4,388 nucleotides of DNA, taken from positions 1 through 4,388 of IMG/VR virus record IMGVR_UViG_2648501437_000021; one strand, given 5' to 3'. The notes beneath the pieces were generated by a model, which did not search any database, had not been told where the DNA came from, and saw only the letters and a program-made list of their open reading frames with translations. The position numbers were made by a program, and so were the translations under genes. Numbering within the stretch: the stretch's first letter is position 1; each line of letters opens with the position of its first letter. The DNA is from a virus (lineage: Duplodnaviria > Heunggongvirae > Uroviricota > Caudoviricetes). Below, piece after piece: positions 1 to 4,388 of the stretch.

Positions 1-2
1 TA

Positions 3-800
3 TCATCAAACCGCCCGACACATTTCAGTTCATGGGCGCGCAGGAGCATTATTCCGGATCGTCTGGCAACCGCTATTCTGAACGCAGCCGGGCGCACCTC
101 AGCCTTCATCAGTGGTAAGGCACCGGAAATCAAACCCTCGCCCGGCGGCAACACGCCATCGGGTCCGTCTGCAGATACGTCCGTTCGCACAATCTCCCTG
201 CTGCCGGCAGCCGGAGAGGCTGCTGCGCAGGGCTGGAGCATTAAAGATGGCGGAATTCAGTTGTCAGATGGTGTATTTAAGATCACCAAGCAGAGCAATA
301 AAACCTGGTCCCTGACGCATCCGGTGGATGACGCAATTACCCTGCTGACACAGGGCGGCAGACTGACCTGTAAGTTCCGCCTGTCAGGCGCACTGACCAA
401 CAATCAGTTCGGGCTGGGGATTTATCTGTATACGGACGCTCCCGTTCCTGACGGCGTGGCGATGACCGGGACCGGTAACCCGTTCCTGATGTCGTACTTC
501 ACCCAGACCACAGACGGCAGAGTGAATCTGATGCATCACAAGAAAGCAGGAAACACAAAGCTGGGCGAGTTCGGCAATTACAGTAACGACTGGCAGACGC
601 TGGAACTGGTGTTCACCGCCGGCAGTGCCACGGTTACTCCGAAACTGAATGGAGTGGCTGGCCCGGCATTCCAGGTCATAAAAGACAGTCTGACACTGGG
701 ACTGAATGCGCTGACGCTGACGGATATTACAAAAAATGCAGCGTATGGCGTTGAGATAGAAAGTCTGGTGCTGGAGATAAATGCACCGGCATCATCATAA
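3..800 (+). CDS. 3'-terminal part of a larger late-region gene (5' end outside window); Pro/Gly/Ser-rich linker followed by a ~200-aa C-terminal domain of unknown function
   Basis: Frame 3 is open from the first base to TAA at 798-800, with no in-frame stop or ATG/GTG/TTG before the TTG at 261, so the listed 261..800 ORF is the tail of a longer gene. Codon usage is enterobacterial (ccg, ctg, gcc, ggc, acc). Residues encoded around nt 120-180 (APEIKPSPGGNTPSGPSADTS) look like an interdomain linker. It sits directly upstream of the holin, the position where lambdoid phages carry morons such as stx and nanS-p. Product identity not established. Confidence 0.7.
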   Translation, partial: SSNRPTHFSSWARRSIIPDRLATAILNAAGRTSAFISGKAPEIKPSPGGNTPSGPSADTSVRTISLLPAAGEAAAQGWSIKDGGIQLSDGVFKITKQSNKTWSLTHPVDDAITLLTQGGRLTCKFRLSGALTNNQFGLGIYLYTDAPVPDGVAMTGTGNPFLMSYFTQTTDGRVNLMHHKKAGNTKLGEFGNYSNDWQTLELVFTAGSATVTPKLNGVAGPAFQVIKDSLTLGLNALTLTDITKNAAYGVEIESLVLEINAPASS

Positions 801-883
801 AAAGTGAGCCAGCCAAATGGAAGGTATCGTTAAACTCACCGGTAGTGTCAGTGGGTCGTCTGAGACGCCTGCATGAGTTATCA

Positions 884-914
884 GAGCCATCAGTACTTAA
901 CTGGTGGCTTTTTT
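884..914 (+). terminator. Rho-independent terminator between the upstream gene and the holin
   Basis: AGCCATCAG (884-892) pairs with CTGGTGGCT (900-908) as a 9-bp stem with one G-U wobble, 7-nt loop TACTTAA, followed by a T6 run at 909-914. Confidence 0.6.
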
Positions 915-950
915 TATTGTTGTCAGCTTCCGGATAACGGGAGACGGGGT

Positions 951-1166
951 ATGGACCAGATGGAAAAAATCACAACAGGTGTGTCATACACCACGTCAGC
1001 GGTGGGAACGGGATACTGGTTACTGCAGCTGCTGGACAAAGTCTCCCCGTCCCAGTGGGCGGCAATAGGCGTGCTGGGGAGTCTGCTGTTTGGCCTGCTG
1101 ACATATCTGACTAACCTGTATTTCAAAATCAGAGAGGACCGGCGTAAGGCGGCGCGGGGAGAGTAA
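951..1166 (+). CDS. S: Class II holin of the phage 21 S type (pinholin), 71 aa, with Met1/Met4 dual-start motif
   Basis: [71 protein letters not shown] is near-colinear with phage 21 S as I recall it: weakly hydrophobic Gly/Ala-rich TMD1 (SAR-like), TMD2, and the same charged C-terminus [17 protein letters not shown] at 940-943 lies 7 nt upstream of ATG 951; a second in-frame ATG is at 960. The listed 873 start is an upstream extension through the terminator hairpin with no RBS. Confidence 0.85.
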
Positions 1167-1170
1167 AGCG

Positions 1171-1515
1171 ATGAAGAAAAAATACGAACTGGTTGTTAAA
1201 GGGATAAATAATTACCCGAATAAGATTACTGTTACTGTGGCACTGGAAATTGGTGGGTATCCGTCACTGTTGTTGCCAGATGTGGCGATTAGTCTTGACC
1301 GTACTGAAGATGCCACGCTGGAGTTTTACGAAGCTGAGGCGAAAAAGCAGGCGAAGCAGTTTTTCATGGATGTTGCTGCCGGGTTATGTGAAGGGGATGG
1401 TCCGTTGCCGGAAAAGCGCCCCGTAATTTTAGAGGCGCAGGATGTGTTGATAACCTACAGAGGAAAACTACCGGGAATAATTACTGGTTCTCTGAAGACT
1501 CCACCGCTGGCCTGA
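1171..1515 (+). CDS. Hypothetical 114-aa soluble acidic protein inserted between holin and endolysin
   Basis: ATG lies 4 nt after the holin stop (TAA 1164-1166), suggesting translational coupling. Clean ORF with enterobacterial codon usage, no signal peptide or TM segment. Position and size resemble small uncharacterised ORFs found between holin and endolysin in some E. coli lambdoid prophages (e.g. ydfR of Qin); homology not verified. Confidence 0.65.
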   Translation: MKKKYELVVKGINNYPNKITVTVALEIGGYPSLLLPDVAISLDRTEDATLEFYEAEAKKQAKQFFMDVAAGLCEGDGPLPEKRPVILEAQDVLITYRGKLPGIITGSLKTPPLA

Positions 1516-1565
1516 AGACTTAACATATCCAGGGATTTGAAATCGATAAACCCTGATAAATATCC

Positions 1566-2099
1566 ATGAACACAAAAATCAAATACGGCCTGTCGGCTGC
1601 CGTTCTGGCGCTGATTGCCGCAGGTGCGCCTGCGCCTGAAATCCTCGACCAGTTTCTGGATGAAAAGGAAGGCAACCACACCACGGCATACCGTGATGGC
1701 GCAGGTATCTGGACCATCTGCCGCGGTGCCATCATGGTGGATAGCAAACCTGTCGTCCCGGGCATGAAGTTGTCGAAGGAAAAATGCGACCAGGTTAACG
1801 CCATTGAACGTGATAAAGCGCTGGCATGGGTGGAGAAAAACATCAAAGTGCCACTGACCGAACCCCAGAAAGCGGGGATCGCGTCATTCTGTCCGTACAA
1901 CATTGGTCCCGGTAAATGTTTCCCGTCGACGTTTTACAGACGAATTAATGCAGGTGATCGCAGGGGAGCGTGTGAGGCGATTCGCTGGTGGATTAAGGAC
2001 GGTGGCAGAGACTGCCGTATTCGCTCAAATAACTGTTACGGTCAGGTATCCCGTCGCGACCAGGAGAGTGCGCTGGCGTGCTGGGGAATTGACAGATAA
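1566..2099 (+). CDS. R: SAR endolysin, T4-lysozyme-like muramidase (GH24), 177 aa
   Basis: N-terminal Gly/Ala-rich weakly hydrophobic SAR domain (YGLSAAVLALIAAGAPAP) without Cys. Catalytic triad in canonical T4L spacing: E35 (EGNHTT), D44 (RDG), T50 (GIWT). C-terminal region resembles phage 21 R / P1 Lyz family. Paired with a pinholin upstream, as expected for pinholin-SAR lysis systems. Confidence 0.9.
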   Translation: MNTKIKYGLSAAVLALIAAGAPAPEILDQFLDEKEGNHTTAYRDGAGIWTICRGAIMVDSKPVVPGMKLSKEKCDQVNAIERDKALAWVEKNIKVPLTEPQKAGIASFCPYNIGPGKCFPSTFYRRINAGDRRGACEAIRWWIKDGGRDCRIRSNNCYGQVSRRDQESALACWGIDR

Positions 2100-2188
2100 G
2101 CAGAATATTTTGCTGAAAAATGCGGTTTGCTCACACGGACGGATAACACGAAATCCTGAGAACTGACAAAAACTAAGTGAATAAAAGT

Positions 2189-2228
2189 AAAACCCCCATT
2201 TGTTGGCTGCAAGCGGGGTTTTGTGTTT
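2189..2228 (+). terminator. Hairpin with flanking A- and T-tracts downstream of the endolysin; possible weak or bidirectional terminator or RNA processing structure
   Basis: AAAACCCC (2189-2196) pairs with GGGGTTTT (2215-2222) around an 18-nt loop that has an internal TTG/CAA mini-stem, followed by a T-rich tail to 2228 (TTTTGTGTTT). Stem is short, so termination efficiency is uncertain. Confidence 0.3.
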
Positions 2229-2258
2229 CCTGACTCCGGAAAAGTCAAAGGAGAAAGT

Positions 2259-2396
2259 GTGTTTGATTTTAGCAAACTGATTCGGGAGATTCGAGTGATG
2301 GCTGAAAAATTATCCACCTGGAAGTTCATCCTTATCTGGCTGGTGTTTGTGATTATGGCCTCCGGTTATTTCATCGGTCAGATACGCTGGTGGTGA
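2259..2396 (+). CDS. Candidate small single-pass membrane peptide (45 codons) between endolysin and Rz; not in the supplied ORF track
   Basis: Consensus SD AAGGAG (2248-2253) lies 5 nt upstream of GTG 2259. The ORF reads (M)FDFSKLIREIRVMAEKLSTWKFILIWLVFVIMASGYFIGQIRWW and stops at TGA 2394-2396, one base before the Rz ATG (2398). It has a ~20-residue hydrophobic segment flanked by charged and aromatic residues. An alternative start is ATG 2298 (32 aa). Confidence 0.4.
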   Translation: MFDFSKLIREIRVMAEKLSTWKFILIWLVFVIMASGYFIGQIRWW

Positions 2397-2397
2397 A

Positions 2398-2892
2398 ATG
2401 AACCGCGTACTGTGCGTGGTCATCATTGCCCTGCTGGTGGCCTGTGGTGCGCTTAGTCTGGGGCTGAATCATTACCGTGATAACGCCATAACCTACAAAG
2501 AGCAGCGCGATAAAAAAGTCAGTGAGCTGGAGCTGGCAAATGCAACCATTACTGATATGCAGCAGCGCCAGCGTGATGTTGCTGCACTTGATGCCAGATA
2601 CTCGAGGGAATTAGCCGATGCGAGAGCTGAAAATGAAACTCTTCGCGCTGACGTTGCCGCTGGTCACCGCAGCCTGCGGATCAACGCCACCTGTCCAGGT
2701 CCCGTGCGTGAAGCCACCGGCACCGCCCGCGTGGATAATGCAACCGGCCCCCAACTGGCAGACACCGTTACACGGGATTATTTCACCCTCAGAGAGCGGC
2801 TGATGACGATGCAGAAGCAACTGGAAGGGGCACAGGACTATATCCGCACTCAGTGTACTAAGCAGGCTTTTTATTATCCGGAGGATGTATGA
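2398..2892 (+). CDS. Rz: Rz i-spanin (inner-membrane spanin subunit), 164 aa
   Basis: N-terminal TMD (VLCVVIIALLVACGALSLGL) followed by a coiled-coil-prone periplasmic domain; extensive colinearity with lambda Rz as recalled (NHYRDNAITYK.QRDK, ITDMQ.RQRDVAALDA, ERDYFTLRERL.TMQKQLEG). Confidence 0.9.
   Translation: MNRVLCVVIIALLVACGALSLGLNHYRDNAITYKEQRDKKVSELELANATITDMQQRQRDVAALDARYSRELADARAENETLRADVAAGHRSLRINATCPGPVREATGTARVDNATGPQLADTVTRDYFTLRERLMTMQKQLEGAQDYIRTQCTKQAFYYPEDV
2618..2803 (+). CDS. Rz1: Rz1 o-spanin (outer-membrane lipoprotein spanin subunit), embedded in the +1 frame of Rz
   Basis: Lipoprotein signal peptide with lipobox ending ...LVTAAC, then a proline-rich mature region (CVKPPAPPAWIMQPAPNWQTPLHGIISPSESG) closely matching lambda Rz1 as recalled. 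Lies entirely inside Rz in a different frame. Start could be ATG 2618 (lambda-like length to the lipobox Cys) or ATG 2633. Confidence 0.85.
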   Translation: MRELKMKLFALTLPLVTAACGSTPPVQVPCVKPPAPPAWIMQPAPNWQTPLHGIISPSESG

Positions 2893-3113
2893 AGAAATTG
2901 CAGGTAACGGTAAAACCTTTTCAGGGAACAATTCCGTTCCGTGTTTTGCAACATGGCCGTGTTCTGCTTGAAGAGGTGTTCAGAGGTAAATGCACTGAAT
3001 GTTATTCACGAACATATGAAGTGAATGCCACGCATGAAGAATTCACCGTTGAGTGTGTGATGAATACTGATAAATGCCGAATGGTATCCGCTGAATTACA
3101 GCCAGTGTGTTGA
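2889..3113 (+). CDS. Small Cys-rich hypothetical protein (74 aa), translationally coupled to Rz
   Basis: ATG 2889 overlaps the Rz stop (ATGA overlap, TGA 2890-2892). GGAGG at 2879-2883 lies 5 nt upstream. No signal peptide. Five cysteines including a CxxC pair (GKCTEC) plus C56, C63 and a C-terminal Cys, suggesting a small metal-binding or redox fold. No family recognised. Confidence 0.65.
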   Translation: MKKLQVTVKPFQGTIPFRVLQHGRVLLEEVFRGKCTECYSRTYEVNATHEEFTVECVMNTDKCRMVSAELQPVC

Positions 3114-3394
3114 GCGACCTTATTATCCATGCGCGGTATTGTCGCCGTATTCCTGCATTAACAGAGACCGCAGCCCGACAGGGAGACTCCTCTGCGAGAG
3201 TGTGCGGGGATAATCAAAAACGATACACACCGGGGTTTACCGCGTAAACGGAGCGCGGCGTTGTCCCCTCATGGTCGCTGGTCCGGTGCGATGGTGGAAG
3301 AAACCGGACGATGTGTTACCTCGCAAACTCTGTTATGTCATGTGTCTGATTTGTGATTTAAGTCGGATAATTGTCATTGCCATTAAGCAGAGGA

Positions 3395-3437
3395 TTGATG
3401 ACCGACAGGGCTGCATTGTTAGAATAAGACTTATTCT
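3395..3437 (+). promoter_or_regulatory. Candidate sigma70 promoter with a palindrome over the -10 region, upstream of the lipoprotein gene
   Basis: TTGATG (3395-3400) as -35 and TAGAAT (3420-3425) as -10, with a suboptimal 19-bp spacer. The -10 is embedded in a perfect inverted repeat AGAATAAG-a-CTTATTCT (3421-3437). AT-rich context about 20-60 bp upstream of the lipoprotein start. Confidence 0.25.
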
Positions 3438-3457
3438 TATCTATGCCGGGAATAAAA

Positions 3458-3784
3458 ATGAAAAGAAATCTTCCGTTAATTATTTTGTTGTCTTCTTTGG
3501 TTATGGGCTGTACGCAACATAAAACAGATATGCCTCGACAGTTGGTTAAGGCATTACCACAATATCCGGCCTATGCCGCGGCAAATTATATAAAGGGACG
3601 GGTTGATGTGAAGTTTGATATTGGTGCTGATGGTACTGTCACCCGAATTGAGTTTATCCGTTCAGAGCCGCACCATCTGTTTGATGAGCAGGTTGTAAAG
3701 GCGATGGCAAAATGGCGATTTGAGAAGGACAAGCCGCGTAAAGGCGTGAAGAAAACATTTATCTTTAGTCCTTCAGCACCCTGA
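3458..3784 (+). CDS. Lipoprotein consisting of a TonB C-terminal domain (TonB_C fold), 108 aa; predicted outer-membrane anchored
   Basis: Signal peptide MKRNLPLIILLSSLVMGC with lipobox VMG-C and Thr at +2 (no Asp, so Lol sorting to the outer membrane is predicted). The mature part, LPQYPAYAAANYIKGRVDVKFDIGADGTVTRIEFIRSEPHHLFDEQVVKAMAKWRFEKDKPRKGVKKTFIF, aligns motif-for-motif with the E. coli TonB C-terminal domain as recalled (PQYPA, G.V.VKFD, DG.V, S.P, F, V..AM..WR.E..KP). GGGA at 3449-3452 lies 5 nt upstream of ATG 3458; the listed 3443 start lacks an RBS. Confidence 0.8.
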   Translation: MKRNLPLIILLSSLVMGCTQHKTDMPRQLVKALPQYPAYAAANYIKGRVDVKFDIGADGTVTRIEFIRSEPHHLFDEQVVKAMAKWRFEKDKPRKGVKKTFIFSPSAP

Positions 3785-4241
3785 TTATTTTATCAGAAGT
3801 TAATTATCACTCTGTTGCTATTCAGTACATCCCTGCAGGGTAAAGTCTTGTTTCGCCGGATATGAAGATGAAATATTGTTAGAAGACAGTAGCTACCGGT
3901 TCCTGTAACCGAACGTTCATTTCTCGTTATTTTTCATGCTGGCCGGGCGCAGGTGCTTTGCATCTGTTGCCAGCCTTCTCCTGCAGGCTTCAATAACCCA
4001 TGCCGAAAAATTACCCGATCCCTTACGTTCAAGGGCAATATGGATTTGATTAATCATCTGGTTTGGGAAGCTTTATTTTTTGATGACATTGTGTTTTTCC
4101 GTGTTCAGTGCTGCTGATTTGTATTGTCTTAAGATGTCTTTACGTTAAGTTGACACAGATCAATTAATGCATGACTTGGACAAAATTGATTATTTGTCGT
4201 GGTTTTATGGTGTACGTGGGATGTGTGATGGTATTTATATA

Positions 4242-4388
4242 AATGATAATTATTATCATTTATTGGGTCCTTTCCGGCGATCCGGCAGGCTACGGGGCGG
4301 CGACCTCGCGGGTTTTCGCTATTTATGAAAATTTTCCGGTTTAAGGCGTTTCCGTTCTTCTTCGTCGTAACTTAATGTTTTTATTTAA
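4242..4388 (+). other. Lambda-type cos region (cosQ-side palindrome, cosN, start of cosB); continues beyond the window
   Basis: From 4295 to 4388 the sequence matches the left end of phage lambda as I recall it (GGGCGGCGACCTCGCGGGTTTTCGCTATTTATGAAAATTTTCCGGTTTAAGGCGTTTCCGTTCTTCTTCGTC.TAACTTAATGTTTTTATTTAA) with one mismatch. The sequence just upstream (GGTCCTTTCCGG.GATCCG.CAGG.TACG) resembles the lambda right end. An 8-bp inverted repeat ATGATAAT-t-ATTATCAT lies at 4242-4258. Confidence 0.8.
4295..4306 (+). other. cosN cohesive-end sequence (12-nt GGGCGGCGACCT)
   Basis: Exact match to the lambda 12-nt cohesive end as recalled, in the expected context between the right-end-like and left-end-like flanks. 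Confidence 0.75.

Follow-up and report, generated by a model that had tools for sequence, protein, structure and literature searches.

The lysis cassettes of phage 21, 933W and VT2-Sakai are of the form S-R-Rz, with the endolysin gene (R) at a start coupled to the holin gene (S) and no DUF1327 gene in between. In VT2-Sakai (933W-like), the ATG of R lies 4 nt after the stop of S, behind the Shine-Dalgarno-like run GGGGAGAG, and the junction reads ...GGGGAGAGTAAnnnnATG. A different arrangement is found in the cryptic prophage Qin of Escherichia coli K-12, in which the holin gene essQ is followed after 4 nt by ydfR (b1555, P76160), the type member of its family, and then by the lysozyme gene rrrQ. 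K-12 YdfR has 103 aa, and the stop of its gene overlaps the start of rrrQ (ATGA). Inducible Shiga-toxin phages of the BP-4795 type likewise have an ORF between S and R, which in the Stx1 phage BP-4795 itself is ORF47 ("hypothetical protein").

Our literature search returned one substantive experimental study on a member of this family, that of K-12 YdfR (PMC13232886, RNA Biol 2026). There, the protein was recovered in a two-hybrid screen and bound the N-terminal catalytic half of RNase E (residues 1-597), for which YdfR residues 1-72 suffice, and RNase E 1-598 co-eluted with Strep-tagged YdfR. The eluate also held DNase-resistant nucleic acid, indicating that RNA co-purified, with the warning that a contaminant might carry the RNA (PMC13232886). 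Overproduction of K-12 YdfR altered few transcripts and left growth unaffected, the gene is essentially silent in standard growth conditions, and the function of the protein was left open by the authors (PMC13232886). In addition, ydfR appears, without mechanism, in supplementary lists only of a CPRG screen (PMC3879167).

The stretch of DNA analysed here, the window, is the 4,388 nt at positions 1 to 4,388 of the Caudoviricetes record IMGVR_UViG_2648501437_000021. It is a lambdoid late-operon segment comprising the C-terminal part of a SASA-family esterase, a holin gene, a YdfR-family gene, R, Rz with embedded Rz1, and accessory ORFs. The features around the S-R slot are as follows.

261 to 800, plus strand: DUF6645 ORF, a NanS-p-like carbohydrate esterase of the SASA family, truncated by the window start to its C-terminal part
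951 to 1166, plus strand: phage-21-type class II holin (pinholin), Pfam PF04971 Phage_holin_2_1 (P21 holin S), 5.1e-33
1156 to 1163, plus strand: Shine-Dalgarno-like run GGGGAGAG within the 3' end of the holin gene, which can serve the ATG at 1171
1171 to 1515, plus strand: ydfR-family (DUF1327) gene, Pfam PF07041 (153 bits), PHROG 406, WP_000731267.1, BP-4795 ORF47
1171 to 1392, plus strand: Module A, residues 1-74, the family-defining N-terminal domain, from the AlphaFold2 model and alignments
1393 to 1512, plus strand: Module B, residues 75-114, GDGPLPEKRPVILEAQDVLITYRGKLPGIITGSLKTPPLA, from invariant alignment columns, with pLDDT <50
1175 to 1592, plus strand: extent of the optional cassette (about 0.4 kb), from blastn against VT2-Sakai, with homology blocks at 881-1174 and 1593-2110 of the window
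1516 to 1565, plus strand: 50-nt spacer before R, without an obvious Shine-Dalgarno, with a weak stem CAGGG...CCCTG
1566 to 2099, plus strand: lysozyme-family endolysin R, Pfam PF00959 Phage_lysozyme 2.5e-24, N-terminus MNTKIKYGLSAAVLALIAAGAPAPE...

The initial annotation had the coordinates and geometry of the YdfR-family gene right. The ORF is intact, with 114 codons between an ATG start and a TGA stop; the TAA of the holin gene (1164-1166) is followed by the four nucleotides AGCG and then the ATG at 1171, and exactly 50 nt separate its stop from the ATG of R at 1566. Upstream, the holin retains its dual starts (Met1/Met4), with the ATG at 951 giving 71 aa and that at 960 giving 68 aa, and the 97-aa holin ORF listed from position 873 is an over-extension, as the Pfam match begins at residue 31. 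Downstream, the hydrophobic N-terminus of R is typical of SAR endolysins, and judged by that feature R appears SAR-like. About 30 nt upstream of the holin starts at 951 and 960, positions 883-921 (plus strand) fold into a perfect 12-bp hairpin with a U-run behind it (AGAGCCAUCAGU...ACUGGUGGCUUU UUUUAUUGUU), with an MFE of -17 kcal/mol and a z of -4.0. Within the late operon it has the look of an intrinsic terminator, one that Q antitermination presumably overrides.

A check for DUF-class hits of the ydfR-like kind, which the initial annotation had suggested, returned Pfam DUF1327 (PF07041) with 153.1 bits, where the cut-off is 25 (E 2.4e-45, covering positions 1-92 of the 93 in the model). K-12 YdfR scores 179.9 bits against the same model, so that both proteins are far above the cut-off of one family. 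The protein also matches PHROG 406 at 4e-64; the label of that group, "unknown function", agrees with the statement of the initial annotation that such ORFs have no assigned function. No NCBIfam model matches the 114-aa protein, and neither Pfam, PHROG nor NCBIfam gave a lysis-category match for the YdfR-family protein. Several E. coli genomes in RefSeq, O104:H4 among them, match positions 1171-1565 with 100% DNA identity, and their annotation names the gene "YdfR family protein" (WP_000731267.1). Around the identical RefSeq copy the late operon runs Q antiterminator, tRNAs, SASA esterase, DUF1378, DUF826, class II holin, YdfR, lysozyme, lysis protein and terminase. Relatives 93-97% identical to the window protein are BP-4795 ORF47, an unannotated ORF of H-19B, and the YdfR family proteins of Stx2a_WGPS2 and phage 86. 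Phages of the BP-4795 type have an S-ORF-R geometry identical to that of the window (4-nt and 50-nt gaps) with few substitutions, while their accessory genes differ in that BP-4795 has ant between R and Rz.

The family is very common within a narrow host range. Absence of conservation beyond this one prophage had been named as part of what would refute the initial annotation's proposal; instead, 3007 of the 5426 complete E. coli genomes contain related DNA, some of them as many as 8 copies. A DUF1327 gene is encoded by 101 phage records, most of them 95-99% identical and including H-19B, BP-4795 and many Stx1a and Stx2c phages. When 1.84 billion representative proteins were searched exhaustively with HMMER, only 51 clusters matched, and a one-genome-per-species scan found the gene in no genus but Escherichia and Shigella, apart from two metagenome bins. 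These bins, labelled Veillonella and Bacillota (loci L006 and L008), were not taken as wider spread; their loci are near-identical to E. coli and are probably contamination. Database entries that appear as holin-DUF1327 fusions or as internally duplicated YdfR (P0001, P0010, P0067) are likely artefacts of frameshift or assembly, since holin and ydfR lie in different reading frames in the window. The element is thus already known, as Pfam DUF1327, as the NCBI "YdfR family protein" and as BP-4795 ORF47, and the window holds another copy of a catalogued gene, not a new kind of element.

There is virtually no chance that the ORF is spurious. Nothing speaks for a chance ORF beyond its small size, and the idea is already refuted by the conservation and the Pfam score; the PHROG match, the 4-nt junction, the confident fold described below and the expression and purification of the homologous K-12 protein (PMC13232886) count against it as well. 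Compared with a 63% identical allele the dN/dS is 0.39, and among the close alleles the more diverged ones give 0.2-0.4; the ORF is therefore a real gene under purifying selection.

Comparison with VT2-Sakai and the 933W type, where R follows S after 4 nt, bears out the proposal of the initial annotation that an extra gene occupies the S-R slot. The window and the phage 21, 933W and VT2-Sakai cassettes share the same holin family (95-97% identical), the same lysozyme (92.7% DNA identity in the R gene), and the same Shine-Dalgarno run with a 4-nt junction, but in the window 418 bp replace 23 bp of VT2-Sakai, the first nine R codons included. The cassette takes the holin-coupled start, and R is left behind a 50-nt leader. 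Among 427 phage records with an S21-type holin, only 101 carry DUF1327. Since about three quarters of these records are without the gene, and in VT2-Sakai, the one ydfR-less record examined for the S-R junction, R directly follows S, the holin/endolysin/spanin pathway can do without the gene, which is an optional addition and not a core lysis gene. Likewise, as holins 95-97% identical and an R gene 92.7% identical work without ydfR, it is not a required accessory.

The slot itself is strictly kept. In a junction survey of 90 sequences (89 fetched loci and the window), the holin stop and ydfR are 4 nt apart in 88, one has 9 nt, and one is without a holin in the stretch examined. K-12 Qin and BP-4795 have the gene in this slot as well. 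R lies no more than 400 nt downstream of ydfR in 74 of the 89 loci, and in most others R is further downstream or the contig ends. Even the most divergent alleles retain the slot (Evi at 41%, the K-12 type at 47% and mEp460 at 57% identity).

No sigma-70-like promoter or intrinsic terminator flanks 1171-1515 on the plus strand, and the gene should therefore be transcribed with the rest of the late operon, lysis genes included. This agrees with the initial annotation, by which the protein is made at lysis time. The GC content of the gene is 47-49% versus 50-53% in the neighbouring genes, which is no compositional break. A classic self-contained lambdoid moron, which would bring its own promoter and terminator and deviate in composition, was rejected on these grounds, although the gene is still an optional indel.

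One alternative is that the cassette acts in cis, lowering or uncoupling translation of the endolysin relative to the holin, with the protein of little consequence. R does lose its coupled GGGGAGAG...ATG site to ydfR, the 50-nt spacer is nearly invariant in 62 sequences with no Shine-Dalgarno seen, and alleles of the K-12 type re-couple R through an ATGA overlap of the ydfR stop and the R start. A pure spacer, however, would need neither purifying selection, nor a well-defined fold, nor invariant residues, and the spacer is without significant structure, so we regard a purely cis-acting cassette as very unlikely. The weak spacer hairpin was itself considered as a regulatory RNA and set aside, its folding energy being no better than that of shuffled sequence (z -0.13); an Rfam scan of the whole window gave no RNA family at E <= 1.

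The main rival to the reading we favour is a cytoplasmic regulator of lysis timing, in which YdfR would attach to the pinholin on its cytoplasmic face, through the charged C-terminal tail of the holin or the N-terminal end of its S71 antiholin form, and triggering would be delayed or sharpened. The gene sits 4 nt after an S21-type holin (88 of 90 sequences) and never elsewhere, in divergent alleles too, and translational coupling to the holin would fix the holin:YdfR ratio. Furthermore, the K-12 ydfR deletion scored in the CPRG screen for envelope leakiness (supplement of PMC3879167), a result that could equally be a polar effect on rrrQ. On the other hand, near-identical holins function in many phages without ydfR, the holin retains its own dual-start antiholin, and overproduction of K-12 YdfR had no growth phenotype (PMC13232886). 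With Pfam, PHROG and NCBIfam profiles, no similarity was detected to the known antiholins and regulators T4 RI and RIII, P1 LydB and S21-71, and no membrane or periplasmic domain was found.

The allele types also argue against such a regulator. YdfR falls to 41-47% identity with the holin still at 77-82% identity or more, and the two do not co-vary: a 97% identical holin is found with a 58% identical YdfR, and an 82% identical holin with a 47% identical YdfR. The YdfR-family gene evolves far more rapidly than the genes around it: in loci where YdfR identity drops to 47-63%, the holin stays at 81-82% and R at 89-92%. Between allele types, codons 20-45 cannot in practice be aligned (dN about 1.0). 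Given the above, a lysis-timing role is unlikely. The initial annotation had listed a lysis regulator and a holin or endolysin accessory among the candidate roles; nothing found here links the gene to lysis control, and the sole experiments with a member of the family indicate binding to RNase E and RNA, not to holin or endolysin (PMC13232886).

Another possibility is a moron-type accessory unrelated to lysis or RNA decay, for instance one acting in interference with competing phages, host fitness or defence, with the lysis cassette serving as a permissive insertion hot spot. The gene is an optional indel cassette, and the same lysis cassette is broken by other ORFs, namely ant between R and Rz in BP-4795 and VT2-Sakai and a 57-aa ORF at 2223-2396 in the window. 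A hypervariable loop and shuffled C-terminal modules, both described below, are typical of conflict genes, and cryptic prophages such as Qin still carry the gene. Yet it shows none of the promoter, terminator or compositional signs noted above, and it has one fixed slot where classic morons have varied positions. No PADLOC defence model matched the 114-aa protein or a 176-aa allele at E <= 0.1, and the K-12 gene is essentially silent (PMC13232886), making a benefit expressed in the lysogen unlikely. Taken together, an accessory of this kind is decidedly improbable.

Earlier the protein had been described as acidic and cytoplasmic. Its cytoplasmic character is supported by the lack of any hydrophobic stretch (the top 19-residue Kyte-Doolittle mean is 1.18), and neither a transmembrane segment nor a signal peptide was seen in the 114 aa. 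Its acidity was overstated, the pI being 5.46 with 15 D+E against 14 K+R and a net charge of about -1.5, which is marginal at best.

Alignments across the family reveal three modules. Module A, modelled by AlphaFold2 from a 27-sequence alignment with a mean pLDDT of 88.5, is predicted to consist of three antiparallel strands (residues 5-14, 18-27 and 38-43) packed on one long helix (50-74). Its hypervariable part is the loop between strands 2 and 3, at about residues 24-39, and the helix start, LEFYEAxA, is nearly invariant in the family alignment. Module B (...EKRPVILEAQDVLITYRGKLPGIITGSLKTPP) is highly conserved wherever present, and residues 74-114 are modelled at pLDDT <50; it may need a partner or oligomerisation in order to fold. 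The module is missing from K-12-type alleles, and the window allele differs from K-12 YdfR in having this conserved EKRPVILEAQ...TPP module and a 50-nt spacer before R, where the 103-aa K-12 protein has an unrelated C-terminus, which is helical (PMC13232886). In alleles of 176 and 183 aa, Module B is followed by 60-70 further residues.

The fold of Module A appears to be an orphan. Neither the full-length model (mean pLDDT 63.6), searched against PDB and BFVD, nor the Module A model, searched against PDB, gave a significant fold match, the best E-values being 0.13-0.18 in PDB and 0.019 in BFVD. A profile search of PDB sequences returned chance-level matches only (E 1.3). Foldseek gave partial matches over 37-55 residues (best E 0.13-0.5), with TM-scores of at most 0.41 to dsRBD and at most 0.37 to Mgm101 structures, and a Mgm101/Rad52-like or dsRBD strand-strand-strand-helix fold was rejected, the matches being too weak to use. 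The non-significant resemblance to the strand-strand-strand-helix part of dsRNA-binding domains is a lead only for a reading that involves RNA.

With these data we tentatively favour the possibility that the YdfR-family protein, expressed late and located in the cytoplasm, modulates RNA decay in the host and is not a component of lysis. A role in RNase E or RNA metabolism is proposed for the window protein because K-12 YdfR residues 1-72 bind RNase E and K-12 YdfR co-purifies with RNA (PMC13232886). The RNase E-binding region of K-12 YdfR is the domain that it has in common with the window protein, with 47% identity over residues 1-74 only. Under this scenario, a small soluble protein of the YdfR/DUF1327 family, carried on an optional cassette in a fixed late-operon slot of Escherichia and Shigella lambdoid phages, would be made together with the lysis proteins from the holin-coupled ribosome site that R uses elsewhere. 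Its conserved N-terminal domain would most likely act in the cytoplasm on host RNA metabolism, and we infer that late in infection it may bind or modulate RNase E and/or RNA, for example tuning the stability of the long late transcript. It would take no part in disrupting the membrane or cell wall, and the variable C-terminal modules and hypervariable loop may fit the protein to different partners.

Several observations weigh against the RNase E reading. The data come from overproduction assays with an allele that is 47% identical and has a different C-terminus, and a conserved host target such as RNase E is hard to square with a hypervariable loop. The small transcript response, the unchanged growth and the warning about a contaminant in that study (PMC13232886) count against it too, as does the absence of a significant match in the fold searches. 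The absolute linkage to the S21-type holin could also signal a functional tie to lysis. A broader formulation would hold that YdfR-family proteins are phage late proteins made in a fixed ratio with the pinholin, which either couple the end of infection to host RNA decay, by docking on the catalytic half of RNase E or by binding RNA, or form a new class of soluble pinholin regulators. Either way they would be a fifth, optional player in the pinholin/SAR-endolysin module, whose fast-evolving loop suggests conflict with a variable partner; we consider this formulation doubtful.

For both kinds of role there are small proteins with comparable activities. T4 RIII and P1 LydB are soluble or holin-adjacent antagonists of holins, and the phage phiKZ protein Dip binds RNase E. 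No sequence or fold similarity to the window protein was found for these three or for RapZ and RraA, and all five, small cytoplasmic proteins, are possible functional analogues only. RapZ and RraA are discussed as RNase E-binding proteins in the study of K-12 YdfR (PMC13232886).

The YdfR-family gene lies in the toxin-release operon of Shiga-toxin-converting prophages, and in other lambdoid prophages, of more than half of the complete E. coli genomes. If the gene does tune lysis timing or the stability of the late transcript, burst size and Stx release would be affected. To the existing descriptions of the family our analysis adds the boundaries of the indel, the take-over of the holin-coupled start, the three-module architecture with its hypervariable loop and the confidently modelled orphan N-terminal fold.

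Beyond the S-R slot, the rest of the window holds several further elements. Just downstream of the R stop, positions 2188-2222 (plus strand) form a stem, AAAACCCCC...GGGGUUUU, followed by GUGUUU, which is terminator-like but weak (z -1.4). The 57-aa ORF at 2223-2396 (plus strand) has one hydrophobic, transmembrane-like stretch (WKFILIWLVFVIMASGYFIG) and belongs to PHROG 6632 ("unknown function"); it fills the R-Rz gap as a second optional insert of the lysis cassette, and only 1 nt separates its end from the ATG of Rz at 2398. A cysteine-rich ORF of 74 aa at 2889-3113 (plus strand; PHROG 2571, unknown function, no Pfam match) has an ATG that overlaps the Rz stop (ATGA). The 113-aa protein encoded at 3443-3784 (plus strand) has a lipobox, LVMGC, and a TonB C-terminal domain (Pfam TonB_C 2.7e-15). 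By these motifs it looks like a prophage-borne accessory lipoprotein, and the "Rz-like spanin" label of its family, PHROG 1267, looks like a mislabel. On the opposite strand, positions 3917-4057 (minus strand) encode a 46-aa DUF3950 protein (YnfO/YlcI-like), an ORF that is also present in Qin and in the O104:H4 prophage.

Follow-up and report, generated by a model that had tools for sequence, protein, structure and literature searches.

The stretch of phage DNA analysed here (4,388 nucleotides, referred to as the window) carries an endolysin ORF (R) that ends at 2099 and an Rz gene that starts with ATG at 2398. The gap between them as read from the sequence is 298 bp, in agreement with the distance of about 300 bp given in a preliminary description of this DNA. 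On the plus strand of the gap, the Shine-Dalgarno sequence of the long form, AAGGAG (2248–2253), is separated by a 5-nt spacer (2254–2258) from a GTG codon (2259–2261), which opens a small ORF of 45 sense codons (2259–2393) closed by TGA at 2394–2396. The product of this ORF (2259–2396, plus strand) reads V/M-FDFSKLIREIRVMAEKLSTWKFILIWLVFVIMASGYFIGQIRWW and belongs to phrog_6632. The final codons, TGG TGG TGA, form the GGTGGTGA stretch immediately 5′ of the Rz ATG, and the single base A2397 lies between the stop codon and this ATG, giving a stop-restart junction TGA-A-ATG on the plus strand (2394–2400). The Shine-Dalgarno spacing, the 45-codon frame and its end 1 nt before Rz, all claimed earlier, could thus be read directly in the sequence. 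Salmonella and E. fergusonii likewise have a TGA-N-ATG or TAA-N-ATG junction, there ahead of different Rz families. The junction may allow local translational coupling to Rz; it is not a trait that defines the family.

The assignment of 2259 as a start was backed by the other lineages because they keep ATG, GTG or TTG at the equivalent codon; the majority use GTG, the others TTG or ATG. Comparison of the leaders also placed an equivalent Shine-Dalgarno sequence (GGGAG, GGAG or GAGG) at the same spot in all lineages. The alternative start proposed in the preliminary description does exist. On the plus strand (2284–2300), an internal Shine-Dalgarno sequence GGGAG (2284–2288) is followed by a 9-nt spacer and ATG 2298–2300 (Met14), and from this arrangement it is possible that a 32-residue form is made from ATG 2298 beside the 45-residue form from GTG 2259. 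Met14 was present in 14 of 14 lineages from the protein search, the codon of Glu10 was GAG and never GAA (13/13), the Arg9 codon mostly ended in GG, and several gene callers placed the protein start at Met14 (P0021–P0023). Elsewhere in the window, an S21-type pinholin is separately present at 951–1166, and the right end, once considered as a lambda attP, was found to be a lambda-type cos site and that candidate was dropped.

The phrog_6632 gene and its product

The ORF is short and is left out of many annotations, as would be expected of a chance frame in a non-coding spacer where only the RNA or DNA elements are functional. This reading was effectively refuted by comparison of the homologues. 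Residues 1–45 of the product aligned with positions 1–45 of the 45-position phrog_6632 profile (E = 1.2e-29), which makes it a full-length member, and the homologues from Salmonella, SEN34, Pseudomonas and 783R2 matched phrog_6632 as well. The homologues gave 41 cluster representatives at 50% identity; conservation extended down to about 35–45% identity with length and motif retained, and the frame was open in 24 diverged lineages. Frameshifts or stops in related prophages, named beforehand as what would speak against the gene, were not the rule: among 213 instances the ORF was truncated in five (four at 37 aa and one at a contig end), with a few further mutated copies. The diversity of these instances came from degenerate DNA pattern searches, the initial scan of viral contigs having returned near-identical copies only. 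The predicted bias towards synonymous substitution was also observed, as pN/pS was lowest in frame (0.52 vs 0.74 and 1.48 in the shifted frames), with silent sites near saturation; in closer enterobacterial pairs pS was 0.50 and pN 0.20. The codons of the membrane helix were found to vary freely while their hydrophobic residues were kept. This comparative evidence showed that the frame 2259–2396 is a real gene, for a predicted 45-residue single-pass inner-membrane protein of phrog_6632.

The 45-residue protein has an N-terminal amphipathic helix, one membrane-spanning helix (residues ~23–42) and an RWW tail. The hydrophobic segment of about 20 residues noticed earlier was recovered at residues 24–42, where the best 19-residue Kyte-Doolittle window had a mean of 2.13, and AlphaFold2 modelled one continuous helix at residues 4–44 with a mean pLDDT of 87. 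A conserved motif, SK-I-RE-R-M-E-L-W-K/R-F, lies ahead of the membrane helix. Five K/R residues were counted on the N side and one on the C side, and this charge distribution suggests that the N-terminus is cytoplasmic. With 45 aa and a single helix, the protein falls within the size and hydrophobicity range of type I toxins (<60 aa with a membrane helix). The preliminary description was therefore right in seeing a genuine, translated-looking small membrane-protein gene, and its suggestion of a small toxin-like membrane peptide is still a live reading.

The ORF had also been described as unlisted, which holds in part. PGAP lists exactly this ORF as WP_000459345.1 (hypothetical protein) in some E. 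coli genomes; it is absent from the annotation of others and from most phage records. The phrog_6632 and WP_000459345.1 entries represent the same protein; neither assigns it a function, describes the leader or points to the sister families found behind the same leader (see below). Pfam, NCBIfam and PADLOC searches with the ORF and nine related small ORFs returned no meaningful match, and the ORF showed no significant similarity to Pfam toxin or holin families, NCBIfam families, or type I toxins or antitoxin RNAs. Similarly, no match was obtained when the whole window was searched on both strands against Rfam (E up to 1) or when the family profile was searched against PDB sequences. No paper was found by full-text literature searches with the peptide, its PHROG id or its RefSeq accession, and the peptide and DNA strings were not present in the Sakai ribosome-profiling supplements (PMC5597208).

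Distribution of the cassette in temperate phages

The phrog_6632 family was found to be confined to temperate phages and prophages, and the hosts of the homologues include Escherichia, Salmonella, Yersinia, Pseudomonas, Burkholderiaceae and Mycetohabitans. Among 5,426 complete E. coli genomes, 1,975 contain at least part of the gap region and 871 contain at least 80% of the R-Rz gap, and the cassette is present in many Stx1, Stx2a and Stx2c phages. The partners of the ORF in lambdoid lysis cassettes vary: the endolysin is of three types (GH24 SAR lysozyme, P22-type lysozyme and GH19), the holin of at least three, and Rz comes from either of two unrelated families (PF03245 and DUF2514). In the lambdoid phages of Escherichia and Salmonella, the ORF invariably stops 1 nt short of the Rz start. 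Away from spanins, it was found in Salmonella phage SEN34, in a Yersinia ruckeri prophage, and in P. aeruginosa and Burkholderiaceae prophages; the sites outside lysis cassettes lie between baseplate or tail genes, near terminase or beside type II toxin-antitoxin genes. The cassette sits inside late or accessory phage regions and, where a late gene lies immediately upstream, has the same direction as this gene. It consists of an A-run, a GC hairpin and a T-run (together T1) followed by a second hairpin (H2), the start codon and about 45 codons.

The R-Rz gap is a cargo hot spot. The rrrQ and rzpQ genes of K-12 Qin overlap by 4 nt with neither a gap nor a small gene, and R and Rz overlap without a small gene in many lambdoid phages. 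In Sakai Sp15 and Sp10 the gap holds an antirepressor and a different small one-helix ORF, and the homology of these prophages to the window stops a few bases before the T1 stem; other small one-helix ORFs occupy the gap of related phages as well. The earlier suggestion that the link to Rz is the point of the gene, as a spanin chaperone or a dedicated part of the lysis cassette, was not supported by this comparison, since a spanin-associated factor is expected to stay with Rz/Rz1 and the SEN34, Yersinia, Pseudomonas and Burkholderiaceae loci have no spanins nearby. Because the cassette is self-contained and mobile among temperate phages, we conclude from its distribution that the phrog_6632 protein is not a spanin-specific factor. 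The spread of the homologues showed that what moves among the temperate phages of gamma- and beta-proteobacteria is a compact, portable cassette with this gene as its cargo.

Leader hairpins and a putative antisense RNA

T1 (2183–2228) is a GC-rich hairpin between an A-run (2183–2192) and a T-run (2219–2228). In its stem, 2189–2196 (AAAACCCC) pairs with 2215–2222 (GGGGTTTT), and an inner stem (2199–2202/2210–2213) closes a loop at 2203–2209. T1 was present upstream of every homologue examined at a constant distance, with AAAA before the GC stem and TTTTnTGTTT after it in all lineages, and the stem covaries (13 pairs, 95% of cells paired, 7 pairs changed on both sides). In the window copy, two bases differ from the common E. 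coli allele and produce a mismatch. From these features T1 looks like a two-way intrinsic terminator that forms the 5′ edge of the cassette. It was not flagged by a simple terminator scan whose rule was at least 5 T in the 8 nt after the stem, presumably because the A-run and the T-run pair with each other and lengthen the stem. T1 is retained even behind upstream genes that already have a separate terminator, and some copies (L221, L222) have two hairpins in tandem. A downstream terminator is found in some other copies; in the window the ORF runs directly into Rz. The A-run beyond the T1 stem is conserved and would be relevant only to termination on the minus strand or to extended pairing.

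The second hairpin, H2 (2231–2247, plus strand), has the stem TGACT (2231–2235)/AGTCA (2243–2247) and a 7-nt loop (2236–2242), and abuts the Shine-Dalgarno sequence. Its stem was found as TGACT/AGTCA, CCTTG/CAAGG, CGTTA/TAACG, CATG/CATG and CCTTCTG/CAGAAGG, and in the model-fitted alignment four of the five pairs had changed on both sides. When both hairpins were placed across the lineages by a covariance model, 92% of cells of the whole leader were paired and 11 pairs showed compensatory change, a level equalled in 0 of 500 shuffles and compared with 34–62% in slid controls. The folds of the single window sequence were not unusually stable (z −1.3 and −0.7), and the wobble counts in the hairpins (22 G-U for the plus strand vs 27 A-C) gave no strand preference. 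Small one-helix ORFs of other kinds, phrog_12997-like and phrog_1115-like ones among them, were found behind this leader as well. The possibility that both hairpins are put- or nut-like antitermination RNAs was dropped, as the element recurs in late operons before small ORFs and not behind early promoters.

The conservation of silent sites was higher at the 5′ end of the gene, where pS was about 0.5 in codons 2–17 vs about 0.78 in codons 18–35, and several codons were nearly fixed (GAT 9/9, TTT 6/6, AGC 11/12, AAA 11/12, GAG 13/13, TTG 8/8 and CGA 9/13). The complement of codons 3–6 (GAT TTT AGC AAA) contains a putative antisense promoter with the extended −10 element TGCTAAAAT (2266–2274, minus strand). 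On this strand, TGnTAnnAT was found in register in 12 of the 14 lineages from the protein search, L222 and L223 being the two without it, and its TG was created by the choice of AGC or ATC in 13 of 14. The −10 element is also kept in the Pseudomonas and Burkholderiaceae members, the latter having the version TGCTAGAAT despite different amino acids. Among ORFs led by this leader, an antisense −10-like hexamer with at least 5/6 matches was present in 9 of 14 N-terminal sequence types vs 9% of 588 background ORF starts, and a sense-strand hexamer of the same strength (≥5/6) in none of the 14; a weak antisense hexamer was present by chance at about 41% of the background starts. The antisense −10 went unflagged in the two-hexamer promoter scan, and the −35 region is weak (TCGAAT or TCGCAA, 3/6). 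Promoter scans and inspection of the lineages revealed no recognisable sense promoter between T1 and the ORF, or conserved upstream.

From the position of the −10 element and the geometry of T1, an antisense RNA of about 78 nt (2182–2260, minus strand) was predicted, which would begin opposite the start codon and fold with a free 5′ anti-Shine-Dalgarno stretch followed by a hairpin and the terminator hairpin. The cassette probably also encodes an antisense RNA. The internal Shine-Dalgarno sequence, together with a requirement for an open, AT-rich stretch behind a weak start codon, can account for some of the conservation at silent sites. Another minus-strand promoter-like site (2381–2352, CTGACC-18-CATAAT, 9/12) was rejected as the antisense promoter, as shuffled sequences gave equally many such sites and Salmonella did not conserve it. 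The Hfq-bound orphan RNAs EcOnc10, 11 and 12 (Tree et al, 2014), which lie on the antisense strand roughly 5 kb beyond this cargo site, were also considered and ruled out: EcOnc11 maps just after Rz, and the R-Rz gap of Sakai Sp10 and Sp15 holds other cargo.

Proposed function and regulation of the cassette

The cassette was compared with known systems. In type I pairs such as hok/sok and ldr/rdl, the antisense RNA covers the 5′ end of the toxin mRNA. Like hok/sok, the phrog_6632 cassette has a putative short antisense RNA over the translation-initiation region that would end in a hairpin and a U-run, here predicted from sequence. In contrast to hok/sok, its protein is unrelated to Hok by sequence or Pfam and is highly conserved and amphipathic over the N-terminal 20 residues, and Rfam gave no match to Sok or another antitoxin RNA. 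Nor does the cassette have a toxin promoter of its own, since the ORF lies within a late operon, in the same direction and behind a terminator-like hairpin. The closest parallel is hokW-sokW, which assists the lysis and release of the EHEC prophage Sp5 (PMC8621323). In both, a lambdoid prophage encodes a small inner-membrane protein with a single helix, and the role proposed here is similarly to help lysis or release after induction.

The reading we prefer, to which we assign a probability of about 0.4, is that a real phrog_6632 gene in a portable cassette encodes a late-made membrane effector gated by an antisense RNA in the manner of type I toxin-antitoxin systems. Synthesis of the protein would require strong late transcription that passes T1, as may happen in lambdoid phages where late transcription is rendered terminator-resistant by Q. 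In the lysogen, stray sense transcripts would be stopped at T1, and a constitutive antisense RNA of ~78 nt, beginning at the extended −10 within codons 3–6, would pair with the start codon, the Shine-Dalgarno sequence and H2 and end at T1 with a U-run, keeping translation off. Two products might be made, the 45-residue form from GTG 2259 and the 32-residue form from ATG 2298. The late-made protein would act on the inner membrane, most likely by lowering its integrity or potential, so that holin-dependent lysis would occur earlier or more sharply, and at the R-Rz locus the stop of the small ORF would probably pass ribosomes on to Rz. Against this reading, the strong conservation of the N-terminal helix points to a specific protein partner more than to plain membrane damage, and the restriction to temperate phages could equally mean a role in the lysogen.

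Such a role in the lysogen is the basis of a rather unlikely alternative, in which the gene is a lysogen-expressed moron whose inner-membrane product uses its conserved N-terminal helix to bind a membrane protein of host or phage, for example in blocking DNA entry by superinfecting phages or in another lysogenic conversion, and the hairpins are insulators only. Morons are extra genes between genes that are adjacent in related phages (the Hendrix/Juhala concept), and the classic ones have their own promoter, a downstream terminator and expression in the lysogen. The present ORF does lie between genes that are adjacent in related phages: the cassette sits between R and Rz, which overlap in Qin, and at tail-gene cargo sites, with a mosaic spread. 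Its occurrence in temperate phages and prophages only, at classic cargo sites (tail genes, the R-Rz gap, beside type II toxin-antitoxin genes), and the resemblance of the motif before the membrane helix to an interaction surface also favour this view. Unlike classic morons, however, the cassette has no recognisable sense promoter and carries its hairpin upstream of the gene; the window copy has neither its own promoter nor a downstream terminator, and PADLOC gives no match. Expression in the lysogen is argued against by the terminator-like hairpin directly upstream of the ORF, which is doubled in L221 and L222. The view that the gene is a dedicated part of the lysis cassette, coupled to Rz as a spanin or holin modulator (an Rz chaperone or an antiholin-like two-start timer), appears very unlikely. 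It draws on the constant end 1 nt before Rz in Escherichia and Salmonella lambdoid phages, on the other small one-helix ORFs in the same gap and on the two-start layout. The latter recalls the dual-start holin/antiholin genes, lambda S107/S105 and phage 21 S71/S68; like S107/S105, the gene has two in-frame starts, each with a Shine-Dalgarno sequence, a hairpin by the upstream one and a small membrane protein as product. Unlike the dual-start holins, the protein has one membrane helix and matches no Pfam holin family, and the starts are 13 codons apart. The family also lacks a constant place in the lysis cassette: it occurs far from spanins, its endolysin, holin and Rz partners vary, and many lambdoid phages including K-12 Qin have overlapping R and Rz genes and no such gene.

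The gene may also be real without any antisense RNA, with T1 an ordinary terminator or a mosaic recombination boundary, H2 a hairpin that tunes translation or stabilises the mRNA, and the silent-site conservation a result of the internal Shine-Dalgarno sequence and start-proximal constraints. The scans that flagged neither promoter nor terminator, the hairpins without strand bias, the internal GGGAG that accounts for GAG at codon 10 and the frequent weak −10-like hexamers of background ORF starts are all in line with such a gene. We nevertheless consider it unlikely, since the strong antisense −10 is enriched across unrelated N-terminal peptides, the AGC or ATC choice makes the TG in nearly all lineages, the A-run beyond T1 is conserved and T1 is kept behind a separate upstream terminator. 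Going beyond the gated late effector, a wider and somewhat doubtful proposal is that the phrog_6632 ORF belongs to a so far undescribed superfamily of self-insulated, type I toxin-antitoxin-like cassettes that reside in late operons of temperate phages of proteobacteria. Every cassette would combine a hairpin-terminated antisense sRNA of ~78 nt, with its promoter inside the first codons of the gene, a covarying hairpin beside the Shine-Dalgarno sequence with a possible kissing-loop contact, and an exchangeable small one-helix effector, often RWW-ended and often with two starts. Such cassettes could insert anywhere in a late operon, would be silent in the lysogen and would fire only under massive late transcription, with lysis tuning or superinfection abortion as the effect.

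The shared leader provides a handle for finding many more unannotated genes for small membrane proteins in phages, and the cassette offers a testable case of a promoter encoded within the first codons of the gene it regulates. Even if the antisense part is wrong, the ORF deserves consistent annotation and not a label as a spanin accessory. If the cassette works as proposed, it would represent a widespread regulatory layer in phage late expression that is invisible to current annotation. A late-acting membrane effector in Stx phages could therefore affect the timing of lysis, and hence the release of toxin and phage.

A small membrane-protein gene in the endolysin-Rz gap

The window corresponds to the late region of a lambdoid prophage resembling Stx phages. 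It contains the 3' end of a SASA-family (NanS-p-like) esterase gene (to 800), a phage-21-type pinholin (951–1166, PF04971), a YdfR/DUF1327 protein (1171–1515), an RrrQ-like lysozyme (1566–2099, PF00959), a 298-bp gap (2100–2397), Rz (2398–2892, PF03245) with the embedded Rz1 (2618–2803, PF06085), and a Cys-rich 74-codon ORF (2889–3113) that overlaps the stop codon of Rz (ATGA), matched no Pfam family and is a hypothetical protein in the annotation of related genomes. A TonB C-terminal-domain (TonB_C-type) lipoprotein (3443–3784, PF03544, E 2.4e-15) occupies the place of bor in lambda. A lambda-type cos site (cohesive-end, GGGCGGCGACCT) is present at 4295–4306, followed by lambda left-end-like sequence (cosB region) on to 4388; thus the window ends at cos, which is to be expected past a lysis cassette. 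In the closest E. coli records the gene order is the same through the 74-codon ORF, after which terminase genes follow. The exact junction with the lipoprotein is uncommon, because at least 80% of the segment 2880–4388 was found in one place in only 10 of 5,426 complete E. coli genomes. The esterase-holin gap (800–950) contains a strong terminator-like hairpin (883–911) plus a T-run, and the Rfam scan of the window gave no hit for this region. The prophage sRNA genes pasA and pasC are placed between a sialic acid esterase and the holin-lysozyme operon (2026 preprint, PMC13192938), and the gap matches them by position only.

The small ORF in the endolysin-Rz gap (2259–2396, plus strand) was found as the preliminary description had it: AAGGAG (2248–2253) and a 5-nt spacer precede the GTG at 2259, and the 45 sense codons are closed by TGA (2394–2396), a single base before the Rz ATG at 2398. 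By hydropathy its hydrophobic segment is a true membrane helix, again as proposed (mean 2.13 over residues 24–42). The AlphaFold2 model gave the whole protein as one helix (residues 4–44, mean pLDDT 87). Residues 2–21 are amphipathic with a hydrophobic moment of 0.5–0.6. The presence of five Lys/Arg on the N-side of the membrane helix and one on its C-side suggests N-in topology. The ORF had been called unlisted, and it is indeed skipped by PGAP in some genomes, but elsewhere it is called as WP_000459345.1 (“hypothetical protein”), and it matches phrog_6632 of PHROGs (unknown function) at full length (E 1.2e-29).

The protein search recovered 45-residue homologues of identical length and end from E. 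coli and E. albertii, from E. fergusonii at 82% identity and from Salmonella at 67%. When 1.84 billion cluster representatives were searched with a profile, 41 clusters matched, and a second profile search added Yersinia ruckeri, P. aeruginosa, Burkholderiaceae and Mycetohabitans; one P. aeruginosa variant is present on 497 contigs. The distant members share the pattern x-D-[FI]-S-K-[LI]-I-R-E-[ILV]-R-x-M-x-E-K-L-x-x-W-[KR]-F followed by ~20 hydrophobic residues, and many of them have an RWW terminus. A copy with 88% identity to that of E. fergusonii was noted in Actinobacillus phage vB_Apl-pPE4 (PP818812.1, 37939–38067), which is unexpectedly close for a Pasteurellaceae phage. Conservation of the frame in homologous regions had been set as a check, and just 5 of 213 DNA-pattern instances were truncated (four at 37 aa and one cut by the contig end), with a few more mutated. 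The ratio of amino-acid-changing to silent differences (pN/pS) over 25 lineages, where silent sites are near saturation, was 0.52 in frame as compared with 0.74 and 1.48 in the shifted frames, and closer enterobacterial pairs gave pS of 0.50 and pN of 0.20. The codon equivalent to 2259 is ATG, GTG or TTG in other lineages, which supports 2259 as the start over the upstream GTG at 2223. Thus, the small ORF is a gene and codes for a conserved single-pass membrane protein.

A two-hairpin leader shared by several small-protein families

The homology among the window, Salmonella and E. fergusonii loci starts ~75 nt upstream of the small ORF, at a hairpin. Every lineage examined has an identical layout in which hairpin T1, hairpin H2 and the start codon follow each other. 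T1 (2183–2228 in the window) consists of an A-run, a GC-rich stem of 9–13 bp, a loop of 6–7 nt and a T-run. H2 (2231–2247) lies ~10–15 nt past T1, has 4–7 bp and a loop of ~7 nt, and its 3' arm abuts the Shine-Dalgarno sequence. The H2 stems vary while the pairing is kept: TGACT/AGTCA in the window, CCTTG/CAAGG in Salmonella and many others, CGTTA/TAACG, CATG/CATG in Pseudomonas and CCTTCTG/CAGAAGG in Burkholderiaceae. A covariance model was built from 23 lineages and 39 sense-strand matches were realigned; in this alignment, which is itself fitted to the model, standard pairs occurred in 92% of cells, 11 of 18 pairs showed changes on both sides, the observed covariation was reached by 0 of 500 shuffles, and pairing fell to 34–62% when the 3' partners were slid. 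The window T1 (2189–2222) departs by two substitutions from the allele common in E. coli (AAAACCCCCATTTG vs AAAAACCCCGTTTG), resulting in an internal stem mismatch, and may be a slightly weakened copy. The ~85–95 nt just past the endolysin stop (2100–2182) are conserved between the gaps of E. coli and Salmonella, and Sakai gaps bearing different cargo retain them too; this stretch contains CTGAAAAATG plus the inverted repeat GGATAACAnGAAATCC and belongs to the endolysin side, outside the cassette formed by T1, H2 and the small ORF.

The covariance model also placed the leader before other one-helix small ORFs of the same phages. These code for phrog_12997-like proteins (E. fergusonii and Burkholderiaceae) and for a 60-residue protein whose gene lies between tail genes L and K; one metagenomic phage has the leader before its second and its third tandem copy as well. 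Further families of 45–60 residues, many ending in AIRWW, were recovered with a DNA pattern of the leader alone. The leader is therefore a general front end for exchangeable small membrane-protein genes. In E. fergusonii, a prophage adjoining NEL/LRR effector genes (L008) carries at 3663–4000 a leader-led phrog_12997-like ORF ending in KWW upstream of the phrog_6632 cassette, followed by TGA-T-ATG and a 13-codon Rz-type start remnant that runs into T1 of that cassette; at another locus (L010) the start codon of the phrog_12997-like ORF is mutated to ATA.

Constrained early codons and a putative antisense RNA

Codon constraint was analysed in 14 lineages found by protein similarity, avoiding DNA-pattern bias. 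The pS was ~0.5 in codons 2–17 as against ~0.78 (saturated) in codons 18–35. Asp3 is GAT in 9 of 9, Phe4 TTT in 6 of 6, Ser5 AGC and Lys6 AAA each in 11 of 12, Glu10 GAG in 13 of 13, Leu11 TTG in 8 of 8 and Arg12 CGA in 9 of 13, whereas the Leu, Val, Phe, Ala and Arg codons of the membrane helix vary freely. Two overlapping signals, an internal start and an antisense promoter element, can account for the near-fixed codons. Met14 is present in 14/14 lineages and (C/A)GG GAG forms a Shine-Dalgarno sequence 8–9 nt ahead of its codon (GGGAG at 2284–2288 and ATG at 2298 in the window), which suggests a possible second product of 32 residues.

The complement of codons 3–6 (TGCTAAAAT) reads as an extended -10 promoter element, and 12 of 14 lineages have TGnTAnnAT in register, whereas two lack it at this position. 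The element is unchanged in the GC-rich Pseudomonas member and retained in the Burkholderiaceae member (TGCTAGAAT) despite different amino acids (N-S-S-K, AAT TCT AGC). Unrelated N-terminal peptides behind the leader have strong antisense -10 hexamers at codons 2–6 (TATACT, TACAAT and TATCAT). Antisense hexamers matching at least 5 of 6 positions were found in 9 of 14 sequence types as compared with 9% of 588 ORF starts taken as background from these loci, and sense-strand hexamers at the same threshold in none of the 14. A transcript from this element would start opposite the start codon, cover the Shine-Dalgarno sequence and H2, and end at T1, whose conserved upstream A-run would become its U-tail. 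In the window the predicted RNA would run from 2260 to 2182 (~78 nt), and its fold has an unpaired 5' anti-SD stretch followed by two hairpins, the second of them a terminator hairpin.

Two consensus scans flagged neither T1 as a terminator nor the antisense -10 site as a promoter. The antisense -35 region is weak, the folds of single sequences show no unusual stability, and no wobble-pair bias identifying the working strand was seen in the hairpins (22 G-U vs 27 A-C). The two Sakai prophages checked lack the phrog_6632 cassette, and the Hfq-bound RNA EcOnc11 is nearby but maps after Rz. A minus-strand promoter-like site in the 3' half of the ORF (2381–2352, CTGACC-18-CATAAT, 9/12) was rejected: it is not conserved in Salmonella, and such sites are as many in the window as in shuffles. 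Judged from the sequence, the antisense RNA may or may not exist with about even odds.

Genomic contexts and the proposed role of the cassette

The small ORF lies between a GH24 lysozyme and PF03245 Rz in the window, a P22-type lysozyme and PF03245 Rz in Salmonella, and a GH19 endolysin and DUF2514-type Rz in E. fergusonii, ending 1 nt ahead of the Rz start in all three. The preliminary description had considered a membrane chaperone for the spanin as one reading, and this is not supported, since the same protein occurs far from spanins. It was found between baseplate spike and wedge genes in Salmonella phage SEN34, after tail genes L and K in P. aeruginosa phages and prophages, among tail-tip genes in a Y. 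ruckeri prophage, after gpJ-type or K-type tail genes in metagenomic lambdoid contigs, and among ParE, YafQ/RelB and HicB toxin-antitoxin genes upstream of terminase in Burkholderiaceae prophages. The protein is not a spanin accessory, and a dedicated lysis or spanin factor is improbable. K-12 Qin has a 4-nt rrrQ/rzpQ overlap and no gap, while the R-Rz gap of Sakai Sp15 and Sp10 holds an antirepressor gene and a different one-helix small ORF (phrog_4906-like), their homology to the window stopping a few bases before the T1 stem. In phage vB_EcoS-783R2 the gap holds four one-helix small ORFs in tandem (L014, 1895–2380), namely phrog_6632, phrog_4906, phrog_1115/3246 and a 28-residue ORF ending IRWW-TGA-T-ATG(Rz), which looks like a recombinant keeping only the 3' end of the cassette. 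Wherever the gene immediately upstream is a late gene, the small ORF is co-directional with it, and in Burkholderiaceae the flanking toxin-antitoxin genes are on the opposite strand. One such prophage (L214) has, at 1400–5100, three leader-led one-helix ORFs alternating with opposite-strand type II pairs (ParE/DUF6290 and YafQ/RelB), and the terminase genes follow shortly downstream. All named phages matched are, as far as is known, temperate or prophage-derived. Gap contents, tandem copies, temperate lifestyle and orientation fit cargo rather than a lysis component. The cassette that carries the small ORF has a covarying two-hairpin leader and no recognisable sense promoter, and it occurs in many temperate phages that are unrelated to each other.

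We give a tentative probability of roughly 0.42 to the composite reading of a late-acting inner-membrane effector that is silenced by antisense RNA and expressed by late read-through of T1. A real gene with no antisense RNA is distinctly less probable, and a membrane protein expressed in the lysogen with a specific partner is slightly less so. A chance ORF can be practically dismissed. The small ORF was found to belong neither to Hok or any described type I toxin nor to holins, and the cassette differs from classic morons in having no promoter of its own and the hairpin upstream. The searched literature gave no description of the cassette architecture, of a leader shared by several small-protein families or of a promoter-like element inside the first codons. 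The gene itself is already listed in databases, as a hypothetical protein of phrog_6632, and the cassette would be cargo resembling a type I toxin-antitoxin pair.

In the composite reading, T1 and a constitutive antisense RNA would hold the small ORF silent in the lysogen, and the protein, possibly in two forms, would be made only when late transcription reads through T1. It would act on the inner membrane late in infection, and at this locus ribosomes probably continue to Rz through the TGA-A-ATG junction. Toxicity or promotion of lysis by the protein would be less likely than the antisense RNA itself. The proposed layout is like that of those type I toxin-antitoxin pairs in which the antisense RNA and the message overlap at the 5' end of the latter. 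The hokW-sokW of Sp5, a type I pair that is derepressed on induction and whose deletion halves phage release (PMC8621323), is the nearest functional precedent for the role that the cassette may have.

Follow-up and report, generated by a model that had tools for sequence, protein, structure and literature searches.

The window, by which we mean the whole stretch of DNA that was analysed (4388 bp), was identified by family scans as late-region DNA of a lambdoid prophage that resembles Stx phages. Compared over its whole length with 5426 complete E. coli genomes, it shows 93.6% identity to the best match, and its gene order is repeated in annotated relatives. An Rfam search of the window returned no match. 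The genes and features of the locus are the following:

up to nt 800: C-terminus of a SASA/DUF6645 esterase (family scans)
nt 951–1166: phage-21-type class II holin gene (family scans)
nt 1171–1515: YdfR/DUF1327 gene (family scans)
nt 1566–2099: lysozyme gene (Pfam Phage_lysozyme)
about nt 2259–2396: small membrane ORF (phrog_6632)
nt 2398–2892, + strand: Rz i-spanin gene, the cistron upstream of ORF74 (Pfam Phage_lysis, E = 1e-47)
nt 2618–2803, + strand: Rz1 gene, embedded in Rz (E = 1.7e-20)
nt 2856–3128, + strand: presence/absence cassette made up of a 3' extension of Rz, the Shine-Dalgarno sequence, ORF74 and 15 trailing nt (absent from locus L028)
nt 2880–2884, + strand: Shine-Dalgarno sequence GGAGG, with a 4-nt spacer (atgt) to the ATG
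nt 2889–2892, + strand: ATGA start/stop overlap of ORF74 with Rz
nt 2889–3113, + strand: ORF74, 74 codons plus stop (phrog_2571)
nt 3114–3442: 330 nt without a convincing gene
nt 3443–3784: gene for a TonB_C-domain lipoprotein
nt 3785–4231: AT-rich stretch
nt 4232–4388: stretch homologous to the DNA immediately upstream of the Nu1 terminase genes in other phages, which we take to be a lambda-type cos region

Just downstream of ORF74, nt 3129–3308 form a conserved, structured-looking element. The coordinates of ORF74 and its translation are as the initial annotation described them, and the protein has five cysteines, two of them in the motif CTEC. The gene had also been placed outside the canonical S/R/Rz/Rz1 set, and this assignment stands: ORF74 gave no match to the lysis families of Pfam and PHROG, whereas each of its neighbours holin, lysozyme, Rz and Rz1 was recognised by its own family.

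The stop codon of Rz (TGA, nt 2890–2892) and the ATG of ORF74 (nt 2889–2891) share an ATGA. This overlap and the upstream GGAGG had been recognised earlier, but the spacer between GGAGG and the start codon is 4 nt and not 5 nt as then given. In eight diverged loci the Shine-Dalgarno sequence of the gene reads GGAGG, GGAGA, GGGGG or GGAGT. According to PGAP/GenBank annotation, the 4-nt overlap is also found in L001, L003, L005, L007, L008, L009 and L012, but it is missing from Salmonella (L010) and from PPyecE_EH1910 (L006), where Rz ends about 23 nt earlier at a TAG and the ORF74 homologue has a Shine-Dalgarno sequence of its own. The corresponding triplet is CAG in the window, so that Rz is nine codons longer and runs into the ORF74 leader. 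By this comparison the overlap is lineage-specific and not ancestral, and since L006 and L010 lack it and have their own ribosome-binding sequence, translation of ORF74 does not seem to depend on coupling. Translational coupling to Rz is nevertheless plausible in the window. A crude consensus scan, in which site counts were at chance level, found no promoter-like site on the + strand of nt 2400–2889. Terminator-like sites were likewise missing between Rz and ORF74 and from the ORF74 stop (nt 3113) to the lipoprotein gene; the only nearby + strand hairpin that it located (nt 2925–2940) lies inside ORF74. The gene arrangement suggests that ORF74 is expressed late, with the lysis transcript, and the earlier view that it is positioned for such expression agrees with its place directly after Rz, the ATGA overlap and the Shine-Dalgarno sequence.

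ORF74 was confirmed to be a real gene, not an open frame that arose by chance. Intact copies occur in 700 of the 5426 complete E. coli genomes, where they form two allele groups (at least 99% and about 82% nucleotide identity), and in every record sampled from these 700 genomes the frame is unbroken and carries a gene annotation. The gene is also present in 28 phage records, among them Stx2c, Stx2a and Stx1a phages and H-19B, where it lies at the end of the record. A protein found in roughly an eighth of complete E. coli genomes, as well as in Stx1, Stx2a and Stx2c converting phages, merits attention for that distribution. Pairwise comparison of diverged E. coli and Salmonella alleles (Nei-Gojobori) gave dN/dS values of 0.17–0.39 at dS 0.4–1.0. 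One close pair of alleles differs by 17 non-synonymous and 2 synonymous changes, which could reflect diversifying selection or selection that has become relaxed. Positive selection was considered for such alleles and set aside, as a rough binomial estimate does not place the excess significantly above neutral (p about 0.14). The initial annotation had made its reading hinge on conservation in related prophages, and for the gene itself this is borne out by the two allele groups and the low dN/dS of the diverged alleles.

The gene is optional. A prophage of E. coli PCP06238 (L028) aligns to nt 2300–2855 (93%) and nt 3129–3308 (94%) of the window with nothing between, and its Rz abuts the conserved downstream element. 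Because this alignment skips nt 2856–3128, ORF74 and its leader can be described as a presence/absence cassette of about 270 bp, and the segment, like a moron, separates genes that are direct neighbours in related phages. The Rz type of the window matches 289 phage records, to be compared with the 28 that have ORF74. The Rz-to-cos slot is variable, other lambdoid phages carrying bor, Rha or other inserts there, and the earlier comparison of the position of ORF74 with that of bor holds in this sense. More widely, the surroundings of the gene differ from phage to phage. A 71%-identical Salmonella homologue (L010) is part of a cassette whose holin belongs to another family and whose packaging genes are Nu1/A, while E. 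coli alleles of ORF74 are also found alongside HK97-type terminases. Homologues with about 35% identity come straight after non-homologous spanins (DUF2570 and DUF2514 types), and one further homologue lies between the Q antiterminator and the holin. Of ten diverse loci, five have the gene within or just downstream of the lysis genes; in one, from Yersinia, it comes after a major tail protein gene, and in Xenorhabdus it is located ahead of the holin. Judged by these contexts, the family (phrog_2571) behaves as a mobile cassette at module junctions of the late operon, often but not always beside lysis genes.

These contexts bear on the suggestion that ORF74 is a lysis-timing accessory, that is, a regulator in the cytoplasm that would act on the pinholin or some other lysis protein by binding it, as T4 RIII or P1 LydB do with their holins. 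The gene overlaps the Rz stop and comes after the lysis cassette, about half of the sampled contexts adjoin lysis genes, and distant relatives directly follow an endolysin or non-homologous spanins (DUF2570, DUF2514, phrog_214, phrog_312), in one case (L045) with a 4-nt overlap like that of the window. However, the Rz-to-cos and Q-to-holin positions are slots for insertions in general, and some members of the family occur within tail modules or ahead of the holin. Lysis cassettes that are nearly identical work in the absence of ORF74, and close homologues occur with Phage_holin_2_1, 2_3 and 3_3, which would be unexpected for a specific holin binder; ORF74 also lacks a transmembrane segment. 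Taken together, these observations make a role in lysis timing improbable.

ORF74 matches the profile of phrog_2571 with residues 1–73 (E = 1.2e-28, 101 bits), which align to positions 100–172 of its 291 columns. The family has no functional annotation in PHROG, and searches of Pfam, NCBIfam, PADLOC and the PDB sequence set with ORF74 gave no match. Although the exact protein has already been deposited on about 1000 contigs, database names for it and its relatives are always 'hypothetical protein', and nothing on the protein was found in the literature. A profile search of 1.84 billion representative proteins returned 45 relatives, mostly stand-alone proteins of 70–126 aa that begin with MK.L.V, and a second profile search returned relatives from E. 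coli, Salmonella, Yersinia, Xenorhabdus and Providencia. A scan of the close-family alignment against a genome collection with one genome per species gave no confirmed locus. The signature of the family (a start of M-K-x-L-x-V, then F17, Q21, G33-K34 and Y43-x-V45) is complete in ORF74, and its positions are strongly conserved in the 119 aligned domains: F17 in 115, Q21 in 116, G33 in 118, K or R at 34 in 118, Y or F at 43 in all 119, and V45 in 114.

The length of the phrog_2571 profile is accounted for by a 286-aa protein of PhiR46_1 that belongs to the family. It is encoded in the same slot after Rz and carries the domain at residues ~100–170, with 36% identity to ORF74 over residues 101–153. 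Further extended or fused forms of the domain exist, in which Pfam searches found no informative extra domain and only a sub-threshold match to Phage_Tail_Tip. The AlphaFold2 model of the 286-aa homologue was poor (pLDDT 56) and recovered only the same central sandwich. ORF74 might then be a decaying remnant without present function, either the middle domain of such a long gene or what is left of a two-gene cassette. Its match to the central part of both the profile and the PhiR46_1 protein would agree with this, as would the non-synonymous excess in the one close allele pair and the lack, in the window, of the partner gene that usually accompanies the family (phrog_4280, discussed below). Most members of the family, however, are stand-alone proteins of 70–81 aa that start with MK.L.V, and a search of the window for the flanking parts of the 286-aa gene found no trace of them. 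Moreover, dN/dS is well below 1 across diverged alleles, the start codon and Shine-Dalgarno sequence are conserved, and the frame is unbroken in all of the records sampled. Decay is thus a very unlikely explanation. Since the short form is the norm of the family and the window holds no remnant of the longer gene, ORF74 appears to be a normal stand-alone member of phrog_2571 and not a fragment.

Modelling of ORF74 with AlphaFold2, based on an alignment of 21 sequences, gave six strands and one short helix (pLDDT 88.3, pTM 0.74), and the protein is confidently predicted to be a soluble all-beta sandwich of a single domain. Fold searches returned only generic beta-sandwiches. The N-terminus is charged every few positions (K2, K3, K9, R18, H22, R24, E28, E29) and therefore has no hydrophobic signal core; inspection of the sequence also revealed no lipobox and no hydrophobic or transmembrane segment. 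The absence of an export signal, noted at the outset, is in agreement with this, and the protein would be expected to stay in the cytoplasm. A further possibility is that ORF74 is a small virion-associated or tail-related protein, such as a decoration protein, an adaptor or an assembly factor. The similarities of this kind are weak and of the generic beta-sandwich type (Foldseek E of at least 0.05, Pfam matches below the gathering score). Moreover, phages that share their structural modules may have ORF74 or lack it, and the gene is found with head modules of the lambda type (Nu1/A) as well as of the HK97 type (TerS/TerL), so that a virion role is highly improbable.

The cysteines had suggested a small Zn-binding or redox module. 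The five residues (C35 and C38 in CTEC, C56, C63 and C74) amount to 6.8% of the protein, a high proportion for a bacterial protein, and C35 never varies, and C56 hardly ever, within the close E. coli/Salmonella group. In the same group, however, several alleles have L or S in place of C38, and most sequences lack C63 and C74. The commonest E. coli allele group (553 of 702 records) reads GKCTQLHS, with CTQL in place of CTEC and hence no CxxC. Across the whole family the pattern dissolves further: at the four alignable positions cysteine is present in 69, 32, 52 and 28 of the 119 aligned domains, no cysteine is conserved in this alignment, and among 118 unique domains 25 are free of cysteine and 26 have only one. 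The 286-aa PhiR46_1 homologue has none of the ORF74 cysteines at matching positions. Four conserved metal ligands, arranged as two CxxC/CxxH knuckles, were sought in ORF74, and a single CxxC was found with no second Cys/His pair in register. In the all-beta model C35 and C38 fall where a strand ends and in the loop after it. The model is a sandwich and not the zinc-ribbon fold for which structure prediction had been advised, nor is it rubredoxin-like. A thioredoxin-type CxxC was also rejected, as the model is all-beta, the CxxC is not at the N-terminus of a helix and there is no Pfam thioredoxin match. With the cysteine pattern not conserved among relatives, the CxxC gone from the commonest allele and a beta-sandwich fold, the metal or redox reading must be considered extremely unlikely.

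Nor does the downstream TonB_C lipoprotein (nt 3443–3784) make a convincing partner, as had been proposed. In the window and in 90 E. coli genomes the lipoprotein gene is the neighbour of ORF74 on the same strand, contiguity being defined as at least 80% coverage of window nt 2889–3784. Among the 5426 genomes, however, ORF74 occurs in 700 and the lipoprotein gene in 415, and these 90 are the only ones in which they are contiguous. Each gene is also found alone: ORF74 lacks the lipoprotein gene in FORC_042, strain 81009, Stx2_EH2201 and vB_EcoS-705R7, and Lys8385Vzw has the lipoprotein gene without ORF74, with a Rha-family gene between Rz and the lipoprotein gene. In the window they are 330 nt apart with an independently conserved element between them, and their predicted compartments differ, the cytoplasm for ORF74 and the outside of the cytoplasm for the lipoprotein. 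By these distributions the two genes appear to be independent inserts, and there is next to no likelihood of a functional partnership.

A different gene is the regular companion of the family. In Salmonella (L010), as at the loci of distant relatives, the gene that comes after the one for the phrog_2571 protein, on the same strand and after a gap of about 40–95 nt, encodes a member of phrog_4280, a protein of ~70 aa with the motif MFVxxGLKxDPDNxGWVLGWxVVRxxPWHLxGVY and no functional annotation. These partners are 57–79% identical to one another, compared with only ~30–35% for the upstream beta-sandwich genes, so that the sandwich domain diverges much faster than its partner. A scan for phrog_4280 in viral and genome collections found 110 loci, 61 of them with a match to the ORF74-family HMM. 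Nearly all full-length loci of the Enterobacterales type have the family gene immediately upstream, with its end ~55–95 nt before the partner on the same strand, while those of the Pseudomonas/Azotobacter type are mostly without it; phrog_4280 on its own extends to Pseudomonas and Azotobacter. Five phrog_4280 partner proteins were compared with the window by tblastn (E ≤ 1) and gave no match. Without its usual partner, ORF74 could be less functional in the lineage of the window.

A different neighbour is found in one lineage (L143–L146, with a 42%-identical homologue), where the gene downstream, just before Nu1, encodes a 94-aa protein with an Acb2/Tad1 hairpin (63 bits in Pfam against a cut-off of 27). 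This neighbourhood, in that one lineage, hints that anti-defence genes gather in the slot, and it is a statement about the slot and not evidence on ORF74 itself, which showed no similarity to the Acb2, Tad1 and PADLOC models. It might be imagined that phrog_2571 and phrog_4280 form an unrecognised late two-gene conflict module of Enterobacterales temperate phages and that the solo ORF74 still works. Its role would then be, for example, that of an inhibitor or sponge directed against a defence system, in line with the Acb2/Tad1 neighbour. We consider this unlikely, though the pairing with phrog_4280 and the Acb2-type neighbour in one lineage do provide a testable lead to an accessory or anti-defence role. 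This pairing and the conserved element at nt 3129–3308 are the leads of most use.

The explanation that we favour is that ORF74 is probably a late-expressed, dispensable accessory protein that works in the cytoplasm by binding. The gene would come next to Rz on the late (pR'-type) transcript, immediately behind it, and its translation would be started either by ribosomes that finish Rz at the ATGA or from its own GGAGG. The product would remain in the cytoplasm as a single phrog_2571 beta-sandwich domain of ~70 residues and would most likely act by binding another macromolecule, since it has no catalytic or metal signature, its conserved residues (F17, Q21, G33, K34, Y43 and V45) are the structural ones, and the domain is also found fused elsewhere. 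It would not be needed for the action of holin, endolysin or spanin, and would travel as a mobile accessory cassette at late-operon junctions, with the usual phrog_4280 partner presumably lost from the window. What it does for the phage can be suggested only tentatively: a role in conflict or host interaction during lytic growth, for example anti-defence, is possible if somewhat doubtful. It is preferred to lysis timing because near-identical lysis cassettes lack ORF74, the associated holin families differ and the domain evolves faster than its partner. Of the three functions guessed at in the initial annotation, a late-expressed accessory gene fits best; the lipoprotein partnership falls away, and lysis timing has evidence against it. 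To see ORF74 as a selected, optional late gene, and not as a metal or redox module or a component of lysis, narrows the range of experiments worth doing, and if no phenotype appeared it would be an ordinary phage gene.

Several known systems share something with ORF74. Zinc ribbons, rubredoxin-like knuckles and thioredoxin-type modules have in common with it only the one CxxC of the window allele, which is not conserved, and their folds differ from its beta-sandwich. T4 RIII and P1 LydB are small cytoplasmic proteins encoded with lysis genes, and ORF74, also small and linked to lysis genes, could be a functional analogue of them; it has no sequence or fold relationship to either, however, and its relatives accompany several unrelated holin families and are also found away from lysis genes. 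The likeness to Acb2/Tad1 anti-defence loci is one of neighbourhood only, in that the phrog_2571 gene of one lineage is immediately upstream of the gene for an Acb2/Tad1-hairpin protein, whereas the window has no Acb2-like gene. With lambda bor, ORF74 shares the variable slot between the spanin genes and cos/terminase and a presence/absence polymorphism between similar phages. The bor gene encodes a lipoprotein, is on the opposite strand and has its own expression in the lysogen, whereas ORF74 is on the late strand, overlaps Rz, specifies a predicted soluble product and showed no promoter or terminator of its own in the crude consensus scan. The closest relationship is with phrog_2571 itself, which the whole of ORF74 matches and which also includes distant stand-alone homologues and the 286-aa PhiR46_1 protein, ORF74 corresponding to only the central beta-sandwich part (positions 100–172 of 291). 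ORF74 is thus an uncharacterised member of a familiar class, the accessory genes that occupy variable slots in the late region of lambdoid phages.

Directly downstream of ORF74, the gene of a 74-aa predicted soluble beta-sandwich protein, the genome carries a non-coding segment followed by a lipoprotein gene. The features of this part of the window are as follows:

Window 3129–3308: conserved non-coding element of about 180 nt, directly 3′ of ORF74
Window 3398–3425: promoter-like site (TG-extended −10-like), just 5′ of the lipoprotein gene
Window 3443–3784: lipoprotein gene (LVMGC lipobox; TonB C-terminal domain, Pfam match at E = 2.7e-15), probable start at 3458

The non-coding element is far commoner than either of the genes that flank it. 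Of 5426 E. coli genomes, 1912 matched a query running from ORF74 to the lipoprotein gene, with the sampled low-coverage matches consisting of the 3129–3308 stretch alone; the lipoprotein gene was found in 415 E. coli genomes. The element also matches 398 phage records, among them lambda-like phages, Stx phages and ES18, and in relatives it is bordered by Rz at one end and by the cos region at the other. An alignment of eight copies was folded with RNAalifold, giving 43 base pairs, 10 of them with compensatory changes. Shuffled alignments gave 3.3 ± 1.4 compensatory pairs (none of 500 shuffles reached 10) and slid controls gave 1–6. The folding z-score of the single sequence was only −0.4, and an Rfam search covering the element returned no match. 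The element may act as a structured RNA within the late transcript; alternatively, it may be a cos-proximal DNA element or mark a recombination boundary there. Phage PhiR46_1 carries two copies, one on either side of an inserted gene block that includes the following gene:

L004 (PhiR46_1) 3201–4061: gene for a 286-aa protein with an ORF74-type domain at residues ~100–170

In this longer protein a helical N-terminal region precedes the ORF74-type domain and an alpha/beta region follows it at the C-terminal end. The AF2 model of the protein had low confidence (pLDDT 56).

Genes found next to ORF74 relatives in other prophages encode two further small proteins:

L010:4265–4471, L017:4341–4559, L023:449–670, L026:371–589 and L027:477–746: copies of the phrog_4280 gene
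L143:863–1147, L144:5314–5598 and L145:3316–3600: gene whose product has an Acb2/Tad1 hairpin domain (Pfam match exceeding the gathering score, E = 2e-17)

The phrog_4280 product is a conserved protein of ~70 aa (motif MFVxxGLKxDPDNxGWVLGW...) with no significant match in Pfam or PDB. Its gene lies directly 3′ of the ORF74-family gene in most Enterobacterales prophages, is also present without an ORF74-family gene in Pseudomonas and Azotobacter, and was not found in the window. The Acb2/Tad1-hairpin gene comes immediately 3′ of an ORF74 homologue with 42% identity and lies just 5′ of the terminase gene Nu1. A 204-aa gene upstream overlaps this homologue by 4 nt, and on one contig the two are fused (P0058). 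Two close ORF74 alleles (L003:4385–4609 and L012:4001–4225) differ by ~17 non-synonymous and only 2 synonymous changes (dN 0.11, dS 0.04), an excess that is not significant alone and could reflect diversifying or relaxed selection.

On the other side of ORF74, the lysis region includes three further features:

Window 1171–1515: YdfR/DUF1327 gene, between holin and endolysin
Window 2259–2396: small ORF with two possible GTG starts, at 2259 (45 aa) or 2223 (57 aa)
Window 2863–2892: nine-residue C-terminal extension of Rz (QAFYYPEDV)

The YdfR/DUF1327 gene keeps its position in many relatives. The small ORF, which matches phrog_6632, specifies a C-terminal hydrophobic segment and stops 1 nt short of the Rz start codon; it occupies the R–Rz interval, where related phages have an antirepressor gene. 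The Rz extension arose by stop loss: the TAG with which Rz ends in L006 and L010 has become CAG, and this created the ATGA overlap with ORF74.

The PHROGs name for the lipoprotein's family (phrog_1267), 'Rz-like spanin', looks like a mislabel because the protein has a TonB_C domain; interference with TonB-dependent uptake may be its role. The lipoprotein gene and an AT-rich stretch (window 3309–4231) lie between the conserved element and window 4232–4388, two segments that normally adjoin each other. The latter is homologous to DNA immediately 5′ of Nu1 in four compared loci (L004, L010, L028 and L057), and presumably matches the cos region of lambda (cosQ/cosN/cosB).

Follow-up and report, generated by a model that had tools for sequence, protein, structure and literature searches.

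A predicted phage-borne lipoprotein that consists of a TonB C-terminal domain and is encoded between the lysis genes and cos

Results

Gene and surrounding locus

The window, by which we mean the whole 4,388-nucleotide stretch of viral DNA that was analysed, contains an open reading frame for a 108-amino-acid protein that ends with a TGA stop codon at 3782-3784 (Table 1). If translation began at the in-frame ATG at 3443, the N-terminus would be longer by five residues and the mature protein, which has 91 residues, would be unaltered. A 100% identical gene is present in RefSeq as WP_000828067.1, "TonB family protein", with a start that also gives 108 amino acids.

Table 1. Features of the window that bear on the TonB-domain gene
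Feature	Position	Strand	Evidence
Rz i-spanin, true spanin pair with embedded Rz1	2398..2892	+	PF03245, E 1e-47
Rz1 o-spanin, inside Rz	2618-2803	+	PF06085, E 1.7e-20
AT-rich non-coding upstream region	3301..3457	+	Composition, alignment
Candidate sigma-70 promoter, ATGACC/16-nt spacer/TAGAAT with TG extension	3398..3425	+	Predicted by pattern scan
108-aa lipoprotein with TonB C-terminal domain, CDS	3458..3784, stop included	+	ORF; Pfam TonB_C; PDB TonB matches
Predicted SPase II signal peptide, residues 1-18	3458..3511	+	PROSITE PS51257-type rule; conservation
Short tether, residues 19-33	3512..3556	+	pLDDT; phmmer alignment start
TonB_C domain, residues 34-101 by Pfam	3557..3760	+	Pfam, TIGRFAM, phmmer, AlphaFold2/Foldseek
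Convergent 46-aa DUF3950 ORF, between the gene and cos	3917..4057	-	PF13132, E 8e-19; RefSeq-annotated
Lambda-type cohesive end (cosN, left end), end of the accessory interval	4295..4306	+	Exact unique match

The gene is flanked by a complete lysis cassette (holin, endolysin and Rz/Rz1) and by a lambda-type cos site, at which the sequence GGGCGGCGACCT is what we take to be the lambda left cohesive end. In an identical prophage region, a DNA-packaging gene follows. The first-pass annotation had placed the gene in an accessory locus between Rz and cos, and the positions of the Rz/Rz1 pair and of the cohesive end bear this out. A scan of the window with Rfam at E values up to 0.1 gave no known RNA element, no intrinsic terminator was found 3′ of the gene, where the downstream fold was no better than the folds of shuffled sequences, and no PADLOC defence model matched the gene or two of its neighbours.

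Lipoprotein signal and tether

The predicted signal peptide reads MKRNLPLIILLSSLVMGC up to the cleavage mark, with TQ following it. Its n-region holds K2 and R3, its hydrophobic core extends from L5 to M16, and its lipobox, V-M-G-C, ends at Cys18 and is followed by Thr at the +2 position. These are the characteristics of a bacterial lipoprotein, namely a charged n-region, a hydrophobic core and a lipobox Cys within the first 15-35 residues, and the Cys18 lipobox also satisfies the PROSITE PS51257-type rule, in agreement with the lipoprotein signal that had been claimed earlier for this gene. The Gly-Cys pair was invariant across 15 homologues with 41-98% identity. Among 14 members of the wider family, a lipobox could be recognised in 13, of which 12 followed the PROSITE-type rule and one, from Gibbsiella, followed the strict pattern [LVI][ASTVI][GAS]C. 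The +2 residue in the family was T, S, A or V and never D; in Enterobacteriaceae, Asp at +2 is the Lol-avoidance residue. Judged from these sequence features, the 108-aa protein is predicted to be lipidated and sorted to the outer membrane.

The signal is followed by a short tether (TQHKTDMPRQLVKAL) with the length of about 15 residues that had been proposed. The AlphaFold2 pLDDT was low at residues 19-21, with a block mean of 79 over residues 21-30, and the phmmer alignments to TonB began at residue 24-26. Across the family, the distance from the Cys to the YP motif of the domain was held at 14-25 residues. Because the stretch between Cys18 and the start of the domain is only 15 residues long, there is no room for a membrane anchor or a proline-rich region, and the earlier statement that the N-terminal transmembrane anchor and the proline-rich spacer of TonB are lacking therefore stands. 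A C-terminal hydrophobic segment was also absent from the protein.

TonB C-terminal domain

The remainder of the protein is a TonB C-terminal domain. The match to PF03544 (TonB_C) covered residues 34-101, near the interval of about 35-105 that the first-pass annotation had anticipated, with 57.2 bits against a cut-off of 24.6 (E 2.4e-15), and the match to TIGR01352 scored 57.1 bits against a cut-off of 27.1 (E 1.7e-15). In a phmmer search against the PDB, the E. coli and Salmonella TonB C-terminal domains were matched over residues 26-104 at E ~1e-16. All of these matches are far above chance. Among the equivalog models of the TonB energy transducer, the best, NF008084, gave 74.4 bits against a cut-off of 315, with alignment to profile positions 157-240 of 249 only.

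The AlphaFold2 model had a block-mean pLDDT of at least 94 over residues 31-100 and showed the alpha/beta fold of the solved TonB C-terminal domains, in which a three-stranded sheet is combined with two helices. The top Foldseek matches were 1u07 (E 5e-8), 2gsk_B (rmsd 1.0 Å, TMt 0.92) and 2grx_C (rmsd 1.2 Å). The second of these is BtuB-bound TonB and the third is FhuA-bound TonB, and the model superposes on both. The structural match to TonB extended to about residue 104, and the protein spans the ordered portion of TonB in the BtuB and FhuA complexes, including beta3, the strand of TonB that pairs with the TonB box (review PMC11658791). TolA-like domains were matched weakly by Foldseek (E >0.08), and no significant fold match to the model was found in the viral structure library BFVD. 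The architecture of the 108-aa protein is thus confirmed as a bare TonB C-terminal domain behind a lipoprotein signal and a short tether.

When compared with the C-terminal region of E. coli TonB (P02929, residues ~153-233), the protein had the same Pfam/TIGRFAM domain, about 40% identity over 79 residues, and the same fold with an rmsd of 1.0-1.3 Å. The TonB residues that are kept include Y163 and P164 of the YP motif (Y36 and P37 here), F180, G186, F202, W213 and F230. Unlike TonB, the 108-aa protein is phage-borne, has neither the N-terminal membrane helix nor the proline-rich spacer, and carries a lipoprotein signal. Differences were also seen within the domain: TonB R166 is replaced by a Tyr that is invariant in the lipoprotein family (Tyr39 here), Q160 by Leu, Tyr or His (Leu here), and L170 by an invariant Asn (Asn43 here), while the TonB motif SAxPANMFEREV is replaced by the family's own SEPxxLFD motif, in full SEP[QH][HN]LFD. 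The start of beta3 is polar in the family, with Lys/Thr in place of the Val-Val of TonB. Because these family-specific changes lie at TonB contact positions, binding to canonical TonB boxes cannot be assumed, and the binding partner of the lipoprotein family may differ from that of TonB.

Upstream region and expression

The region upstream of the gene is AT-rich, as had been noted before, with 39.5% GC compared to 49% for the whole window. It holds a weak Shine-Dalgarno sequence, GGGA (3448-3451), and an 8-1-8 palindrome (3421-3437). The candidate promoter listed in Table 1 lies about 33 nt 5′ of the ATG, and its 9 matches out of 12 are no better than expected in shuffled sequences. The block ATTGT[T/C]AGAATAAGAC, a candidate -10 block, is retained in the otherwise diverged upstream region of phage 21. 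The best match to a Fur box in this region was 13/19 (3423-3441), and none was found within 3 mismatches. Iron regulation through an upstream Fur box was rejected because of these poor matches and because the homologue in strain LF82 is not iron-responsive.

This homologue, which is 70% identical and belongs to the LF82 prophage Perceval, is covered by published RNA-seq data. Its log2 fpkm was 5.0-6.6 under all conditions, compared to 2.3-4.4 for the flanking Perceval Rz, endolysin and terminase genes. The level of its mRNA was about that of the host tonB mRNA while the surrounding late genes were silent, and its expression was constitutive and unresponsive to iron or condition, whereas host tonB was responsive. 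Moron status had been claimed for the gene with expression in lysogens as a suggested check, and the published data on the Perceval homologue agree with that claim.

Distribution, selection and prior annotation

The gene was found in 1616 of 5426 complete E. coli genomes (~30%), and all but four of these matches (1612/1616) were full length. The dN/dS value against the phage 21 allele was 0.13, and the 80 related viral loci contained 18 synonymous and 4 non-synonymous variants, with every allele intact. The dN/dS value, the conserved lipobox and the intact alleles indicate that the gene is functional and under purifying selection and is not a decaying fragment.

Among phage records with shared flanking DNA, 15 of 208 carried the gene, at a module boundary. 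In prophages of E. coli, Klebsiella and Serratia, it lies behind different lysis cassettes and ahead of different packaging modules. The gene is mobile as a module, and its presence or absence among related phages and its location at a module boundary are those of a moron. Single chromosomal members of the family that are not part of a prophage occur in the ycgN-dsbB interval of Serratia grimesii and beside araA in Erwinia. Extraintestinal and invasive strains of E. coli, which depend on siderophores, often carry the gene. An obligatory linkage to sitABCD, a TonB-independent iron/manganese importer that might provide compensation, was considered and rejected as not general: sitABCD is present in all phage-21-type carriers and in no window-type carriers, and many sit phages are without the gene. 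The carrier phages JLK-2012 and phage 21 encode J plus lom or side fibres, and neither has an annotated cor.

Many database records already name the gene "TonB family protein". The phage 21 copy, CPT_21_73, is called "TonB C-terminal domain protein", an annotation derived from EDL933 reads "partial tonB-like membrane protein ... CP-933N", and a 2023 paper entered the gene as the moron "TonB fragment". No functional study of the gene was found in full-text searches of the literature, where the mentions were at the level of annotation only. The novelty that the first-pass annotation had suggested for this factor has to be corrected, as the gene itself was already on record. In the more recent literature, which the search covered, no report was found that lysogens of phage 21 resist T1 or phi80, a point against the exclusion of these phages.

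Discussion

Comparison with known systems

A parallel to the mechanism proposed below is provided by engineered periplasmic fragments of TonB, in which, as in the prophage protein, the C-terminal domain stands alone in the periplasm and is not energised. Howard and colleagues reportedly observed in 2001 that periplasmic TonB C-terminal fragments inhibit the functions of FhuA and FecA in a dominant-negative manner. Such fragments are soluble laboratory constructs of TonB itself, whereas the prophage gene is natural, about 40% identical, under purifying selection, and predicted to encode a product tethered to the outer membrane. Competitive inhibition of energy transduction by TonB fragments has been described (Postle preprint 10.1101/2022.09.26.509584).

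Among phage proteins, Cor of phi80 and N15 and Llp of T5 are superinfection-exclusion lipoproteins that inactivate FhuA, with Llp acting from the outer membrane's inner leaflet. They are small phage-encoded lipoproteins of the outer membrane, the location that is predicted for the 108-aa protein as well. The action of Cor and Llp is confined to FhuA; a decoy built on a TonB domain would instead work by way of the TonB box that many transporters have in common. A Pfam search of the 108-aa protein for homology to Cor or Llp, at E values up to 1, returned TonB_C and TonB_2 only, and the protein is related to neither of them in sequence or fold. The Bor/Iss proteins of lambda and its relatives are also lipoprotein morons of the same Rz-to-cos interval that are expressed in lysogens, and in phage 21 and Perceval bor/iss adjoins the TonB-domain gene there; they differ in having an unrelated sequence, the opposite strand and a known role in serum resistance. 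Finally, the dedicated TonB paralogues HasB and FusB, of which FusB was among the fold matches, carry divergent TonB_C domains whose range of partners is narrower or changed. These paralogues keep their membrane anchor and are energised, which the prophage protein cannot be.

Proposed function and alternatives

We tentatively propose that the 108-aa lipoprotein is a prophage moron that competes with host TonB at TonB-dependent transporters and so serves as a natural dominant-negative inhibitor, and we rate the chance that this is correct as somewhat short of even. The folded TonB C-terminal domain would be displayed at the outer membrane on a tether of ~8-15 residues. At the periplasmic face, it would occupy the TonB boxes of transporters, and possibly those of incoming colicins, by beta-strand augmentation. 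In a closely related alternative, the C-terminal domain of host TonB would instead be trapped as a heterodimer. Because the 108-aa protein has no membrane anchor, it cannot couple to ExbB-ExbD and cannot be energised. In both cases, TonB-dependent phages (T1, phi80 and FhuA-dependent lambdoid phages) would be kept out of the lysogen, as would group B colicins and microcins, at the price of some siderophore and B12 uptake. The binding partner and the phenotype in this scheme are ones that we infer. The first-pass annotation had put forward a TonB-box decoy that blocks T1, phi80 and group B colicins or tunes iron uptake, and none of our observations contradicts these ideas.

Several points count against TonB competition. 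A strong general block of TonB would carry a high cost, but siderophore-dependent strains are frequent carriers of the gene; in addition, the residues at TonB contacts are family-specific, no PADLOC model applies, and the promoter match is at chance level. The chromosomal members in Serratia grimesii and Erwinia argue for a housekeeping role in the envelope and not for a specifically anti-phage one. They would fit an envelope or virulence lipoprotein that has nothing to do with TonB-box competition, in which the TonB_C fold is reused as a protein- or peptidoglycan-binding module. Possible roles for such a protein include envelope stabilisation, serum or stress resistance like that of Bor/Iss, and binding of a family-specific partner. 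This reading, which we consider unlikely but of real weight, also agrees with the invariant residues that are unlike TonB at contact positions, with a locus shared with bor (phage 21 has both) and with the constitutive, iron-unresponsive expression in LF82. There is moreover a precedent in FusB, whose C-terminal domain has the TonB_C fold and binds ferredoxin (9hi3; PMC13253070). However, the nearest relatives in structure and sequence are all true TonB domains in the receptor-bound conformation, the matches to TolA-like domains were weak, and no neighbouring gene suggests another partner. Less probable again is a selective decoy that is directed at the TonB boxes of group B colicins or bacteriocins, or at one phage-receptor transporter, and that largely spares bulk siderophore transport. 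Tolerance of the gene in ~30% of E. coli, siderophore-dependent pathotypes included, would be explained in this way, and the existence of HasB and FusB indicates that TonB paralogues with narrow partners do occur. The changes at TonB positions 158, 160 and 166 are of the kind that alters partner preference, an argument that is founded on the suppressor genetics of Q160. On the other hand, no target can be named from sequence, and beta-augmentation, because it is mostly backbone-mediated, tends to promiscuity.

The two remaining explanations carry far less weight than any of these. A lysis accessory protein or spanin would be in keeping with phrog_1267, a family with the label "Rz-like spanin" that the protein matched over its full length (E 3e-42), with the predicted lipidation, and with a gene that lies downstream of the lysis genes in the same orientation and that should receive late read-through from them. 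This is nevertheless very improbable. A complete Rz/Rz1 pair is already present in the window, as in phage 21 and the Serratia prophage, and a folded 75-residue domain is not the short proline-rich body of an o-spanin, while the C-terminal membrane helix needed by a unimolecular spanin is absent. Furthermore, transcripts of the Perceval homologue occur in a lysogen in which Rz and endolysin are silent, and the chromosomal members are distant from any lysis genes. The spanin identity was rejected, given the full Rz/Rz1 pair. The PHROG label is regarded as positional. The low dN/dS, the excess of synonymous variants and the lack of any disrupted allele in the 80 loci speak against a non-functional remnant of a captured tonB, as do the nearly universal full length of the genome matches, the transcription of the homologue, and a lipoprotein signal that is foreign to tonB and has been acquired and conserved. 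The remnant reading, which draws on the "TonB fragment" and "partial tonB" annotations of several records and on the two thirds of TonB that are missing from the protein, is the least credible of all and was rejected on this evidence of selection and conservation.

Significance

Many phages, colicins, microcins and "Trojan horse" antibiotics enter the cell through TonB-dependent transporters, which are also central to iron acquisition in infection. If the lipoprotein is a TonB competitor, it would represent a new type of superinfection exclusion that is aimed at the shared energy-coupling step and not at one receptor, and it would be a mobile and widespread factor that modifies, in pathogenic E. 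coli, iron uptake and the susceptibility to antibiotics or bacteriocins. In its most far-reaching form, which we regard as rather doubtful, the protein would be a natural, unpowered TonB mimic anchored in the outer membrane that gates all TonB-dependent transporters from the periplasm and confers broad resistance in about a third of E. coli. Lysogens of Klebsiella, Salmonella and Serratia would then share this broad resistance, which would extend from TonB-dependent phages to microcins and group B colicins, and siderophore-conjugated antibiotics might be resisted as well.

If TonB function is left untouched, the TonB_C fold would have been recruited across Enterobacterales as an outer-membrane lipoprotein module with a different partner. 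Given carriage in 1616 of 5426 genomes, even a modest phenotype would bear on the prediction of host range in phage therapy and on the use of sideromycins. Should the far-reaching form hold, a lower iron influx could also alter traits under the control of Fur, for example the production of Stx1 by those Stx1a phages in which this allele is found.

Results

The 108-residue protein carries a bare TonB C-terminal domain behind a lipoprotein signal

The product of the TonB_C lipoprotein ORF consists of 108 residues and is a bare TonB C-terminal domain, not a TonB. The lipoprotein signal proposed in the first-pass annotation is present at the N-terminus (MKRNLPLIILLSSLVMGC followed by TQ), with two basic residues, a hydrophobic core of 12 residues and Cys18 as the last residue of a lipobox that satisfies the PROSITE PS51257-type rule; Rz1 of the window, used as the positive control, also passes. 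The TonB C-terminal domain expected from the same annotation (PF03544, residues ~35-105) was found as a Pfam TonB_C match over residues 34-101, with a score of 57.2 bits (cut-off 24.6, E 2.4e-15), and TIGR01352 matched the same residues. Among solved structures, the best sequence matches were the E. coli and Salmonella TonB C-terminal domains (E ~1e-16, residues 26-104). An AlphaFold2 model with 15 homologues as input had a block-mean pLDDT of at least 94 across residues 31-100, and it superimposed on the TonB of the BtuB complex (2gsk_B) with an rmsd of 1.0 A and a TMt of 0.92, and on the TonB of the FhuA complex (2grx_C) with an rmsd of 1.2 A, while TolA domains matched it weakly. The protein is thus a TonB_C family member by both profile and fold. 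It is not a TonB energy transducer, as the TonB equivalog models gave 74 bits against cut-offs of 265-448 and were matched over their last ~80 positions alone, and as the anchor and the spacer are absent.

A spanin identity was rejected. The protein matched PHROG family phrog_1267 over its full length (E 3e-42). Although named 'Rz-like spanin', that family is the TonB_C lipoprotein family; the name seems to have been given wrongly, on the basis of gene position, and will be passed on to annotated phage genomes.

The gene is common and under selection

The TonB_C lipoprotein gene is real, selected and very common. It was detected by blastn in 1616 of 5426 complete E. coli genomes, 1612 times at full length and nearly always on the chromosome. 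The window-type allele (at least 95% identity) accounted for 414 of these genomes, and a second type with ~72% DNA identity to it for 1201. The second type is the classical phage 21 gene CPT_21_73 ('TonB C-terminal domain protein'), which adjoins bor before cos, and is also carried by ev017, Perceval and several ECOR phages. The dN/dS between the two alleles was 0.13 at a dS of ~1.5. The 18 DNA alleles found among 80 window-type loci in IMG/VR were all intact, and differed by 18 synonymous and 4 non-synonymous variants. The Gly-Cys of the lipobox was invariant, and the +2 residue was never Asp, in homologues from E. coli and Klebsiella with identities as low as 41%. The prevalence, the dN/dS, the intact alleles and the conserved lipobox therefore rule out the 'fragment' or pseudogene reading implied by some annotations.

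The wider family was traced with an exhaustive HMMER search and by scanning species-representative genomes. Its proteins have 107-133 residues and share one plan (a lipobox, a tether of 14-25 residues, then TonB_C); they occur in Salmonella, Klebsiella, Raoultella, Serratia, Erwinia/Pantoea, Rahnella and Gibbsiella, and every one is annotated only as 'TonB family protein'. In a neighbour-joining tree the lipoproteins were set apart from true TonB domains. Their signature, compared with TonB, consists of an invariant Tyr for R166, an invariant Asn for L170, SEP[QH][HN]LFD for SAxPANMFEREV, and a polar start of beta3. P0156, a 152-residue metagenomic lipoprotein with the lipobox LAGC, shares 62% identity with E. 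coli TonB in its C-terminal domain and clusters with real TonBs; it appears to be an independent fusion or capture of a lipoprotein signal and a TonB C-terminal domain. One member of P0156 is labelled as a Streptococcus parasanguinis MAG, which is probably a binning error.

The position of the gene was always the same in E. coli, in Klebsiella phage ST13-OXA48phi12.4 and in a Serratia montpellierensis prophage, after the lysis cassette and before the terminase. Because the lysis cassettes and packaging modules around it differ, the gene moves as a mosaic module. Lone homologues with a lipoprotein signal and TonB_C (38-42% identity) were also found outside prophages in core chromosomal neighbourhoods, between ycgN and dsbB-nhaB-fadR in Serratia grimesii (locus L087, 5992-6318) and beside araA in Erwinia sp. 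(locus L086, 557-913); the family is therefore not exclusively phage-borne.

Genomic setting

The 4388 bases of the window make up the late-gene end of a prophage that is lambdoid and resembles Stx phages. Genes were assigned with Pfam, left to right on the + strand, and the placement of the lipoprotein gene in the Rz-to-cos accessory interval by the first-pass annotation proved correct.

Features of the window, with the source of each assignment
Feature	Position	Strand	Assignment
DUF6645/SASA esterase, C-terminal part	ends 800	+	Pfam
P21-type holin	951-1166	+	Pfam
DUF1327/YdfR protein	1171-1515	+	Pfam
Phage lysozyme	1566-2099	+	Pfam
Rz	2398-2892	+	Pfam
Rz1, embedded in Rz	2618-2803	+	Pfam
74-aa Cys-rich ORF, start overlapping Rz stop	2889-3113	+	
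TonB_C lipoprotein ORF	3458-3784	+	
Convergent DUF3950 mini-ORF	3917-4057	-	Pfam
Lambda cohesive-end sequence GGGCGGCGACCT	4295-4306		

The DUF1327/YdfR-family gene between holin and endolysin occupies an unusual spot for a non-lysis gene. A 57-aa ORF between lysozyme and Rz (2223-2396) has a hydrophobic C-terminal half and no match in Pfam, and the 74-aa ORF had no match in Pfam or PADLOC. The latter is separated from the lipoprotein gene by ~345 bp of non-coding DNA, of which 3114-3300 is GC-rich (57.8%), has no match in Rfam and is partly conserved with phage 21, in the block GGTGCGATGGTGGAAGAAAC. In another prophage, a minus-strand hypothetical ORF is annotated in the matching region.

Expression

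The sole + strand promoter-like site upstream of the gene (3398-3425, ATGACC-16-TAGAAT with a TG extension) is statistically no different from chance; phage 21, whose upstream region has diverged elsewhere, retains the -10 block. A perfect 8-1-8 palindrome at 3421-3437, AGAATAAGaCTTATTCT, shares bases with the -10 hexamer. The phage 21 allele lacks the right half of this palindrome, which could act as an operator or form a 5' hairpin peculiar to the window allele.

LF82_160 ('TonB fragment'), the homologue in prophage Perceval of AIEC strain LF82, is among the morons transcribed 8-fold above the prophage background; its log2 fpkm was 5.0-6.6 in each of the five growth conditions, described as LB, DMEM and macrophage (PMC9928086). 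The adjacent endolysin, Rz and terminase genes had values of 2.3-4.4, and host tonB had condition-dependent values of 4.2-7.2 (PMC9928086). In the lysogen, this 70%-identical orthologue at the same locus is therefore transcribed constitutively, and its mRNA level is close to that of tonB. The gene points the same way as the late operon, so it is presumably transcribed during lytic growth too.

Discussion

Periplasmic TonB C-terminal constructs reportedly inhibited FhuA and FecA functions (Howard and colleagues, 2001). [quoted passage not shown] The lipid anchor would hold an unpowered TonB domain within a few nanometres of the periplasmic face of the transporters, where it would be in a good position to compete with host TonB, which is far less abundant, and the lysogen would be protected from TonB-dependent phages and group B colicins. 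Because of this placement, dominant-negative interference with TonB-dependent entry, giving such protection, is the function we consider most likely, at a probability slightly short of even. The estimate is kept there because the family-specific substitutions fall at the receptor contacts of TonB, because a strong general block should be costly to siderophore-dependent pathotypes, which are frequent carriers, and because chromosomal orphans exist. Also plausible are a decoy that acts selectively, sequestration of the TonB domain itself, and an envelope role of the TonB_C fold unrelated to TonB. The sequence features described in the first-pass annotation are all confirmed, and its interpretation, in which the TonB-box decoy is a hypothesis, is partly supported as a whole.

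As a dominant-negative inhibitor, the protein would resemble, in its mode of action, the periplasmic TonB fragments made in the laboratory. The phage lipoproteins Cor and Llp inactivate FhuA, Llp from the inner leaflet of the outer membrane; the 108-residue protein is a homologue of neither, and any likeness would be at the level of outcome.

Databases already annotate the gene, and it is mentioned in passing in the phage 21 genome announcement (PMC9119081) and among the LF82 morons (PMC9928086). No functional work was found in the full-text literature, mostly of non-subscription journals, and an older report is possible. We regard the protein as a natural TonB domain that is mobile and has a predicted lipoprotein anchor; it is highly prevalent, and the hypothesis about it lends itself to a simple test.

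A possible link to iron was also seen. Every phage record with the phage-21-type allele also has sitABCD (8968-12417 in the phage 21 locus, L094), a TonB-independent iron/manganese ABC importer. Among phage records, sitABCD was found in 0 window-type carriers, and ~18 sit phages are without the TonB_C lipoprotein gene. The co-carriage is suggestive of an iron theme and may just be linkage within one phage lineage. The Stx1a-converting phages LC744181-LC744184 carry the window-type allele. Fur and iron repress stx1, so toxin expression could in principle rise under a TonB inhibitor; this is speculative. A perfect 7-1-7 palindrome, TGATAATtATTATCA, lies at 4245-4259, 36 bp upstream of the cohesive-end site; it is the core of the Fur-box consensus, with 15 of the 19 positions of the 19-bp consensus matched, and lambda has a near-identical element in the same place.

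Follow-up and report, generated by a model that had tools for sequence, protein, structure and literature searches.

In bacteriophage lambda, the cos site leads from cosQ through cosN to cosB, the last of which carries the elements R3-I1-R2-R1, with R2 in inverted orientation, and extends to about bp 170 of the genome. These sub-sites have been delimited closely: cosQ is a strongly conserved stretch of 7 bp (PMC4669245), cosN has been defined as a core of 16 bp (PMC9026076), segment I2 occupies bp 18–50 between cosN and cosB (PMC4856287), and in R3, as defined in two of these studies, bp 56 and 59 discriminate lambda from phage 21 (PMC9026076, PMC4669245). The DNA next to cos is also where recombination between lambda and defective prophages clusters (PMC3945230). 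In E. coli K-12, a site called 'nohA -233' was gel-shifted with Fur by Chen et al., having been recovered earlier by Fur titration, and a similar strong Fur site was listed for nohB (PMC2189734).

The DNA analysed here (henceforth the window) is one entire draft contig of 4388 bp (JHSO01000142.1 of GCA_001266005.1), in which the initial annotation had placed a lambda-type cos site at positions 4242–4388. We aligned the window directly to the lambda genome (NC_001416), with the right end of the latter joined to its left end, and the match of the window end to lambda was confirmed to exceed by far what chance would give. Lambda bp 1–94 are identical to window 4295–4388 at 93 of 94 positions, the single mismatch, noted as such in the initial annotation, being a G at 4367 in place of lambda A73 (position +73). 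To the left of the nick, 49 of 60 bp agree with the lambda right end without gaps. The stretch of about 50 bp that had been described as resembling this right end does so at 83% identity, again ungapped, with nine mismatches over the 53 bp from 4242 to 4294 (at 4242, 4251, 4259, 4262–4264, 4278, 4285 and 4290) and an identical cosQ; its extent had been set too short, as the likeness reaches back to window position 3983 (lambda 48169) when indels are included.

The sub-sites that could be recognized by this alignment are collected in the table, together with the genes of the window. For cosQ, the lambda coordinates are those that we take to be the signal as given by Wieczorek & Feiss (2001). 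The cohesive-end sequence GGGCGGCGACCT is found at 4295–4306, with CG dinucleotides beside both nick positions, and its place there would put the top-strand nick at 4294/4295 and the bottom-strand nick at 4306/4307; the first of these is the physical genome end that had been proposed before. The pattern GGGTCCT-N21-CG/GGGCGGCGACCT/CG was invariant in all of the 13 loci fetched. Since cosQ, the cosN core, I2 and R3 are all identical to lambda, we read 4265–4388 with high confidence as a cos site, truncated within cosB, that belongs to a lambdoid prophage and has the packaging specificity of lambda. The leftmost part of the interval originally assigned to cos does not belong to it in this sense: positions 4244–4258 form a palindrome that is a predicted Fur box with no known role as a packaging signal (see below).

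Predicted features of the 4388-bp window. Gene families were assigned by Pfam across the window; cos sub-sites and their functions are given by homology with lambda.
Feature	Position	Strand	Remarks
DUF6645, 3' end of nanS-p-type esterase gene	1–800		Pfam
S21-family holin ('Bacteriophage P21 holin S', PF04971)	951–1166	+	Pfam, 2e-33, 63/64 model positions
DUF1327	1171–1515	+	Pfam; between holin and endolysin
SAR-type lysozyme (Phage_lysozyme, PF00959)	1566–2099	+	Pfam
Rz, 164 aa	2398–2892	+	Pfam
Rz1, embedded in Rz	2618–2803	+	Pfam
TonB_C lipoprotein, 108 aa	3458–3784	+	Pfam TonB_C, 2.4e-15; moron between Rz and cos
DUF3950 (YlcI/YnfO-family) gene, 46 aa	3917–4057	-	PF13132, 8e-19; divergent from cos
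Predicted Fur-box core TGATAATtATTATCA (7-1-7 palindrome)	4244–4258		perfect match to TGATAATnATTATCA; full arms 4241–4261
cosQ GGGTCCT (packaging-termination signal)	4265–4271	+	lambda 48473–48479, at lambda spacing to the nick
cosQ-cosN spacer	4272–4292		lambda length; three substitutions (4278 C, 4285 G, 4290 C)
cosN core, 16 bp (12-bp cohesive end 4295–4306 and 2 bp on either side)	4293–4308		16/16 identical to lambda
I2, AT-rich statically bent segment between cosN and cosB	4312–4344		identical to lambda bp 18–50, no indel
R3, Nu1 (terminase small-subunit) binding site of cosB	4344–4359	+	identical to lambda bp 50–65
I1 (IHF) segment of cosB, start	4360–4388		ends with the contig at lambda +94; carries 4367 G

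The few differences from lambda within the site are shared with other phages and prophages. The spacer between cosQ and cosN also varies in other cos types (loci L005, L006 and L009 of our comparison), and all three of its variants in the window recur in L020, L001, L002 and L023. Among isolated phages, PhiR49_1 and Kati have both the first of them (4278 C) and the G at +73, and PhiR30_1 has 4278 C only; the G at +73 also occurs in L020, L001, L002 and L014. The other two variants, 4285 G and 4290 C, were seen in the prophages L020, L001, L002 and L023 and in none of the isolated phages examined. Both fall outside the 16-bp core of cosN; by an older definition of cosN as 22 bp, position 4290 is its outermost base. 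An open reading frame of 53 aa that extends across cos (4167–4328) was discarded as spurious, since Fur box, cosQ and cosN all lie inside it. RefSeq has no gene across cos in L001, L002 and L023, and some phage records list hypothetical proteins there.

The cohesive ends by themselves would say little about the terminase that recognizes them. In the loci compared here, identical cohesive ends precede at least three other cosB types (those of L023, of L005, and of L006 and L009), and cosQ, cosN and I2 are common to phages of different packaging specificities (PMC4669245), so that the window might in principle share just these parts with lambda and carry a 21-like, N15-like or other specificity. 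However, the non-lambda cosB types part from lambda at about +42, whereas the window remains lambda-identical from +42 to +94 except for +73. Its R3 is unlike the cosB of L023, L005, L006 and L009, and the identity to lambda covers both bp 55–63, which are contacted by Nu1, and the specificity positions 56 and 59. This stretch makes a non-lambda specificity very improbable, and the part of cosB that is present, being lambda-like through R3, already assigns lambda specificity.

One example of a departure is L023 (E. coli E2348/69), which follows the left flank of the window at 99.7% identity up to lambda +41, cosQ and cosN included, and from lambda +42 onwards continues with another cosB and a 182-aa TerS that is 52% identical to Nu1 (L023 5001–6075). 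We had labelled this cosB and TerS as phage-21 type and dropped the label when a megablast search of the phage collection (50,697 records) returned no close relative. Accordingly, this packaging-specificity type is absent among the sequenced phages of that collection.

Identity at R3 also bears on a second way in which a lambda-like cos may arise. Phage-inducible chromosomal islands (PICIs) mimic cosQ and cosN of lambda, with near-identical sequences at equal spacing (PMC9026076), and hijack the terminase of a helper phage through an Rpp-specific site that replaces R3. Nothing in their cos sites corresponds to a phage R3 (PMC9026076), but at lambda bp 50–65 the window has the R3 of lambda; moreover, the neighbours of the site in the window make up a phage late region (holin, endolysin, Rz/Rz1), and the loci that serve as proxies for the missing right flank continue with Nu1 and not with rpp. 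Given an R3 identical to that of lambda, a PICI origin of the cos site is hardly credible.

That the site breaks off inside cosB, at lambda +94, is explained by the window being a complete draft contig. The 98 nt that follow the last window-specific SNP (4290), namely 4291–4388, equal k-1 for a k of 99; speculatively, a second copy of a lambda-type cos in the source genome may have broken the assembly at this point.

For what lies beyond, we turned to genomes in which the same region continues. A 5.24-Mb contig (L020, GCA_900449155.1) is collinear with all 4388 bp of the window at 98.8% identity. Every one of the 52 differences between the two (51 substitutions and one gap) falls within positions 1–1817, which leaves the last 2571 bp (1818–4388) identical. 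Past +94, this contig has R2 and R1 equal to those of lambda and an ATG at +191, and its terminase proteins, a Nu1 of 181 aa and an A of 641 aa, and its W protein are each 100% identical to those of lambda. Next come genes for portal, an S49 protease, decoration and capsid; the Nu1-A-W-B-C-D-E series is intact. In the complete genomes L001 and L002, which are about 99% identical to window 3129–4388, Nu1 is 98–99% and A 99.4% identical to lambda, and the same head genes come next. We infer that Nu1/A-type terminase genes also follow in the source genome of the window; the terminase of lambda specificity that had been predicted just past its end is thus borne out by proxy, in these three genomes.

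The same comparison bears on whether the order of genes in the window is real. As a short contig bounded by repeats, it could conceivably be chimeric, with the lysis cassette of one prophage artificially joined to the lambda cos of another from the same poly-lysogenic draft genome, and repeats shared by lambdoid prophages do give rise to frequent mis-joins in assemblies. Yet the cos-proximal half matches L001 and L002 at about 99%, and, as L020, assembled independently, has precisely this order from one end of the 4388 bp to the other, an artificial junction is the most improbable of the explanations considered in this work.

By homology with lambda, the site would work as follows. During lytic growth, Nu1 would bind R3 together with R2 and R1, which should lie just past the window, and IHF would bend the DNA at I1, anchoring the large terminase subunit gpA. 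The latter would then nick the top strand at 4294/4295 and its complement at 4306/4307, producing 12-nt 5' cohesive ends of the sequence GGGCGGCGACCT, and packaging of the DNA would proceed rightwards from cos until it is terminated by cosQ (4265–4271) and cosN of the following cos along the concatemer. Both the definitions of the sub-sites and this mechanism come from earlier work (PMC4669245, PMC4856287, PMC9026076), and actual use of the present site in packaging is likewise deduced from its likeness to lambda.

There is one serious qualification to the last point, which leaves the identification of the cos site unaffected. A genuine lambda-type cos may belong to a decayed (cryptic) prophage of the kind of Qin or DLP12 that has no complete terminase and head module and does not package itself. 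The segment from cosQ to +94 is present in 3982 of 5426 complete E. coli genomes, cryptic Qin included, and in Qin the Nu1 homologue nohA directly abuts the tail-fibre gene stfQ. In E2348/69 (L023) the same left flank stands beside truncated head genes, and the genomes L007, L008 and L011 contain IS-riddled versions of this late region. On the other hand, the head series is intact in L020, the one genome that is collinear with the window throughout, and also in L001 and L002 after the cos module that they share with the window, and the lysis ORFs of the window are themselves all intact. We therefore see a decayed prophage as a real possibility, if short of an even chance. As many of the genomic copies sit in decayed prophages, a near-perfect cos is no proof by itself of packaging competence.

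A lambda-type cos is anything but rare in these bacteria. With a coverage of at least 80%, the cosQ-to-+94 segment is found in about three quarters of the complete E. coli genomes (the 3982 of 5426 mentioned above), in up to eight copies per genome. In the phage collection, 121 records match the cos region, including those of lambda, HK629/630 and DE3 (annotated 'cos site' feature). The end of the window is, then, an ordinary, textbook lambda-type cos in an E. coli-type lambdoid prophage, of a kind that is already known. What its recognition provides is, first, the ends of the virion genome and the type of packaging for this prophage family (cos, with a 12-nt 5' overhang and lambda specificity) and, second, the practical expectation that the site should be recognised by helpers of lambda specificity and by lambda packaging extracts.

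The remainder of the window shows where the cos module meets DNA of another provenance. Positions 1–3308 are 97% identical to Stx1a phages and H-19B, and positions 3129–4388 match the lambda-cos group (L001, L002), which agrees with the modular mosaicism noted in the initial annotation. The two parts overlap in a segment of 180 bp (3129–3308) that comes after a YdfR-family ORF and occurs in almost every related locus (L005–L022), and this segment is likely to be the recombination joint at which they were exchanged. The identical Rz of 164 aa recurs in the Stx prophages L016–L019, L021 and L022, where the genes after the cassette are DUF3950, HNH and a Terminase_2/TerL module, and in L020, where lambda cos and Nu1/A come next. 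Judged by these comparisons, the late region is composed of a lysis cassette like that of Stx1 phages and H-19B and of a YdfR/TonB_C-lipoprotein/DUF3950/cos module of other E. coli prophages. It thus offers a clean example of module exchange, in which one Stx-phage-type lysis cassette is joined either to HNH/TerS/TerL or to lambda cos and Nu1/A.

The lysis genes had been called phage-21-like, as opposed to lambda-like, and at the level of gene family and architecture this holds. The gene of the class II holin, a predicted pinholin, has a dual start (Met1/Met4), and the hydropathy profile of its product shows a weakly hydrophobic first and a strongly hydrophobic second transmembrane domain (TMD1 and TMD2). 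In the lysozyme, the N-terminal segment of residues 8–25 (GLSAAVLALIAAGAPAPE) consists to 56% of Gly, Ala and Ser, which is SAR-like as far as sequence goes, and the catalytic motif E35-X8-D44-X5-T50 is present. A dual-start holin next to a Gly/Ala-rich lysozyme with the E-X8-D-X5-T motif makes the cassette phage-21-type in architecture. However, the endolysin is only about 30% identical to the R21 chain in the PDB structure 3HDE (E=6e-16, the comparison being with this chain only), and the nearest relatives of the cassette are the Stx1a phages and H-19B. The DUF1327 protein encoded between holin and endolysin is very widespread and is also found in loci that are not collinear with the window. 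Between the endolysin gene and an ORF of 57 aa lies a hairpin, AAAACCCC-N18-GGGGTTTT, followed by a T-rich run (at about 2186–2225), which looks like a terminator with a loop too large for the terminator scan. The 57-aa ORF itself (2223–2396) is membrane-like and precedes Rz.

From Rz to cos, the gene content had been described as different from that of lambda. This is so for the YdfR-family ORF and the TonB_C lipoprotein, which stand in the place of bor; the lipoprotein, which the annotations of L001, L002 and L023 call 'TonB family protein', is widespread in E. coli prophages (WP_000828067-like). The description needs a qualification for the DUF3950 gene, which RefSeq annotates in L001 and L002 and, as ynfO, in Qin. 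At about 48.1–48.3 kb of lambda (L004), the minus strand carries an unannotated ORF (...MIEQINIALEQKGSGNFSAWVIEACRRRL...) homologous to this DUF3950/YnfO gene, which is therefore common to lambda and not a different moron. The lambda-like DNA of the window starts inside the gene, at 3983, and its protein is N-terminally shorter than the lambda homologue, at a 27-bp deletion relative to lambda. Upstream of the gene, positions 4098–4200 form a well-conserved non-coding block with lambda 48304–48414, the DNA being reshuffled on both sides. This block has no consensus promoter and no Rfam match, nor did any other part of the window match an Rfam family at E≤1.

Between this block and cosQ stands the Fur box mentioned above. 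Its core ends 6 bp to the left of cosQ and is the window's single match to TGATAATnATTATCA, where chance would give 0.01. A Fur motif at a like spacing to cosQ (6–7 bp) is present in lambda itself (48455–48469), in L001, L002, L009, L014, L020 and L023, and in Qin, and 13 of 14 bases are matched in L005 and L006. The motif in Qin (NC_000913.3 1636593–1636607) has its centre exactly 233 bp upstream of the ATG of nohA, and the Fur box of the window is positionally equivalent to this 'nohA -233' site of K-12. The two are not identical: the central base is T in the window and C in both Qin and lambda, and the flanks differ too.

Lambda and the majority of the lambda-like cos regions compared keep this spacing, whichever of at least three cosB types they carry (a fourth type matches at 13 of 14 bases), which suggests that the Fur box could be functional. 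That it is a functional part of the cos neighbourhood in the biology of lambdoid phages and prophages, rather than a bystander, is an idea that we put forward as a rather unlikely one. One role might be that of a promoter or operator, repressed by Fur and so responsive to iron, that controls the divergent DUF3950 gene or transcription running on into the terminase genes of a prophage; alternatively, bound Fur might modulate termination at cosQ. When positions 2050–4388 were scanned for consensus promoters and terminators, the matches did not exceed chance and none lay in the cos region, and for this reason we claim no promoter at the Fur box. The papers that define the cos sub-sites (PMC4669245, PMC4856287, PMC9026076) do not mention a Fur site. 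Beyond annotation, the importance of the locus is slight, and it is this box alone that lends it some research value.

Set against the known systems, the site is closest to the cos of lambda, with which it shares the cohesive end, its CG flanks, cosQ, the spacing from cosQ to cosN, I2 and R3 in identical form. It differs from lambda by the three spacer substitutions (4278, 4285 and 4290) and the one at +73, by the reshuffling through indels of the sequence to the left of the Fur box, and by its upstream genes, which are not S105, R and bor. The cos-nohA region of K-12 Qin and the cos-nohB region of DLP12 have Fur box, cosQ, cosN and cosB in the same order, and Qin also has the divergent DUF3950 gene (ynfO) to the left of cos; Qin is a decayed prophage in which nohA has come to abut stfQ. 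With the late region of Stx1a phages and H-19B, the window has in common the 3' end of the nanS-p-type esterase gene, holin, DUF1327, lysozyme, Rz/Rz1 and the YdfR-family ORF, whereas in the Stx prophages the cassette is followed by HNH/Terminase_2/TerL instead of lambda cos and Nu1/A; the 4388 bp of the window contain no stx gene. The lysis system of phage 21 is matched by the S21-family dual-start holin with its weak TMD1 and strong TMD2 and by the E-X8-D-X5-T lysozyme, and departed from by the low identity of the endolysin to R21 (about 30%) and by the DUF1327 gene inserted between holin and endolysin. Finally, the cos sites of EcCICFT073 and related PICIs resemble the present one in their lambda-like cosQ, cosN and spacing (PMC9026076), and differ at bp 48–65, where they have an Rpp-specific site followed by rpp and the window has the R3 of lambda in the company of phage late genes.
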